Below are positions 1 through 64,000 of a DNA stretch of 64,000 nt, piece by piece. The notes under the pieces are model-generated. The model did not search any database. It saw only the letters and a program-made list of their open reading frames with translations, and was not told the origin of the DNA. Origin of the DNA: Candidatus Bathyarchaeota archaeon. GTDB lineage: Archaea; Thermoproteota; Bathyarchaeia; Bathyarchaeales; Bathycorpusculaceae. Both the position numbers and the translations under genes were made by a program. The DNA is taken from the NCBI GenBank assembly GCA_963811105.1, contig CAWEPZ010000011.1:384001-448000 (forward strand), read 5' to 3'. Numbering within the stretch: position 1 is the first letter of the stretch; each line of letters starts with the position of its first letter.

Positions 1-174
1 GTGCATGAGTTCCAAGCCATGGGTGTCTAAAAGGACAAATTTAGGCGGGATTTGAATTATGTTGCCGTCTGTTTCGCCCAGCTTGTTGCCTTTCAAGTCG
101 ATAAAATCATAGTGCTCCCTTGCAGAGAGGATTTTCTTTTGCATGATGAAATCGTTCGCTTCTAGAAGACTCAT
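1..174 (-). CDS. LURP-one-related/scramblase-like protein, N-terminal part (runs off window edge)
   Basis: Own translation from ATG at 174: MSLLEANDFIMQKKILSAREHYDFIDLKGNKLGETDGN...; open to position 1; resembles the LURP-one/Tubby-C2 N-terminus. Confidence 0.6.
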   Translation of the reverse strand, partial: MSLLEANDFIMQKKILSAREHYDFIDLKGNKLGETDGNIIQIPPKFVLLDTHGLELMH

Positions 175-280
175 GAATGATAACCGATTAAAGATTGCAC
201 CATTTATCCTAAAAGCTTTTGTAATCGCAAAAAGACATCGGTCACCAATCGAATGCCAAAACCAAATCGTTTTAAGGGTA

Positions 281-292
281 AAAGTTTATATT
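281..292 (+). promoter_or_regulatory. Putative BRE/TATA box of thermosome gene
   Basis: AAAG-TTTATATT about 65 nt upstream of ATG 355. Confidence 0.45.
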
Positions 293-354
293 TCCGTTAA
301 CTTTTTGCTTATTTCCGAAATAAATAAAGTTCTATTAAAGTAGGGATAACAAAT

Positions 355-2007
355 ATGGCGTATTTAACAACAACAGGTTCAGGACAGCCAGTCTTGATTC
401 TTAAAGAAGGAACAACCAGAAGTCGGGGTAAAGAAGCCCAAAGAAACAACATCATGGCCGCGCGAGTAATTGGCGAAGTACTAAAGACAACCCTAGGACC
501 AAGAGGAATGGATAAAATGCTTATCGACAGCCTAGGCGACATAACAATAACAAACGACGGCGCAGCAATCTTAAAAGAAATCGACGTCGAGCATCCAGCA
601 GCAAAAATGATGGTTGAAATAGCAAAAACCCAAGATGATATGGTCGGCGACGGAACAACCAGCGCAGTAGTTCTCGCAAGCGAACTGCTCAAAAAAGCAG
701 AAGAACTCCTTGACCAAAACATTCACCCAATTATCCTAGTCAGCGGCTACCGAAAAGCCTCACAGAAAGCAATCGAAGTCATAAACAAAATAGCCGTACC
801 ACTTGACATAAACGACCGCAAAACACTCCTTAAAGTAGCATTAACATCAATGAGCAGCAAAGCAGTAGGCAGCGCAAAAGATCACCTAGCAGAAATCAGC
901 ATAGATGCAGTCAAACAAATCACGGAACAACGCGGCGACAAAACCATCGCAGATATTGACAACATCCAACTCATCAAGAAAACAGGCAAAAGCCTCTTAG
1001 AAACAGAACTTATCAGAGGCATCATCATCGACAAAGAAGTAGTCAACCCAGGCATGCCAAAAACCAAAGAAAATGCAAAAATCGCGCTCCTCGACTCAGC
1101 ATTGGAAATAGAAAAAACCGAAATCACAGCTGAAATCCGGATTAAAGACCCTTCACAAATGAAAGCCTTCCTTGATCAAGAAACTGACATGATGCAAAAA
1201 ATGGTTACAAAAGTCAAAGCCTCAGGCGCAGACATTGTATTCTGCCAAAAAGGCATCGACGACATGGTTCAGCACTTCTTAGCAAAAAACGGCATAATGG
1301 CGGCAAGGCGAGTCAAAGAATCTGACATGGAGAAACTTGCAAGAGCAACAGGCGGAAGAATTGTAAGCGACTTAGATGACCTTAAAGCAGCAGATCTTGG
1401 ATTGGCAGGCTTAGTGGAAGAACGCAAAATCGGCGATGACAAGATGATTTTCGTCGAAAAATGCAAAGACCCACACAGCGTAGCCATACTTATTCGCGCG
1501 GGACTTGAACGTATGGTTGACGAAGCAGAAAGAGCAATGATTGACTCACTCTCAGTAGTTTCAGATGTAATTGAAAATAGCAAAATCGTTCCAGGCGGCG
1601 GAGCAGTCGAAATTGAAATAGCTAAAGAATTACGCAAATACGCAACCAAAGTTGGCGGAAGAGAACAACTCGCGGTCGAAGCATTTGCAGACGCAGTCGA
1701 AGTGATTCCGAGAACCTTAGCCGAAAATGGAGGTCTCGAACCCATAGACATCCTTGTCGAGCTACGCTCAAAACATGATTCTGCTGAAGGCAAAAACTTT
1801 GGCATCAACATTTTCACAGGCAAACTACAAGACAGCATTGCAAACGGAGTTATAGAGCCAATGGTAGTCAAAGAACAAGCAATCAAATCAGCAGCCGAAT
1901 CGGCAGCCATGATACTACGTATAGACGACGTAATAACCAGCAAATCTCCAAAAGGCGGCCCAGGTGGTCCAGGTGGACCCGGCGGAATGCCTGGCGGGGA
2001 AGAATAA
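355..2007 (+). CDS. ths: Thermosome (group II chaperonin) subunit
   Basis: [19 protein letters not shown] and GDGTTSAVV motifs; GGP/GGM-rich C-terminal tail. Confidence 0.98.
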
Positions 2008-2011
2008 ATCT

Positions 2012-2032
2012 CCCTTTTAATTTTTCTTTTTA
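2012..2032 (+). terminator. Archaeal oligo-T terminator
   Basis: CCCTTTTAATTTTTCTTTTT directly after the ths stop. Confidence 0.5.
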
Positions 2033-2117
2033 ATTATATTCTTAATTGAATTTTAATGCGTTTTGTTTGAGGCTTGTTTTCTCGTTTTGGCTTAAGCGAA
2101 CAGCATTTTATTGGTAC

Positions 2118-2816
2118 TTAATTGTCAAGGAAACCTCGTTCTACCAAAAAATGCTTTACGGATTTTATAACTTTGTAAAACTTTTGTCTACTTGGCAGAT
2201 AGAGAAGAACATATGAGATGCTGAGGAGAAGCTTTGTAATTGTGTTAAGCGGGAAAGCTAAGGCTTGCGGATTGTTTATAGCGATTTTTGGCCAAGCAAA
2301 ATCATAAAGGACTTTTGGAAATTCAAACTGTGGAAATCCTATCGTTATCCAGAAAATCCACAAAACAGCTGTAATCAGGAGAGTCAGCCAGAACCACTTA
2401 TTAGCTTTCATATATTTGTAACCAGACAACCCACTTAGCGAGATCAATCCATAACTAATGAAAATAGTATTTCCATTCAACAAAAAATAAGGCGGCTTTC
2501 CGTAATTCCAGGAATCCCAAAATGAGAAATGAAACAGAATTTCATAAAGCCAAATCAGTGAGATTAAGCTGGTTAGAGAAATTATGAAAATCTCAGCGGC
2601 AGGCACGCCATTCATTCTGAGAAAAATTGTTACTCCCAAATAAACTATTGCAAAGGTCATCCAAGAAGCCCAGAAAATTCCACCTAAACCCCACACATCA
2701 AAAGTAATCAGCCACTCAAACGATGAAAATGCTAACAGAAAAAGCATCAAGAATATGGCTACGTAATTTAGTAGCCCAAGTACATTGCTCAAACTTACTT
2801 TTTTGAGGTTAATCAA
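2118..2816 (-). CDS. Hypothetical multi-pass membrane protein
   Basis: 232-aa ORF with about 6 hydrophobic segments. Confidence 0.7.
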   Translation of the reverse strand: MINLKKVSLSNVLGLLNYVAIFLMLFLLAFSSFEWLITFDVWGLGGIFWASWMTFAIVYLGVTIFLRMNGVPAAEIFIISLTSLISLIWLYEILFHFSFWDSWNYGKPPYFLLNGNTIFISYGLISLSGLSGYKYMKANKWFWLTLLITAVLWIFWITIGFPQFEFPKVLYDFAWPKIAINNPQALAFPLNTITKLLLSISYVLLYLPSRQKFYKVIKSVKHFLVERGFLDN

Positions 2817-2873
2817 TAAACTACGGCTTCCCTATCTGTAAATGAGATGTCTTTAGCTCTTAATTTTTTTGTT

Positions 2874-3452
2874 TCAAAGACAGATACTTTGAGTATTATT
2901 TACTTGAACTTGGTTTTTTGGATAACTGTAATGGAAATTTATATAATGCAAATAGCAATCACAACTAAAAAATGTACATTTCAACCAGGAATATGCTGTT
3001 TGTCGAGCAACTAATATTGACGTTTTTGGTTTTTTCCTGGAGCGAAAGGCTTGTAATAGAAAGATCGCTGAAGAAACAATCGTTAGCACCATTAGAAGCC
3101 AGAATGCTCCTTGAACTGAAGCATGTGCAAGCAAATGAGGAACCAGAATGGCGACCTCTGCAATTAAAACGCCCAAAAATATGAATCCGAAAATGGCTAA
3201 GCTCGGCACAAGATTTTTCCCAATCCAAACGTGCCCTTTTAGACCAACTTTTTCCTTAACTATATAATTTCCATATTCATCTTTTGCTACCCAGCCTAAA
3301 TCTACTAGTTTCTGAAGGTTTCTGTAAGCTACGCTTGGGCTACTTAGGTTTGCTCCACGCATCAAGTCTCTTGGGCCAACGGGTTTCCCAACCTTGACAA
3401 GATAAACATATGTTTGAAATGTTGAATCATTTAATTCTGCATCAGTCGCCAA
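2874..3452 (-). CDS. Winged-HTH protein with two C-terminal TM helices (membrane-tethered regulator)
   Basis: Likely start TTG at 3452 after SD GGGAGG; GPRDLMRGANLSSPSVAYRNLQKLVDLGWV wHTH then two hydrophobic helices. Confidence 0.75.
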   Translation of the reverse strand: MATDAELNDSTFQTYVYLVKVGKPVGPRDLMRGANLSSPSVAYRNLQKLVDLGWVAKDEYGNYIVKEKVGLKGHVWIGKNLVPSLAIFGFIFLGVLIAEVAILVPHLLAHASVQGAFWLLMVLTIVSSAIFLLQAFRSRKKPKTSILVARQTAYSWLKCTFFSCDCYLHYINFHYSYPKNQVQVNNTQSICL

Positions 3453-3492
3453 GCGAACAGCCTCCCTTTTCAACCAAATAGAAAACTCCACC

Positions 3493-3705
3493 TTAAAAAC
3501 AAAACCTAAAAACCCCAAGAAAATTGAACCCGCCCACTTCATTAAGCCATGCTTCTGCAGCACTAGGAAGCTCGTCAGGAAACTCCGAAAAGGTGGAAGA
3601 AAAAATGTACACCTCGCAAGTTTCTTCTTCTTCTTTGACAAACTCTGAAGAAGGAGGGCACGGTGCTTCCTCTGATTGTCCTTCCTCTTTCAAAATCTGG
3701 AACAT
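3493..3705 (-). CDS. Small acidic hypothetical protein
   Basis: Glu-rich 70-aa ORF co-oriented with both neighbours. Confidence 0.3.
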   Translation of the reverse strand: MFQILKEEGQSEEAPCPPSSEFVKEEEETCEVYIFSSTFSEFPDELPSAAEAWLNEVGGFNFLGVFRFCF

Positions 3706-3753
3706 TAGATCGCGCAGTAAAACCCCAAGAAACTAGATTCATAACATGCTTGT

Positions 3754-4935
3754 TTAACCCTTGAGAGTTTGATTCCAGTAAATTAGTGAGTTATATCGGT
3801 TTTCAGTGGTTTGTTTGAATTGGGCATCATTACAAACAATATCAAAGTTGGATCCATCTTGTCTTGCAAGAGCGTTTACATCCATCCATATTTTTTGAGA
3901 TTGAGCGTCAGCATTCCACAGGCCCCAAATGTTATCTTGCGCACTTCGAAAACCAAAGCCGTAGTCTTTGGGAAGAACATAAGCGGTTTTTACTTTTTCA
4001 TAGTTTGCGTTGGTTGGCGGGTTGTTTGAAATGTAGTTCCAGAATTTTTTAAGTGCATCCATATGCGTGCTATTTAGTATGCCGTAGGTTGGAGTATTTG
4101 GATTTGTAATGTCGGGATAGCTGAAGACAACTGTGTATTTTGCCCCGTTGTTGTAAGCCAACAACAAATCATTGTAAAGTTGTGGTCCTGACTCAATGTA
4201 GGGTGGTTGACGATAAGTCCAAGTAATCATTGCGCCCCAGTCCTTGTTATTTGCTCTAGCAGCACCTCTACATAGAGCAATTTGTACCTCTCTGCTGTTA
4301 TTCCATCCGAACTCAGCCAGCACGGCATCATATCCTGCTTTATAGTCAAACCAATACAATTCATAATCAGCGGTCAACACTGTTTGGCCAGTATTGGTGA
4401 AGTATTTCAAATAACTGCCTAAACCATTAACGTAGCCCGATGCCGCGGAAGAAGAGTCCGAGGCGTTGCGAACCAGTTGGTACCTACTGGCGTCAATTTG
4501 GTCTCCTCCGGGTTCATCCCATCTGTAAACTGCAAGGAACTTATCGCCGTACTTTTGCATGGCATTGGAGATCCATTGTGCGGGGGTGTAGTTTCCCCAA
4601 TCAGAGTACATTGTAACATTAGTGAATAAGATGACGAATTGAAGACCTGAACTGTAAATGTAATCGCAGCTTTCATCGAGTAGGGTTCGATTTATTGAGA
4701 ACTCTGGTAAACCGAGAACGAAAACATTCGTGTAATCCTTTACTTCATTAACTAATGCTTTCAAGCTGTTGAAGTCGCCATAGGCTTGTTCGACGCCTAC
4801 ATAAAATTGACTTTTAGGCACTTTATTGCTGCCAAAATTAACCGATAAACCGGTTGAAACAAGGAGAATTATCAACATTACTGACAAAAACATCAATACT
4901 CTTTTGTTTGCCTTAAACCATCTTGGCAGATGCAA
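3754..4935 (-). CDS. Membrane-anchored/secreted protein, possible glycoside-hydrolase-like TIM barrel
   Basis: N-terminal basic + hydrophobic anchor; YRWDEPGG and LAEFGWN acidic motifs; aromatic-rich. Confidence 0.7.
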   Translation of the reverse strand: MHLPRWFKANKRVLMFLSVMLIILLVSTGLSVNFGSNKVPKSQFYVGVEQAYGDFNSLKALVNEVKDYTNVFVLGLPEFSINRTLLDESCDYIYSSGLQFVILFTNVTMYSDWGNYTPAQWISNAMQKYGDKFLAVYRWDEPGGDQIDASRYQLVRNASDSSSAASGYVNGLGSYLKYFTNTGQTVLTADYELYWFDYKAGYDAVLAEFGWNNSREVQIALCRGAARANNKDWGAMITWTYRQPPYIESGPQLYNDLLLAYNNGAKYTVVFSYPDITNPNTPTYGILNSTHMDALKKFWNYISNNPPTNANYEKVKTAYVLPKDYGFGFRSAQDNIWGLWNADAQSQKIWMDVNALARQDGSNFDIVCNDAQFKQTTENRYNSLIYWNQTLKG

Positions 4936-5316
4936 TTAATATCAAGCCAGAGATAATCATGCGAAGGAGAAAAAGCTTTCTTGCTTACGTCTTAATAGCG
5001 GCTAGCCATAATTTGCTGAGTTTGCTTTACAACCGCTCGATTTTGTTTTCTCGTGTTTGATTTTTGATACTTCCATTTATTATTCAAATAAGTAGAGAGA
5101 GGAAGAGGGCTAGCATGTATAAAAAAACGTTTAGACTGCGTCAAATATGGATAACGAGCCTGATGAAGAAGCGCCCAGCAGATGTGCTGCCGAATTGTCA
5201 ATTATTAAGAGCACATTTATAGAATCAGATTACTTGCCAATTAACTATTTAACCTTGCTTAAGGTTAGCTAAGGTTTTTATGGTTCTTGCGAAATTATCT
5301 TTCTCTGCAACACTTC

Positions 5317-5394
5317 GGGGCTGTCGGCTAGCTTGGTCTAGGCTTGTAGACTTGGGCTCTATAGACTCCGGTTCAAATCCGGGCAGCCCCACCA
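5317..5394 (+). tRNA. tRNA-Pro(TGG)
   Basis: Acceptor GGGGCTG/CAGCCCC, anticodon arm GTAGA-CTTGGGC-TCTAT, T loop TTCAAAT, encoded CCA. Confidence 0.97.
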
Positions 5395-5437
5395 ATTTAA
5401 CAAATTAACGCTTCTGTCAAATTTTTGCTGCAATAAA

Positions 5438-5798
5438 CTATCCCTTACCCGAGTTTTCCTTAACGCGATACTTTACAATTTCCTTAACTAAATCAAATGG
5501 GATTGGTTCGTCGATCGGGAATCTAACTGTGCCCTTGCTTGTTTCTTAGGGCGCCAATTTCTCGTTGAACGCTTCAACACCTGATGCTATTGGAAAAAAT
5601 CCAATGTGTTTTTTGAATGCAGCGAACCACACTAAGATTCCGTTTAATTTGAAGGCATGCATTCGGTAACTGACTATCTCTTGTGCGTGAGGCGCTGCTT
5701 CTTGGATAGCTTTTCCTTAGCGACAGTAAAATGTCCTGTGTATTTTTGGAAAAAGAAGCTATGGATTCATCGATGGATTTGAAACCTTTAGGCTTCAT
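5438..5798 (-). pseudogene. DUF1801/YdhG-like pseudogene
   Basis: SIDESIASF..LLSLRK then one extra A near 5711-5714; other frame gives AIQEAAP..SYRMHAFKLNGILVWFAAFKKHIGFFP; in-frame TAA before ETSKGTVRFPIDEPIPFDLV. Confidence 0.85.
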
Positions 5799-5948
5799 AA
5801 CAGGTACCTGTAAATTATCGTTTCTGCATTCATCTATTCGTTAATTAGAATTTAAATTTTAATAGAGAACTCGTCTATGACTTCAAAAAGCTTTCTTATT
5901 TTTGTGATTATAAAATTTGGAAAATAATCATTAATTACGCGGTTTGAC

Positions 5949-6182
5949 TTAGTCTACCGCTTCAACTTTCTGTATTTCTGGAACTCTCTCTTTAATAAGT
6001 GCTTCAACACCCTGTTTGAGAGTCATTGTAGCCATGGGGCAACCTGCACAGGCGCCGGTCAATCGGACTTTTACAGTCTGCTTTTCAACAGCTATTAGTT
6101 CTACGTTTCCCCCATCAGCTTGGATTTGTGGTCTAATTTCTTCTAAGGCTTTTTGTACTCTTTTTTCTACAGATTCAGTCAT
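5949..6182 (-). CDS. NifU/Nfu-type Fe-S carrier domain protein
   Basis: IRPQIQADGGNVEL and GACAGCP (CxxC) motifs. Confidence 0.93.
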   Translation of the reverse strand: MTESVEKRVQKALEEIRPQIQADGGNVELIAVEKQTVKVRLTGACAGCPMATMTLKQGVEALIKERVPEIQKVEAVD

Positions 6183-6368
6183 GTAAATTCACTTTCCTTT
6201 CTTGAAGAGAATTATTGATTATAAAAGTTCCTGTTGTAAGTTTTGGTTTGAAGGGCATACTGGCATGTGAAGGTGATTCAATGTATTATTTTATCTTCCG
6301 AGTTGTTAGATAGCTACGTTTGCTTTAACCGAAATGTTAAAATTGGCTCAAATTCTCCTTTTGAATAG

Positions 6369-6788
6369 GTGAATTTTTTGCCAATTAAACAAAAAGGAAC
6401 AAAAGACGATCCTTGGATACTTAAAACGCCTCCCGGCACCTCTGAATTTAAGGCATATAAGGACGAAGCCTCCGACCCACCAGCGATCGTTGTTTGGGTT
6501 GGAAAAACAGAGCTCAAATATCAACTTCGCGCCCTGGACGATTTGCATAAAATGTTGAAGCAAAAAGGCGACTGGAAGCCGCTTGGCAGCGCAGACGAGC
6601 AGAAACCAGCTACGGAAGCAACGGTTGAAGCTTGGGGCAGATCATCAAAAAACCCCGTCGGCGGGTGGTACGGACTCAAGAAAGGCTTGCGAGGGCGATT
6701 TGCAAACTATATACCTCCAATAATGGAAGAGTTAGGTTTAGCAGAAGTAGAACATAACCCTAAAAACAATCGAATGCGAGCAATCTAA
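6369..6788 (+). CDS. Conserved hypothetical protein (DUF6855-like)
   Basis: GTKDDPWILKTPPGTSE...LGSADEQKP...NPVGGWYGLKKGLRGRF; family name from recall. Confidence 0.7.
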   Translation: MNFLPIKQKGTKDDPWILKTPPGTSEFKAYKDEASDPPAIVVWVGKTELKYQLRALDDLHKMLKQKGDWKPLGSADEQKPATEATVEAWGRSSKNPVGGWYGLKKGLRGRFANYIPPIMEELGLAEVEHNPKNNRMRAI

Positions 6789-6881
6789 TTTTTTCTTTTT
6801 TTGACTTTGTAGAGCCCAAAGTAATTTCCCGATAATATATAAAGGAAAAACTATTTTATTGAAACGTTGTTCGAATACGAT

Positions 6882-7079
6882 TTAAGGGATCTTTTCTTGC
6901 AATTTGGGAATTACATTGTTTATCCATTCAGCTTTTGCAATGTATTCTTCGCGTAACTGTGACTGAGTGTAAATGTTAATTTCTTTACTGCCTGCAGCTA
7001 ATCGACGTTTGGTTCCCTTAACCTTGTTGTTTCGTTTTGGCTGAGTTTCTCTTTTTGATTTATAATTTTTGCGATTCAT
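6882..7079 (-). CDS. Small basic hypothetical protein
   Basis: 65-aa Lys/Arg-rich ORF with ATG start. Confidence 0.4.
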   Translation of the reverse strand: MNRKNYKSKRETQPKRNNKVKGTKRRLAAGSKEINIYTQSQLREEYIAKAEWINNVIPKLQEKIP

Positions 7080-7171
7080 GTTTGATCAACGTTTGTTCCA
7101 ACCTTTAATAAAGTACCAATCATATAGAAGTTTCGTAGCATTTTTGATTAAGACGCACACAAAACTACTTT

Positions 7172-7402
7172 TCATGCCCACAATGATTGAACGAATGGTT
7201 TTAGAACGTTTGAAGAAATGAAGTAGTGCTCGCTATCCAGTAACAAACTTAGTTTATGTTGGTTGACAAAATCTGTAATAAATTCAAGTGCGTTGCTGTT
7301 AACCAAGTGTTGTTCAATGCTTAAAACAATTCCATCTTTTATGGTATCAAGCATCTTTACGTTTAAACTGCAGCCCGATCCAATTTCTCTTTTATATATC
7401 AT
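7172..7402 (-). CDS. Small hypothetical protein
   Basis: Likely start ATG 7402 (MIYKREIG...) after GAGG. Confidence 0.5.
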   Translation of the reverse strand: MIYKREIGSGCSLNVKMLDTIKDGIVLSIEQHLVNSNALEFITDFVNQHKLSLLLDSEHYFISSNVLKPFVQSLWA

Positions 7403-7613
7403 AGCCTCAGATATTTTCAATTTGTCTTCATCCAACCAATTTTGTCTCGCACAAGTTAGCCAAAAAATTCTGGACAAATATGCTAAAACTGGTTAATAAT
7501 AATAGTTACACGAACACTCTTAAGGCTTCGCTTGATAAAAACCAAAAAACCATGCTTCTCGCCATATACCAGTTATTCAAGTTCGCCAGTGTTGATTCGC
7601 AAGCTATTCTTAT

Positions 7614-8099
7614 TTAGGTTGTTTGGTTTCTAAAATCATGTGTGTTTTGAGAAAATTCATCTTGATTCTTTATGTAAACTTTTTTAAGTACATATATTTC
7701 AGTGAAAAAAACTGTGAATAACGAGAGGAAACTTATTGCCATCGCCATAGAAAAATAGTCATCAACTCGTTGCAAGCTAGGAATTAGAAAAATCTCTAAA
7801 AAGAGCGTGCCACTAGCAATAGCGCTTACTGCAAAGACAACCGATAGCGCAGTCAATCGTAGGACAAGACTGTTTTTTATTTTGTAGCTGTAATAGATAA
7901 TTAATAAGGCAATGGCAAGAATTAGCGAACCGTTAACGATATGTGCCAAAACCTCTACTCCGCCAGCATAGCCGAAAAAATTGAAGGGCGAGTTAAGGGG
8001 GACAATTATGAATAGGTTATTGGTCATGCCCATCCAAAACTGAGCAAACAAAAGGACAATTTCAATAATAAAGAGCTTAAATAGACGCATAAAAACCAA
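7614..8099 (-). CDS. Hypothetical 4-TM membrane protein
   Basis: Four hydrophobic helices; QFWMGM and LAHIVNG. Confidence 0.7.
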   Translation of the reverse strand: MVFMRLFKLFIIEIVLLFAQFWMGMTNNLFIIVPLNSPFNFFGYAGGVEVLAHIVNGSLILAIALLIIYYSYKIKNSLVLRLTALSVVFAVSAIASGTLFLEIFLIPSLQRVDDYFSMAMAISFLSLFTVFFTEIYVLKKVYIKNQDEFSQNTHDFRNQTT

Positions 8100-8273
8100 G
8101 ATAGAAAAGAGATTAACTACCCTAAAAAGTTTCTTCGACCTGCCTTGATTACCAAAGTAAAAAAACCCGGTTTTTTCTATAGTTATGATAGGATCTTTTT
8201 TGGATTAATGGTTTTCAATTATTTGCAGTATTTTTTAAGAGCCTTTCCAACAGCATCACCAATGATTAGTTTG

Positions 8274-8531
8274 TTAAGAAGCATTGGTTTCTTTGGGTTT
8301 TGGTTGTTTTATCCAAACCTTTGCTTTGTTTTGTACTCTTACTCGTGACTCTGTCTGCAATAGCTTAACCTGTGCCTGAATCAGCCTATCGTCACTTGTG
8401 GCGAATTCTTTTTTTATAGCGTCTTCAAGCTTTGGCAAATTGATGTGTTCAATTGCTCCTACTATGCTCCAGAAATTCTGCTGAATTTTTTCTCTTTTCC
8501 TAAGTGCTTCTAGATCCGACACATATCTCAT
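8274..8531 (-). CDS. Small hypothetical protein
   Basis: 85-aa ATG-initiated ORF with normal composition. Confidence 0.6.
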   Translation of the reverse strand: MRYVSDLEALRKREKIQQNFWSIVGAIEHINLPKLEDAIKKEFATSDDRLIQAQVKLLQTESRVRVQNKAKVWIKQPKPKETNAS

Positions 8532-8761
8532 TCTAATCGGAAAGGGTTTAGGATCTATTTGATATCAACATTACGCTTTAAGCTCTCAAATGTTTAAACT
8601 TTCAAGCAATAAATATTCCCTCTCCACCAATGTCGATTTAGCAGTTGAAATCTATTATCAAAATTGATACCTCATCTTCTCCAACTCAATCACAGTAGAG
8701 GCGAAAAACAAAATTGACAGTTTCTATTCATAACTGATCATAAACTAAAATAAATGGAAAA

Positions 8762-8884
8762 TTAACCATATTCTCTTGCGCAGAAAGGTATTTCGTCCTT
8801 TGCTTTGTGGAAAGTTACACATTCTTGACAGTTGCTGTGGCGTGGACAATCCTTTTTGGGGCATGGACAATTAGGAGCAGACAT
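8762..8884 (-). CDS. Cys/His-rich 40-aa microprotein
   Basis: MSAPNCPCPKKDCPRHSNCQECVTFHKAKDEIPFCAREYG from ATG 8884. Confidence 0.7.
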   Translation of the reverse strand: MSAPNCPCPKKDCPRHSNCQECVTFHKAKDEIPFCAREYG

Positions 8885-8972
8885 AACAAAAGTAAATCGA
8901 AGCATTCCTATATTAGTTCTTTTGGGAAAACTATAGAAATATGCTTGCAAATTATGGGTAGGAAGAATTAAG

Positions 8973-9791
8973 ATGGCTCGTGCTGTTCGTTCATTACAAA
9001 GGCTCGTTCTTTATCTAATAATTACCTTAATCCTCACTGTAATGACGCTTTATATTTTTCATCAGTTTATAGCTACAACTATTAGCTTACCCGTACTGAT
9101 TGAGGAAGCTGTAAGAATACTAATTATCATTATTTTTTCGTTAGCAGCAATATCCATCATTCGCCATTTTAGACCCCTTTTGACACAACGAATTGGAAAC
9201 CAAGCTTCAACAATCTTGCAGTACGTTATACTCGTCGTAACATTTGTAGCAATGATCTTTGGCATACTAAACACATTAGCGCCAGGGTCTGCTTCTGAAC
9301 TTATAACAGGGGCGGGAATTATCTCAATCACTGCAGGTCTTATCATATCCACGTTTGTTGGCAGTTTACTGTCAGGTTTCCTAGTTTTCACCAATTACCA
9401 TTTCAAAGTAGGAGATGACGTAATGTTCAACAATATTCCTGGGCAGATTATAGAGATGACAGCCCTTGTCATGAGAATACAAACCGATGTGGGACAAGTT
9501 ACTATTCCAAACAGTGCGATCGCTTCAGGCGGTGTAATTATAACCGTGGTCCAAAAATACCCAGCGTTAAAAGAAGGCAGATTACACTACAGATTAGGCG
9601 ACAGAGTAATAACCTCTTACTTGAACGAGCAGGGAATCATCAAAGAAATAACACCCTTAAACACCACAATCCAACTGGATTCAGGAAAAGAAATAACCTT
9701 TCTCAACAACAGCATCCTTTCCGGAGCAATACCAATAGCAAAAATTTCAGGTTCATCAAACGATAAGAAGGGGCAAACAACGCAGTATTAA
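8973..9791 (+). CDS. mscS: Small-conductance mechanosensitive channel (MscS family)
   Basis: TM region then FKVGDDV..GQIIEM..IPNS beta-domain, repeated at the C-terminus (RLGDRV..GIIKEITP..FLNN). Confidence 0.85.
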   Translation: MARAVRSLQRLVLYLIITLILTVMTLYIFHQFIATTISLPVLIEEAVRILIIIIFSLAAISIIRHFRPLLTQRIGNQASTILQYVILVVTFVAMIFGILNTLAPGSASELITGAGIISITAGLIISTFVGSLLSGFLVFTNYHFKVGDDVMFNNIPGQIIEMTALVMRIQTDVGQVTIPNSAIASGGVIITVVQKYPALKEGRLHYRLGDRVITSYLNEQGIIKEITPLNTTIQLDSGKEITFLNNSILSGAIPIAKISGSSNDKKGQTTQY

Positions 9792-10363
9792 TTAGCAAGC
9801 GCTTGATTTGACTTCAAACTGTTAATTAACCATGACCGCTGTCCACTTTTAAGCACACTATAGTTCGCCTTGGCTTGATTCCCATTTTTCCTATTCTTCC
9901 ATTTATTTCTAAGCGGCAGAGGAAAAAACCGTTTCCATCCAATCTCAGCAGTAACTGCAATTTCATGGGACCTAATCCTATCCATCGGCTACATGTTGTA
10001 TTGAAGTTTTGGTGGAAAAGTCATCGGCTAAGTCATTCAGTTAACACCAACCTTGGATGTTTAATTCGGAATACACTAAGTCATTGAATTCTTGGTTATG
10101 ATGCTGTAAGTTTTGGTCCTCGCTATTGGTGTTTCAATGCTTAGGCACAAATCACAACCGGTGGCACGGGAAAACTAAAAGATTATCTTTGGATTTTGGA
10201 CGTTTGCTTTTCTCACTATAGAAATATTCTATATAGTAATGTTCGTGTATAATGTCGTGCAAAATGCCTGCAGGCTATGTTTCAAATTCAACTTGAACAC
10301 TCATTTGAATCCAGTAACGGCTAAATACTGCAAAGCCTAATTCCGTTGATGACTTAAGCACGT

Positions 10364-11716
10364 GTGGAAGAACAAAAAATGGAAAAGTTCTCAAATCTAG
10401 TCCTAAACCTTCTAGAAGCAAGCAGCAAACATGAACAATATCGCGACAAAGAATGCATAAACATGATTGCAAGCGAAGGACTCAAATCGCCAGCAGTCAA
10501 CCAAATGCTTGACCTCTCGCATGACCTAGACGCAAGATATGCAGAAGGAGAAAACGACGCCCAAGGTCACGTTAAAAAACGGTATTACCAAGGACAAAAA
10601 TACATGTCCCAAATTGAAGATTATGCAACGGACATAATGAAAAGCCTATTCAAAACAGAATGGGCAGATGTTAGACTTGTTTCAGGCACCCATGCCAACC
10701 TTGCCACTTTCAAAGGTTTATCTTTAGCCACAAAAAACAACAAAATGGTTGTCACCCCACTGAGCTGCGGTGCACATATTTCTCATGATTACACTGGGTT
10801 AGCAGGTAACATTTTGGGTTTAGATAATATTAATCATGTATATAACATAGACGAATTCAACATTGACCCTGAAAAGTCAGCCTACGTTATCCGCGCTGCT
10901 AAACCAGGCATAGTTACTTTCGGCGGCAGCCTCTTTTTGTTCCCACACCCAATTAAAGAGCTCAAAGCTGTATGCGAAGAAGTGGGCGCATTCATAGCAT
11001 ATGATGCGTCACATGTTTTAGGTTTAATTGCCGGAGGCGAATTCCAAGACCCCTTGCGAGAAGGAGCAGACTTCATCACTTCTTCAACTCACAAAACGTT
11101 CCCAGGACCCCAAGGCGGAGTCATCATGGGAAACCCAACCAGTCCAGCACTAGAAAAAGCTGTCAAGAAAATACAGTTTGCGATTTTCCCTCTTAGCGCT
11201 TCAAGCACTCACCTAGGCAGATTACCAGCGCTAAGCGTGGCTGCTTTAGAAATGAAGGTTTTCGGCGCTGAACTATCTAGGCAAATAGTTAAGAATGCTC
11301 AGACTGCTGGACAATACCTATGTGAAAACGGTGTTAAAGTTCTCGCGGAGAAAAAAGGATTTACTAGGTCTCATCAGATTGCGGTTGATATTCGGAGCTA
11401 TGGCGGCGGCAACAAAATTGCTCAAGACCTCGAAGACGCAAACATAATTCTAAACAAAAACCTCTTGCCTTATGACGACCAAAGCAGCAAAGAAAATCCT
11501 TCAGGACTTCGCATAGGTTTTCAAGACATTACTAGAAGAGGCTTCGTGGAAGGCGACACTAAACACCTCTGCGACCTCATGCTTGACGTAATAAAGGCTA
11601 AACGCAAACCCGTGCAGGTTAAACAAGATGTGTTATCGTTAAAGAATGAGTTTGTAGGAGTTAAATACGGCTTCCAAAACGCACAAGAAGCACTTAGTTA
11701 CGTCAAAAAAGCGTAG
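10364..11716 (+). CDS. glyA: Serine hydroxymethyltransferase
   Basis: NMIASE, YAEG, GAHISH, DASHVLGLIAG and SSTHKTFPGPQGG (PLP lysine). Confidence 0.96.
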   Translation: MEEQKMEKFSNLVLNLLEASSKHEQYRDKECINMIASEGLKSPAVNQMLDLSHDLDARYAEGENDAQGHVKKRYYQGQKYMSQIEDYATDIMKSLFKTEWADVRLVSGTHANLATFKGLSLATKNNKMVVTPLSCGAHISHDYTGLAGNILGLDNINHVYNIDEFNIDPEKSAYVIRAAKPGIVTFGGSLFLFPHPIKELKAVCEEVGAFIAYDASHVLGLIAGGEFQDPLREGADFITSSTHKTFPGPQGGVIMGNPTSPALEKAVKKIQFAIFPLSASSTHLGRLPALSVAALEMKVFGAELSRQIVKNAQTAGQYLCENGVKVLAEKKGFTRSHQIAVDIRSYGGGNKIAQDLEDANIILNKNLLPYDDQSSKENPSGLRIGFQDITRRGFVEGDTKHLCDLMLDVIKAKRKPVQVKQDVLSLKNEFVGVKYGFQNAQEALSYVKKA

Positions 11717-11821
11717 AAAGCCCTCACCGCTTTTAAAAGTGGTTAAACAATAGGCAAAAATCCACTAAATTGAAGACTAAGCTTAAATCTTAAAGAGAAA
11801 ATTCTTTTTTAAGCTGAAAAC

Positions 11822-12109
11822 ATGATGGCAGACATTCTAATGATCTTCGTTTCAATCATAGCCTTAGCTTTTACAGCATTTTTCATATTGCTGCCAAGGT
11901 ATGGTCCCCACACCATTTCAAGATTAACATGTCCAAAATGCAAGAGAAAATTCAACTACCACTGGGTTGCTGGATTAAGCTTCATTTCTCTTTACCGCGG
12001 AAGCAAACGACGGCTTCACTGCCCCTACTGCAACGAAGTATCCATTTATGAAATATCGTTAACCAAAATCAGCAAAGAGCAACTCAAACTCTTGAAAAGC
12101 AAAACTTAA
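11822..12109 (+). CDS. Small membrane-anchored zinc-ribbon protein
   Basis: N-terminal TM helix; CPKC...CPYC. Confidence 0.7.
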   Translation: MMADILMIFVSIIALAFTAFFILLPRYGPHTISRLTCPKCKRKFNYHWVAGLSFISLYRGSKRRLHCPYCNEVSIYEISLTKISKEQLKLLKSKT

Positions 12110-12210
12110 CCAATTGGACAAAATCTCTGATCGTTAAAAGATTAATATTCTTGGTTGCCAATCAACTTTAAATCTTAAAGCTTGATAACCACTTAAAGGA
12201 GCGGACGTAA

Positions 12211-13392
12211 GTGAAAGTACTGTTAAATGATGGTCTAGAAAAAGATGGCTTAAAACTCATCCAAGAAGCCGGCATCGAGACAGACACCCAAAAAAGAGAC
12301 CAAACCAAACTCATTGCTGACATCCCTGAGTTTGACGCGCTGATAGTGCGAAGCGCCACTAAAGTAACCAAAGAAATAATTGAAGCAGGCGCAAAAGGCA
12401 AACTCAAAATCATCGGAAGAGCAGGTGTAGGATACGACAACATTGATGTTGCAGCCGCCTCAGAAAATGGAATAGTTGTAAAATCTGCTCCCTACGGAAG
12501 CACCAATGCTGTGGCAGAATTAACCATCTGTTTGATGCTTGCTACCTCAAGAAATACTCCTCAAGCACATCAAGCACTAAAAAATGGCATATGGAAAAAA
12601 GATAAACTCAAAGGAACCGAGCTCTCCTACAAGACCTTGGGTATTTTAGGCTGCGGCCGAATCGGCCAAAGACTCGCCGAGGTGGCAAGACGCGGCTTTG
12701 ACATGGAAATAATCGGTTACGATATTAAACCGTGCCCTGAATCAGGCATAAAATTCATGACTAAAGAGCAAGTCCTCACAAAAGCCGATTACATAAGCAT
12801 CCATACAGGCGGAAAAGACATAGTGATCGGCGAAAAAGAACTCGCCCTAATGAAGAAGACTTCTTACCTCGTTAACACTTCAAGAGGCAGTAATGTAGAT
12901 GAACAAGCTTTGTACAAAGCGCTTAAAGAATCGAAAATCGCTGGTGCTGCACTTGACGTTTACATTGATGAACCTAAAGTCGAAGGAGGAGAATTCAAAA
13001 GCAAACTTAAGGAACTCGACACCGTGGTACTCAGCAGCCATCTTGGCGCCTCAACAGTCGAAGCTCAAAGAGAAACCTCAACCGAAATAGCTCGTGTGGT
13101 TTCAAGTTACCTCTTAGGTGGAGATTTTTTGAATGCTGTGAATGCAGGTGAAAGCATCGAGCTCGAAGAAATCCCAGTGCACACACTATTTATCCATCAT
13201 CGAGATGTGCCGGGTGTTTTCGCAAACATTGATAAAGTTCTTGCTGACTGCGACATAAACATAAGAGCAAACTACTCACGACAAATCGGAAGGGGGTACG
13301 CCATATCGATTTATGTTCTTCACAAAAAAGTTGCCGCAGAAATCATAAAGAAGCTCAAAGCCATACCTAATGTTTGCAATGTGAAAGTTTGA
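12211..13392 (+). CDS. serA: D-3-phosphoglycerate dehydrogenase with C-terminal ACT domain
   Basis: RAGVGYDNID, GCGRIG, VNTSRG, ALDVY, HLGAST; HRDVPGV ACT domain. Confidence 0.88.
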   Translation: MKVLLNDGLEKDGLKLIQEAGIETDTQKRDQTKLIADIPEFDALIVRSATKVTKEIIEAGAKGKLKIIGRAGVGYDNIDVAAASENGIVVKSAPYGSTNAVAELTICLMLATSRNTPQAHQALKNGIWKKDKLKGTELSYKTLGILGCGRIGQRLAEVARRGFDMEIIGYDIKPCPESGIKFMTKEQVLTKADYISIHTGGKDIVIGEKELALMKKTSYLVNTSRGSNVDEQALYKALKESKIAGAALDVYIDEPKVEGGEFKSKLKELDTVVLSSHLGASTVEAQRETSTEIARVVSSYLLGGDFLNAVNAGESIELEEIPVHTLFIHHRDVPGVFANIDKVLADCDINIRANYSRQIGRGYAISIYVLHKKVAAEIIKKLKAIPNVCNVKV

Positions 13393-13447
13393 ACTTTATT
13401 TGCTTTTCAAGCAGCAATATAAATCAGTTTTCGTTTTTAAGGTAGCC

Positions 13448-14128
13448 ATGCGACTGGGAATTCTGTTTTCAGGCGGCAAAGACTCAACCCTCGCCATTCA
13501 CTATGCGGCAGAAAAAGAAGAAGCCGTATGTCTCATTACATTGGTTTCGGAAAACAAAGAGAGCTTCATGTTTCACACTCCTAACATTGAGGTTTCTGAA
13601 CTTCAGGCAGAGGCATTAGGATTACCTCAATTGACAAAAATTACAAAGGGCGAAAAAGAAAAAGAACTCAGGGATTTGGAAGATGCAATTGCTGAGGCAG
13701 CAAAAGAGCACCAGATTGAAGGGATTGTGACTGGAGCGGTGGAATCAGTTTACCAGGCAGAACGCGTCCAGCGCATTTGTTACAAGCTTGGACTTTGGTG
13801 CTTTAACCCCCTGTGGAAGCATGACCAAAAAGCTCTTCTGGAGGAACTACTTGAAAAACAATTTAAAGTAGTTATTTCAGGTATTTTCGCTTATCCACTT
13901 GATGGTACTTGGCTTGGAAAACAAATAGACACCAAAATAATTGAAAGGTTAGTTGAGCTTCAGCAAAAATATGGGTTGAGCCCTTCAGGAGAAGGTGGCG
14001 AGATCGAAACAACTGTTTTGGATGCACCGCTGTTCAAGAAGAAAATCGAAATCCTTGATTCTAGTTTTGAGTCGAAGGGGAATTCAGGAGTATTTACAAT
14101 TTTGAAGGCTCGGCTGATTTCGAAATGA
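13448..14128 (+). CDS. dph6: Diphthine--ammonia ligase (Dph6, PP-loop ATPase)
   Basis: LFSGGKDS, SFMFH, GAVESVYQ, PLW and GEGGEIET motifs; ATG at 13448. Confidence 0.92.
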   Translation: MRLGILFSGGKDSTLAIHYAAEKEEAVCLITLVSENKESFMFHTPNIEVSELQAEALGLPQLTKITKGEKEKELRDLEDAIAEAAKEHQIEGIVTGAVESVYQAERVQRICYKLGLWCFNPLWKHDQKALLEELLEKQFKVVISGIFAYPLDGTWLGKQIDTKIIERLVELQQKYGLSPSGEGGEIETTVLDAPLFKKKIEILDSSFESKGNSGVFTILKARLISK

Positions 14129-14676
14129 TTTTGGTTGTTGACATGAATTGGAAGAAGAACTCGCTGGGCGTATACGAGTTCGTTTCACCCATTCTGGTGG
14201 TAGTTCAGAAACTGGATAAATGTAGGTTTAAGCATTATAGTGAAGTAACCGATGAAGACCTAAACTCTTGCAGCAAGGTTATTCTTTCAGGCACAGCACT
14301 CAAAGATACAGCAACTTTAAACGAACCTGAGAAGTTTCAGTGGCTCAAGGAAATAGACAAGCCGGTGTTGGGCATATGTGCAGGCATGGAAACAATAGGC
14401 ATGGTTTATGGGGCTCGCTTGGCGGAATGCGCAGAAATAGGTATGACACCGATAACTACATTGATGAAGAATTCGCTTTTTTTCGGGGACTATAGGGCTT
14501 ATTCTCTGCACAGCTACTGCGTCGAAGCTTCCGGAGTCTTTGAGGTTTGGGCACAATCGGCAAAATGCATTCAGGCGATAAAACACAAGAACAAAAAAAT
14601 CTATGCCGTACTGTTCCACCCTGAAGTTAGAAACCTGGAAATTCTAGAAAATTTCATTCGAAAAAATGATATTTAG
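14125..14676 (+). CDS. Class I glutamine amidotransferase (stand-alone)
   Basis: ILSG, PVLGICAG (catalytic Cys), LFHPE (His-Glu); ATGA overlap with dph6. Confidence 0.9.
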   Translation: MILVVDMNWKKNSLGVYEFVSPILVVVQKLDKCRFKHYSEVTDEDLNSCSKVILSGTALKDTATLNEPEKFQWLKEIDKPVLGICAGMETIGMVYGARLAECAEIGMTPITTLMKNSLFFGDYRAYSLHSYCVEASGVFEVWAQSAKCIQAIKHKNKKIYAVLFHPEVRNLEILENFIRKNDI

Positions 14677-14808
14677 TTTGTCTCTTTATTTTGGAAAAAG
14701 CATTACTCTTTAATATCGAAATTTATTTAGTAGCCAAGCTAGGTCCAACTTACTACGCTAAGAGATAAAAGCACGTTTTTTCAGTAATATAACAAAGGAG
14801 TTTTCGTC

Positions 14809-17211
14809 TTGCAGAAATTACCAGTAGAGAAACTGCGCAAAGTATGCGATCCTAGTTTTATGCAATGTGAATCAACTCATAACCTCGTTCCTTTAGGCGA
14901 AATTATAGGCCAAGAAAGAGCCGTTCGAGCCTTAAAATTCGGGCTCGGTATAAAAAATCATGGTTTCAACATGTATGTTGCAGGCTACCCTGGAACAGGT
15001 AGAAAAACCACTGTTAAAAATTTCGTGGAAGCTCAAGCGAAAGTTCAGCCTATCCCACCTGACTGGTGCTACGTCAATAATTTTTCTAACCCTTATGAGC
15101 CCAGAGCAATCCAGCTGCCAGCTGGAAAAGGAAAAAAATTTCGCGATGACATGAAGAATCTTATTGAAAATATCAAGACTGCATTACCAAAGGCTTTTGA
15201 AAGTGAAGATTACGCTGCAAGAAGAGAAACTACAATCCGAGAACTGGAAAATCAAAGAAAACAGTTGATTGACGAATTAAGTGCAAAAGCTCTGCAAGAA
15301 GGCTTTGTAATTCAAAGCACTCCAATTGGCTTGATCCTTATTCCAGTATTAGATGGCAAACCGCTCAGCGAAGAAGAAATGTTAGCATTGCCACAAAAAG
15401 CAAAGGATAGAATTCAAGAGAAACGCGAAAAACTGGAAACGGAATTCCGAAACACAATGAGGCAACTCACAGATATGGAAAGAAAAATCCATGAAGCTCT
15501 CAAAAAACTAAACAAAGAAGTTGCCCTCTACGCACTCGGCAACCAAGTAGAAACCCTTCTGGAAAAATACAAAGATACTCCCGAAGTTACAGCATATCTC
15601 CAAACTATAGAGAATGATATTTTGGATAACCTTCAGCAGTTCATACGAAGAGGCGAACCCCAAGAGCAGCTCCCATTTTTTATGCCCTGGATGAAAGAGG
15701 AACCCTACAAAAAATACGAGGTAAACGTGGTTATTGACAATTCAGACACTAAAGGCGCACCGGTAATCGTGGAAAGCAATCCTACGTATCATAACCTTTT
15801 GGGTAGAACTGAAAAAGAAGCCCAGTTCGGTGCATTAACTACTGATTTCAGCATGATCCGAGCTGGATCAATACACAAAGCTAATGGCGGATACCTAATA
15901 ATCCCGGTTGAAGAATTACTTAGAAACCCATTCTCATATGATGGCCTGAAAAGAGACCTCAGAGACTCAAACATAGTTATTGAAGAACCTGAAGAACGCT
16001 ATGGTTTTCTCAGTGTTAAAACGCTTAAACCTCAACCGATTCCGCTTTCAGCGAAAGTAATCCTAATTGGAACTCCCTACCTCTATCAAATGATGTTTGA
16101 GCTGGACACCGATTTTCGAGAACTCTTCAAAATAAAAGCGGAATTCGACACGACTATGGATAGAACCGAAGATAAAGTTATGCAGTATGCTGCTTGGGTA
16201 TGTACACTATGTGAAAAAGAAGGTCTTAGACACCTCCATGGTACGGGAGTTGCAAAAATTGTTGAATACAGCTCGCGGATTGTAGAAGACCGATACAAGC
16301 TGTCATTACAGTTTGCCCACATAGCAGACATAGTTCGGGAGGCAAATTTTTATGCAACACAAGACAACGCTGAATTCATAACCGGAGACCATGTCAGGAA
16401 AGCAATCGAAGAAAAAATTTACCGCTCAAAACTTATCCAAGAGAAAATTCAAGAAATGATACAAAGAGGATTCTTCTTAATTGATACTTCTGAAGAGAGA
16501 GTTGGTCAAGTAAACGGTTTATCAGTTATAGGAATGGGTGACTTTGCTTTCGGTAATCCTTCAAGAGTAACAGCAAGCATAGGCTTAGGTAGAGAGGGAG
16601 TAATTGACATTGAGCGAGAAGCAAAAATGGGTGGACCTATACATACAAAGGGAGTCCTTATTCTAAGCGGCTATATGAACGACAAATATGCCAGAGATAA
16701 GCCGTTAAGCCTTTCCGCAAGACTTGTTTTCGAGCAGAACTATGAGGGAATTGAAGGTGACAGCGCATCAAGCACAGAATTATACGCTATTTTATCGTCA
16801 CTCTCTGGAATACCAATTAGACAAAACATAGCGGTAACAGGCTCAGTTAACCAGAAAGGAGAAGTTCAAGCCATAGGCGGAGTAAATGAGAAAATCGAGG
16901 GCTTCTTTGAAGTCTGCAAGTTAAAGGGACTAACGGGGCAGCAAGGAGTTATGATACCTGAAAGCAATGTTCAAAATTTAATGCTAAAAGAAGAACTTGT
17001 TGAAGCTGCAAAGGCTGGTAAATTTAGCATTTACTCAGTTAAAACAATTGATGAAGGCATCGAGGTTCTTACTGGAAAAACTGCTGGAAAACTTCGCGAA
17101 GATGGAACTTTCGAGGAAGGAACAGTAAACCAAATTGTCGACAAGCAGCTTCGGCTGATGGCTGATAAACTCAAAGAATACTCTTCTACAGAAACTCAGA
17201 AAAAACCTTAA
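14809..17211 (+). CDS. lon: Lon-family protease, soluble LonC-like
   Basis: IGQERA, GYPGTGRKT, coiled-coil insert, GDSASSTE (Ser) and GGVNEKIEGF (Lys) dyad. Confidence 0.93.
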   Translation: MQKLPVEKLRKVCDPSFMQCESTHNLVPLGEIIGQERAVRALKFGLGIKNHGFNMYVAGYPGTGRKTTVKNFVEAQAKVQPIPPDWCYVNNFSNPYEPRAIQLPAGKGKKFRDDMKNLIENIKTALPKAFESEDYAARRETTIRELENQRKQLIDELSAKALQEGFVIQSTPIGLILIPVLDGKPLSEEEMLALPQKAKDRIQEKREKLETEFRNTMRQLTDMERKIHEALKKLNKEVALYALGNQVETLLEKYKDTPEVTAYLQTIENDILDNLQQFIRRGEPQEQLPFFMPWMKEEPYKKYEVNVVIDNSDTKGAPVIVESNPTYHNLLGRTEKEAQFGALTTDFSMIRAGSIHKANGGYLIIPVEELLRNPFSYDGLKRDLRDSNIVIEEPEERYGFLSVKTLKPQPIPLSAKVILIGTPYLYQMMFELDTDFRELFKIKAEFDTTMDRTEDKVMQYAAWVCTLCEKEGLRHLHGTGVAKIVEYSSRIVEDRYKLSLQFAHIADIVREANFYATQDNAEFITGDHVRKAIEEKIYRSKLIQEKIQEMIQRGFFLIDTSEERVGQVNGLSVIGMGDFAFGNPSRVTASIGLGREGVIDIEREAKMGGPIHTKGVLILSGYMNDKYARDKPLSLSARLVFEQNYEGIEGDSASSTELYAILSSLSGIPIRQNIAVTGSVNQKGEVQAIGGVNEKIEGFFEVCKLKGLTGQQGVMIPESNVQNLMLKEELVEAAKAGKFSIYSVKTIDEGIEVLTGKTAGKLREDGTFEEGTVNQIVDKQLRLMADKLKEYSSTETQKKP

Positions 17212-17325
17212 ACCTAAATTCAATTTTTATCTTTTTTATTCGCCTTTAATTCGTTAGTTTGAATATTGATTCTGAATCCTTAAAGCTTATTTTATCCATT
17301 AACAATGAAGTAGCCAGGTGCAAAC

Positions 17326-17550
17326 TTGTTTACCTCAAAAATTCGCCGTAAACGTAGTAAAACAATGACAATCGTTATGCTCCCAGCACTCATCTTCTTG
17401 TTTATTTTGGGATGGGGTATGTACTGGATCGGCAATGGAAAAAGGACAAGCATAGTAAAGAATAAACCAACAATTGAAGAAAAAATGCAAGACAACGTAA
17501 CGATTTTACCTATCGTTTACGAAGAAAAACAAGAAATAAGCTGTGAATGA
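17326..17550 (+). CDS. Small single-TM hypothetical protein
   Basis: Basic N-terminus then PALIFLFILGWGMYWIG. Confidence 0.55.
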   Translation: MFTSKIRRKRSKTMTIVMLPALIFLFILGWGMYWIGNGKRTSIVKNKPTIEEKMQDNVTILPIVYEEKQEISCE

Positions 17551-17714
17551 TGCAATAAGCAACCACTTCTATTTTCATTATTTGCTAATTCTTAACTAAA
17601 TACTTTTAATACAGTTTGCATGCTTGTTGCTGATATAATACAACCACAACTCCATTTATACCACGAAAAGAGTTGTTTATTTGCGAGAAATAGCCATCCA
17701 AGAGGTACACCCAT

Positions 17715-17818
17715 GCTTGGCGGGTCAGCAGTTAGACAAGACGCGAATCGAGGTGCCCTGACCATTCAGGTGCTTGTTTTGATTCGCGCCCTGGATTGAC
17801 GTGGGCGGTCCGCCAAGC
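17715..17818 (+). ncRNA. Candidate structured RNA (long GC-rich hairpin), unassigned family
   Basis: GCTTGGCGG/CCGCCAAGC, CGCGAATC/GATTCGCG and CCTGA/TCAGG nested stems; mismatches are G-U on + strand; T-tract follows. Confidence 0.55.
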
Positions 17819-17906
17819 CTGCTTTTAGTTACTTTTGCATTGAGTTTAGTTGGTTTTATGTATAGAATTTATTAAGGGTTAGACGCAATGCTATTTGTGA
17901 GCTAAA

Positions 17907-18260
17907 TTGAGTTATAAAGCAAACATGCATCCGAGAGTTAGTCAAGCGGAAATGGCGGTACTCCAATCATTAAGTATCGCTGGGTTAACCGGCGGCATGG
18001 TCACTCAAAAACCAATTATTTTAAGGTCAACTATTCCGGATTTTTGCTGGATAGGCAAGAAGAAAATTGTTTACTTAGACGGCAAACCGGTGCATAAAAG
18101 TGATAAGCAGCATGATCATGACGAGGAAATCGATGACCTTCTAACTTCTAAAGGCTGGGACGTTCTAAGAATTCCATACGACCCGCCCCTGACCGAGAAA
18201 GGTTTGCAGGAAATTATGGCAACAATAAAACGTTTCCTAAACGTTGACGAGGAAACATAA
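17907..18260 (+). CDS. DUF559/Vsr-like endonuclease domain protein
   Basis: SQAE..., IPDF, VYLDGKPVH, D..ID..L...GWDVLRI. Confidence 0.75.
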   Translation: MSYKANMHPRVSQAEMAVLQSLSIAGLTGGMVTQKPIILRSTIPDFCWIGKKKIVYLDGKPVHKSDKQHDHDEEIDDLLTSKGWDVLRIPYDPPLTEKGLQEIMATIKRFLNVDEET

Positions 18261-18339
18261 GACTTTCCAACAAATTAGTTGATTACAAGACTTGAGCATA
18301 AAAAGATATTTAACTGTAAGAGAGAACCATCTTGCGAAT

Positions 18340-18448
18340 GCTCCGGTAGTATAGTCCGGTCAAACCTTACTAAGACGTCTTATTAAGGGACTATGTATAG
18401 CGGCCTCTCGAGTCGCGGACCCGGGTCCAAATCCCGGCCGGAGCACCA
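18340..18448 (+). tRNA. tRNA-Glu(CTC) with 31-nt intron (18364-18394) at position 21/22
   Basis: Acceptor GCTCCGG/CCGGAGC, anticodon arm GCGGC-CTCTCGA-GTCGC, CCA; BHB motif GGTC-AAA-CCTTA...TAAGG-GACT-ATG. Confidence 0.93.
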
Positions 18449-18506
18449 ACACATTTTGCAACACTTTATCAACATTGAACAAGAATTTTAGGTTGTGAAA
18501 TTAAAG

Positions 18507-19619
18507 CTATTTGTACATTAGCGTTGAACACAGTTCTTCCACCGTTCGGTTCAGAGTCAGCTCCGCCATGTTTCCGCTATAATCCATTATTCTTCTTGAA
18601 CTGTCAAAAATCAAACGAAGTACCGAAGCAATGTTTGGGTCTATTTTTTTGCTTGACATCAGCATAATTAACTCATTTTCAAGCGGCGTGAGCGATTCGC
18701 GTTTTGAAATCAATTTTTCTGCATCTTTATATTCTCTCTTAAAGAGGGCTTTTATGGCGTCATCATACAGTTGATGCGCTTGCTGACTGAAGTTGACTAG
18801 TTGGTTGTATATTTCTTCGTCTATAGGGTCTTTTATGAAAAGTGTTTCGTCATCGATTAGTTTTTGCAGTGAACCCAAGTTATTTATTATGTCCATTGCG
18901 TTTTGAGCTATGCTTTCTATGTCGTTTACTGCTATGCGGTAGAGAAGGAATTCTTTAGGGGTTCTAAAACCGAGTTCTCGATAAAGATTTCGTTCAATAC
19001 CGTATTTAAGCTGACGAACAATGTATAGTCCTAAACGGTTTACATCATTATGAGCACTTATGACGCTGTCAAACAAACTGGTGCTTCGCTCTTTTAAAGC
19101 GGCGATCGCATCCCTATTTGCGGAAATCGCCACGATAGCCATTCGTCTAACAGCTTTCTCTATTGGAAATTCGGAGTGTTTTATCAAGATTTGCAGGGTA
19201 ATTTCATCTGATGTTTCTTCAATTATTTCTGACCCCAAGAAGTTGTCTCTAGCTAAATTTTTTATTTCGTTTTTGTGTTTTATTGATTCTTGTGGGTTTT
19301 TGAAATGGACTCTTATTATGTCAGCGCCTATGGCATATAATGCGCGGATCATGCGAAGGGTTGACTGTATGGTTTCTTTTTGGTCAATATTGATGAAGTA
19401 TTCTTTGGGTTTAGCAGCGTTGCCTCTACCTTCTTTTTCTTGGATTCTTCTTGGAACAAGCATCAGCGTGGAGTCTGGTTGAATGTTGAACGCTATTTCG
19501 CTGCCACGCTTTAACTCTAGGTCTTGGACCCATTCTTTGGGTAAGGATATGATGTATGAGCCTCTTCCTGTGCATTGGACTCTTCTATAACCTAAGTCTT
19601 TTTCTGCCACAATAGCCAC
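18507..19619 (-). CDS. AbrB/SpoVT-PhoU family regulator
   Basis: RRVQCTGRGSYIISLPKEW AbrB domain followed by two PhoU-like helical domains. Confidence 0.9.
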   Translation of the reverse strand: MAIVAEKDLGYRRVQCTGRGSYIISLPKEWVQDLELKRGSEIAFNIQPDSTLMLVPRRIQEKEGRGNAAKPKEYFINIDQKETIQSTLRMIRALYAIGADIIRVHFKNPQESIKHKNEIKNLARDNFLGSEIIEETSDEITLQILIKHSEFPIEKAVRRMAIVAISANRDAIAALKERSTSLFDSVISAHNDVNRLGLYIVRQLKYGIERNLYRELGFRTPKEFLLYRIAVNDIESIAQNAMDIINNLGSLQKLIDDETLFIKDPIDEEIYNQLVNFSQQAHQLYDDAIKALFKREYKDAEKLISKRESLTPLENELIMLMSSKKIDPNIASVLRLIFDSSRRIMDYSGNMAELTLNRTVEELCSTLMYK

Positions 19620-19882
19620 CTGACATACGATTCGTATAGATAATATGCTTCATGAACGGGCATATAAATGATTATGAACAAAGTTATATAGAATACATGC
19701 CATTTAATCGGGCTAACCTACTTGAACTAGTCGTAAAAATGACTCTGAACACCTGTAAAGTCATAATTAGAAACGCTGACCAAACCACCATGATTAAAGG
19801 TGTTTCATACACAATCGATATGTAACTTTAGAGTCTCATGATCACATGTGCACGCTAAACAGGAAACTATGAGGTTTAAAGT

Positions 19883-20326
19883 ATGAAAAGAATAATAGCA
19901 AACCAAGAAGCATGTATGGGCTGCGGCCTCTGCGAAGTCTACTGCATTGTGCAACATTCAAAATCGAAAGATATTGTTAAAGCCTACAATAGCGAACGCC
20001 CCAAACCTATAAGCCGAGTTACAGTAGAACTAAACAAGCCTGTTTCCTTTGCAATCCAATGCCGCCATTGTGAAGACGCACCGTGCGTAACAGCCTGCTT
20101 GTCTGGTGCCATGCAAAAAGATGAAAAAACAGGTTTGGTAACCCATAACAAAGAAAGATGCATGGGCTGCTGGACCTGTATCATGGTTTGTCCATACGGT
20201 GCCATAAAAATGGACAAAGATAACAAAGTGGTAACTAAGTGTGACTTGTGCCAAGGCTTTGATGAGCCGGCATGCGTTGCTAACTGTCCCAATCAAGCTT
20301 TGGTTTTCAAAGAGGTGAAATCCTAA
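19883..20326 (+). CDS. 4x[4Fe-4S] ferredoxin-like electron transfer subunit (CooF/DmsB-like)
   Basis: CxxCxxCxxxC, CRHCEDAPCVTAC, CMGCWTCIMVCP and KCDLC...CVANCP. Confidence 0.93.
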   Translation: MKRIIANQEACMGCGLCEVYCIVQHSKSKDIVKAYNSERPKPISRVTVELNKPVSFAIQCRHCEDAPCVTACLSGAMQKDEKTGLVTHNKERCMGCWTCIMVCPYGAIKMDKDNKVVTKCDLCQGFDEPACVANCPNQALVFKEVKS

Positions 20327-21607
20327 ATGGCAAAGTACGTTATTGTTGGCGCTTCAGCGGCAGGCATAGGCGCAGTTGAAGCTATCCGAGAAGTTGACCC
20401 AGTTGGAACCTTAACCATAATCTCGGAGGAACCATGCCCCCAGTACAGCCGTCCAATGATCAGTGACTTTGTCAGCGGCAAAGCAGACTTTCAAAAAATG
20501 AAGTTTCGAACCGACGAATTCTGGAAAGAAAACAATGTTGAAGCTTTAACAGGCAAAAAAGCAACCGCGCTAAACCTCAATGAGAAATCAATTCAACTTG
20601 AAAGTGGAGAAAAAGTCTCATACGAAAAATTGTTAATTGCCACAGGTGGTAAACCTTTCATTCCAAAGATGGAAGGCTCCGAGAAAGATGGCTTATTCAC
20701 CTTTACTACTATGAAAGACGCCCAATCACTGGCAGCTAAAATCAGCAACATAAACGCTAAGACGGCAGTCGTTATAGGCGCAGGACTTATCGGCATAAGC
20801 GTGACTGAAGCGCTGGTTAAGCTCGGTTTAAAAGTTACGATTGTCGAATTGCAGGATAAAATTCTGAGCTTGCTGTTGGATGCCCAAGCTTCTGACCTTG
20901 TGGAGGCGGTTATTAAGAAAGCAGGCGTTAGCATCGTCACCGGTCAGTCCGTGCAGAAAATCATAGGCAAACCATGCAACGATGGTGCTGTTGGCGGAGT
21001 TATTTTAACCAAGGGTGAGCAGGTTCTATGCGACCTTGTAGTTGTGGCGATTGGTGTTGTTCCACGAACTGAATTGGTCATTGGAACAATGATCAAAACT
21101 AACCGAGGAATAATAGTAGACAACCTAATGCAAACAAATGTACCTGAAGTTTACGCTAGCGGTGACGTAGCTGAGGCATACGACTTCATCACGAATCAGA
21201 ATCGTCTCTTGCCGCTTTGGCCTTTGGCAGTTTTGGAGGGTCAAATTGCAGGCTATAATATGGCAGGAAAGAAAACCACTTATGGGGGCGGCACAAACAT
21301 GAGTAGCCTCAAGTACTTTGGCATTCCAATCGTTTCAATAGGTTTAGCTAACCCAAAGGAAGACCCTACATTGGAAGTGATTGTTCAACATTATGCAGAG
21401 CGCAATGTGTACAAGAAAATTGTCCTAAAAAACAATGTCATCGTAGGTTTGACGCTCATAAATTGCATTGAACGAGCAGGCGTTCTGTTCTATCTGATGA
21501 AGAATGCAATAAACGTGAAGAAGTTTAAACAAAAACTTCTCGCAGATGACTTTGGCTTAGCAACATTGCCGGCTAGTTTACAAAAAAAAATGGATGTGGT
21601 GCAATAA
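20327..21607 (+). CDS. FAD-dependent NAD(P)H oxidoreductase
   Basis: IVGASAAG, LIATGG, IGAGLIG and VYASGD motifs. Confidence 0.92.
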   Translation: MAKYVIVGASAAGIGAVEAIREVDPVGTLTIISEEPCPQYSRPMISDFVSGKADFQKMKFRTDEFWKENNVEALTGKKATALNLNEKSIQLESGEKVSYEKLLIATGGKPFIPKMEGSEKDGLFTFTTMKDAQSLAAKISNINAKTAVVIGAGLIGISVTEALVKLGLKVTIVELQDKILSLLLDAQASDLVEAVIKKAGVSIVTGQSVQKIIGKPCNDGAVGGVILTKGEQVLCDLVVVAIGVVPRTELVIGTMIKTNRGIIVDNLMQTNVPEVYASGDVAEAYDFITNQNRLLPLWPLAVLEGQIAGYNMAGKKTTYGGGTNMSSLKYFGIPIVSIGLANPKEDPTLEVIVQHYAERNVYKKIVLKNNVIVGLTLINCIERAGVLFYLMKNAINVKKFKQKLLADDFGLATLPASLQKKMDVVQ

Positions 21608-21608
21608 G

Positions 21609-22748
21609 ATGAACGCTGAAGACAAAAAAATAATTAACCCGTTTGGCGACGACAAGGATTTTTCAGGCTGTGCCCTTTTCGGAATGATGAATACAGACGG
21701 TAATCGTTTCAGCTCTAAAGATCCCGTTCGCGCAATAACTAACATGCATGACCGCGGTAACGGTTTAGGCGGCGGCTTTGCAGTTTACGGTATTTATCCA
21801 GATTTCAAAGAGCATTATGCTTTTCACATAATGTACCTAAGCAAAGACGCTAAAGAAAAGACCGATCGTATACTCGCTTCAAAATTTGACACAATTTACG
21901 ATGAAGAAATGCAGACAAAACCAGCCAATGTCCACAACCCTCCGTTAGTTTGGCGGTACTTTGTTCAACCCAAAAAGCTTAGACCTGAAAATCAAACAGA
22001 AGAAGACTATGTAATAGAAGCTATAATGCGAATCAACACCGAAACAGGAAAGGCATTTGTCTTCTCAAGCGGCAAGAACATGGGCGTTTTCAAAGGCGTC
22101 GGCTTTCCAGAAGACGTCGCAGATTTCTTCTGCCTAGAAGACTATCAAGGTTACCTTTGGTCATGCCACAGCAGGTTCCCCACGAACACTCCCGGTTGGT
22201 GGGGCGGGGCACATCCATTCAACATATTGGACTGGACAGTTGTGCATAACGGCGAACTGTCATCTTATGGCATAAACCGCCGCTACTTGGAAATGTACGG
22301 TTACAAATGCACAATGCAAACGGACACTGAGGTGTTGGCATATGCTGTTGATTTGCTTATGCGAAGACAAAACTTGCCCATAGAAGTGGTAACCCAAATT
22401 CTCGCTGCACCATTATGGAGTGAAATAGACAGAATGGAACCCAAAAAAGCGCAAGTCCTAAGAACTCTACGTCAAACCTATGGCAGTTTACTGATGAATG
22501 GACCTTTTAGCATAATTATTGCTCACCACGGGGAAATGATAGGCTTAACTGATAGAATCAAACTACGCCCGCTTGTGTCGGGCACAAATGGCGACTTTGT
22601 CTACCTATCTTCAGAAGAATCAGCCATGCGTCTAGTTTCACCTAATTTGGACAAGTTTTGGGCCCCTAGAGGCGGAGAACCAGTTGTGGTTAGACTTAAA
22701 AACAGTCCTCAAGACGTTGAGATTTCAGCAGGAGGAAAAAGCCATTGA
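21609..22748 (+). CDS. Glutamate synthase, class II amidotransferase subunit (GltB1)
   Basis: SGCALFG, DRGNGLGGG, HSRFPTNT, HPF, HNGE and DTEV; ATG at 21609. Confidence 0.9.
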   Translation: MNAEDKKIINPFGDDKDFSGCALFGMMNTDGNRFSSKDPVRAITNMHDRGNGLGGGFAVYGIYPDFKEHYAFHIMYLSKDAKEKTDRILASKFDTIYDEEMQTKPANVHNPPLVWRYFVQPKKLRPENQTEEDYVIEAIMRINTETGKAFVFSSGKNMGVFKGVGFPEDVADFFCLEDYQGYLWSCHSRFPTNTPGWWGGAHPFNILDWTVVHNGELSSYGINRRYLEMYGYKCTMQTDTEVLAYAVDLLMRRQNLPIEVVTQILAAPLWSEIDRMEPKKAQVLRTLRQTYGSLLMNGPFSIIIAHHGEMIGLTDRIKLRPLVSGTNGDFVYLSSEESAMRLVSPNLDKFWAPRGGEPVVVRLKNSPQDVEISAGGKSH

Positions 22749-24256
22749 AAACTTACGTGATTCCTGAATATTTAGTTGAACGCGACGAAAAACGTTGCAT
22801 ACGCTGCAAAGTATGTGTTAACCAATGTACATATGAGACACATTACTATGATGCTGAAACGGATACTGTCTGCAGTAAGGACGAGAACTGTGTTAACTGC
22901 CAACGCTGTGTCACTTTCTGCCCAACCAATGCAATTACGATAAGAAAGAACCCAAATGCCAGCCGAGAGAATGCCAACTGGACGTTTGAAGCCATTCGAG
23001 ATGTGAAAAAACAAGCTGAAAACGGCGCGGTTATCTTAACGGGGATGGGCTGTGACAAAATAGGCTATACTTACTGGGATCGACTTCTCCTTAACGCCAG
23101 CCAAGTAACTAACCCATCAATCGACCCTCTTCGAGAACCGATGGAAATCAGAACTTATCTTGGCACGAAACCTGACAAACTTGAAATAGAAATAGAAAAC
23201 GGCAAAACAATCTTGAAGACACAGCTTACTCCTCAGCTTTGCCTTGATACACCTATCATGTTTTCAGCTATGTCCTATGGCGCCATAAGCTTAAACGTAC
23301 ATGAATCCTTAGCTAGAGCGGCAACCGAATGCGGCACTTACTTTAACACTGGCGAAGGCGGCTTAGACCAAAGCCTGTACAAATATGGCGCTCATACGAT
23401 TGTTCAAGTTGCATCTGGGCGGTTCGGTGTCCACCCAAAATATTTGGATGTTGCGGCCGCTATTGAAATCAAAATTGGTCAAGGTGCAAAACCAGGCATA
23501 GGCGGACACTTGCCAGGCGAAAAAGTAACTGAAAATATTGCTAAAACACGCATGATTCCAGAAGGTACAGATGCACTTTCACCTTACCCGCAACATGATA
23601 TTTACTCAATCGAAGACTTGCGGCAGCTGATTTATGCGCTTAAAGAAGCCACAAACTACTCTAAGCCTATTTTAGTAAAAATCGCGGCAGTTCACAACGC
23701 GGCAGCGATTGCCAGCGGTATGGTACGGGCTGGAGCAGACATAATTGCTCTTGACGGTGTTAGAGGCGCAACAGGCGCAGCACCTAAAACCATCAGAGAC
23801 AACGTTGGCATACCCATCGAGCTTGCACTTGCACAAGTGGATCAGCGTCTCCGAGAAGAAGGCATACGCAATCAGGCTTCAGTGGTTGTTGCAGGCGGCA
23901 TCAGAAGCAGCGCGGACGTATTCAAAGCCATAGCATTGGGTGCTGACGCCGTGTACATTGGAACGGCTGCTTTGATAGCTATTGGCTGCACCGTTTGCCA
24001 AAAATGCTACACTGGCAAATGCCCATGGGGTATCGCTACAAGCGATTCATGGATTAGCAAACGCGTCAACCCCGATATCGCATCAAGACGCCTCGTGAAT
24101 TTACTGCAGAGCTGGAGCGTAGAGATTAAGGATATGATGGGCGGTATGGGCATAAACGCCATTGAAAGCCTCCGAGGCAACAGACTGGCACTGCGAGCCG
24201 TTGGCATGAACAGAACGGAACTTGACATTTTGGGTGTTAAAATGGCGGGAGAGTAA
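22745..24256 (+). CDS. gltB: Glutamate synthase FMN subunit with N-terminal ferredoxin (GltB2)
   Basis: AMSYGA, NTGEGG, QVASGRFGV, KIGQGAKPGIGGHLPG, CTVCQKCYTGKCP. Confidence 0.95.
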   Translation: MKTYVIPEYLVERDEKRCIRCKVCVNQCTYETHYYDAETDTVCSKDENCVNCQRCVTFCPTNAITIRKNPNASRENANWTFEAIRDVKKQAENGAVILTGMGCDKIGYTYWDRLLLNASQVTNPSIDPLREPMEIRTYLGTKPDKLEIEIENGKTILKTQLTPQLCLDTPIMFSAMSYGAISLNVHESLARAATECGTYFNTGEGGLDQSLYKYGAHTIVQVASGRFGVHPKYLDVAAAIEIKIGQGAKPGIGGHLPGEKVTENIAKTRMIPEGTDALSPYPQHDIYSIEDLRQLIYALKEATNYSKPILVKIAAVHNAAAIASGMVRAGADIIALDGVRGATGAAPKTIRDNVGIPIELALAQVDQRLREEGIRNQASVVVAGGIRSSADVFKAIALGADAVYIGTAALIAIGCTVCQKCYTGKCPWGIATSDSWISKRVNPDIASRRLVNLLQSWSVEIKDMMGGMGINAIESLRGNRLALRAVGMNRTELDILGVKMAGE

Positions 24257-24261
24257 AAAAA

Positions 24262-25068
24262 ATGTTACAAAAGCCTGATACCAAAGATGAAATTGATCAA
24301 AAATACCTTCAATACATTACCAGAGAGGACAATGTGCTAAAAGTCAATGCTGAAGGACTTCACTACAAAGAACTAAACGCCATGCTAAGACAGGCAATTT
24401 GCGCCAACGAGATAGAGCGAATAGACGTACACAATGTTTGCGGACAACGATATCTCGGAACAGACCTTGATACAATCATTCAAATAAACATTTATGGGAC
24501 TCCTGGAAATGACCTTGGAGCCTTCATGAACGGACCAAAAATAGTGATATATGGCAACGCTCAAGACGGCTCGGGCAACACCATGAACGAAGGACAAATA
24601 ATTATCAACGGACACGCGGGAGACGTAACTGGAAATTCAATGCGGGGCGGAAAAATCTTTGTCCGAGACTACGTGGGCTACAGAGTCGGAATCCACATGA
24701 AAGAATACCAACACAAAATCCCACAGATAATCATCGGTCAAACGGCAGGCGACTTTTTGGCGGAGTACATGGCAGGAGGAATCATACTAATCCTCGGCTT
24801 AAACCTCAAAGAAGGCGAAAGATGCAAAGCCCGCTTTGTCGGCACAGGCATGCATGGTGGCGTCATCTTTGAACGAGGCGAAATTCTGGAACCAGTAAAC
24901 GGGACTAAAGTGATGAAAGTCGGTAAACATGACCTTAAAACAATTGAAACTCTTGTCAATGAATACTGCCTCCACTTTGGTGCTGATCCCACAGAAATCT
25001 TGACCGGAAAATTCAAGAAGATACTGCCAATCTCTAAAAGACCTTATGAGAAGCTCTTCTCACACTAA
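24262..25068 (+). CDS. Glutamate synthase GXGXG subunit (GltB3)
   Basis: GQRYLG, GNDLGAFM, GDFLAEYMAGG, GTGMHGG. Confidence 0.92.
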   Translation: MLQKPDTKDEIDQKYLQYITREDNVLKVNAEGLHYKELNAMLRQAICANEIERIDVHNVCGQRYLGTDLDTIIQINIYGTPGNDLGAFMNGPKIVIYGNAQDGSGNTMNEGQIIINGHAGDVTGNSMRGGKIFVRDYVGYRVGIHMKEYQHKIPQIIIGQTAGDFLAEYMAGGIILILGLNLKEGERCKARFVGTGMHGGVIFERGEILEPVNGTKVMKVGKHDLKTIETLVNEYCLHFGADPTEILTGKFKKILPISKRPYEKLFSH

Positions 25069-25280
25069 ACTATTTTCTAAAAGTTTTTGCAAGTATTTAG
25101 TTTTAACATTTTGCTAGGCCCTAACCGTATCAAAACATGTTATTTAGGATCCAGCGCTATTTCCGAAATGAAGTCTATTATTCAAACTCCGACACAAACA
25201 ACCTCGAAATTTGCACTAATTTGAATTTCTAGAGCATTTTTCTGAAACTAACACTTTGAGTTGGCGGCTAAACAGCTCGC

Positions 25281-25350
25281 CTTTTCAAACAATTTCACAC
25301 AATTTAGCACAAATCCACACAAATAAGCACGTGCAAATAATTCAAGCTCA
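25281..25350. repeat. 10-bp-period degenerate tandem repeat
   Basis: aatttcacac/aatttagcac/aaatccacac/aaataagcac (25291-25330). Confidence 0.65.
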
Positions 25351-25539
25351 ATTTCAAAAAAATCAATCCGAAACACCTTAATTATAAAAGGGCAACACGA
25401 CTGTAGTTGCTCTTCCAAAGAGACAATCACAACAAACATCGAAGCTAAATTACTCTCAAGCTCTTAATTTCTTAAAGTAAAATACCAAATTAATTGCTTT
25501 CGAAATAAAAAGAAAAGAATGGGGTTTTGTTTTTTAGGT

Positions 25540-28107
25540 TTATTGTCGTTTTCTAAGCATTAATACGCCGACGATGGCGATTGCAATTATTATAGCGATT
25601 ACTCCAGCGACAATGTAGGTCATTAGATCCGTTGTAGTTGCTAGATTGAGAGGTGAAACTGTTGGTGTTGATGTTGTAGTTGTTGTTGCTGCTACCACTG
25701 TTGCGTAGGTTGTTGCAAAAGAGCTGCCGTAAGAGTCGTCACCTGCAAATGTTGCTGTAACCTTGTAGTTACCTGCAACGGTGGGAGCCCAAGTATATGC
25801 GAATGTACCGCTGTAGCCCTCAGAAGTCACTGTTATTATATGAACTGGATTGCCGTTTGGATCAATTGCATCTATGGATACTGGAACGCCGTCTATGGTT
25901 ATGTTGTGGTAGATTCCATCGATGGGCATTTGCCAGTGTAGGTATTCCATTTGTGTGGTCATTGAATCTTTAGAGACACAAGGTGTTCCGGGTTGGCCTG
26001 GAGACTTATCAAGCACTGAACCTTTTATAACAAGGCCGCTTCCAACAGGCACTGTGACGTCTGGTGAAGTTATTGTGGTTTGGCTTAACCCTTTGCCGAC
26101 AATATATTCTATGCAGTCATATGCGTTTGAATAGGCTAGGTACCCGTCGGATATAGCGCCTTGGAATACTCTTGAGCCGTCAGTGGAGCCTGTTTGAGTG
26201 TCTGGTAATTGCCAAATGTTTTCGCCATTTGTCATGTTGATTGCGTGTATGCACCAGCCTCGTTTGATAGGTTCGTCTGCTGAGTGTTCAGCGTTCGTTG
26301 TGTAGTAGACTCCGTCTGCGATCATGCCGCAAGTGTGCCATGGATTCACTGTCATGTTACCGTTTGTGTAGGGTGTTTCATATGGCGAAGCTGCAGGGTC
26401 AGCGTATGACCAAACAACTTTTCCAGTAGTCCAGTTAAGCGCTGTCACTGAGTCGAATTGGTTTGACATTATCATGCCGCCGTATGAGCATGAGCCATAG
26501 GTTCCAAAGGTTCCCCAAGGTTCACTAGATATTTCACTTACCCATAGAGCTTGTCCAGTTAGCATATTCCAGCAGTGCCAGTGGCCATCATTGTAGCGTT
26601 GAGCAAATAATCCGTGATCAGCTTGTGCTGGTGTTCCTTCGGTAGCGTAGGGTATTCCGGTTGTGACGTTGGCAACCATTTGTCCTGTTGTGAGGCTGTA
26701 AGAGGTTATGACTGCGGCATTGGCGCTAACAGCTATTCCAGCTTGGAAATCAATAGTAGTAGTCGGAAGACTGCTTATGGGCCAAGTTATGTTACTTATT
26801 ATCCTAGGACTTAATGTGGTATCGGTACCTCGAGTAGTCCAATTAACCAAGCGGTAACGTTGAGAACCTGCAGCAGAACCCATGTCATACACGCTTAGAG
26901 CGTATGGATCAGCGTAGAATAGGCCAGTCGATAAGGGAGCAATTGAGCTGTTTGTCACAATGGCACCCGTATAAGGATCATATTTTATCAACAAGCCATT
27001 GCCTATGAAGACAAGATAAACTGTGTACAAGTGTGGTTGTGCACCGACAATTTCAGGGATGCCAGGATCATAAGTAATCATAGTTGGTGGATATTGAACT
27101 GGGTAACGGTCCCAATAGATTTGTCCGGTTCGTATGTCGTAGCATTCCCAAACGCTTGTTGCATTTCCATCCACCACTTTGGTAGTAGTCCAGTATGCTC
27201 TGCCAGAATAGATTATAGTTGGATGACCGTAAATTACTTGTGCGCTCGCCCAGATGGTGTTTGTGCCCATGCTTCCTCCAATCAAACCGCCGATGTTATA
27301 GGGTTGTTTCCAAACTACGTGTGCAGATTTTGGTCCTTGAACATAAGGCTCATAGCCATATCGAAGTAGCGCATAGTTATTTGTGTCCGCTGGCCAAGTG
27401 GAACCGCCTCCAACTACGCCGGTACCTGGGTAGTTGCCTAGAATTGGCCACCATTCACGGTTCATTGTAGTTGCAGGTCGCGTCCAGTAGTCAGTTGGCA
27501 ATGGTGATCCAGGCCATGAAAGTACTGGCTGACCTTGAACAGTAAGACCATATGGACCATCAGAGCTAGGCTGGTAGTATGTCGAAGGCAAATTTTGTGC
27601 TGCTCCGAATCCGCTTGGTACGTAAGATGGGATTGCTGCAACGTTAGGGTAGTTTACTCCATTGTAGTAGGTTCCATTAGGGAAATACTGTCCGAGAAAG
27701 TCTAGTTTGATTGTCCACTGCCCAACTTGATCAGGCGTGTATTCAACCCATGCAGTTGTGTCAGCTACGTAGGAGTCTTTAACAATAACGTCTTGACTTC
27801 CGTCTGGCTTAGTAATTGTCACTTTATAAGCTTGGAAAAACTGGTAGTTGGCAGCCAGAGTTGTAGCTTCTATCCACATGTTTATCAGAATTGGTTGGCC
27901 AATGCCTACGATTCTTGGTCTAAAGCTTACGTGAGCAATTGTTGTAGGCGTTATGCTGGCAGTAGTGCCGTTGGGTATCGATACTGTTGGTTGTTGCGAG
28001 GCAGCTTGAGCTTTAACAGGTTCATTAGCAAGTATAACTAAAGCAGAAGATATCAAAAGAGCAATAACGAATATACTGAATATTTTGGTGCTTATTTGAA
28101 TTTTCAA
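25540..28107 (-). CDS. Cell-surface PQQ-like beta-propeller protein with Ig-like domains
   Basis: Signal peptide; repeated TG..(L/V/I)W blades; Thr-rich linker; C-terminal TM + RKRQ. Confidence 0.85.
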   Translation of the reverse strand: MKIQISTKIFSIFVIALLISSALVILANEPVKAQAASQQPTVSIPNGTTASITPTTIAHVSFRPRIVGIGQPILINMWIEATTLAANYQFFQAYKVTITKPDGSQDVIVKDSYVADTTAWVEYTPDQVGQWTIKLDFLGQYFPNGTYYNGVNYPNVAAIPSYVPSGFGAAQNLPSTYYQPSSDGPYGLTVQGQPVLSWPGSPLPTDYWTRPATTMNREWWPILGNYPGTGVVGGGSTWPADTNNYALLRYGYEPYVQGPKSAHVVWKQPYNIGGLIGGSMGTNTIWASAQVIYGHPTIIYSGRAYWTTTKVVDGNATSVWECYDIRTGQIYWDRYPVQYPPTMITYDPGIPEIVGAQPHLYTVYLVFIGNGLLIKYDPYTGAIVTNSSIAPLSTGLFYADPYALSVYDMGSAAGSQRYRLVNWTTRGTDTTLSPRIISNITWPISSLPTTTIDFQAGIAVSANAAVITSYSLTTGQMVANVTTGIPYATEGTPAQADHGLFAQRYNDGHWHCWNMLTGQALWVSEISSEPWGTFGTYGSCSYGGMIMSNQFDSVTALNWTTGKVVWSYADPAASPYETPYTNGNMTVNPWHTCGMIADGVYYTTNAEHSADEPIKRGWCIHAINMTNGENIWQLPDTQTGSTDGSRVFQGAISDGYLAYSNAYDCIEYIVGKGLSQTTITSPDVTVPVGSGLVIKGSVLDKSPGQPGTPCVSKDSMTTQMEYLHWQMPIDGIYHNITIDGVPVSIDAIDPNGNPVHIITVTSEGYSGTFAYTWAPTVAGNYKVTATFAGDDSYGSSFATTYATVVAATTTTTSTPTVSPLNLATTTDLMTYIVAGVIAIIIAIAIVGVLMLRKRQ

Positions 28108-28345
28108 GTTCTTTTCTCCTAAATTTTTATGAGCGTAGCGTAACGAGCATTTGGCTTATATGTTTTTTCTTACAAAAACCATAATCGCTCCATTCATGCT
28201 ATCAAGCAGCTCTAAAGTTTAACAACCATCTTCTTTTGCTATCCTCGTCCTACTGCTTAATTTAAGCACCTTGCAATGATACAATTGTAAGTTTTTATTC
28301 AAGCTTAGCATCAACGTATAGGATATCAGAGAGGGAACTGCGAGT

Positions 28346-29521
28346 TTGAATGGGAAGCCGCTCGCCAGCATAGTTAGTGCTGGAATGTCCAAGTTCGGCA
28401 AGCATGATGGTTTACTTGCAAGAGAAATCTTTTCCCAAGCAGCTAAAGAAGCGTTCAGCCGCTGCCCTAAACTTGACCCAAAAAAAGACATCAAAGCCAT
28501 GTTTATCGGACACATGGGCGAAGCCTATGAACATCAGGGTCATATGGGAGCAGCCGTTGCCGATTGGGCAGGACTCGCTGGCGTTGCAGCTACGCGCACG
28601 GAGTCTGCTTGTGCTTCTTCAGGCGCTGGGTTACGCGCAGGGATTTATGCTGTTATGTCTGGTTTGGCGGATGTGGTTTTAGTTGGCGGAGTTGAGAAGA
28701 TGACACACCGCACTACAGCTGAGGTTACTGAGTATTTGGCTATGGCGTCGGATTATCCGTTTGAACAGTGGCATGGAATCACTTTTCCAGGTTTATTTGC
28801 AATGATGGCTACCGCTCACATGTATGCTTATGGCACAACAGAGAAGCAGATGGCGTTTGCTGCAGTTAAGAATCATTATCATGGAAGCCTCAATCCGAAG
28901 GCGCACATGCAAAAAGAAATCACTCTTGAAGCCGCTTTGACTTCGAGGTATGTTGCCTGGCCCTTGAAACTCTACGATTGTTCATTGATAACTGACGGCG
29001 CAAGCTGCATAATAATTACTAAACCCGAATTAGCCAGCAAATATACTGACATACCAGTGCAAATAATCGGAAGTGGACAAGCCAGCGACACCATAGGCTT
29101 ATACGAACGCAAAAGCCTCACATCACTTAACGCCACGAAACTTGCGGCAAAATCGGCTTATGAAATGGCAAACGCTAAGCCACAGGACATTGACTTAGCT
29201 GAAGTTCATGACTGTTTCACGTTCGCTGAACTCATGGCCTACGAAGACCTTGGCTTTTGCGCTGAAGGCGAAGGCGGCAAACTGGTTGAAAGCGGCGAAA
29301 CCCGCCTCGGCGGACGCATACCCGTCAACACAAGCGGCGGTTTAAAAGCTAAAGGGCACCCTGTTGGCGCTACAGGCACAGCACAAGCCTACGAAATTTA
29401 TCTGCAGCTCACTGGGCAAGCCGGAAAACGCCAAGTAAAAGATGCAAAAATCGGCTTAACTCATAATGTTGGGGGCTCAGGAGCCACCTCGGCAATTCAC
29501 ATATACAGGAGAGACCAATAA
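28346..29521 (+). CDS. Thiolase (SCP2-type acetyl-CoA acyltransferase)
   Basis: ESACASS, AEVHDCF, GHPVGATG and HNVGG motifs. Confidence 0.94.
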   Translation: MNGKPLASIVSAGMSKFGKHDGLLAREIFSQAAKEAFSRCPKLDPKKDIKAMFIGHMGEAYEHQGHMGAAVADWAGLAGVAATRTESACASSGAGLRAGIYAVMSGLADVVLVGGVEKMTHRTTAEVTEYLAMASDYPFEQWHGITFPGLFAMMATAHMYAYGTTEKQMAFAAVKNHYHGSLNPKAHMQKEITLEAALTSRYVAWPLKLYDCSLITDGASCIIITKPELASKYTDIPVQIIGSGQASDTIGLYERKSLTSLNATKLAAKSAYEMANAKPQDIDLAEVHDCFTFAELMAYEDLGFCAEGEGGKLVESGETRLGGRIPVNTSGGLKAKGHPVGATGTAQAYEIYLQLTGQAGKRQVKDAKIGLTHNVGGSGATSAIHIYRRDQ

Positions 29522-29922
29522 TGAGCAGCCTAGAGCCTTTCACAATTGAGCAGTTCTACAAGTTTCTGGATCAACAAAAACTAATGGCTGGACGATGCCT
29601 CAAATGTGGAAAAATTCATTTGCCTCCAAGGCCCCTTTGCGACAACTGCTTCTCACAAGAATTTGAATGGGTCAACATTTCTGGAATAGGAAAACTTCTC
29701 ACTTACACCGTAATCAGCATTGCACCTCAACAATTCCAAGACCTAACGCCCTACGCTGTCGGAATCGTTCAATTAGAGCACAGCTTGAAAATCCCAGGAA
29801 TGATAAATAATGTGAAGCAGGAGCAGCTGAAAATAGGCATGGAGTTGGCGTTGGATTTCGGCTCTTGCAGCACGACACAAGCGTGGCCACAGTGGCAAAG
29901 ATACTGCTTCAAACCAGTTTAA
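29521..29922 (+). CDS. DUF35 Zn-ribbon/OB-fold protein
   Basis: CLKCG..PPRPLCDNC; YTVI..PYAVGIVQL; coupled to thiolase. Confidence 0.92.
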   Translation: MSSLEPFTIEQFYKFLDQQKLMAGRCLKCGKIHLPPRPLCDNCFSQEFEWVNISGIGKLLTYTVISIAPQQFQDLTPYAVGIVQLEHSLKIPGMINNVKQEQLKIGMELALDFGSCSTTQAWPQWQRYCFKPV

Positions 29923-30156
29923 GAGGATCTTTTCTCCCGCAGGTTGATATGCCTTTTTAACAAAGAATTTCACAATAAATTGAGATATCCTTTATGAATT
30001 AGTCTCATTCTCTCTCTATTTTTAGTAATCAAAAACAGGGTCCTATTCAGATAGTTGTTTTTAGTCGAGTTTCCATTTCTTGCTTTTAGCCTTGTCTATT
30101 ATTTCTTTTTTGCAAATTTTTGAACTGACTGTTTTGAGCTGGGTTTTTTAGTTTAG

Positions 30157-30236
30157 GGTTTTATTTGTTTGCGGGTTGTGTCTAGAAATGTTCCTAATTG
30201 CCCCATATTGTCACCATTTACCCCTAAAGGTTGATA
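30157..30236. repeat. Intergenic element with 10-bp-period core, related to 61530-61620
   Basis: 30157-30186 matches 61530-61559 at 23/30 nt; then aatgttccta/attgccccat/attgtcacca/tttaccccta. Confidence 0.55.
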
Positions 30237-30375
30237 GAAGGTTTTAAAAATGGGTTATTTGATGACTGTATAAGCTTGGATTGATAATGCAACCGAGTAA
30301 TGGCTAAATGCAATCAAGAAAATTTAAAATCACAGCAACATTTTTTGGCAATTCAAACAATGATAGGATTGGAAG

Positions 30376-31005
30376 TTGACTAAATTGAGCGGGAAAACGA
30401 AGGTTTGTCTTGTTTCTTGTAGCGTTCTGAAAGAGGAACTTCTGCAACTTGTCAAACAAGGAAGCCTTGATACAGAGTTAGTTTTTGTCAGCAAATTCTT
30501 CCATATTGATTATGGAGAACTTGAGAAGAATTTGCGTAAAGTTCTAAAATATACCCTGAAACGTTTCAAAGGCAAAGTCGTACTCGTCTACGGTGACCTC
30601 TGCCTTGGGCAAAACGACGAAATGAAAAAGTTAGCAGACGAGTTTGGCGTGATTAAGGTTAATGCAGTTAATTGTATCGACTGCCAACTGGGTGGTAAAG
30701 GCGCTTTTTTTGAGGCTGACCCTGAGCATAATTTGATGTTTATGGGTCCGGGGATGATTGGTTTTTTCAAACATGCAAAAGACACGATGTTGAAAGAGGG
30801 TGTTGATGAGGCAGCTTTCCTGGGTATGTTTAGCGGTATTAAGGGATTTGTGTTGTTGGACACGTGTGGTGAGCCTGAAACAATGAGGGGCGAGTTGGAA
30901 GCGGCGGGTTTGAGGATTCCGATTTTGGAAACAAGGAAAATAGGGGTTAAAGGCGTTAAGCACGTGGTTCTAGATGCAATTCAACATGCCACCAGCGCCA
31001 AGTGA
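30376..31005 (+). CDS. DUF1638 domain protein
   Basis: SCSVLKEEL, FH, LVYGDLC and NCIDCQLG motifs. Confidence 0.8.
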   Translation: MTKLSGKTKVCLVSCSVLKEELLQLVKQGSLDTELVFVSKFFHIDYGELEKNLRKVLKYTLKRFKGKVVLVYGDLCLGQNDEMKKLADEFGVIKVNAVNCIDCQLGGKGAFFEADPEHNLMFMGPGMIGFFKHAKDTMLKEGVDEAAFLGMFSGIKGFVLLDTCGEPETMRGELEAAGLRIPILETRKIGVKGVKHVVLDAIQHATSAK

Positions 31006-31105
31006 CTCTGTTGTATGTTAAAAGTTAACTGATTGATTTTTGGAAGACTGTGAAGATACCGTAAATATTAAAGAAGCATCCGCACAATAGTCCAAAGCAT
31101 AACGT

Positions 31106-34100
31106 GTGGATGTGGCTTTGATGACTCAAACGGTACCCTCCCAACCTATGAAACGGGTTGAAGATTGGAAATCTCGATTAATTGATCTCTCAAGAAGAAA
31201 TAACCTTCTTTACTTCAAGAAAGACAAGCGAGGTAACCTTGTTATCTCGCAACCTGACCAACAGGCCGTCTTCAATGCTTTGGTGTTGAAAAAACGTCAT
31301 TTAGAAATCTGGGTACCTCCAGATGAAGCGAAAACTTCAGAAAAACCAGAAAAGGCAAAAGGCAAAGCAAAAGTCAGGGCTGCAAAAACGCCTGAAATAG
31401 CCAAAGCAAACGTGAAAGACGCGGGAATAGAAACACCTACAGCTCAAGAAGAACAGAAACCTCACCCTTCAACGAACCAACTGGTTTGCGAAAGCCTCTC
31501 CCGTTTAGAGCTTGAAAGAAGACTCAAAGGTTTGCAGTGGCGTTCACTTCTTGATTACCTTGAACGTGGTGTCCGCATTTTGCATGCTGCTTTCGGCACC
31601 CTAAACTGGGTTGATATGGAAACAAAAGAAAATGTTCAGTCGCCACTTATTCTTGTGCCTTTAGAGCTAACTCGGGATTCTATGCGTCAACCATATGCCA
31701 TCACGGTGCCGCCAGTTGAAGAAGAAGCTGTTTTAAACCCAGCCTTACAAGTCAAACTGAAGACTGATTATAAAATCGAATTGCCGCCTCTGCCTGAAGA
31801 ATGGGAAAAACAAAACCTTGCGGACTACTTTCACCTAGTTAACCAAGTTGTTGCAGAGATAGGATGGAAGGTAGAGCCATCAGTTAACCTTGGATTGTTT
31901 TCGTTCCAAAAACTCGTTATTTACAAAGACTTAGAAGCGAATGCTCAATTTGTTACGCAGCATCCAATAATCCGAGCAATAGCTGGCATGAAAGAAACCA
32001 ATCTAATTTTAGATGGTTTGCCAGAGGAAAAAGACGTTGATGAGATTGAGGCTCCTGCAAGAACCTACCAAGTACTAGACGCTGACAGTAGCCAGCGAGT
32101 TTCAATCGAATATGCATTACGCGGACAAAGCTTTGTAATGAAAGGCCCGCCTGGAACAGGAAAAAGCCAAACAATCGCAAACATAATTGCGGAATGCATC
32201 GCAAACGGAAAATCCGTACTTTTCGTCAGCGACAAAATGGCAGCCCTTGAAGTCGTTTACAAGCGCCTCAGCGAAGTGGGTCTAGCTCATTTCTGCCTTG
32301 AGCTTCACAGCAGCAAAGCTAACAAAAAGCAAGTTGTAGCAGAGCTTAAACGCAGTTTAGACGAGAATCTTGTGCCACGAAAGTTGCCGTCAGATCATGA
32401 ATTTGAGAAAATTACTCAATACCGTGAGACACTAAACAACTATGTTATTGCACTGCATGAGAAGCGTCAGTTTATGCAAAGAAGCGCCTTTGAAGTTTTG
32501 AGTTTGATCTCAGGCCTTGAACGGACCCCTTTTGTTGTTGTAGGGTTAACGGAATTGGGAACGCTAACGCCCCAGAAGATGCATGAGCTGGAAGAGCTGA
32601 TTTCGCAGCTGAGCAAAGTTTGGCAAGTAGTTGAAGAATCAGATTTTCCATGGCGTGGATACCGCGCAAACACTTACAATCTTGAAATTCGCTCCGAAGT
32701 ACTAACTGCGCTAGAAAACATAAACGAAAAACTAAATGAATTGCATCTTGAAGCAGAAAACTTCTCCGCTAAACTTGGCGTTTTTCCAGCTGAAACATTT
32801 GCACGAATAAAATGGCTGTTGGAAGTTAGCAAATTCCTCCTTGAAAGCCCTGGGCCCGAAGCGTATTGGCTAACCAATACCGACATCCCCAAACTAATCA
32901 GCGAAGCCAAAGCCTTTAATGAAACTAGCATTTGGATTAAAAATACACGAATCAACCTCATGGATCGGTACAACCCCTCGTTGTATACTTTGGTTCTTAA
33001 CAGGTCAACAGAAATTACACAGCAGCTTGAAGCGCTTAGTAAAATGTTGCCAGCGGTTGTGTTGGAAGAAGGCGAATTTTTTCAGAAAAGGGAGAAACTC
33101 TTAGCCTTCGTAAAAACAACGCAATTAACTGCAAGAAATTGGAGTGAAAACGCTCATGCACTAGCTCTAATGCTCGGGTTAGATGTTGAGGGCTTGACTA
33201 TTAAACAACTAAAAGAATTATCCAGGATAGCACAACTAGTCTTTGCCGACGATAAGCCTGAGGCTCAATGGTTTGACGCCAACTATTTTGCGCAGGTTCA
33301 AGAAACCGTGGAAAAGGCAAAACGGCTCTATCAAGACCACAACTTGCTCAGAAGCAGGCTAGATGAGACTTACAATGAGAGCATCTACAGCTTAGACCTT
33401 GATGAACTCATAGAAAAATACAGAGGACCATATCAAAGCGGCTTAAGAATATTCAACTCAACCTTCCGCAACGACCAAAAACAAATCGCCAAATTAACCA
33501 ACAACGGAAAAGTCCCAAAAAACATACTAAATGACTTAATTGATGCTAAAAAAGTCAAGAAATTATACGCCCAGATTGAGGAGCAGGCTGAAACAGTACG
33601 CACTTTATTGGGACATTTCTATCATAAGTACAGAACTGATTTTCAAGGTGCAGAAAAAGCTATAGAATTGACCAAAGAGATTCGCAAACTGTCTTGGGCA
33701 ACAAGAATTCCCGAAAACCTCCTTAATCTGATAACAAGCACAAGCAGTCCTTCGCCAATGATTAAGAACTTAGGTTTGGAACTGGCTGAGTCAGTTCAAA
33801 GATGGGAACAACAAAGAAAAGACTTAGAAGTGCTACTCCCAGCAACCCTGCCAAAATCTCTGAGCCCCATCACAGCAACACCTCTGACGCTCCTTGAATT
33901 GTGGGGAGCAGAAACCGAAAAGCAACTTAGCTCCCTTTGCACTCTGACAAAAGAGACATTGACCACGTGCAAGCAAGAGCCAAAGAGCTACAAGCAGCTT
34001 TTGGATGACCTTAAAAACGCTGAAGAAGTCCGAAAGAAAGAAGCCACGATCATTGGAGAAAAAGTACAACTCCAAACAAAATATGGCTCACGATTTAATG

Positions 34101-36796
34101 AGTTAGAAACAGACTGGCAAGACATTGTTAGTGTTCTTGAATGGACACAAAAAGTTCAAGCGACATTCCTTGACCTTCCAGTTCCACAAGCCTTTGCAGA
34201 TATTGCTGCTCAAGGACCAACTGCTGCACCCTCAAACACTGAACTGAATCAGAAAACCGATGCCTCTTTGAAGGCTTTAGACTATTTCGAAGCCAGATTT
34301 GACACAGAAATGAAATATCAAAACCAGAAACTAAAGGATTTAGAAGTCAATGTAATCGCCGACAGAATTCGAGCGCTTCGAGACCGCGTGGATGATTTAC
34401 AGGTTTGGATTGACTTCAAAGACGTTAAAAACCGCTTTGCTCTGCGAGGCCTAGACCAGTTTTTCACCCGTTTGACAGAACAGCGGCTTCCAGCTGCCGA
34501 CTTAATCGATGTTTTCCGCAAGGGCGTCTACCAAGAATGGATAAATAACCTCTACAATGAGGACCAGAAGCTGGGCAAGTTCAGGCGAGAAAACCATGAA
34601 CAGTTAATTGCTGACTTTAAGAAACTAGACCAAGATCTCATTAAGCTAACCTCCAGCATGGTTATAGAAAAGGCAAACAGTCGTAAACCCCAAGATATAC
34701 TGATACAAGCAGCCGATACTGAAGCTAACATTCTGCTTAAGGAAGCAGCGAAGAAACGGCAGCCAATGCCAATTCGGATACTGTTGCAAAAGATTCCTAA
34801 TCTACTTGTAAAACTCAAGCCTTGCCTTCTCATGAGTCCCATAACTGTTAGCCAATTCCTTCCAGCAGAAAACAACAAGTTTGACCTTGTCCTGTTTGAT
34901 GAAGCGTCGCAGATTGTTCCTGAGGATGCTATAGGCTCAATTTACCGTGGAAAAACCTTGGTTGTTGCAGGCGACAACAAGCAGTTGCCGCCTACATCGT
35001 TCTTCCAGAAAAACCTGATTGAAGATGTTGATTGGGACGAACTCAGTGACGAGGATGTCGAAGTCTTCGATAGCATACTGGATGAGTGCCTAGGCATTGG
35101 GTTACCAGTTAAAACTTTAAAATGGCATTACCGAAGCAGACACGAAGAGCTAATCGCGTTTTCAAACCACCAGTTCTACGATGATAATCTCATAACCTTC
35201 CCCGCGGCAAAAGCACAAACCGACAGCTTGGGCGTAAAACTAGTCTACGTCCCAGATGGTGTATATGACCGCGGAGGCAAACGAGACAACCAAGTCGAAG
35301 CAGAAAAAGTAGCAGACCTCGTATTCGAACACTTCCGTAACTACCCAAAGAAAACTCTTGGCGTCGTAACATTTAGCATAGCTCAAATGGAAGCTATTGA
35401 AGAAGCGATAGACCGCCGTCTCAAAGGCCAACCTTATTTTGAGCCATTCTTTAAAGAAGACCGATTAGAGGGTTTCTTCATCAAGAACTTAGAAAACGTT
35501 CAAGGCGACGAAAGAGACGTCATATTCTTCAGCGTAGGCTACGGTTATGATCAGCAGAAACTTATGGCGATGAACTTTGGTCCACTCAACAAACCTGGAG
35601 GCGAGAGACGCTTAAATGTAGCAGTCACTCGAGCCCGCGAAAAAGTGGTTCTAATAACGTCGATCAAAGTCACAGACATTGACCCTGAAACCAAAGCTGT
35701 CGGAGTACAAACTCTACGTTATTATCTTGATTACGCTGAGCATGGCCCAGAAACATTGAAGTCAATTAAGGCAAAAGAGAGCGAATTTGATTCAGCTCTA
35801 GACGAAGACGTAGCAGCAGAAATTAAAAAACAAGGCTACGAGATTGTTCCCCAAGTGGGCTGCAGCGGCTACAGAATCGACATCGGTGTAGTTGATCCTG
35901 TTAACCCCGGATCCTTCCTCTTAGGTGTGGAATGTGACGGCACTACATACAAATCCAGCAGTAGCGCACGAGATAGAGATCGCCTCCGAGATCAGGTTCT
36001 AATGCAACTAGGTTGGCGAATACATCGCATTTGGGCCCCAACGTGGGTTGCAAGACGAGACTCAGAAATTAGACGCTTAAAAGAATCCCTTGAACAAGCT
36101 CAACAGACCCAACTTGAAAAAGACACTCAAAAACCAATCATCGATACTAAAAACGATATGGCTCCAAAGACTGATGTCCAGAAAAATGAGTTTTCAGGAA
36201 TAGAAAAACTTGGCGCACCCTACAAAATTTACCCTCTAAAAGCAACATATAATCCTTACATAAAAGTCTCTACATACAATTCAAAACAGAAAAATGAGTT
36301 TCATTTCCCTGAAAATCGAGAAAACCAAACCAAGCTATTGGCGGAGCTTGTACAAAATGAAGGACCAGTACACTTTGATTATGCTGTCGAACGCCTAGCA
36401 GCAACTTGGAACATTAAAGATATAACTCCACAGATAACTCACGCTGTGAAAGAGGCACTTAGTAACTTGTTAAGAGAGCAAAAAGTGACAATAAAAGGCA
36501 GTTTCTTATGGTCGACTGAAATCAAAGAGACACCGATTCGAATTCCAGTGCAAGGCATCCCTGAATCCAGACGCAAAGCTGAATACATTGCACCTGAAGA
36601 AGTTGAGTCCGCCATGAAATTGGTTGCTCAATACGCTTTAGGTATAAGTCAGGATTCATTGATTGCTGAAACCGCTAAGGTGTTTGGTCTAAGCCATTCG
36701 GGCGAAGATTCAAAAGATGTGTTCTTCACAATATTGAAGCGGCTGGTAAGAGACAGAAAACTCGTTTGCAAAGACGATATCGTTACCGCTGCTTAA
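31106..36796 (+). CDS. DUF4011-SF1 helicase-Vsr-like nuclease-DUF3320 protein (Hhe-like)
   Basis: WKSRLIDLSRRNNLL, GPPGTGKSQTIAN, LMSP, FDEASQ, GDNKQLPP, WHYRS, ENVQGDERD, RRLNVAVTRA, YRIDIG..VECDG, EGPVH. Confidence 0.93.
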   Translation: MDVALMTQTVPSQPMKRVEDWKSRLIDLSRRNNLLYFKKDKRGNLVISQPDQQAVFNALVLKKRHLEIWVPPDEAKTSEKPEKAKGKAKVRAAKTPEIAKANVKDAGIETPTAQEEQKPHPSTNQLVCESLSRLELERRLKGLQWRSLLDYLERGVRILHAAFGTLNWVDMETKENVQSPLILVPLELTRDSMRQPYAITVPPVEEEAVLNPALQVKLKTDYKIELPPLPEEWEKQNLADYFHLVNQVVAEIGWKVEPSVNLGLFSFQKLVIYKDLEANAQFVTQHPIIRAIAGMKETNLILDGLPEEKDVDEIEAPARTYQVLDADSSQRVSIEYALRGQSFVMKGPPGTGKSQTIANIIAECIANGKSVLFVSDKMAALEVVYKRLSEVGLAHFCLELHSSKANKKQVVAELKRSLDENLVPRKLPSDHEFEKITQYRETLNNYVIALHEKRQFMQRSAFEVLSLISGLERTPFVVVGLTELGTLTPQKMHELEELISQLSKVWQVVEESDFPWRGYRANTYNLEIRSEVLTALENINEKLNELHLEAENFSAKLGVFPAETFARIKWLLEVSKFLLESPGPEAYWLTNTDIPKLISEAKAFNETSIWIKNTRINLMDRYNPSLYTLVLNRSTEITQQLEALSKMLPAVVLEEGEFFQKREKLLAFVKTTQLTARNWSENAHALALMLGLDVEGLTIKQLKELSRIAQLVFADDKPEAQWFDANYFAQVQETVEKAKRLYQDHNLLRSRLDETYNESIYSLDLDELIEKYRGPYQSGLRIFNSTFRNDQKQIAKLTNNGKVPKNILNDLIDAKKVKKLYAQIEEQAETVRTLLGHFYHKYRTDFQGAEKAIELTKEIRKLSWATRIPENLLNLITSTSSPSPMIKNLGLELAESVQRWEQQRKDLEVLLPATLPKSLSPITATPLTLLELWGAETEKQLSSLCTLTKETLTTCKQEPKSYKQLLDDLKNAEEVRKKEATIIGEKVQLQTKYGSRFNELETDWQDIVSVLEWTQKVQATFLDLPVPQAFADIAAQGPTAAPSNTELNQKTDASLKALDYFEARFDTEMKYQNQKLKDLEVNVIADRIRALRDRVDDLQVWIDFKDVKNRFALRGLDQFFTRLTEQRLPAADLIDVFRKGVYQEWINNLYNEDQKLGKFRRENHEQLIADFKKLDQDLIKLTSSMVIEKANSRKPQDILIQAADTEANILLKEAAKKRQPMPIRILLQKIPNLLVKLKPCLLMSPITVSQFLPAENNKFDLVLFDEASQIVPEDAIGSIYRGKTLVVAGDNKQLPPTSFFQKNLIEDVDWDELSDEDVEVFDSILDECLGIGLPVKTLKWHYRSRHEELIAFSNHQFYDDNLITFPAAKAQTDSLGVKLVYVPDGVYDRGGKRDNQVEAEKVADLVFEHFRNYPKKTLGVVTFSIAQMEAIEEAIDRRLKGQPYFEPFFKEDRLEGFFIKNLENVQGDERDVIFFSVGYGYDQQKLMAMNFGPLNKPGGERRLNVAVTRAREKVVLITSIKVTDIDPETKAVGVQTLRYYLDYAEHGPETLKSIKAKESEFDSALDEDVAAEIKKQGYEIVPQVGCSGYRIDIGVVDPVNPGSFLLGVECDGTTYKSSSSARDRDRLRDQVLMQLGWRIHRIWAPTWVARRDSEIRRLKESLEQAQQTQLEKDTQKPIIDTKNDMAPKTDVQKNEFSGIEKLGAPYKIYPLKATYNPYIKVSTYNSKQKNEFHFPENRENQTKLLAELVQNEGPVHFDYAVERLAATWNIKDITPQITHAVKEALSNLLREQKVTIKGSFLWSTEIKETPIRIPVQGIPESRRKAEYIAPEEVESAMKLVAQYALGISQDSLIAETAKVFGLSHSGEDSKDVFFTILKRLVRDRKLVCKDDIVTAA

Positions 36797-37473
36797 TTTC
36801 TATTTACTTCCTTTATTAGGACAGGCAAATCAGCTAATGAAGTTATGATGTAATTTGCTCCGTTACTTTTTAGCTGTTCAATTGTGGAAACGCCTGTTGG
36901 CAAACCTACGGCGATTGCTTTTAGTTCCTGGGCGCTTTGCATGTCCACGATACTGTCTCCAATTATTGCGGCGGTTTTTGGGCGTACACTTAGTGCTTTA
37001 AGCGCCAGTTCAAACTGCTCAGTGCTTGGTTTAACATATTTTACCTTATCTCTGGGAATGACAATTTGGAAGAAACCCCTTATTTTGAAGCGTTGAAGAA
37101 TGTAATTAGCTGCTTTTTCACTGCTAGTGGTGCATAAGCCAATCTTTAGTTTCATATCTTTTAGCTCCTTTAGCATTTCATGTGCACCCAACTGCAAATT
37201 TGTAGTTGATGCGGCTTCCATCTCGTATTTCTCAGCTATAGCCAACGATTGGCTACGAACTTCCTCAAATGCGTCGACAGTTTTACCTTTGTTTTTTAGA
37301 TAGATCTCTGTCTTTTTCAGCATTTCAAAAATGCTTTCATTGATGTCCAAAATAGACCCAGGAACGCTCATTCTTATGAGGTAGATTCGGACTTCTGCTC
37401 GTAAGGTTTTGAAGTTCAGGTTGAAATTCGCAAGTGTTCCATCTAAATCAAAGATTACTGCTTCTATAGCCAC
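36793..37473 (-). CDS. HAD-family hydrolase (phosphoglycolate phosphatase-like)
   Basis: FDLDGT, CTTS, KP and IGDS..D; GTG start at 37473 after AAGGAG. Confidence 0.9.
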   Translation of the reverse strand: MAIEAVIFDLDGTLANFNLNFKTLRAEVRIYLIRMSVPGSILDINESIFEMLKKTEIYLKNKGKTVDAFEEVRSQSLAIAEKYEMEAASTTNLQLGAHEMLKELKDMKLKIGLCTTSSEKAANYILQRFKIRGFFQIVIPRDKVKYVKPSTEQFELALKALSVRPKTAAIIGDSIVDMQSAQELKAIAVGLPTGVSTIEQLKSNGANYIITSLADLPVLIKEVNRN

Positions 37474-37560
37474 AAAGATATGCTCCTTTATCGGGTGAAA
37501 CTGGGTTAACTCTTGCCCAAACAAAAATATACTTTGCGGTGACTTCACTTTTTGGAACGC

Positions 37561-38532
37561 TCAAGGTGTTATTATGATTTTCAAAGGCTTCTCTGCTTGA
37601 TTATCAACCGTTTGCAATGCTTTTTCAAAGTCGTCAAGCTTGAACCTATGTGTTATAAGCCCATTTACGTCGACAAGTTTTCTGGCAATCAACTCCACCG
37701 CCGACGGATACTCAACTGGGGAAATGTAAATAGTAAAAAACATTGCTTCATCTGCATCCTCCAAGTTCAAGTACCCCTTAGATTCGCCTACCAAGGCGAC
37801 TTTGCCAGCTTTCCTAACCAAATAGGGTGTTTGCTCTACTGTGCTAATATTTCCTGCAGCTTCAATTACCAAGTCTGCCCCATGCTTTGTCAATTTCTTT
37901 ACAGTTTTAACCACGTTTTCTTCTTTCGCATTTATTACGGCATCAGCCCCATATTTTTGGCTTAGGTCAAGCCTATAATCCTCAAGATCTACTGCGATAA
38001 CTCGGCACCCCTTAAGTTTTGCCACTTGAGTCATGAGTAAGCCGATGGCTCCTTGCCCAATTATTGTTACCCAATTGCCAAGATTAGGCTTCATGTTGTC
38101 GATAACCCTTAAAGCCAAAGCAACTGGTTCCACAATGGCTGCCTCCTGATCACTGAGGTTTGCGGGTACGGGAACTAAGGCTCTCGGCAACATGGCTTTG
38201 GATTCAGCAAAGAAGCCGTCTCTTGTAAGACCGTAAAACTTGCCTCGGACACAATAGGTTGGTAATCCCCTTAGACAATAGAAGCAGTGACCGCAATTCA
38301 CTATGGGCACCATAACAACGCGCTCGCCCGTGTCCTCTCTGATTCCCCAAGCGTCATGCCCTATGATTCTGCCCTTCTTCATCCATTTCCAGTCGCCGCG
38401 GTACAGGTGCATGTCAGTGCCGCATATGCTTCCAGCTTTGAATTTCACTAGCACTTTTCTACCGGAAACTACTGGTTCTGTTACTTCTTCGATTTTGATG
38501 TTATGGGGTCCATGATAAACTGCAGCTTTCAA
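37561..38532 (-). CDS. Zn-dependent medium-chain alcohol/polyol dehydrogenase
   Basis: ICGTDMH, GHD, CGHCFYC..C, GQGAIG; likely TTG start at 38532. Confidence 0.92.
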   Translation of the reverse strand: MKAAVYHGPHNIKIEEVTEPVVSGRKVLVKFKAGSICGTDMHLYRGDWKWMKKGRIIGHDAWGIREDTGERVVMVPIVNCGHCFYCLRGLPTYCVRGKFYGLTRDGFFAESKAMLPRALVPVPANLSDQEAAIVEPVALALRVIDNMKPNLGNWVTIIGQGAIGLLMTQVAKLKGCRVIAVDLEDYRLDLSQKYGADAVINAKEENVVKTVKKLTKHGADLVIEAAGNISTVEQTPYLVRKAGKVALVGESKGYLNLEDADEAMFFTIYISPVEYPSAVELIARKLVDVNGLITHRFKLDDFEKALQTVDNQAEKPLKIIITP

Positions 38533-38653
38533 AAATGATCTAACCTCTGATAATTCAAAGCTACGAGAACGTGATATTAAGTTTATTGTGGGCTGCAAAT
38601 TTGCTTTGCGCTATGTTAATAACTTCAGTAATGCATGCATGATTTGAGAGAAC

Positions 38654-38866
38654 ATGAATTTGGAAGGATACACGAAAGAGCAGCTTTGGCAGTTGATTGT
38701 TGAGACAGTTCATGCTTCAGTAATGTACCCAACTCATAAGGCTTATACCCGTGACTGCATTTTGCCGCAGCAAGCTGATGTGACGGCAAATGAGCTTGCC
38801 CAAAGGCTTGGAATGCCGCTTGGTGAAGCAATGGTAATTCTCGGAGAGCTATCGGAAGTTAGGTAG
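38654..38866 (+). CDS. Small hypothetical protein, possible HTH
   Basis: TANELAQRLGMPLGEAMVIL. Confidence 0.6.
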   Translation: MNLEGYTKEQLWQLIVETVHASVMYPTHKAYTRDCILPQQADVTANELAQRLGMPLGEAMVILGELSEVR

Positions 38867-38944
38867 CTTCCAGCTCAGGCTGGTTGCAACCTCTTAGGCT
38901 TGTATTTTTCTGTCAAGCGTTATGTTATTTGAGCGCTTAGTTGC

Positions 38945-38968
38945 CGTTATGTTTATATATACACAACG
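38945..38968. promoter_or_regulatory. Putative ModE operator overlapping the tupA TATA box
   Basis: CGTTATGT-ttatatat-ACACAACG: 8-8-8 inverted repeat with 1 mismatch; TTTATATA at its centre. Confidence 0.75.
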
Positions 38969-38991
38969 TTCCCCTAAAAACAGTGAAAAAA

Positions 38992-40398
38992 ATGAACACT
39001 CCACAAAAAATTGTAGCAATTGCTTTAATAGTCATCATAATAACCGGAGTAGGCGCTTACGCCACTTACACATACATCCAAAACATACAGGAAAATAATC
39101 AGCCAACACCTACACCTACACCAACACCAACACCAACATCAACACCAACACCTTCACCGAGCCTATCTCCATCAACTTCTTCAAGTCCATCTCCATCACC
39201 ATCACCTTCCCCTATTCTGTCAGCATCGCCCTATCCAAGCCTTACAGCCTCACCAACCCCATCTCCAACCCCAACACCTAATCCTACAACATTAAACATT
39301 GCAACAACCACAAGTCTTCATGACACTGGGCTGGAAGACACGGGAATAAATGGCAACACAACGGATACCATAAAAGCAGCTTTCGAAACCAAATACCCGT
39401 GGATAACCGTTAACTTCGTTCCACTGGGAACCGGTGCCGCCATTGCCAGGGCGCAGGCAGGCGACGCCGACATGATATTAGTCCATTCCCCCTCACAGGA
39501 ACTCACATTCCTAACAGGCGGATATGGAGTTGACCGAAAAATCATAGCCTACAACTTCTTCACAATCGTCGGACCAGCAAACGACCCAGCAGGCATCAAA
39601 GGCAAAACCAACGTAACAGACGCCTTAATTACACTCTACACCGCAGCGCAAATTAATTCACAAGTACAATGGGTTGCAAGAAACGATAGCTCAGGAACAG
39701 CCACTGCAGAGCAGAACCTGTGGAAAGCAGCGGGTTATACCAATTACAATTCCTTGCTTGCACAAACCTCGTGGTTCCACGCAACTGGACAGGGAATGGG
39801 AGCAAGCTTGCTGGTAGCTAACAACGGTATCGGCGAGGGCTCACCCGCTTATATTCTCTCTGACATGGGCACATATTTAGCCTATTCTAAAGACGGTAAC
39901 ATTCCACAACTTACCATCGAAATTCAAAACCAACAAGCCCTACTAAACGTTTACAGCGCAATAATAGATAACCCGCAAAATACTGCTTTGGCAAATATCA
40001 ACTTTAACGCTGCACTAACATTCGTAAACTACCTAGTCTCTACCGAAGGTCAACAGTTGATTGCGAACTTTGGAACATCAACCTATGGCCAACAACTTTT
40101 CGTTCCATTCGTACCCTTAGTTAGCAGTACTGCCCCCAACCAGTTGCTCGATTGGATTAAAGCTTACGCCTACATCAATTCAACCAATCAAATTAGCGCC
40201 AGCGGCAGCACTGAATGCCCAGCAACCTTCCGATACAACGCAGGTACCCTATACTCACCATCATATGACACGCTTGCAGTCCAGAACTTAACGCCGCAAA
40301 TCAACTTGCCAAACTATTACCAAACAAACCAGCAACAATTCATGATTGCGCAATCATCCCCATACATCGAAGGCTATACTAAAACAAACATACTGTAA
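38992..40398 (+). CDS. tupA: Tungstate ABC transporter substrate-binding protein
   Basis: [28 protein letters not shown] and GQGMG; N-terminal TM + Pro/Thr/Ser linker. Confidence 0.92.
39102..39290 (+). repeat. Coding low-complexity (PT)n/(PS)n linker
   Basis: ccaaca/cctaca/ccatca hexamer repeats inside tupA. Confidence 0.8.
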
Positions 40399-40440
40399 AC
40401 TCAAAAGAAAAGCTCAAATTAAATCTCCCTCTATTTCTTT

Positions 40441-41214
40441 GTGATATCCATGGCTGATATTATCTTCAAATCCTTCGAGCAAGCATTAAACTTAATCACC
40501 AGCGGCAATTCCGAAATCTACGCAACCGTTTACCGAACGATCTATGTTGCAGGCATAGGTGCGCTCTTAGCATGTCTTTGGAGTATTCCAATCGCAGTGC
40601 TAATAGGCTTGTACAATTTTAGAGGAAAATGGGCAGTCAAAGGCATCTTCAACTCCCTCATAGGCATACCCACCGTTGCGCTTGGCTTGCTCTTGTATTT
40701 GCTATTATCAAGGCAGGGTGAATTCGGTTTTTTGCATCTCTTGTATACGCTTAACGGAATAGCCATTGGCGACGCTATTCTTGTCTCTCCGTTAATCATA
40801 AGCTTCACCGCCAACGCATTGGGGACAGCAGACATACAGTTACGAGATTTGGCTCGAACCCTTGGAGCGACAGGCTTAAGAACAAACCTTACACTTATCC
40901 GTGAAACAATGTGGTCTATGATACTTTCAATCACAGCAGCCTTTAACAGAGGCTTTGGAGAACTTGGCATCGCGACGCTCGTAGGCGCCAGTTTGTTGGG
41001 AAATGGTACAATATTCAGTGGAACCCGAGTGTTAACCACGGCTATCGCTTTGGAAACAAACTTTGGACGCTTCGACGTTGCCATGGCATACGCCATTATC
41101 CTTATGGCTATTGTAATTGCTTTAGCATTAACCCTCAGCTTAATAGAACGATTAAGGCAAGATGATGGATTAGGGGACAAGCTTCATTTCTGGAGAGGCT
41201 TAGGAGGAAGCTAA
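40441..41214 (+). CDS. tupB: Tungstate ABC transporter permease
   Basis: GIPTVALGLLLY; ARTLGA; TRVLTTAIALET. Confidence 0.9.
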   Translation: MISMADIIFKSFEQALNLITSGNSEIYATVYRTIYVAGIGALLACLWSIPIAVLIGLYNFRGKWAVKGIFNSLIGIPTVALGLLLYLLLSRQGEFGFLHLLYTLNGIAIGDAILVSPLIISFTANALGTADIQLRDLARTLGATGLRTNLTLIRETMWSMILSITAAFNRGFGELGIATLVGASLLGNGTIFSGTRVLTTAIALETNFGRFDVAMAYAIILMAIVIALALTLSLIERLRQDDGLGDKLHFWRGLGGS

Positions 41215-41931
41215 ATGAGCGTTCAATTGCGATTGGTAGATATCAAAAAAAGCTACCGCAAAGTTACAGCGTTAAATTCTGTTTCTCTGGAAATGGAAGG
41301 CGGCAAAATCATTGTTCTTTTGGGTATCAACGGTGCGGGCAAATCAACACTCATGCGCATCATGGCTGGTTTAGAAACCGCTGACAGCGGACAATTATTG
41401 TTCAACAACCAGAACATCGACTGCAAATCTTTGCGCCAAGTCTCAACTTTGGTTTTTCAAAAAAGTGCAATGTTTAGTACAAACGTTTACTATAATATGG
41501 CTTACGGATTAAGAATTAGGAAAGTCCCAAAAGTAGAAACTAAGAAGAAAGTGGCGGACGCCTTGCAAGCGGTTAGGCTTTCAGGGTTTGAAAAGCGAAG
41601 GGCAAAAAAAACTTCAGGCGGCGAGCAACAGAGAATAGCACTTGCAAGAGCGTTCCTGCTTGAATCGCATGTTTTGCTTTTGGATGAGCCTACTGCAAAT
41701 TTGGATCCAAACAGCGCATCTATAATTGAAAAGGCAATAGTCAGCAGAAAAAGCGAGGAGCGGATTATAGTATTGGCTACTCATAACCTTAATCAGGCAA
41801 GAAGAATGGCTGATCTAATAATTCATATTCATAATGGTGAGGTAGTAGAAATCAGTGAAACTGAAAATTTCTTTGAAAACCCTAAAAATGAAATTTCGCG
41901 TAAATTTGTTAATGGCGAATTGGAATTTTGA
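41215..41931 (+). CDS. tupC: Tungstate ABC transporter ATPase
   Basis: GINGAGKST, SGGEQQR, LLLDEPT. Confidence 0.92.
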   Translation: MSVQLRLVDIKKSYRKVTALNSVSLEMEGGKIIVLLGINGAGKSTLMRIMAGLETADSGQLLFNNQNIDCKSLRQVSTLVFQKSAMFSTNVYYNMAYGLRIRKVPKVETKKKVADALQAVRLSGFEKRRAKKTSGGEQQRIALARAFLLESHVLLLDEPTANLDPNSASIIEKAIVSRKSEERIIVLATHNLNQARRMADLIIHIHNGEVVEISETENFFENPKNEISRKFVNGELEF

Positions 41932-41994
41932 TCAGAACTTGGTTGTAGGCTAAAAAAAGAAAGAAAAATAGAAGCTTTTGATTTTTGTCGTTTC

Positions 41995-44685
41995 TTATGG
42001 ATGTCTTCTTAGGATTAGCATGGTTGCTATGGCTATTGCAATGACTATTGCGACCCCTACGGCTACTATGTAGGTCATTAGGTCAGTAGTCGTTGCTATA
42101 TTTAATGGTGAGGCGGTTGGTGTTACTGTTGCTATTGGAGCGTTGACCACAGTTGTATATGTATCCGCAGATGAGCTTCCATACGCGTTGCTACCTGCGA
42201 AAGTTGCAATAATCTGGTAGTCCCCTGAGATAGTTGGTGTCCAAGTGAAATGGAATGTTCCCCTTACATCAGTAGTTGCATCTCCGATATGTACAGGATT
42301 ACCGTTTGGATCCACCGCATCCATTGAAACTGGCACTCCAGTAATTGTTATGTTATGATATATTCCATCGATTGGCATTTGCAGATTTAGGTGGTCCATC
42401 CATGTTGCCATTGAAGTATCAGAGATGCATGGTGTTCCTGCTTGCTGTGGTGACTCGTCCAACACCGTTCCAGAGATGACTACTCTTTCTCCAGCGATTA
42501 TTTGTGTTTGTGGTGCGGAAACTGTAGTTGTGCTTGGACCTTTGCCTACAACGTATAGCTTGCCGTCGTAGTTGCTGCCTGCTACAAAATAGTCGTCAGA
42601 TGCAGCCGCTACTGTCATGCGTGTACCGCTTATTTTCCATTGTAATACCCCGGTGGTAGCGTTTATGCAGTTTAGTCCCCAGCCTCTTGTCGGCGGAAGT
42701 GATGGAGTGTGCTCATTATTTGATACGTATAGCAGGCCGCCTATGACTTTGATTTCATTGGTTGAATACTCATTTGCGTATGTTCCGTTTTCGAGAGATG
42801 TATATGGAGTTTCAAATGGTAGAGCTGCGTCGACGTAGTGCCACATTATTGCGCCGTTGGTTTCATTAAGGGCCCAAACGCCAGTGTATCCAATCATGAA
42901 TAGGATGCCGTTGTATCCAGCCGTTGTGTACTGGGTAAATTCGCCCCAAGGATAGTCATTTATTGGAGTAGTCCAAAGCAGTGTTCCTGTACGTAGATCA
43001 TATGCTTTCCAGAATCCATGCTCAAAAAAACAGAAGTACTTTCCATTCTCCGATAGTGCAGTAGCCATGTTAAATGGTGTGGTGCCGTTTTCATCGCCAG
43101 GACTTGTTGTGTAGTTCCATAACATTTTTCCTGTTGTGTAGTCTATAGCATAGAGGTTTCCGCCGTAGAGGCCGCCGTAATAGAATCTGCTTGCAATTAT
43201 GCCAATGCCTGTTACGGGATCATAAGAGCCTAGGAGTGATTGTGCAGCGGCTGCCGTTGGAGGTATCCTGTAACTTGGCGGTATTGAAACACTGACGTTG
43301 CTAACTATTCGTGAAGAGAAGGATGTTGATGTTCCTTGTTCTGTCCAGTTGATTAAGAATCCGTTTGTATAAATGTTGTAGCTACTACCTTGGAATGTAA
43401 TCGTAGTGTAGTTAACGAATTGGAAGCTTAAGTAATAGCCATTGTAGAAAGCGCATTCAGCATTACCTGCCGATCCCAAACTTGGAATCGACATGTTTAA
43501 TGTTATGGCTCCGGTGTTTGGATTAACCTTGTATAGTCTGGCTGCAGTGGCGCCACCGCTTATTGCAAAGAGGTCAATACCATAGGCTGCATCTGCTGCT
43601 GCTCCGGGAACTGCTGTGTCTACGCCTGCCCAGTATGCGATGTGGTTTGGTGTAATTCCGCCATCGCCGGTTGGAATGTCATAGTATATTTTTCCTGTCT
43701 GCAAGTCATAGCATTCTGCCACTGATTGGGGAGTTTGACGGTATGTTCCGTTGACTAGTTGCGGCATTATTTTTGTAACAGTTGTATAGCATCTGCCCAT
43801 GTAGATAACGCTTGGAGTGTTGGCTGTGCCTGCACTGCTTGGGCCGACAACGTTGGCTTGATTTCCTACCTCGCCTCCAATGAGGCCTGACATTTGGCTC
43901 ACTTGACTCCACAGAATGTGCGGAGTGTTTACAGCTGGGATATAGGGACCATAGTAATTACTTGAGGTAGCTGATTGAGCACCGCCACTGTAACTCATCC
44001 ATGGAAAGTTTCCTGAGATTGTGCTCCATTCTCTGTTGTTTGGTTCTATTGGTCGACTCCAGTAATCTGTTGGCAGAGCTGAAGACCATGACATTACTTG
44101 GGCTTGTTGAACTGTAACATTCGTAATGGGTGTGATAACGGGAACAACATAGTCTGAGGGGTAAAAAAGCCATCCAGAGACTGGCGTTGCAGAGTAGTTT
44201 CCATTATTGTAGTATCCTGCCGGGAAGTATTCGCCGGGGAATGAGAATTGGAACTGGTATACACCAACTGTGTCGGGAACGTAGTTGAACCAGCTTGTGC
44301 CGTCTGCTACGTAGGATTGAAGGGTAACAGTTTGAGTTGAGAGGTCTGGTTTCGTTATTGTGACAACGTACCCATTCATGAATTTGCCTTCACCTGAGGG
44401 AGTTGTTATCCAAACGTTAACCAAAAGCAGTTGACCGACTCCGATGGGATTGGGTGAAGCACTAAGGAACGGTTGTGGATGAATTGTCCAATCAACCGTT
44501 GCGCCAGATGGTGGTGAAGTAGGTCCTACATAGCCATTTTGTGTTGGAGCTTGACCGTGCGCTAGTTCTTGCCCTTGCACTGGTACGAATGAGAAGAGTA
44601 TAGAAGCCAGTAATAGAGAAGTGAGGATCGCAAAAGATGTTTTTGATGTGTTCAATGAATTTACTAAATTTCTCAAAATATTCAT
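41995..44685 (-). CDS. Cell-surface PQQ-like beta-propeller protein (paralog of 25540-28107)
   Basis: Same architecture; shared LPTDYW.RP, PIDGIYHNIT, ATFAG..YGSS and ATTTDLMTYIVA segments. Confidence 0.85.
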   Translation of the reverse strand: MNILRNLVNSLNTSKTSFAILTSLLLASILFSFVPVQGQELAHGQAPTQNGYVGPTSPPSGATVDWTIHPQPFLSASPNPIGVGQLLLVNVWITTPSGEGKFMNGYVVTITKPDLSTQTVTLQSYVADGTSWFNYVPDTVGVYQFQFSFPGEYFPAGYYNNGNYSATPVSGWLFYPSDYVVPVITPITNVTVQQAQVMSWSSALPTDYWSRPIEPNNREWSTISGNFPWMSYSGGAQSATSSNYYGPYIPAVNTPHILWSQVSQMSGLIGGEVGNQANVVGPSSAGTANTPSVIYMGRCYTTVTKIMPQLVNGTYRQTPQSVAECYDLQTGKIYYDIPTGDGGITPNHIAYWAGVDTAVPGAAADAAYGIDLFAISGGATAARLYKVNPNTGAITLNMSIPSLGSAGNAECAFYNGYYLSFQFVNYTTITFQGSSYNIYTNGFLINWTEQGTSTSFSSRIVSNVSVSIPPSYRIPPTAAAAQSLLGSYDPVTGIGIIASRFYYGGLYGGNLYAIDYTTGKMLWNYTTSPGDENGTTPFNMATALSENGKYFCFFEHGFWKAYDLRTGTLLWTTPINDYPWGEFTQYTTAGYNGILFMIGYTGVWALNETNGAIMWHYVDAALPFETPYTSLENGTYANEYSTNEIKVIGGLLYVSNNEHTPSLPPTRGWGLNCINATTGVLQWKISGTRMTVAAASDDYFVAGSNYDGKLYVVGKGPSTTTVSAPQTQIIAGERVVISGTVLDESPQQAGTPCISDTSMATWMDHLNLQMPIDGIYHNITITGVPVSMDAVDPNGNPVHIGDATTDVRGTFHFTWTPTISGDYQIIATFAGSNAYGSSSADTYTTVVNAPIATVTPTASPLNIATTTDLMTYIVAVGVAIVIAIAIATMLILRRHP

Positions 44686-44857
44686 TTTCTCCTTTTATTT
44701 TGTTGATAAGCAGAAGAAAAAATCGCTTTCTCAACTAGTATATTGTCTGGTAAAGCTACTTATAAATTTTAGGAAAAATCGGTTGCTAACACCTTTAGGT
44801 GAGACGATGCAATTTGACTATCTTTATATGATCTCTGCTACATAACGATATCCAGAA

Positions 44858-45415
44858 ATGCTCACCAACAAGAAACATAAGCTCTCATGCAAAATCTGGA
44901 TTCAATACAAGGACAAACCATTAATAGGCAAAGGCGGGGCAGAAATTCTTGAAGCCATAGAAAAAGAGAATTCAATTTCCAAGGCTGCAGAGACCTTGGG
45001 AATGTCTTATCGTTATGTTTGGAATTATTTGCAAGATATTCAAAAAAACCTCGATGAGCGGATAGTTGAAACTTACAAAGGTGGAAAAGCCGGAGGCGGA
45101 GGCGCAAAGCTGACAGATTTAGGAAGAGGTTTGCTTGGTGAGTATAAGCAAGTTGAGATTTACTTGGCGAAGGTCTTATCCAATTCAGGAAATTTGGAGG
45201 TGAAAGGTATGAAGTTAAGTGCAAGGAATCGCTTTAAGGGAAAAGTAGTTGCTGTTGAAAAAGGCGTTATTACCGCAAAAGTAAAGGTTGAGGTAAAAAT
45301 GCCTATTACTGTTACGGCAGTCATAACGAAAGACGCAGTTGAAGACTTAGACTTAAAAGTAGGAGACGAAGTCGAAGCAATTGTTAAATCAACAGGAGTA
45401 ATGATTGCCAAATAA
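44858..45415 (+). CDS. modE: ModE-family regulator (HTH + TOBE/Mop)
   Basis: SISKAAETLGMSYRYVW, GGKAGGGGAKLT, then LSARN...IT...L.L..G...A.VKS. Confidence 0.93.
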   Translation: MLTNKKHKLSCKIWIQYKDKPLIGKGGAEILEAIEKENSISKAAETLGMSYRYVWNYLQDIQKNLDERIVETYKGGKAGGGGAKLTDLGRGLLGEYKQVEIYLAKVLSNSGNLEVKGMKLSARNRFKGKVVAVEKGVITAKVKVEVKMPITVTAVITKDAVEDLDLKVGDEVEAIVKSTGVMIAK

Positions 45416-45616
45416 TTTTTCGTCCACAATCTTTGAGCAATTGCTTGTTTTAAAGAGTTCAACATATCCTGAGGGGCACCCTCTTTTTTCATAGTAAAAA
45501 TTTAAACAAAGAGAAGATATCCACTCAATCTACGTCAATATAACCTCACCGTAACTTAAATTGAACCTATCCACTATAAACCAAAACTGTTGTTAAGAAT
45601 TAAGAATTAGAATTGT

Positions 45617-46168
45617 TTACTCTACGACGTACCTATAAGTAATATGTTCGCCTGCAGTTGAACTCTTTCGAGTAATTTTTAAGATGTCACCTGGTTTTGC
45701 GCCTATAACTTTCACCGCTGGATCGCCTGATTTTATCTGTGGCATCTGGTATGGCTTAACTCTGTATTGTGCAAGAAGTTGGTTCTTTTCTTTTTCGCTT
45801 AATATTTCATGAAGGGGCACCAGTGCATGCTCGAATATGTCAAAGACTGGAAAAGATTTGGGAAGCAGCTCGACTTGTTTCTTTTTTGCACCAAGTTTTA
45901 CCGCGTGCGTGTAGCGTCCTTCCGTTACTACTATGGCGCGGTCAATTTCTTTCTCTTTCATTATCTTGTAGAGCGTGTTCATAGCGGCTATGCCGACGGT
46001 TGCTTCACCTAAAATGCACCAGATTATAGCTTTCTCTTTGTCCTGTGGAATGTCAATAATATAGGCTATCGCACCTTCAAACGATTCTTTCTCAAGAAGT
46101 TTGTATCGTCTTAATTTAATTAGGACTTCAGCTTTCCGTTCTTCGATTGTTTCTATTTTAGTACTCAA
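45617..46168 (-). CDS. rpo5: RNA polymerase subunit Rpo5/H with RPB5-like N-terminal domain
   Basis: C-terminal HALVPLHEILS..MPQIKSGDP..GAKPGDILKITRKS.TAG..ITYRYV plus about 105 extra N-terminal residues. Confidence 0.92.
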   Translation of the reverse strand: MSTKIETIEERKAEVLIKLRRYKLLEKESFEGAIAYIIDIPQDKEKAIIWCILGEATVGIAAMNTLYKIMKEKEIDRAIVVTEGRYTHAVKLGAKKKQVELLPKSFPVFDIFEHALVPLHEILSEKEKNQLLAQYRVKPYQMPQIKSGDPAVKVIGAKPGDILKITRKSSTAGEHITYRYVVE

Positions 46169-46326
46169 TTATAAACCCTCAATAATTGGGAATTACGCGA
46201 AAGTCATAACGAACTATTGCCCTTAAACTTTTCCCTATAAAAATAGCGATGCTAAAAAAATCTAGCCGAGCGGCAAATTTGAGAGCTCATAAAATAACAA
46301 TAAATACCTTGATAAACTCTGGGCAC

Positions 46327-46905
46327 CTAGGCTTTTACCAATTTAAATCCTATTTTTGTACCCATTCCATAAGCAAAAGCTAAGTTAATTATCATTATTG
46401 CCATAGCTTCAAGATGCCGTGCAGCTTTCAGAGGACCACAATCAATCGGGTCAAAACCTATGTCTTGTGTTAATTGGGCTACTGTTTGTTTAGCTTTCAA
46501 ATCGTCGCCAGCAATGAAAGCCGTTAATTGTTCTTTTCCAATTTTGCCCTTGTTTTGGTTAGCTGCGAACACTGTGTTGAACGCTTTTACTACTTTTGCT
46601 TTTGGCAGTTTTTTCTGAGTTTCTTCAGCTGAGGAAGTGGTGCAGCTTATTGCTAACTCTGATTTTGCTCCTACTGCGTTCATAACATCGATTACTATTT
46701 TCTCATCCGCATATGCTCTTATTTCTTCTATAGCATTGTTTGCATTTTCGTATGGCACTGCAAGAATTATTATGTCTCCCCATTTTGCCGCATTAGCAAC
46801 TGATTCTGCAGGGTCTCGGTGACCAAAACGTGTTTCGTGCTTAGCGCTTAAGCCACTGCATAATGCATTGCCAACATGGCCTTTTCCTATAATTGCGATT
46901 TTCAC
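46327..46905 (-). CDS. NADPH-dependent F420 reductase-like oxidoreductase
   Basis: IIGKGHVG, ILAVP, IDVMN, VVKAFNT, AGDD, GFDPIDCG.L. Confidence 0.88.
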   Translation of the reverse strand: MKIAIIGKGHVGNALCSGLSAKHETRFGHRDPAESVANAAKWGDIIILAVPYENANNAIEEIRAYADEKIVIDVMNAVGAKSELAISCTTSSAEETQKKLPKAKVVKAFNTVFAANQNKGKIGKEQLTAFIAGDDLKAKQTVAQLTQDIGFDPIDCGPLKAARHLEAMAIMIINLAFAYGMGTKIGFKLVKA

Positions 46906-47055
46906 TCTTTCAACCTCAGTTAAAAAGCACTTGATTTGGGTTCATTAGGAGTTGTGACTGCCATAAGCCTACAACAAAGTCTTCCATGAGCAAAATAGGG
47001 GTCAATTTCGCGGTTTTAAGTTCTCTAGATTCTTTAAACAGTTAAACAAAATAAA

Positions 47056-47334
47056 ACAACCCATTTTAGCGACAGAGATTTCTCGCCGGCAATCCAAAAA
47101 ACCCTAGAGCTGCCAGGCTTCATAAAGAACATGGAAGACAAAACTGTTCTTGTAGAGTTCGTCAGAAACGCCGTACTCAGCGTAGCAGACACATCATAGC
47201 CACATTCAAGAATGGTCATATTAAACAATTCATAGTGGTCGTGGATGCGAAGGCGCAAAACCAAGAAGAAGCTATTAAGCTGAATTCGTTGAGAAAGCAC
47301 CCAGAACACAATAATTCCACCGTTAGCCTGCGGC
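47056..47334 (+). pseudogene. hcp: Hydroxylamine reductase (hybrid cluster protein) internal fragment
   Basis: RDFSPAIQKTLELPGF..KTVLVEFVRNAVLSVAD..FKNGHIKQF..GCEGAKPRRSY*AEFVEKAP..LACG across frameshifts and stops. Confidence 0.8.
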
Positions 47335-47590
47335 TTATCGGATAATCATTCCCACTTGGACTAACGAGTTCTGTTCTCTAACAAAAAGCACAGCTGTCTT
47401 ATCCTTCGTAGGCCTTATGGACTTAGTCGGTGCAGGCCGTTCAATTATATTTCAAACCATGGAGATTCGGCCCGTTTGGATTATTATCGCACTAATCTAC
47501 CTTGTGTGGACTACCGGATTCTCTAAAATGATGGATATAATCTACGAGAAGAAGAAGATACCAGGCGCGGAACTCGGGATGCAGTCATAA
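47333..47590 (+). pseudogene. C-terminal fragment of polar amino-acid ABC permease
   Basis: AYRIIIPTWTNEFCSLTKSTAVLSFVGLMDL...IALIYLV; no N-terminal half. Confidence 0.8.
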
Positions 47591-47595
47591 AGCTG

Positions 47596-48171
47596 TTAGG
47601 TTTTGGTTTTCTTTAGAAGCCATGCCATGTTTTTTCCAAGGGTTTCCATTGTTTCCATGCCTTCTGTGTCGTTTTTTACGTCGCCTTTTTTGTTTCCGAT
47701 GGCGATGTTCCAGTAGCTGCTGCCTGGAATTATCATCTGGTTGATGAGGAAGAAGTGGTTCATGGCGTCGAAAGTGGTCATGGCGCCTGCTCGGCGGGCC
47801 ACGACAACTGCAGCTCCAACCTTATACTTCAATGCTTCAGGGGTGGCTCTGCAAACGAAGCCTGCTCGATCAATAAGCGCTTTTATTTCAGGCGACATCA
47901 TGCCAAAATAGGTGGGTGAGCCAAGGATTACGCCGTCTGCCTCAACCATCTTTTGAATGTACTTATTCACTTTGTCATCTCTAATGGTGCATTGCTGATT
48001 CTTGGTTTCAAAACATACCCTGCAAGCGGTGCAGCCGCGGATTTGCTCTCCTGCTAGCTGAACCAGCTCTGTCTTAATGTCTTCTTCTTCGAGGGTTTTG
48101 AGCACACGTTTTAGAAGTATGGCGGTGTTTCCGTCTTTTCGTGCACTTCCGTTAAAAGCTACAACTTTCAT
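47596..48171 (-). CDS. Iron-sulfur flavoprotein (Isf)/flavodoxin family
   Basis: NGSARKDGNT, CTACRVC..C, GSPTYF, RRAGA. Confidence 0.92.
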   Translation of the reverse strand: MKVVAFNGSARKDGNTAILLKRVLKTLEEEDIKTELVQLAGEQIRGCTACRVCFETKNQQCTIRDDKVNKYIQKMVEADGVILGSPTYFGMMSPEIKALIDRAGFVCRATPEALKYKVGAAVVVARRAGAMTTFDAMNHFFLINQMIIPGSSYWNIAIGNKKGDVKNDTEGMETMETLGKNMAWLLKKTKT

Positions 48172-48172
48172 T

Positions 48173-49168
48173 TCAAATTACCTTTAATAAATAAATCTGT
48201 TTTGAATTTAAGAGACTAACGGAAGGTGAAAGCTGACTTTTCTTTTTCACTTTTAAAATAAAAACAAGTGCTGCCACTACAATAATGGGTGCTGCAACAA
48301 CTAGCACAATTAGCCATGTTGGCACTGGCGTTGTAGGGGGTGAGGCGGGACTATGCATTAAGGGGTATTGGTCTTGGTTTAGAACGTCTATTATGTATGG
48401 GGTGTCGCCGATTCCATCATGGTTTGGGTCGGTTCCGTTATAGTTGCTCCAGTAATTGCCGATTTTGCCGTTATCCCAAGAATGCCGTGCTTCACTGAAA
48501 TTGTATACTTTGCACACACAACCGGTAAGTTGTACTTCATTTTCGATAAAGCTGTTTTGGCTAATTGTTATGTCTGAAGGTATGTTTCCTGCGTTGTGGT
48601 CGATTTGTTCAAAACCAAAGAAGAGCCCTTGTCTATTTTCTGCAATATAGTTTTTTGTTACGTTATTAGCTGAGCCCGACAGCAGCACACCTACGATATT
48701 GTTTGAGAAACTGTTGTCTATAATGGTGTTGTGTGCTGTGCGGATGTAAATTCCTATGCTGAAATTGCTGATATTTAGGTTCTTGACTGTTACTCCGCTT
48801 ACTGTTTTGTCAAAATCTAAACCAATAACGTACTGAACAGTTATAGTCGCATTAGGACCTAAACCCAGTATTATCTGAGATTCTATATCCATAGCGGTAA
48901 GTGGACCCATCAGCTTGAAGCCATCACCGTTAAGAGTTACGTTGCTTTTCTGAACAAGAATCGGATCAAACACATTGTCTGTAAACGTGTAGACATCTCC
49001 ATCGCGCAGAATGGGAACATTTGCTGGACTCACGGTTCCATTTGGTAGAATAAAAATTGTCGTTAAAGTTACTTGTGAGACAGCAGGCTCTAAAAACATT
49101 AGGCACGATAAACTCGTCAATAGAAAAACGGTTAAACAAATCTTATGCCCAAACAATTTTCTTGCCAT
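48173..49168 (-). CDS. NosD/CASH beta-helix surface protein
   Basis: Signal peptide; parallel beta-helix repeats; GNYWSNYNG.D..DGIGDTPY; C-terminal TM. Confidence 0.88.
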   Translation of the reverse strand: MARKLFGHKICLTVFLLTSLSCLMFLEPAVSQVTLTTIFILPNGTVSPANVPILRDGDVYTFTDNVFDPILVQKSNVTLNGDGFKLMGPLTAMDIESQIILGLGPNATITVQYVIGLDFDKTVSGVTVKNLNISNFSIGIYIRTAHNTIIDNSFSNNIVGVLLSGSANNVTKNYIAENRQGLFFGFEQIDHNAGNIPSDITISQNSFIENEVQLTGCVCKVYNFSEARHSWDNGKIGNYWSNYNGTDPNHDGIGDTPYIIDVLNQDQYPLMHSPASPPTTPVPTWLIVLVVAAPIIVVAALVFILKVKKKSQLSPSVSLLNSKQIYLLKVI

Positions 49169-49169
49169 T

Positions 49170-50768
49170 CTAATCTAACTCTTTCGTCGTATTTGAATTG
49201 TTAAGCCAATTTCTCGATTTGAAAATTGATTTTCCAGCAAACTTGAACTGCAGACAATCCTCATATGGGCACATCTCAACACATCTCAAACACCAAATAC
49301 ATTGTGAACTGGCTACGTCGCCGCTTTTCTGTTCATAGACCTCTTTAACTTGCGTTGGACAAACTCTTTTACAAATTCCGCATTTTTTGCATTTCTCTTC
49401 CGTCTTGTTCAAATGCACGCCGGAGATCCACTTGAACGGTGGAAATCTGTTAAAAACCGCCATCAAAGCGCCTAAGGGGCATATTTTGCACCATGAACGT
49501 CGGAAGAAAAATGCCGCTGCCGTAACTACTGCGAGAACAATTAAGTTGATTGACGTTAAATAGAAACCCAGCTGGAAGAATTGTCCACTTGTGGTTTGAG
49601 TTACCCAGCCTGGTTGCATTATCCCTAGACCAACATAAGTCAAAATGCAAAATGGCTTCATAGGGCAGACTTGACAAAATGGAGATGAAAAATAATTCCA
49701 GACAAACCCGCCTTTTTGAGTTCCAGGCACTATTTGGGTACCAGCAATGGCTTGCGATGCAAAAACGACGCTTAGAATTACAATAAGTGCTAAGATAATG
49801 TAGCCTAGCTGGTGAAAACGATCGTTGAACTTATCCGAAACATTTCTGCGCTTTATTCTCAACGCTCTCCGTAACCTAGTCATCAAATCTACGTACAAAC
49901 CGAATGGACATACCCAACCGCAAAAGACTCTGCCTAGGAGAACGGCTGCGAAAATGATTATTGCGAAAACAATTGCCAATCTAGCTATGCCTGAGGAATC
50001 ATAATGTACTCCCCAGCCGCCTCCAATGTTAAAAAACGGGTAAATATAGCTTTGAATTTGCCATAAAGCACAAGTTACAGTTCTTCCACAAGGATAAAAG
50101 CACGCAAAAAAGGGTGCTGGCAACCCATCAGGCATTGATACACCAAACACCTTTGTTCCAATTAAAATTTCGTGAGGGGCAACTTGTTCTGCGGGAACGG
50201 GCAAGTTCTGATGATCAATAAAGATACCAAAGAAAATTAGCAAAAGTAACCCTATTTGAACAAGCAATCTAAGAGAACTAATCTTTGCTGTCTTGTTTCT
50301 TCGTCCTATTATAAATGCAGCTGTGCCTAAGGCAAACAGAACTAGACCCGCGACAACGATTGTATAGTCAGTCTTGAAATTTAGTTTTACAGCTGGGGTT
50401 GGAGATGGCGCATCAGGATGCAACGGATCAGTTACTTGAGCGTATAATCTGTCGCAAATTGCTCCATTTATAGAGAATATGTTCCAGTAGCCTGCCATGC
50501 CGAGCGATTGAGTGACGACGAAATTACCAGTCTTGGGGTCAGTTAAAACATACTTTTCAATGAAGGTGTAGTCTGGTCTAGTAAATACTACTCTTACAGT
50601 CCTATTCTCCTCTGGAGGACATATTTGTCCTGTAACTGTGACATTTTCGTTAATGATAATTTGAGTTTTATCAATGTCTGAAGTAACGCATGGACCATAG
50701 CAGGAGTTGACTGGTTGGACATAATATACGTTAAAAAGGTAGACAGCGACTATTGCTGAAACTGCCAA
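49170..50768 (-). CDS. NapH/MauN-like membrane polyferredoxin with N-terminal extracellular domain
   Basis: GRVFCGWVCPFG, FCQVCP, WCKICPLG, CKKCGICKRVCP, CIWCLRCVEMCP. Confidence 0.9.
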   Translation of the reverse strand: MAVSAIVAVYLFNVYYVQPVNSCYGPCVTSDIDKTQIIINENVTVTGQICPPEENRTVRVVFTRPDYTFIEKYVLTDPKTGNFVVTQSLGMAGYWNIFSINGAICDRLYAQVTDPLHPDAPSPTPAVKLNFKTDYTIVVAGLVLFALGTAAFIIGRRNKTAKISSLRLLVQIGLLLLIFFGIFIDHQNLPVPAEQVAPHEILIGTKVFGVSMPDGLPAPFFACFYPCGRTVTCALWQIQSYIYPFFNIGGGWGVHYDSSGIARLAIVFAIIIFAAVLLGRVFCGWVCPFGLYVDLMTRLRRALRIKRRNVSDKFNDRFHQLGYIILALIVILSVVFASQAIAGTQIVPGTQKGGFVWNYFSSPFCQVCPMKPFCILTYVGLGIMQPGWVTQTTSGQFFQLGFYLTSINLIVLAVVTAAAFFFRRSWCKICPLGALMAVFNRFPPFKWISGVHLNKTEEKCKKCGICKRVCPTQVKEVYEQKSGDVASSQCIWCLRCVEMCPYEDCLQFKFAGKSIFKSRNWLNNSNTTKELD

Positions 50769-50894
50769 GCAGAGAACAGTTCGCTGTTTAATGCAACCTC
50801 ACCCTGATCTGTCCATAGTGTGGTTTTATCTCATATACTTTTGCAAATTGTCGTTCGGAAGCTTGGTTTGCATTTTTATGCTACAGAAATAGCA

Positions 50895-52188
50895 TTAGTC
50901 AAGGTGGTAGGCTTCTTCTCCATGTTGGCTAAAATCTAGTCCAACTTCTTCTTCTTTAGGACTCACACGTAAAGGAGAAATAAGGTCTACTAATCGGAGA
51001 AGTAAGTAAGATCCGGCAAACGCGAATGCAGATATAACTAACACTGCAATCACTTGAACTCCAAGCAAACCGGCGTTGCCATAGAATAATCCTTGAACGC
51101 CTGGATTAACCAAGGTGGTTGCAAATAGCCCTGCGGCCACCGCTCCGATAATGCCGCCAATTCCGTGGCAGGCAAAAACGTATAGTGTGTCGTCTATTCT
51201 TGATCTTCCAGCCCTCCAATTAGCTACTAGGTTTGAAATGATTCCGGCAACTAAACCAATAATGACTGCAGCCGTGAAATTAACGTAACCTGAAGCTGCT
51301 GTTATGGCTACTAAGCCACACACTGCACCCACGGCTATGCCTACTGCTGAAGGCTTGCCCTTAATTGTCCAGTCCAACAACATCCACCTTACAGCTGCCG
51401 CTGCTGCAGCCAAGTTAGTAACTACAACAGCTGAGACTGCGAGGCTACTTGATGCAAGTGCACTGCCGCCATTGAAGCCAAACCAGCCGAACCACAGCAA
51501 ACCTGCGCCTAAAATTACATAAGGAATGTTTGTAGGCTTAAACTCACTCCCCATAGGAATTGTTTTATTTTCACCTTTCTGATCTAAGGCTTTAAGTTGA
51601 TCTTTCCAGTAAACACAGCCTTTCCTTCTGCCGACTACCACCGCTGCTGCCAAAGCGAACAATCCTGCAGCTACATGTACGACTATTCCACCCGCAAAAT
51701 CAACAGCGCCAAGGACATGTAACCAGCCGTTAACGTTCCATATCCAGTGGGCAATGGGTGAGTAAATGAGGGTTGACCACAAAACTACGAAGATTAGCAA
51801 AGATTTGAAACGGATTCTTTCTGCAGACGCGCCAATAATAAGTGCGGGTGTGATTGCCGCAAACTTCAACTGAAATGCAAAGAACAGTATGGCCGGGATG
51901 GTTGGTGCGTAGGGCTAATTGTGTTTATGCTTATACTGTTTAATCCGAAAAAAGAAAGATTGCCTATTATTCCGCCTACGCTTGGTCCGTAAACGAGGCT
52001 ATAACCCCAAAAAAACCAGACAAGACTGACTACCGCAAAGATGATGATGCATTGGACAAGTGTTGAAACAAGGTTTTTTCTTCGAACTAAGCCACCGCAA
52101 AAGAAGGCTAGAGCTGGTGTCATCAGCATAACAAGAGCTGTGGACATTAGAACCCATGCAATATCTGCTGGTTGGATTGCAGAGACAT
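50895..52188 (-). pseudogene. amt: Ammonium transporter pseudogene (frameshifted duplicate)
   Basis: Split over ORFs 51866-52318 and 50895-51869; frameshift near 51912; ATG 52188 out of frame; substitutions such as DDTLYVF vs DDTLDVF. Confidence 0.85.
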
Positions 52189-52491
52189 TTGTTCCCTCAA
52201 TGACCTCAGTGTAGCTTATTTGTTCTTGCAAATTGGCAAAACTAATATTTAAACTATGCATTCGCACTGATAACAAGGTTATTTTTGGATAAATGCGCAG
52301 TGAAGAGCATAGATGCACTGCAATATTTCAACAACTTGTTGAAATAGAATATTTATTTGAAAGACCGTCCAAAAATAACTCACCAAATGTTAACATATCC
52401 AAACGTTTTGGAAAAATAAGATTGCGAATCAGCTATTGCTGAAACAAAGAAAAGAATAAGTTTTCCTAGCCTTAGTTAGATATCGCTCAGC

Positions 52492-53781
52492 CTAATCGAG
52501 ATGGTATGCTTCTTCCCCGTGTTCACTAAGGTCTAAACCTGCGTCTTCTGCTTCTTCGCTAACTCTCAAGGGTGAGAATATGTTCACCAATCTAAGCAGC
52601 AAGTAGGAACCAAAGAAAGCAAATGGTACCACCACGCCAATTGCTACTAACTGAGCAACCAGTTGACCCGGGTTTCCGAATAGCAGGCCGTTAACCCCTG
52701 GGACTGTTGCTGACACGCTGATCGCTGCTGAGGCGAAGAGTCCGGTTGCGATTGAACCCCAGAGGCCCCCAACACCATGACATGCAAATACATCTAAGGT
52801 ATCGTCAATTCGTGATCTGCCTGCTCTCCAGTTGGCTACCAAGTTCGAGATAACACCTGCTGCTAAACCGATGATTAAAGCTGACGATACGCTTACGTAG
52901 CCTGCTGCAGGCGTAATTGCGACTAATCCAACAACTCCTCCAACAGCAATACCTACTGCGGACGGTTTCCCTTTTATTAGCCAATCAGATAGCATCCAAC
53001 TTACAGCCGAAGCTGCCGCTGCCAAGTTGGTAACTACAAGCGCTGAGACAGCTAAGTCGTTTGCAGCTAACGCACTTCCAGCGTTGAAGCCAAACCACCC
53101 AAACCACAATAACGCGGCGCCTAGCAATACGTAGGGGATGTTGGTTGGCTTGAACTCGACTGCCTGATTCTTCTGGTCGAGAGTTTTCATGTGGCTCTGC
53201 CATGGAATTGCGCATCCTTTTCGCCTACCTATAACTAGAGCTGCTGCCAAAGCTGAAATGCCTGCTGAAATATGTACAACTATGCCGCCTGCAAAGTCGA
53301 TGGCGCCGAAAGCTCGGAGCCAGCCGCTTGGGTTCCAGACCCAGTGAGCTATAGGCACGTAAATGAGTGTAGACCAAAGTACCATAAAAACAAGGAGGGA
53401 TCTAAAACGGATTCTTTCCGCACATGCGCCTATTATTAGGGCAGGAGTGATTGCGGCAAACTTTAGTTGGAAGGCGAAATATAATAGTTCGGGTATGCCT
53501 GGGGCAAGTGCTGAGTTGACCGAGTGTATACCTATATTGTTCATGCCTAGTAAGCCTTGGCTGTAGCCGATTATGCCATTGATGCTGTTGCCGAACACTA
53601 AGCTGTATCCCCAGAGTGCCCAGACAATACTTATGACCGCGAATATCACAAAGCATTGGACAATTGTTGATACGAGGTTTTTTCTCCGAACTAGACCTCC
53701 GTAGAAAAATCCTAGTGCTGGTGTCATCAGCATAACTAATGCTGTTGCCGTTAATACCCACGCTATGTCTCCTGCCGCCAT
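52492..53781 (-). CDS. amt: Ammonium transporter Amt
   Basis: DFAGGIVVH, LWFGWFGFNAGS, DDTLDVFACHG, GLDLSEHGEEAY. Confidence 0.97.
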   Translation of the reverse strand: MAAGDIAWVLTATALVMLMTPALGFFYGGLVRRKNLVSTIVQCFVIFAVISIVWALWGYSLVFGNSINGIIGYSQGLLGMNNIGIHSVNSALAPGIPELLYFAFQLKFAAITPALIIGACAERIRFRSLLVFMVLWSTLIYVPIAHWVWNPSGWLRAFGAIDFAGGIVVHISAGISALAAALVIGRRKGCAIPWQSHMKTLDQKNQAVEFKPTNIPYVLLGAALLWFGWFGFNAGSALAANDLAVSALVVTNLAAAASAVSWMLSDWLIKGKPSAVGIAVGGVVGLVAITPAAGYVSVSSALIIGLAAGVISNLVANWRAGRSRIDDTLDVFACHGVGGLWGSIATGLFASAAISVSATVPGVNGLLFGNPGQLVAQLVAIGVVVPFAFFGSYLLLRLVNIFSPLRVSEEAEDAGLDLSEHGEEAYHLD

Positions 53782-54264
53782 ACTTCATCTTTCTCCATTC
53801 GACATTTGTTGAATACTTAATTTTTAACCTGTACACTTATCGTGAGCTTATATTTAAAATATACGCATATGAAACATATTTACATTTTATTTTACTCGTT
53901 TGTTTATTTTAACAATTGATTCCACACTATTCATCCGATTTTTCAAACAAACAATCTCCGTTATTAAAAAAATGTCCAAGAATGACATTGTGAACGGGTG
54001 TTTGGAAGCTATGGAAAAACAGGTTTCTAATTGGCTTCTGCACAAATTTACAGATTTAAGTCAAAATAATGGATAAAATTAGCATTCTACTAATTTAAAA
54101 TTTAGAATTACTCATTAAAAAATCAACTGTTTGACAAATCCCGTTGAGTTGGTCCAATTTTGTTTTAACCATTCATTTAACATAATAAAGCCACACCTTG
54201 AGCCTGACTGCCGTTACATTTTTATGCGAATCGTGATCAAAACTACGTATTTGGGGAATGTTTA

Positions 54265-54879
54265 CTGGATTTCGCGACAGAATTAGCTAAAGCCGTTATA
54301 GCGCTGTTTATCATAGTTGACCCGCTTGGCGACATTCCCATCTTTGTAGGTTTAACTGATAAGGTGCCAGAAGCCCAGAAAAGAAAAGTCTACAACACCG
54401 CAACACTCATTGGTTTCATTCTGCTTCTTGTTTTTGCATTCACTGGTCAAGGGATTTTAACAATTTTTGGATTATCAATTTTTAGTTTCGAGGTTGCAGG
54501 CGGCATTTTACTGCTCATTATTGCTATTAGAATCCTGATTTCAGGCAGCATGCATGAGAATGTTGAATCTCCAGAAAGCATTGGTGCGGTTCCAATCGCA
54601 ATCCCACTTCTCGTAGGACCTGGAGCTATTACCACAACCATATTTAACCTTCAAGCTTATGGTACCGTAATAGCGATTGTTGCAGTTTTAGTTGTGTTAA
54701 CTTTAACCTGGGTAATTCTAAGATACATAAATGGCATTTACAAGTTTTTAGGCAAAACAGGCTCCTCGGTAATAGCAAGAGTTATGGCACTGCTCATTGC
54801 TGCAATAGCAATTCAGTACATTTTGACCGGTGTTACTCATTTTCCGTTTGTAGCTCACCTTGTCTTAAGTATTTTTTAA
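54265..54879 (+). CDS. MarC family membrane protein
   Basis: In-frame LFIIVDPLGDIPIF upstream of the ORF-track start; AGGILL and PIAIPLLVGPGAI; start uncertain (CTG 54265). Confidence 0.88.
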   Translation: MDFATELAKAVIALFIIVDPLGDIPIFVGLTDKVPEAQKRKVYNTATLIGFILLLVFAFTGQGILTIFGLSIFSFEVAGGILLLIIAIRILISGSMHENVESPESIGAVPIAIPLLVGPGAITTTIFNLQAYGTVIAIVAVLVVLTLTWVILRYINGIYKFLGKTGSSVIARVMALLIAAIAIQYILTGVTHFPFVAHLVLSIF

Positions 54880-55285
54880 GAAACCAAGTACATTAAAATT
54901 CTAAAAATGGGAATTATAGATACTCCTATCGTGTGGAAATTTAACTCATAACGTGAACAAAAACTAAAGATTCTCTACACCAGATTCTGCAAAACCTAAA
55001 ACATGCCCAAGAACTAATCACCTCACCAGTTTTACCACACTCAGGTCCTAGCTGACCTTAACGAAGTATGTTAAGACTTGAAGATAGAATTAATAACTTA
55101 ATATTTGTTGATTTTCAATGGTTTCATCACTTGAAAGCATCGTTGAACGGCTATTTTTTAGAAGAGCCAAAATAACAAATACTCAAACCTAACAATAGAT
55201 GCAATGTTACTCCCTAAAATTGCCCGAGTTAAAGTCGAAAATAAAAAAATTGATATGCCAAATTTGGCTTAAACTGGTTTTGACT

Positions 55286-55699
55286 CTAAGTTTTTGATTT
55301 CTTGCTAAAATACTTTTTAAGAGGGTCCCAATACCACTCTATCCAGCCCTCAGTAGTATCCTTGGCCTGATCTTCAGGAATGTTAGAGTGCACCATTACA
55401 AGTTCTGTTCCTCCAGGAACAACATTGAAACATAGCTCTAACTTAGATGGCTCCGCACCTTTTGGAAAATCAGTCGAAGTCCATTCTTGAACAACTCGTT
55501 TTCCATCGTCAAGTTCTAAGTATTTGCCAAAAATGTACCCATCCCAAGCGGTAAAATTGCCGCCGACTACTGCTTTTCCAGTGGCTTTACTACCTGTGAA
55601 TTTACTGTGTTTTTTCGGGTCAACATAGGCATCGTAAACTTCTTTTGGAGAGGCTTGAATAATCACTTTTTGTTTTATTGTTGTAACTTTTGTGTTCAT
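55286..55699 (-). CDS. SRPBCC/AHA1-like domain protein
   Basis: ASPKEVYDAY, GGNFTAWDGYIFG, VVQEW, GW..WYW. Confidence 0.88.
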   Translation of the reverse strand: MNTKVTTIKQKVIIQASPKEVYDAYVDPKKHSKFTGSKATGKAVVGGNFTAWDGYIFGKYLELDDGKRVVQEWTSTDFPKGAEPSKLELCFNVVPGGTELVMVHSNIPEDQAKDTTEGWIEWYWDPLKKYFSKKSKT

Positions 55700-55769
55700 A
55701 AAAGGTCACTGCTAAACTAGTTGTCGGAAGGGTTTTTTAACTTTAAGGTTTAATTAACTGTGAGCAAAA

Positions 55770-55976
55770 ATGGGAAGATGCACGGTCACTAAAGGTCAGC
55801 GCAGAATAGGAAGAACAATACGTAAACTTGAAGGCAGCGTAGAGCTTAGCGCAAAAGAAAGTAAAGCAAAAATGGCAGAGATAGATTACAAACAAAAAAA
55901 TCAAGCTGCTGCCGATTACAAGGATGATTCGCCAGTTCAGAACCTGCGTGACCCAGCCCAGTGGAAAAAAAAATAA
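55770..55976 (+). CDS. Small basic hypothetical protein
   Basis: 68-aa ATG ORF with upstream TTTAA/TTAAT boxes. Confidence 0.5.
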   Translation: MGRCTVTKGQRRIGRTIRKLEGSVELSAKESKAKMAEIDYKQKNQAAADYKDDSPVQNLRDPAQWKKK

Positions 55977-56135
55977 CAAATAATTTTGCAAACAATTTTG
56001 TTTTTTATAGAATGCGTTATCGAAAGTAACGCTTGAATTTCACAAGAATTCTATGGAACATGTAGATCTACTCAATCTCAAGGTGCTTTAAGTTTTTTAA
56101 CTTGAAAATGCATATAGTATTGATGTGAAATTTCT

Positions 56136-56495
56136 ATGTCAGCTTCTTTAGATGTTGATAGTGATTGGAATTTTAGAGTTTTTGATAAACGCTTGGTTAT
56201 TGTCAAAACTAAAAATGAAAGCGCTCATAAAGTGGCTGTTTTAGACGTTTTAACGAACTTGACATTCGCGGTTGAGGTGCCAGATACGGTTACGATTCAA
56301 GATCTCATTTCTGGCAAAGAGTATTTGGTTAATTTGAGAGTTTACACTTCAAAGGATATTAAAGGCGTAGATAGTAATTTTATAGATTTTTTTGAAGTTA
56401 TAGATGTTGACCAAAGCATTGAAGATTTCATTAAAGCATACTGGATTTACCCCAGCAAAATACGTTTTGAATTAGTGGATATAGAAGAGCCATAG
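56136..56495 (+). CDS. Hypothetical protein
   Basis: 119-aa ORF ending next to the ftsY stop. Confidence 0.65.
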   Translation: MSASLDVDSDWNFRVFDKRLVIVKTKNESAHKVAVLDVLTNLTFAVEVPDTVTIQDLISGKEYLVNLRVYTSKDIKGVDSNFIDFFEVIDVDQSIEDFIKAYWIYPSKIRFELVDIEEP

Positions 56496-56497
56496 TT

Positions 56498-57403
56498 TCA
56501 TCGCAATATCATGTTTACGAATTTTTCAGGGTTAAACAGTTCCAAATCCTTGTAAGTTTGTCCTACCCCTATGAATAGAATTGGTTTTTGGGTAACGTAA
56601 GTAACGCTTAAAGCGGAACCGCCTTTCACGTCAGCATCCACCTTCGTTAAAATTGTTGCATCTATGCCGACGGCTTTGTTGAATTCTTCCGCCTGCTGGA
56701 CTGCGTCGTTGCCAATCAATGAGTCCACCGTGAATATAGTTAAGTCGGGGCGAACGACGCGTTTGACTTTGATCAATTCATTCATTAAATTTTGATTTGT
56801 CTGCATTCTGCCTGCTGTGTCAATCAATACTATGTTAATTCCGTGGGCCTTCGCATGGCTTACAGCGTCGTAAGCCACTGCGGCAGGGTCGCCGCCATAA
56901 TCGCTTCTGATTACGCGCATTCCTAAACGTTTTCCATGTTCCTCCAGCTGCTCAATTGAGCCGGCACGGTAAGTATCAGCACATGCAAGAACAACAGAGT
57001 AATTTTTGTTTCGGAAAAACTGTGCAACTTTGGCTATGGTTGTGGTTTTTCCTGTTCCGTTGATCCCCACAAACATTAAGGTAAATGTCTCTTTGTTTTT
57101 TCGTTTCTCTTCTGCCATTTTAAGCAAATCAATTTGTTTGTTGGTGAGCATTACTTCTAGTAGAACCGCTCGGAGGTTTTCTTCAACGATTTTTTTGCGG
57201 TCCTCCAGGCGCTTAACTTGAACACCGACCAAGCGCTTTTCAAGGTCATCGCTGATTTTTTCTGATACTGGAAAAGCAACATCGTTTTCGCACAAACTCA
57301 TTCTGAATTCTGATAAAATAGGGTTTAAGTTTTCAGTTTTAAGTTCCGTTGTCGTAACTTTATTTACTAATCCTTTGAAACCTGACTTGAGCTTCTCAAA
57401 CAT
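56498..57403 (-). CDS. ftsY: SRP receptor FtsY
   Basis: GINGTGKTTT, DTYRAG, DTAGR, TKVD, KGG; ATG at 57403. Confidence 0.97.
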   Translation of the reverse strand: MFEKLKSGFKGLVNKVTTTELKTENLNPILSEFRMSLCENDVAFPVSEKISDDLEKRLVGVQVKRLEDRKKIVEENLRAVLLEVMLTNKQIDLLKMAEEKRKNKETFTLMFVGINGTGKTTTIAKVAQFFRNKNYSVVLACADTYRAGSIEQLEEHGKRLGMRVIRSDYGGDPAAVAYDAVSHAKAHGINIVLIDTAGRMQTNQNLMNELIKVKRVVRPDLTIFTVDSLIGNDAVQQAEEFNKAVGIDATILTKVDADVKGGSALSVTYVTQKPILFIGVGQTYKDLELFNPEKFVNMILR

Positions 57404-57407
57404 CGCT

Positions 57408-57845
57408 TCAAGGTTTCCCTTCTCTGGCTGAAGCAAGCAAAGTTTCAAGTCTAGTTCTACCCGAGTTTATTCGTTCAGCCACCTGACTGAATTGTTGCTG
57501 AGCGACATTCATAGTTTTTTCTAGTTCATCCAATCGCTCTTTTAGGGTTGTTTTTGCATCAACCAAACTCTTCTCTACTGATACTCCAGCACCCATGCCT
57601 ACAATAATCTTGTCAGTATCTAAAATTTTTGTTTTAATATAAGCGCTTCCGCCTATTGGAACCAAAAGTTCAGCATTTTCTTTTTCCTTTTCAATTCCTT
57701 CCAAAGTCATATTAGCATAAGTTAGATCATTAACTGCAGCATTGACCATGTTAATTCTTTGCTGTAAGGTTTCTGCAGTTTGCTCTAGATAGCGCATTTC
57801 CATGCTGAGTTTGCGAAGTTCTTCTTCTGCTTTGCTAACTGCCAA
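57408..57845 (-). CDS. pfdA: Prefoldin alpha subunit
   Basis: ELLVPIGGSAY...IVGMGAGVSVEK; likely TTG start at 57845. Confidence 0.95.
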   Translation of the reverse strand: MAVSKAEEELRKLSMEMRYLEQTAETLQQRINMVNAAVNDLTYANMTLEGIEKEKENAELLVPIGGSAYIKTKILDTDKIIVGMGAGVSVEKSLVDAKTTLKERLDELEKTMNVAQQQFSQVAERINSGRTRLETLLASAREGKP

Positions 57846-57849
57846 TTGT

Positions 57850-58077
57850 TTATGCCTCCGCTGCAATTTTCTTTAGAATTGGATTTTCGATTTGGTCAGG
57901 AGTGATTTCTTTTACAGAACTTATTTTTATGTGGCATCTTTTAACTCTGTGTCTGCTGCCTATTTCGGCATAAACCTTCTCGACTGCATGCTCGCTTTTG
58001 TCAGCTAACAGTTCTCTTACGAAGGGAGTTGCTAATCTTGGCTTGTTGATTTCGCCGGTTACTTTGAAAGCTTTCAT
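57850..58077 (-). CDS. rpl18a: 50S ribosomal protein eL20 (L18Ae/LX)
   Basis: AVEKVYAEIGSRHRVKR; conserved context. Confidence 0.92.
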   Translation of the reverse strand: MKAFKVTGEINKPRLATPFVRELLADKSEHAVEKVYAEIGSRHRVKRCHIKISSVKEITPDQIENPILKKIAAEA

Positions 58078-58757
58078 TTTTTATCTTCCTGCACAACATC
58101 CAGCGCATTCCCAATAATAAACATCTCGGGTCCTGTTGTCATAGAACCAGCCACTGCAGCATGAGAATTAGCAAGTAAGCCTGTTCCAACGTAGGGGACT
58201 CCACAGTTGATTGTGCCTACATCGATTGGGACCTTGAAGATGTTTTCTAAGATTTCTCTTTCTTCATCTTTTAGCATTGGGTGAGCTAAGACCCCTTTGT
58301 TAGTTGCGACAGCTAAGGCGCCTACGTAAGGTAACCCTGCTATTTCTGTTGGCACAACTTCAACGCCGAGAGTTTCAGAGATTTTTTTTATTTCCGCGGG
58401 CTTAAAGCGTGGATCAATTATTGCTCCTTTGTCGTTGGCCAAAACGAGGTTGCCGTAAGCTGTCTTTTTTGTTTCCATAATGGTGATCTGCCCTTCAAAA
58501 GCTTCTTTGATTTGTGTTAATTCTTCTTCACGGATAAAACTTGGAAGTAGCATTCCGTTTGAGTTTGCGCATACCAATGAGCCTGCAAGAACTGAGCCTC
58601 CGATTGCTGTGTAAATAAGATTGACTTTTAGCCAGTCGACGTATTCTTGGGCTTTTTCTCTGGGAACCATTCTTGGAATGATCACTATGTTTTCTGTTGC
58701 TAATGCATAAACGCCGATGCTTGGGCTTCCGACTATGCTGGATAAGTATACGGTCAA
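58074..58757 (-). CDS. eif6: Translation initiation factor aIF6
   Basis: IGVY, ANSNG, GNLVLANDKG, GTINCG, G..TTGPE. Confidence 0.96.
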   Translation of the reverse strand: MTVYLSSIVGSPSIGVYALATENIVIIPRMVPREKAQEYVDWLKVNLIYTAIGGSVLAGSLVCANSNGMLLPSFIREEELTQIKEAFEGQITIMETKKTAYGNLVLANDKGAIIDPRFKPAEIKKISETLGVEVVPTEIAGLPYVGALAVATNKGVLAHPMLKDEEREILENIFKVPIDVGTINCGVPYVGTGLLANSHAAVAGSMTTGPEMFIIGNALDVVQEDKK

Positions 58758-59149
58758 GAATTTAGCTCTCCTGATGATGAGTGTTAATGGCGAAGTTCAT
58801 GCATACTCCTTTTTTTAGATTGTGGTCAGCTTATACAATTAAAACTTGGTAATCGTTAGCGAAAACGCTCTTCGTTTCGTTCAAATGCAACATAAAACGT
58901 GTAAAAGTGAATGCTGTCGAGGCTTTTCTTGGTGATTTAGCACTATCCACACGATTTTTTCAAACTTCGTTAAAAATTTTTAAACATACTCAAACTGAAC
59001 TTGTAAACAAATCTAATATTGAATCCAAAAAGCAACCCAAAACAACAAATTCAAAACTTTGCTTTAAACTCATCAAGAATTGATATTTCATGAAACTAAA
59101 GAGTTAAAATATTAGTATATGTAGAGAAGATTAAAATATATTAAGAAAT

Positions 59150-59620
59150 TTATTTGGCTTCAGCCAAGTATACGGTTACGTTGCCGTCTTTGTCTTTTGC
59201 GGCTCGAACACGAATCTTTCGTGGAGGTTTTTTTATGCCTTTGTTCCAGATCTTCTCGTTAACTTCCTTGCTAATTATAAGCTGGGGTAACTCTTCTTCT
59301 TCCTCTTCTTCTGAAACCTTCATTTCAAGTTTCATGTGTTTAGTTACGAAAATTTTAAGCAGTTGCATTGCTCGTGGGGCGCGTTTCTTAGGCGGTCTAA
59401 CCAGTGCTCTTGATAAAGGAATAGTGTAGGTTCTTTCTTCAACTATCTCTTCTTCCTCTTTCTTTTTCTTTGGCTTGGCTTCCTCTTTTTCTGCTGGAGT
59501 TTCCTCTTTTGAAGCACCCTCTGAAGGTTTTTGTTCTTCAACATTTTCCTCTTCAGTTAGGTCGGGCATTTCTATTTCGTCTTCAGTTTTCTTCGCTTCT
59601 TCTTTGCCTTCTATGACCAT
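59150..59620 (-). CDS. rpl31e: 50S ribosomal protein eL31 with acidic extension
   Basis: ERTYTIPL..KRAPRA..VNEKIW.KGI.KPPRKIRV. Confidence 0.95.
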   Translation of the reverse strand: MVIEGKEEAKKTEDEIEMPDLTEEENVEEQKPSEGASKEETPAEKEEAKPKKKKEEEEIVEERTYTIPLSRALVRPPKKRAPRAMQLLKIFVTKHMKLEMKVSEEEEEEELPQLIISKEVNEKIWNKGIKKPPRKIRVRAAKDKDGNVTVYLAEAK

Positions 59621-59633
59621 TACTTACATTCTC

Positions 59634-59792
59634 CTATGCCTTAATTTTCCTGGTTCGCCAGTTTCGTCTTTGTTTAGGGTTATTCCTAACTTTGCCGTCA
59701 GTTCGGGCAATTACCCATGTTGGAACACCTGCTGCTTCTTTCCCAGCTTTAGCTAGCCGAAGTTTTTTTGCTGTAGGTTTTACTCGCGCCAT
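59634..59792 (-). CDS. rpl39e: 50S ribosomal protein eL39 (absent from ORF track)
   Basis: [52 protein letters not shown]. Confidence 0.95.
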
Positions 59793-59797
59793 TCTTT

Positions 59798-60127
59798 TCA
59801 TATCCTTCTAATTGTTGTTTCTCGCTTCCGTGATTGAAGCTGAATTAATATTTGCTTAAGATGAGCATCTGACAACGGAATCGGCAACTTGCCGGTTTGT
59901 GCCAATTCAATCAGCTGCATTTCTATCTGCTCAGAAAACTCAGCTTTAACCATCTTCAGGTTATTTAGCCTTTGCCGAGCTTCAGGCGTCATTATCTTAT
60001 TAAGAAACGCCTGTTTTTGAGCTTCTAGTTGCTGTTCTGCCTGAGATTGTCTTTGCTCGTCACCGACTCTTTGCTGTAGCGACGAGAGTTTGCGTTTACG
60101 GATTTGGTCAAGCTCGTCATCTGACAT
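59798..60127 (-). CDS. PDCD5-related DNA-binding protein
   Basis: [28 protein letters not shown]. Confidence 0.93.
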
Positions 60128-60132
60128 TGCTA

Positions 60133-60597
60133 CTATTCGCCCTGATATTTCTTGAGCTCGGGGATAGTTTTAACTATTTCCTTAAGCAAATCTCCAGCAA
60201 CTTCTTGAAGAAGCTTCCGACCTTTAGGCGTCATCTTTCGTCCTTGAGGCTTTGTAGTTTGAACTAAACCAGCAGTCTCCAGTTGCTGAAGAATCTTGCG
60301 GATATTACTTCCGCCAGCTTTAACAACATGATCCTTTTTAACCCCATTATTTTTTCGTCCGCCATAATCTGCACGCAGTTTTTCTAAGCCAATAGGACCG
60401 TGAACGTAAACTTTTCGAAGCACAGATGCACTCCGAGTATACCACCAATTTGGGTTCTGAGGCTGTTTTTCAACGTGATTACCTGTTTTAGCAAAAGCGG
60501 CCCATGGAAGAGGCTGAACTTCATCAACGTTTTCTTTGAGGTATCTGGCCAAACGGTCTATGAATTTTGAAGCTGGAACATCATGAGGGGTAGTCAA
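60133..60597 (-). CDS. rps19e: 30S ribosomal protein eS19
   Basis: WWYTRSASVLRKVY..GPIG..LR..YGG..IRKILQQLE. Confidence 0.97.
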   Translation of the reverse strand: MTTPHDVPASKFIDRLARYLKENVDEVQPLPWAAFAKTGNHVEKQPQNPNWWYTRSASVLRKVYVHGPIGLEKLRADYGGRKNNGVKKDHVVKAGGSNIRKILQQLETAGLVQTTKPQGRKMTPKGRKLLQEVAGDLLKEIVKTIPELKKYQGE

Positions 60598-60780
60598 GAT
60601 TAATTCTTATCCTTTGTTTTTCCTTGCACTAAAACAATGAAGCCCAATATAAATATTACACCGTTGAAAAAGTTAAAGAAGAGAGTTCAGTTAATGTGAT
60701 TATTCTATTGTCATTTCTACCCGAAAGTGGTAAGTGCGAGGCAATCATTTAAGTAAAACCAATAATCAGTCTGCCTTTTG

Positions 60781-61089
60781 CTAAATTTTGGGTTCAGCTT
60801 CAGATTCAACCTTGCGCTTCCTGAAAAGAATGAACACATGACCTCTAACTTCGACCAAAGCAGCGTTCGTTTGTTCAGCCGCTTTAGCCGCTATTACTTG
60901 TGCAGTTATATCATCAAGCAAAGCTGCTGGCAAAATTTTTACCTTAACCATCTTGTTTTTCTGCAGTTGCTTCTCAATTTCACTTACCAACTGGGAAGTC
61001 AAGCCATCCTTACCGACCCAAATGGTTGGATTCTCGTCTTTCAATAAGTGCCTAACGTGACGCTTCATTCGAGTTGTTATCTTGCTCAA
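60781..61089 (-). CDS. YhbY/CRM RNA-binding protein
   Basis: PTIWVGKDGLT...MVKVKIL...VRGHVFILFR. Confidence 0.92.
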   Translation of the reverse strand: MSKITTRMKRHVRHLLKDENPTIWVGKDGLTSQLVSEIEKQLQKNKMVKVKILPAALLDDITAQVIAAKAAEQTNAALVEVRGHVFILFRKRKVESEAEPKI

Positions 61090-61411
61090 GTTCTTTTTGC
61101 TCCTTTTTCTTTTCTAACATTATACGGGTTTGATTGCCGCAGTCTAAGCAGGTTATTACAACATGAGGCTCCCTTTTCTGCTTTACCCTAACCCGACAAT
61201 TAGAACCGTGGACTAGCAGAGCATTGCAATTTTTACAAGTTTGCCGTTTGAATTCAAGGGGTAGGCGTATTTTTGCTGCCATGGCAATTCGTCGTGCAGA
61301 TTTGACATATTGTGTAGCTAATTTGGGATTTGTTTTGGAGATCGTCTTTGCTTGTGCAAAGAGTATTAGTATACGTTGTCTTGCTATCTGCTTAATGTTG
61401 GTTTGTTTCAT
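61052..61411 (-). CDS. rnp4: RNase P protein component 4 (Rpp21)
   Basis: IARQRI..L..A; CKNC and CLDCG zinc motifs. Confidence 0.93.
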   Translation of the reverse strand: MKQTNIKQIARQRILILFAQAKTISKTNPKLATQYVKSARRIAMAAKIRLPLEFKRQTCKNCNALLVHGSNCRVRVKQKREPHVVITCLDCGNQTRIMLEKKKEQKELEQDNNSNEASR

Positions 61412-61529
61412 CAGCCAGAAGGTAACAGAGCTTACACATAATACTTGTGCCTATCCTGAGGCAAAGTGGAGGGCATTGCATTTTCGGGGTTTTTTTTGGT
61501 CTGTGTTTTTTGCTGTTTTTTTATTCGGA

Positions 61530-61620
61530 GGTTTGAATTGATTGCAGGCTGCGACTAGATTTGACTGATTTCGACTACAAATGACTCTTTATGACTTTTA
61601 TAGACTGATTTTGACTCATT
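61530..61620. repeat. Seven GACT-core units at exact 10-bp period with conserved left flank
   Basis: gcGACTagat/ttGACTgatt/tcGACTacaa/atGACTcttt/atGACTttta/taGACTgatt/ttGACTcatt (61551-61620). Confidence 0.85.
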
Positions 61621-61706
61621 TTTCCAAAATGCTTAGTTACAAAACTCAATAGTTTCTGTGCAAAAATTTGGAAAAAAGCAAAATTAAAGCTGTGAAACTA
61701 CCCAGA

Positions 61707-62597
61707 TTATTGTTTTTGGTTTGAAAGTTCAAGTTTCAAGCTTTCTAATGCTTTATCCATTGCAAGCGGCTTATTCTGTAGAGTCTGTTGAGCTTTTGAT
61801 GTGTCAAGCGACGAGTCCATGGGGCGTTTAGCTGGCCAAGTAAACTGTGACGACAAAGCTGGTTTAATCAGATTTTTGTCCAAACCAAATGTGTCAGCGA
61901 TTAATTGTGCAAACTCCAATCTGCTGACTCGTGTAGCGCCACACAAATGATACGTTCCAGTTAGCCTTCGTTCAATAACTTCTAAAGTCATTTCAGCAAG
62001 ATTAGTATTCAATGTAGGAGTGTTCCACTGATCAGTTACTATTTCTATGTGTTTCAGGTTTCTGAGAGTTTCAATAACCCAGAGACCAAAATTCACCTTC
62101 CCTGCAGCAGGGGTTGAACCGTAAATCACGCTTGGTCGCGCAATGAAATATTCATCCTGAGTCCGGACCATTTCTTCAGCTTTCAGTTTGGTAATTCCGT
62201 AGTAGTTGATTGGCTCAGGTTTATCCGATTCTTTGTAGTTGCCTTTTTCGCCGTTAAAAACGTAGTCTGTGGAAATATAAATCAGAAAGGAACCTGCAGC
62301 TTTGGCTGCTTCCACTATGTTTCTTGTGCCTTCTACATTGATTTTCCAAGCAAGTTCCTTGTTCAGCTCACACTTGTCAACATCGGTAAGCGTTGCAGCG
62401 TGAACTACTATGTCAGGCTTTATTTTTTTGAATATCTCTTGAACAAGCATATTATCGGAAATATCCATTTTAACGAAGTTGCCATAAACTGACAAGCTTT
62501 GAATGTCCGAGGAGTAAACTTCGAAGTTCTTAGTAAGCGCCATGTGGGCTAATTTTGAGCCGTAAAGTCCACTTGCACCTGTTATTAAGAGCTTCAG
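61707..62597 (-). CDS. rfbD: dTDP-4-dehydrorhamnose reductase
   Basis: ITGASGLYG, ISTDYVF, YGITK, AKRP; probable CTG start at 62597 overlapping the rfbB stop. Confidence 0.93.
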   Translation of the reverse strand: MKLLITGASGLYGSKLAHMALTKNFEVYSSDIQSLSVYGNFVKMDISDNMLVQEIFKKIKPDIVVHAATLTDVDKCELNKELAWKINVEGTRNIVEAAKAAGSFLIYISTDYVFNGEKGNYKESDKPEPINYYGITKLKAEEMVRTQDEYFIARPSVIYGSTPAAGKVNFGLWVIETLRNLKHIEIVTDQWNTPTLNTNLAEMTLEVIERRLTGTYHLCGATRVSRLEFAQLIADTFGLDKNLIKPALSSQFTWPAKRPMDSSLDTSKAQQTLQNKPLAMDKALESLKLELSNQKQ

Positions 62598-63601
62598 TGA
62601 AGCCCACCCAGTTTCCAAGGCGTCGGATGCAAAATCACTTCAGTGGCAAACGGCGTCCACCAATGTTCATTATCAAGGTACCACTGAATCGTTGACTCTA
62701 ACGATTGCTCTAAATTGCACTTTGGCTTCCAACCTAATGTGGACTTAATTTTTGAGGAATCTAAACTGTACCTTGTATCATGTCCGGGGCGATCTTCCAC
62801 AAATGTGATCAAGCTTTCAGGTTTCTTAAGTTGAGTAATTATCTTTTTGGCAATATCGATGTTTGCGATTTCATTTCCAGCTGAGACATTGTAGATTTCC
62901 CCAGCTTTTCCTTTTTCAAGAACCGTTGCAATTGCTTCGCAGTGGTCTTGAACATAAATCCAGTCGCGGATGTTTTCGCCTGAACCATAAATGGGTATCG
63001 GAAGGTCTCTAAGTGCGCGGATAATGGTTTTAGGAATTAACTTTTCTGGAAGCTGATATGGACCAAAATTATTTGTGCATCGTGTTATACATACATTCAA
63101 GCCAAATGTTTTGCAGTAGGATAAGGCAAACATGTCAGCTGCCGCTTTGGAGGCTGAGTAAGGATTAGACGGCTTAGGTGGTTCATTTTCTGTAAATGAA
63201 CCTTCAAGTGCCTCGCCGTAAACCTCGTCGGTTGACACTTGCAGGAGCCTAGCTTTATGATTATGTTTGCGAATGGCTTCTAAGAGCGTAAAAGTACCGA
63301 CCGTGTTATTCTGCAAAAAAACGTTGGGGTCAGCAATACTCCTGTCTACGTGAGTTTCTGCCGCAATATTAACAACTGCGTCGACTTGATGAATAAGTCT
63401 GTTTACAAGTTGTGGATTGCAAATGTCGCCTTTAATAAATGTATATCGTTTGTCGTTTTCAACCTCGTGAAGATTAGCAGGGTTAGCGCCTATTCCTACT
63501 TTGTCAATATTGATGAACTCGCAATCAGGATATTTTGATAACATATACTTGCAGAAATTACTTCCAATAAATCCTAAACCACCCGTAATTAACACTTTCA
63601 T
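62594..63601 (-). CDS. rfbB: dTDP-glucose 4,6-dehydratase
   Basis: TGGLGFIGS, AAETHVDRSI, STDEVYG, YSASK, RDWIYV. Confidence 0.97.
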   Translation of the reverse strand: MKVLITGGLGFIGSNFCKYMLSKYPDCEFINIDKVGIGANPANLHEVENDKRYTFIKGDICNPQLVNRLIHQVDAVVNIAAETHVDRSIADPNVFLQNNTVGTFTLLEAIRKHNHKARLLQVSTDEVYGEALEGSFTENEPPKPSNPYSASKAAADMFALSYCKTFGLNVCITRCTNNFGPYQLPEKLIPKTIIRALRDLPIPIYGSGENIRDWIYVQDHCEAIATVLEKGKAGEIYNVSAGNEIANIDIAKKIITQLKKPESLITFVEDRPGHDTRYSLDSSKIKSTLGWKPKCNLEQSLESTIQWYLDNEHWWTPFATEVILHPTPWKLGGLH

Positions 63602-63607
63602 ATTTCA

Positions 63608-64000
63608 TCACTTGTTAGGTAGACAATTCCAATCCCAAGGTTTACCAACACGAATGTCATCCTTCTTGCCATTTATAAATTTAGGAACAAGGGCAGGGTC
63701 ATTCCATGGCCTACGTTCTTCATCTGGGTTAGCATAGTCATACAAGTTAGTTGTAAAGTATAATAACATAGCTGGTTCATCACCAAGAGCCTTAAAGCCA
63801 TGCCAATAGTGACCTGGGACGCGGACAATTTGCAGATTTAAAGCGCTTGACACAACCTCATTAACTTCCTCTGTTTTGTCATCAAATGCGCAAATTTTTA
63901 TCGCACCTTTTAGCGCCAAAAAATAATCAACTTGTCCTCTAAGGTGTCTATGCCACGCGCGAATGATGTTGGGATATGTGAACGAAAAGTTTGCTTGGGC
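63608..64000 (-). CDS. rfbC: dTDP-4-dehydrorhamnose 3,5-epimerase family protein (5' end outside window)
   Basis: IIRAWHRH..QVDYF..VPGHYWHGFKA..Y..PDEER. Confidence 0.88.
   Translation of the reverse strand, partial: AQANFSFTYPNIIRAWHRHLRGQVDYFLALKGAIKICAFDDKTEEVNEVVSSALNLQIVRVPGHYWHGFKALGDEPAMLLYFTTNLYDYANPDEERRPWNDPALVPKFINGKKDDIRVGKPWDWNCLPNK

Follow-up and report, generated by a model that had tools for sequence, protein, structure and literature searches.

A two-domain, RPB5-like Rpo5 encoded outside the rpo operon in a Bathyarchaeia archaeon

In the genome of a Candidatus Bathyarchaeota archaeon, the RNA polymerase subunit Rpo5 (RpoH) is encoded as a protein of 183 residues, in which an N-terminal domain of about 105 residues precedes the Rpb5_C assembly domain. 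This is the two-domain layout of eukaryotic RPB5, as the preliminary description of the locus had recognised. The three nuclear RNA polymerases have RPB5 in common, and its N-terminal jaw makes contact with downstream DNA and provides regulators with a place to dock. We consider it probable that the long archaeal Rpo5 is a real lower-jaw subunit and that it shares a fused origin with RPB5. Three papers describe archaeal RpoH as having no N-terminal jaw domain (PMC2675907, PMC6690254, PMC3906176), and a 2012 survey of PD-(D/E)XK families assigns Rpb5_N to 'Eukaryota' (PMC3424549). The passages on Rpb5, Rpo5 or the jaw that were consulted in a 2026 survey of archaeal small subunits make no mention of a two-domain Rpo5 (PMC13257274), and a search of open-access main texts returned no description of one in archaea.

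The stretch of DNA that was analysed (the window) is 64,000 nucleotides long, and rpo5 occupies positions 45617..46168 of its minus strand, an open reading frame of 183 codons plus a stop with matches in both Pfam and NCBIfam. The N-terminal domain (residues 1-105) is encoded at 45854..46168 and the Rpb5_C domain (residues 109-181) at 45626..45844, both on the minus strand. As read from the sequence, the gene starts with a TTG codon (46166-46168, minus strand), the earliest possible start downstream of the preceding in-frame stop, and a GAGGG run 7 nt upstream of it (46176-46180, minus strand) is a putative Shine-Dalgarno sequence. The TTG was kept in 54/54 loci of close relatives, these being the loci that aligned without gaps after 26 of the 80 had been left out beforehand. 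At the level of the order, 21 of 21 sequences have an open frame that can be aligned from residue 1 onwards. Against close relatives, the median dN/dS of the N domain was about 0.04 and that of the C domain about 0.02, with dS saturated, and by this measure both domains are under strong purifying selection. The N domain, conserved in the 20 further genomes examined from the order, is more than an accidental lengthening of the frame.

Initiation at an internal codon would yield an ordinary RpoH of about 80 residues, the upstream part being either untranslated or a separate product. Such proteins do appear in public records: NCBI models RpoH with 81 and with 91 residues in the clusters of two Bathyarchaeia relatives, although other sources give 182-191 residues for members of the same clusters. 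Among the sequencing runs listed as containing this stretch of DNA, none is recorded as RNA. We nevertheless regard an internal start as very improbable, given the TTG kept in every gap-free locus, the GAGGG run ahead of it, the frame alignable from residue 1 throughout the order, and the low dN/dS of the N part at saturated synonymous sites. The N domain, moreover, folds confidently when modelled alone (AF2, pLDDT 90.5). That some public records of relatives model only the last 81-91 residues may be part of the reason why the long form has gone unremarked.

The preliminary description had also called the gene solitary and placed it outside the rpo operon, and this held. On its contig (C11), rpo5 is flanked by unrelated genes, a convergent ModE-like regulator with HTH_1 and TOBE domains (44858-45415, plus strand) and an F420_oxidored protein (46327-46905, minus strand). 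The usual archaeal arrangement places rpoH at the head of the rpoB-rpoA operon; this position, usual though not defining, is not the one occupied by the gene described here. The genes for rpoB-rpoA-L30e-NusA lie on a different contig (C1), where rpoB is preceded by a DNA methylase gene. No rpoH stands ahead of this operon, and the second, short rpo5 whose presence beside rpoB had earlier been considered was not found there. In this genome rpoA is unsplit.

Pfam PF01191 (Rpb5_C) matched residues 109-181 over profile positions 1-73 of 73 (E 3e-30; 104.2 bits, cut-off 23.5), and the NCBIfam RpoH equivalog NF007129 gave 105.6 bits (cut-off 83). The best sequence matches of the domain in the PDB were archaeal RpoH chains (4qiw_H, 2e-24; 36ro_H, 8e-24). 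It is orthologous to the C domain of canonical archaeal Rpo5/RpoH, represented by 4qiw_H, 8cro_H, 7ok0_H and 2waq_H, with phmmer E-values of 2e-24 to 4e-16 and identities of 45-56% in structural alignments; in contrast to the Bathyarchaeia protein, these chains have only 75-84 residues and no N domain. The genome is 96.65% complete and has a single Rpb5_C gene above cut-off, three further matches (E 0.07-0.7) falling inside long unrelated open reading frames. Because it is the product of the sole Rpb5_C gene of such a genome, the 183-residue protein is presumably the Rpo5 of the polymerase. The suggestion that it might be an alternative subunit, made in the preliminary description side by side with that of a eukaryote-type jaw, is therefore not retained. 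We infer that the long Rpo5 is incorporated into RNA polymerase, where Rpb5_C would hold it against the C-terminal part of the largest subunit, an arrangement found in every archaeal and eukaryotic polymerase.

The N-terminal domain, an alpha/beta domain present in one copy in the genome, was matched in Pfam by NA-iREase1 (PF22722; E 1.6e-6, 28.5 bits, cut-off 27) and by Mrr_cat (PF04471; E 1.8e-5, 25.3 bits, cut-off 21). The NA-iREase1 model is probably a general detector of dead Mrr-like domains; NACHT is absent from Rpo5 and from the neighbours that were scanned. Using hhalign, the archaeal N domain was matched to true Mrr domains with a probability of 99.2% (E 3e-19), and the Mrr_cat and NA-iREase1 nucleases have in common with it the fold and the RGY, VG(I/V) and FT..A motifs. 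What Rpo5 does not have, in contrast to these nucleases, is the catalytic D...D...(Q/E)xK set and a NACHT or other defence partner; instead, its N domain shares a chain with a polymerase assembly domain. Residues D63, D67, Q80 and K82 (alignment numbering) are invariant in 28 true Mrr domains, whereas the same columns in the Rpo5 N domain are variable or read I-W-C-I, the Mrr 'VQCK' facing 'IWCI' in the hhalign alignment. Judging by these alignments, the N domain is a PD-(D/E)XK fold that has no catalytic D...(Q/E)xK residues and is a candidate 'jaw' domain. In the order-level alignment G59 and T87 are near-invariant, T87 being kept in at least 90% of the sequences.

The Pfam matches to restriction-endonuclease families could also mean that the protein is no polymerase subunit but a defence or DNA-repair nuclease with a borrowed Rpb5_C-like domain. 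We find this extremely improbable. The protein has neither the catalytic D nor the (Q/E)xK residues, its C domain scores above the cut-off of the RpoH equivalog, no defence genes adjoin rpo5 among the neighbours scanned, and if the sole Rpb5_C gene of this near-complete genome encoded a nuclease, the polymerase would be without Rpo5.

Eukaryotic RPB5 chains were aligned by phmmer with residues ~53-182 of Rpo5, collinearly and across the domain junction. For 7eu0_E, residues 72-205 aligned with an E-value of 3.3e-21 and a net length difference of only 4 residues. The alignment with human RPB5 previously made by eye, over a peptide corresponding to residues 57-91, was borne out by this result; that segment (45896..46000, minus strand) comprises the VG(I/V) turn, helix 2, strand 4 and the T-x-x-A-K residues with which helix 3 begins, and in HMMER alignments the T-x-x-A-K stretch faces TPSAK of RPB5. 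When the N part was searched alone, its best PDB match was again an RPB5 chain (9mu7_E), although a weak one (E 0.22). Profiles reached further. With a profile of N domains from the organism's own order, the top 7 PDB sequences were all RPB5 (E 9.5e-5 to 2.6e-3), and a profile of 25 diverse archaeal long-form N domains found 11 RPB5 sequences (E 5.7e-9 to 2.1e-3) and, at E <= 10, no nuclease in the PDB. Conversely, a control profile built from 28 true Mrr-type domains found the nucleases LlaBIII (1.8e-6) and AF1548 (3.8e-4) in the PDB but no RPB5 at E <= 10. On the strength of these profiles, the N domain of Rpo5 is homologous to the N domains of RPB5, and to this extent the proposal of a eukaryote-type jaw stands.

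The Rpb5_N family model itself (PF03871, cut-off 27 bits), a search with which had been suggested in the preliminary description, did not match the Rpo5 protein at E <= 1, nor did a genome-wide search with it pick up the rpo5 reading frame. The only PF03871 match in the genome was to a 129-aa open reading frame on contig C2 (E 0.03). Among archaeal long forms, 4/37 were matched by PF03871 (best E 0.0027), 37/37 by Mrr_cat and 36/37 by NA-iREase1. With the own-order profile, true Mrr nucleases scored 40-50 bits in a library of 1.84 billion proteins, as against 21-26 bits for RPB5 chains in the PDB; in raw score, therefore, the N domain is nearer to Mrr_cat. The RGY, VGI/V and T..A motifs found in both the Rpo5 N domain and RPB5 are also Mrr_cat motifs. 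In a comparison of language-model features for residues 1-105, which we treat as a lead only, the nearest named clusters were Rpb5_N of giant viruses and eukaryotes (scores 0.81-0.86).

Modelled alone with AF2, the N domain shows the order helix, three strands, helix, strand, helix, strand; the full-length model had a pLDDT of 82.4. In a Foldseek search with the full model, ranks 1-32 all went to RPB5 chains with two domains, 30 of them eukaryotic and the other 2 from ASFV (TMq 0.63-0.77, best E 4e-15), and short archaeal RpoH chains appeared only from rank 33 on. Superposition of the predicted model on RPB5, which had also been proposed earlier, thus brought both domains into register, with TMq up to 0.77. 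In the model, then, Rpo5 shares the fold of RPB5 and the packing of its two domains, with the qualification that AlphaFold was trained on RPB5 structures and may favour RPB5-like packing. The eukaryotic RPB5/RPABC1 chains (1dzf, 8uhd_E, 7vba_E, 9mu7_E, 7eu0_E) have the same domain order, with the N domain ahead of Rpb5_C on a single chain of ~180-215 aa, and gave TMq 0.72-0.77 over ~185-206 columns with the full model; their N domain is, like that of archaeal Rpo5, a PD-(D/E)XK fold without catalytic residues. The ASFV homologues of RPB5 (8q3b_E, 8q3k_E) are also two-domain proteins (TMq 0.63-0.64 over ~200 columns), but they have 17-18% identity to Rpo5, are viral and accompany eukaryote-type polymerases.

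We also considered the fold of the N domain alone as a means of discriminating between RPB5 and nucleases, and rejected it. With VIA, EndoMS (Z 10.5), AF1548 (Z 10.2) and human RPB5 (Z 9.9) lie within 1 of each other, which counts as a tie, and the top Foldseek match was EndoMS. The superposition with human RPB5 has an rmsd of 3.0-3.2 over 98 aligned residues; the eukaryotic domain covers ~127 chain positions (7..133), of which these 98 align to model residues 3..105, and is ~25 positions longer. The Rpo5 N domain, at ~105 aa, also differs from eukaryotic RPB5 in failing the Rpb5_N cut-off while still being recognisable as Mrr_cat.

The long form, with both domains in one reading frame, was found in 80/151 Bathyarchaeia genomes, including 34/34 of the organism's own order, and 62/151 had the short form only. 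The pattern of long and short forms within Bathyarchaeia follows families. In a phylum-level sample, full-length matches came from the source genome and from 20/20 other genomes of the same order; among the matches listed, none from other groups covered the N domain. The 80 closest loci had N-domain identities of 82-97%, and 75 of them were titled Bathyarchaeota, Bathyarchaeia or Bathycorpusculum, the other five being titled Nitrososphaerota, Crenarchaeota and Thermoproteota (one each) and 'uncultured archaeon' (two). This search for related loci used an alignment of close relatives and reached the window's own lineage only; names outside Bathyarchaeia rest on protein-cluster labels. The protein cluster of one relative includes a protein of 188 aa that is named RpoH by NCBI and attributed to a Heimdallarchaeota MAG, and this protein aligns with RPB5 over residues 42-186. 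The N domain is also found in combination with another, Cys-rich domain at the C-terminus, and as three copies ahead of Rpb5_C; it therefore behaves as a mobile module. Where relatives have a short Rpo5, they also have a separate protein of ~240-250 aa that consists of an Rpo5-N-like and a Cys-rich domain.

With so patchy an archaeal distribution, repeated fusion or transfer is possible. The joining of a dead Mrr-like domain to RpoH in some archaea could have been an event distinct from the one that produced eukaryotic RPB5. Under this view the two N domains would have branched off separately from the large Mrr_cat family, and a jaw function need not hold for that of archaea. The Pfam assignment to Mrr_cat and NA-iREase1 and not to Rpb5_N, the hhalign match to true Mrr domains, the tie in fold similarity between nucleases and RPB5, the patchy occurrence within Bathyarchaeia and the mobility of the module all speak for such convergence. 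On the other hand, Rpo5 and RPB5 agree in domain order and have a collinear junction, catalytic residues are gone from both N domains, and one cluster of long forms carries the Heimdallarchaeota label. The archaeal N-domain profile reaches RPB5 and no PDB nuclease, whereas the true Mrr profile reaches nucleases and no RPB5. An independent fusion looks less likely than a shared origin. Overall, we judge convergence unlikely. Closeness to independently fused Mrr-type nucleases had been named at the outset as an objection to the eukaryote-like reading: the closeness to Mrr-type nucleases is there in Pfam, with the folds tied, but independent fusion is the option that looks less likely.

In the reading that we prefer, a real lower-jaw subunit of shared origin, the N domain would derive from an Mrr-type restriction nuclease, with the catalytic D...(Q/E)xK residues since lost, and would have become the counterpart of the 'jaw' domain of eukaryotic RPB5. 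The archaeal long form and eukaryotic RPB5 would descend from one fusion, in archaea, of the dead Mrr-like domain with RpoH. In Sulfolobus, according to Korkhin et al. (2009; PMC2675907), the missing jaw of Rpo5 leaves an open groove in which Rpo13 docks. On the Bathyarchaeia polymerase the N domain may fill this groove, facing downstream DNA through the conserved T-x-x-A-K start of helix 3, a stretch seen in alignment with the TPSA motif of RPB5, and factors, too, may find a surface on it. Rpo13 of Sulfolobales would then be a possible functional analogue, although it is a probably unrelated helix-turn-helix protein encoded by a separate gene. Complex prediction of the N domain with RpoA residues 880-1277 scored 0.00 in both of two runs; no controls were folded, and the score counts neither for nor against the jaw reading. 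Unlike RPB5, which is common to Pol I, II and III, the long Rpo5 serves one archaeal polymerase, and for the jaw partners that reviews name in eukaryotes (TFIIB, HBx and others) no counterpart is known in Bathyarchaeia.

An archaeal Rpo5 with a homologous dead-nuclease domain would move the origin of the jaw part of RPB5 back into archaea, and its N domain would be a sequence bridge from Mrr nucleases to Rpb5_N. The role of the jaw could also be studied in the long Rpo5 as a simpler system. On a wider proposal we are evenly divided: that the RPB5 jaw is an archaeal invention, in which an Mrr-type nuclease was disarmed and joined to RpoH, became the standard Rpo5 of about half of the Bathyarchaeia and of some Asgard archaea, and was passed on to eukaryotic polymerases. 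If this is true, the polymerases of Bathyarchaeia would grip downstream DNA with a lower jaw like that of eukaryotes. Possibly, relatives with a short Rpo5 supply the domain in trans, and their protein with Rpo5-N-like and Cys-rich domains would then be an undescribed polymerase accessory factor.

The rpo5 (rpoH) gene is an open reading frame of 183 aa on the reverse strand (45617..46168); its TTG start is the first possible one after the upstream stop and stands 7 nt behind a GAGGG run. The peptide quoted in the preliminary description was recovered as residues 57-91 of this ORF. In Pfam searches, residues 109-181 matched Rpb5_C (E 3e-30), and the approximately 105 residues ahead of this domain matched NA-iREase1 (E 1.6e-6) and Mrr_cat (E 1.8e-5); the protein was also above the cut-off for the NCBIfam RpoH equivalog. 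The neighbors of rpo5 are a convergent gene for a ModE-like regulator (HTH_1 plus TOBE; 44858-45415, forward strand) and a gene for an F420_oxidored protein. Thus, rpo5 is solitary, as had been claimed, and the ModE-like gene, being tail-to-tail with it, is not an operon partner. The ModE-like gene adjoined rpo5 in 68 of 100 related loci, family-level relatives included. The window also encodes two large surface proteins, secreted or anchored, both on the reverse strand: one of 896 aa (41995-44685) with a signal-like N terminus, a hydrophobic tail at the C-terminus and weak PQQ_2/beta-propeller and Ig-like matches, and a NosD-like protein of 331 aa (48173-49168).

The assembly that contains the window (15 contigs, 3.49 Mb, completeness 96.65%) has one copy of the rpo5 N domain. 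The rpoB-rpoA-L30e-NusA cluster lies on a contig other than that of rpo5, and the gene preceding it codes for a DNA methylase and not for RpoH, which places rpo5 outside the rpo operon, as had been noted. The further suggestion of an alternative subunit was rejected because the window gene is the single Rpb5_C match above cut-off in the assembly and because no short Rpo5 (Rpb5_C only) was found beside rpoB in this 96.65% complete genome. Three further Rpb5_C matches (E 0.07-0.7) fell within long unrelated ORFs. Judged by sequence, the window gene is the sole Rpo5 of the genome, and we infer that the long form, with both domains, is present in the polymerase enzyme.

The same genome carries two full-length rpoB genes, 93% identical, on different contigs. 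One (locus L039, 4302-7670, forward strand, contig C1) leads the rpoB-rpoA-L30e-NusA cluster; the other (L038, 4239-7610, forward strand, contig C11) stands alone behind a gene for a Cdc48-like ATPase. Among 17 genomes of the family sample, 15 had one rpoB match, and this genome and one other had two. The second rpoB may be a real paralogue or reflect a mixed assembly (contamination estimate 4.3%). In many archaea rpoA is split into A' and A''; here it is unsplit (L039, 7673-11506, forward strand), coding for 1277 aa with Rpb1 domains 1-5.

Several observations bear on the reality of the N domain. A full-length match was found in all 20 other genomes of the order that were sampled, and 21 order-level sequences could be aligned from their first residues, at 38-91% identity to the window protein. 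In the 80 closest loci of a species-level genome collection, 75 of which carry the titles Bathyarchaeota, Bathyarchaeia or Bathycorpusculum, N-domain identity was 82-97%. The TTG start was conserved in 54 of 54 loci aligned without gaps, 26 of 80 loci having been left out beforehand for a gapped alignment or an identity below the filter. Comparison with close relatives gave a median dN/dS of about 0.04 in the N domain and 0.02 in the C domain; synonymous sites were saturated. AlphaFold2 without templates returned a pLDDT of 82.4 for the whole protein and of 90.5 for the N domain alone, with a predicted topology (helix, three strands, helix, strand, helix, strand) that corresponds to a PD-(D/E)XK core.

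A full-length profile was run against 151 Bathyarchaeia genomes. A single ORF with both domains was present in 80, including 34 of 34 in the window's own order; among these 80, one ORF ran off the end of its contig and another carried an insertion between its domains. Another 62 carried the short form alone, as ORFs of 75-154 aa that matched profile positions ~100-181, one gave a weak match and eight gave no match at E <= 1e-10. This split tracks families. Two or three two-domain copies were seen in genomes G257, G053, G315, G013 and G125 (three in G257, of 179-182 aa, on different contigs), and may be paralogues or the result of mixed bins. In a phylum-level sample, none of the matches listed from outside the order covered the N domain. 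An own-order N-domain profile searched against a library of 1.84 billion representatives found 446 proteins at E <= 0.001, and a purpose-built HMM found an Rpb5_C-like domain in 30 of the best 150; these 30 were 16-29% identical to the window N domain. The cluster of one of them, P0163, includes a 188-aa member, named by NCBI as RpoH of a Heimdallarchaeota MAG, that aligns with RPB5 over residues 42-186; that one label would place the long form in Heimdall. Two other such clusters are labeled Bathyarchaeia.

We compared the N domain with Mrr nucleases. All 37 archaeal long forms matched Mrr_cat and 36 matched NA-iREase1, and hhalign matched the own-order N-domain alignment to an alignment of 28 true Mrr-type domains at a probability of 99.2% (E 3e-19). 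D, D, Q and K are invariant in the true Mrr set, whereas the Rpo5 columns opposite them are variable or read I-W-C-I; by this alignment, the catalytic residues are gone.

Against the PDB, the best matches of the own-order profile were seven RPB5 sequences (E 9.5e-5 to 2.6e-3), and a broader profile, built from the N domains of 25 diverse long forms of archaea, matched 11 (fly 5.7e-9, human 1.6e-8, plant 1.1e-6, yeast 1.8e-4); neither matched a nuclease at E <= 10. As a control, the true Mrr profile matched LlaBIII and AF1548, and no RPB5 at E <= 10. With phmmer, RPB5 chains aligned to residues ~53-182 of the window protein as one stretch spanning the domain junction. However, Pfam did not assign the N domain to Rpb5_N (PF03871), the eukaryotic jaw family, which touched only 4 of 37 archaeal long forms (best E 0.0027). 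This, together with own-order profile scores of 40-50 bits for true Mrr proteins against 21-26 for RPB5 chains, argues against membership in Rpb5_N proper. Taken together, the Mrr matches, the RPB5 matches and the Mrr control locate the archaeal N domain, in terms of sequence, between the Mrr_cat and Rpb5_N families, as the bridge that connects them. When residues 1-105 were looked up with a language model, the nearest clusters were Rpb5_N clusters from giant viruses and eukaryotes; at scores of 0.81-0.86, this is a lead only.

The full predicted model superposed on two-domain RPB5. Foldseek rows 1-32 were two-domain RPB5 chains, 30 eukaryotic and two from ASFV (TMq 0.63-0.77, best E 4e-15), and short archaeal RpoH chains started at rank 33 (TMq 0.36-0.38). 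The predicted fold of the N domain alone is not diagnostic: Foldseek ranked EndoMS first (2e-5), then RPB5 (3.3e-4) and MspJI, and VIA gave ties between EndoMS (Z 10.5), AF1548 (Z 10.2) and human RPB5 (Z 9.9; 98 aligned residues, rmsd 3.0-3.2). Positions 3..105 of the archaeal model correspond to chain positions 7..133 of the eukaryotic domain, which is therefore about 25 positions longer. An independent fusion of the N domain to Rpo5 in archaea, separate from RPB5, seems less likely; one shared origin with RPB5 is better supported, and we regard it as probable. The observation itself is borne out, and its preliminary reading holds in part: homology to the RPB5 jaw stands, and an alternative subunit does not. 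At the level of sequence, the N-terminal part of the long form is an Mrr-type nuclease that has been disarmed, and it is homologous to that jaw.

Dead Mrr domains of this kind occur elsewhere. A separate protein family of ~180-280 aa joins the same Rpo5-N-like domain to a Cys-rich C-terminal domain, which matched no Pfam family and ends in a conserved 'ISDNADFH'. Its members include proteins of two Bathyarchaeia genomes of family f57 (L126 588-1343 and L127 606-1325, both reverse strand) and P0152, P0159, P0161, P0166, P0167, P0177, P0183, P0185, P0186, P0201 and P0217. Both genomes checked also have a short Rpo5, whose gene lies at another place, and the Cys-rich family could be a jaw-like factor acting in trans. 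In P0184 (436 aa) and P0200 (481 aa), two or three tandem dead Mrr-like domains were seen by eye ahead of Rpb5_C; for P0184, Pfam placed Mrr_cat in two stretches and Rpb5_C at residues 360-427.

Long-form proteins are already in public databases, named RpoH. In the 90%-identity clusters P0144 and P0150, NCBI RpoH models have 81, 81, 72 (partial) and 91 aa and members from other sources 182-191 aa; it seems that some public annotations have lost the N domain through the choice of start site. A full-text search, with supplements and subscription papers outside its reach, found no account of a two-domain archaeal Rpo5. In the passages available, archaeal Rpo5/RpoH is described as without a jaw or N-terminal domain (PMC2675907, 2009; PMC6690254, 2018) or N-terminal extension (PMC3906176, 2014), Rpb5_N is given as Eukaryota only (PMC3424549, 2012), and a survey from 2026 on the small subunits in archaea models a Bathyarchaeota Rpo5 and leaves a long form unmentioned (PMC13257274).

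Rpo5/RPB5 attaches through its C domain to the C-terminal part of the largest subunit, and in Sulfolobus the absent jaw leaves a positively charged groove, the docking place of Rpo13, according to passages of PMC2675907 and PMC6690254. In this archaeon, the dead-nuclease domain would fill the place that is a groove in Sulfolobus, and the start of its helix, aligned at T-x-x-A-K, would be the part turned toward downstream DNA.
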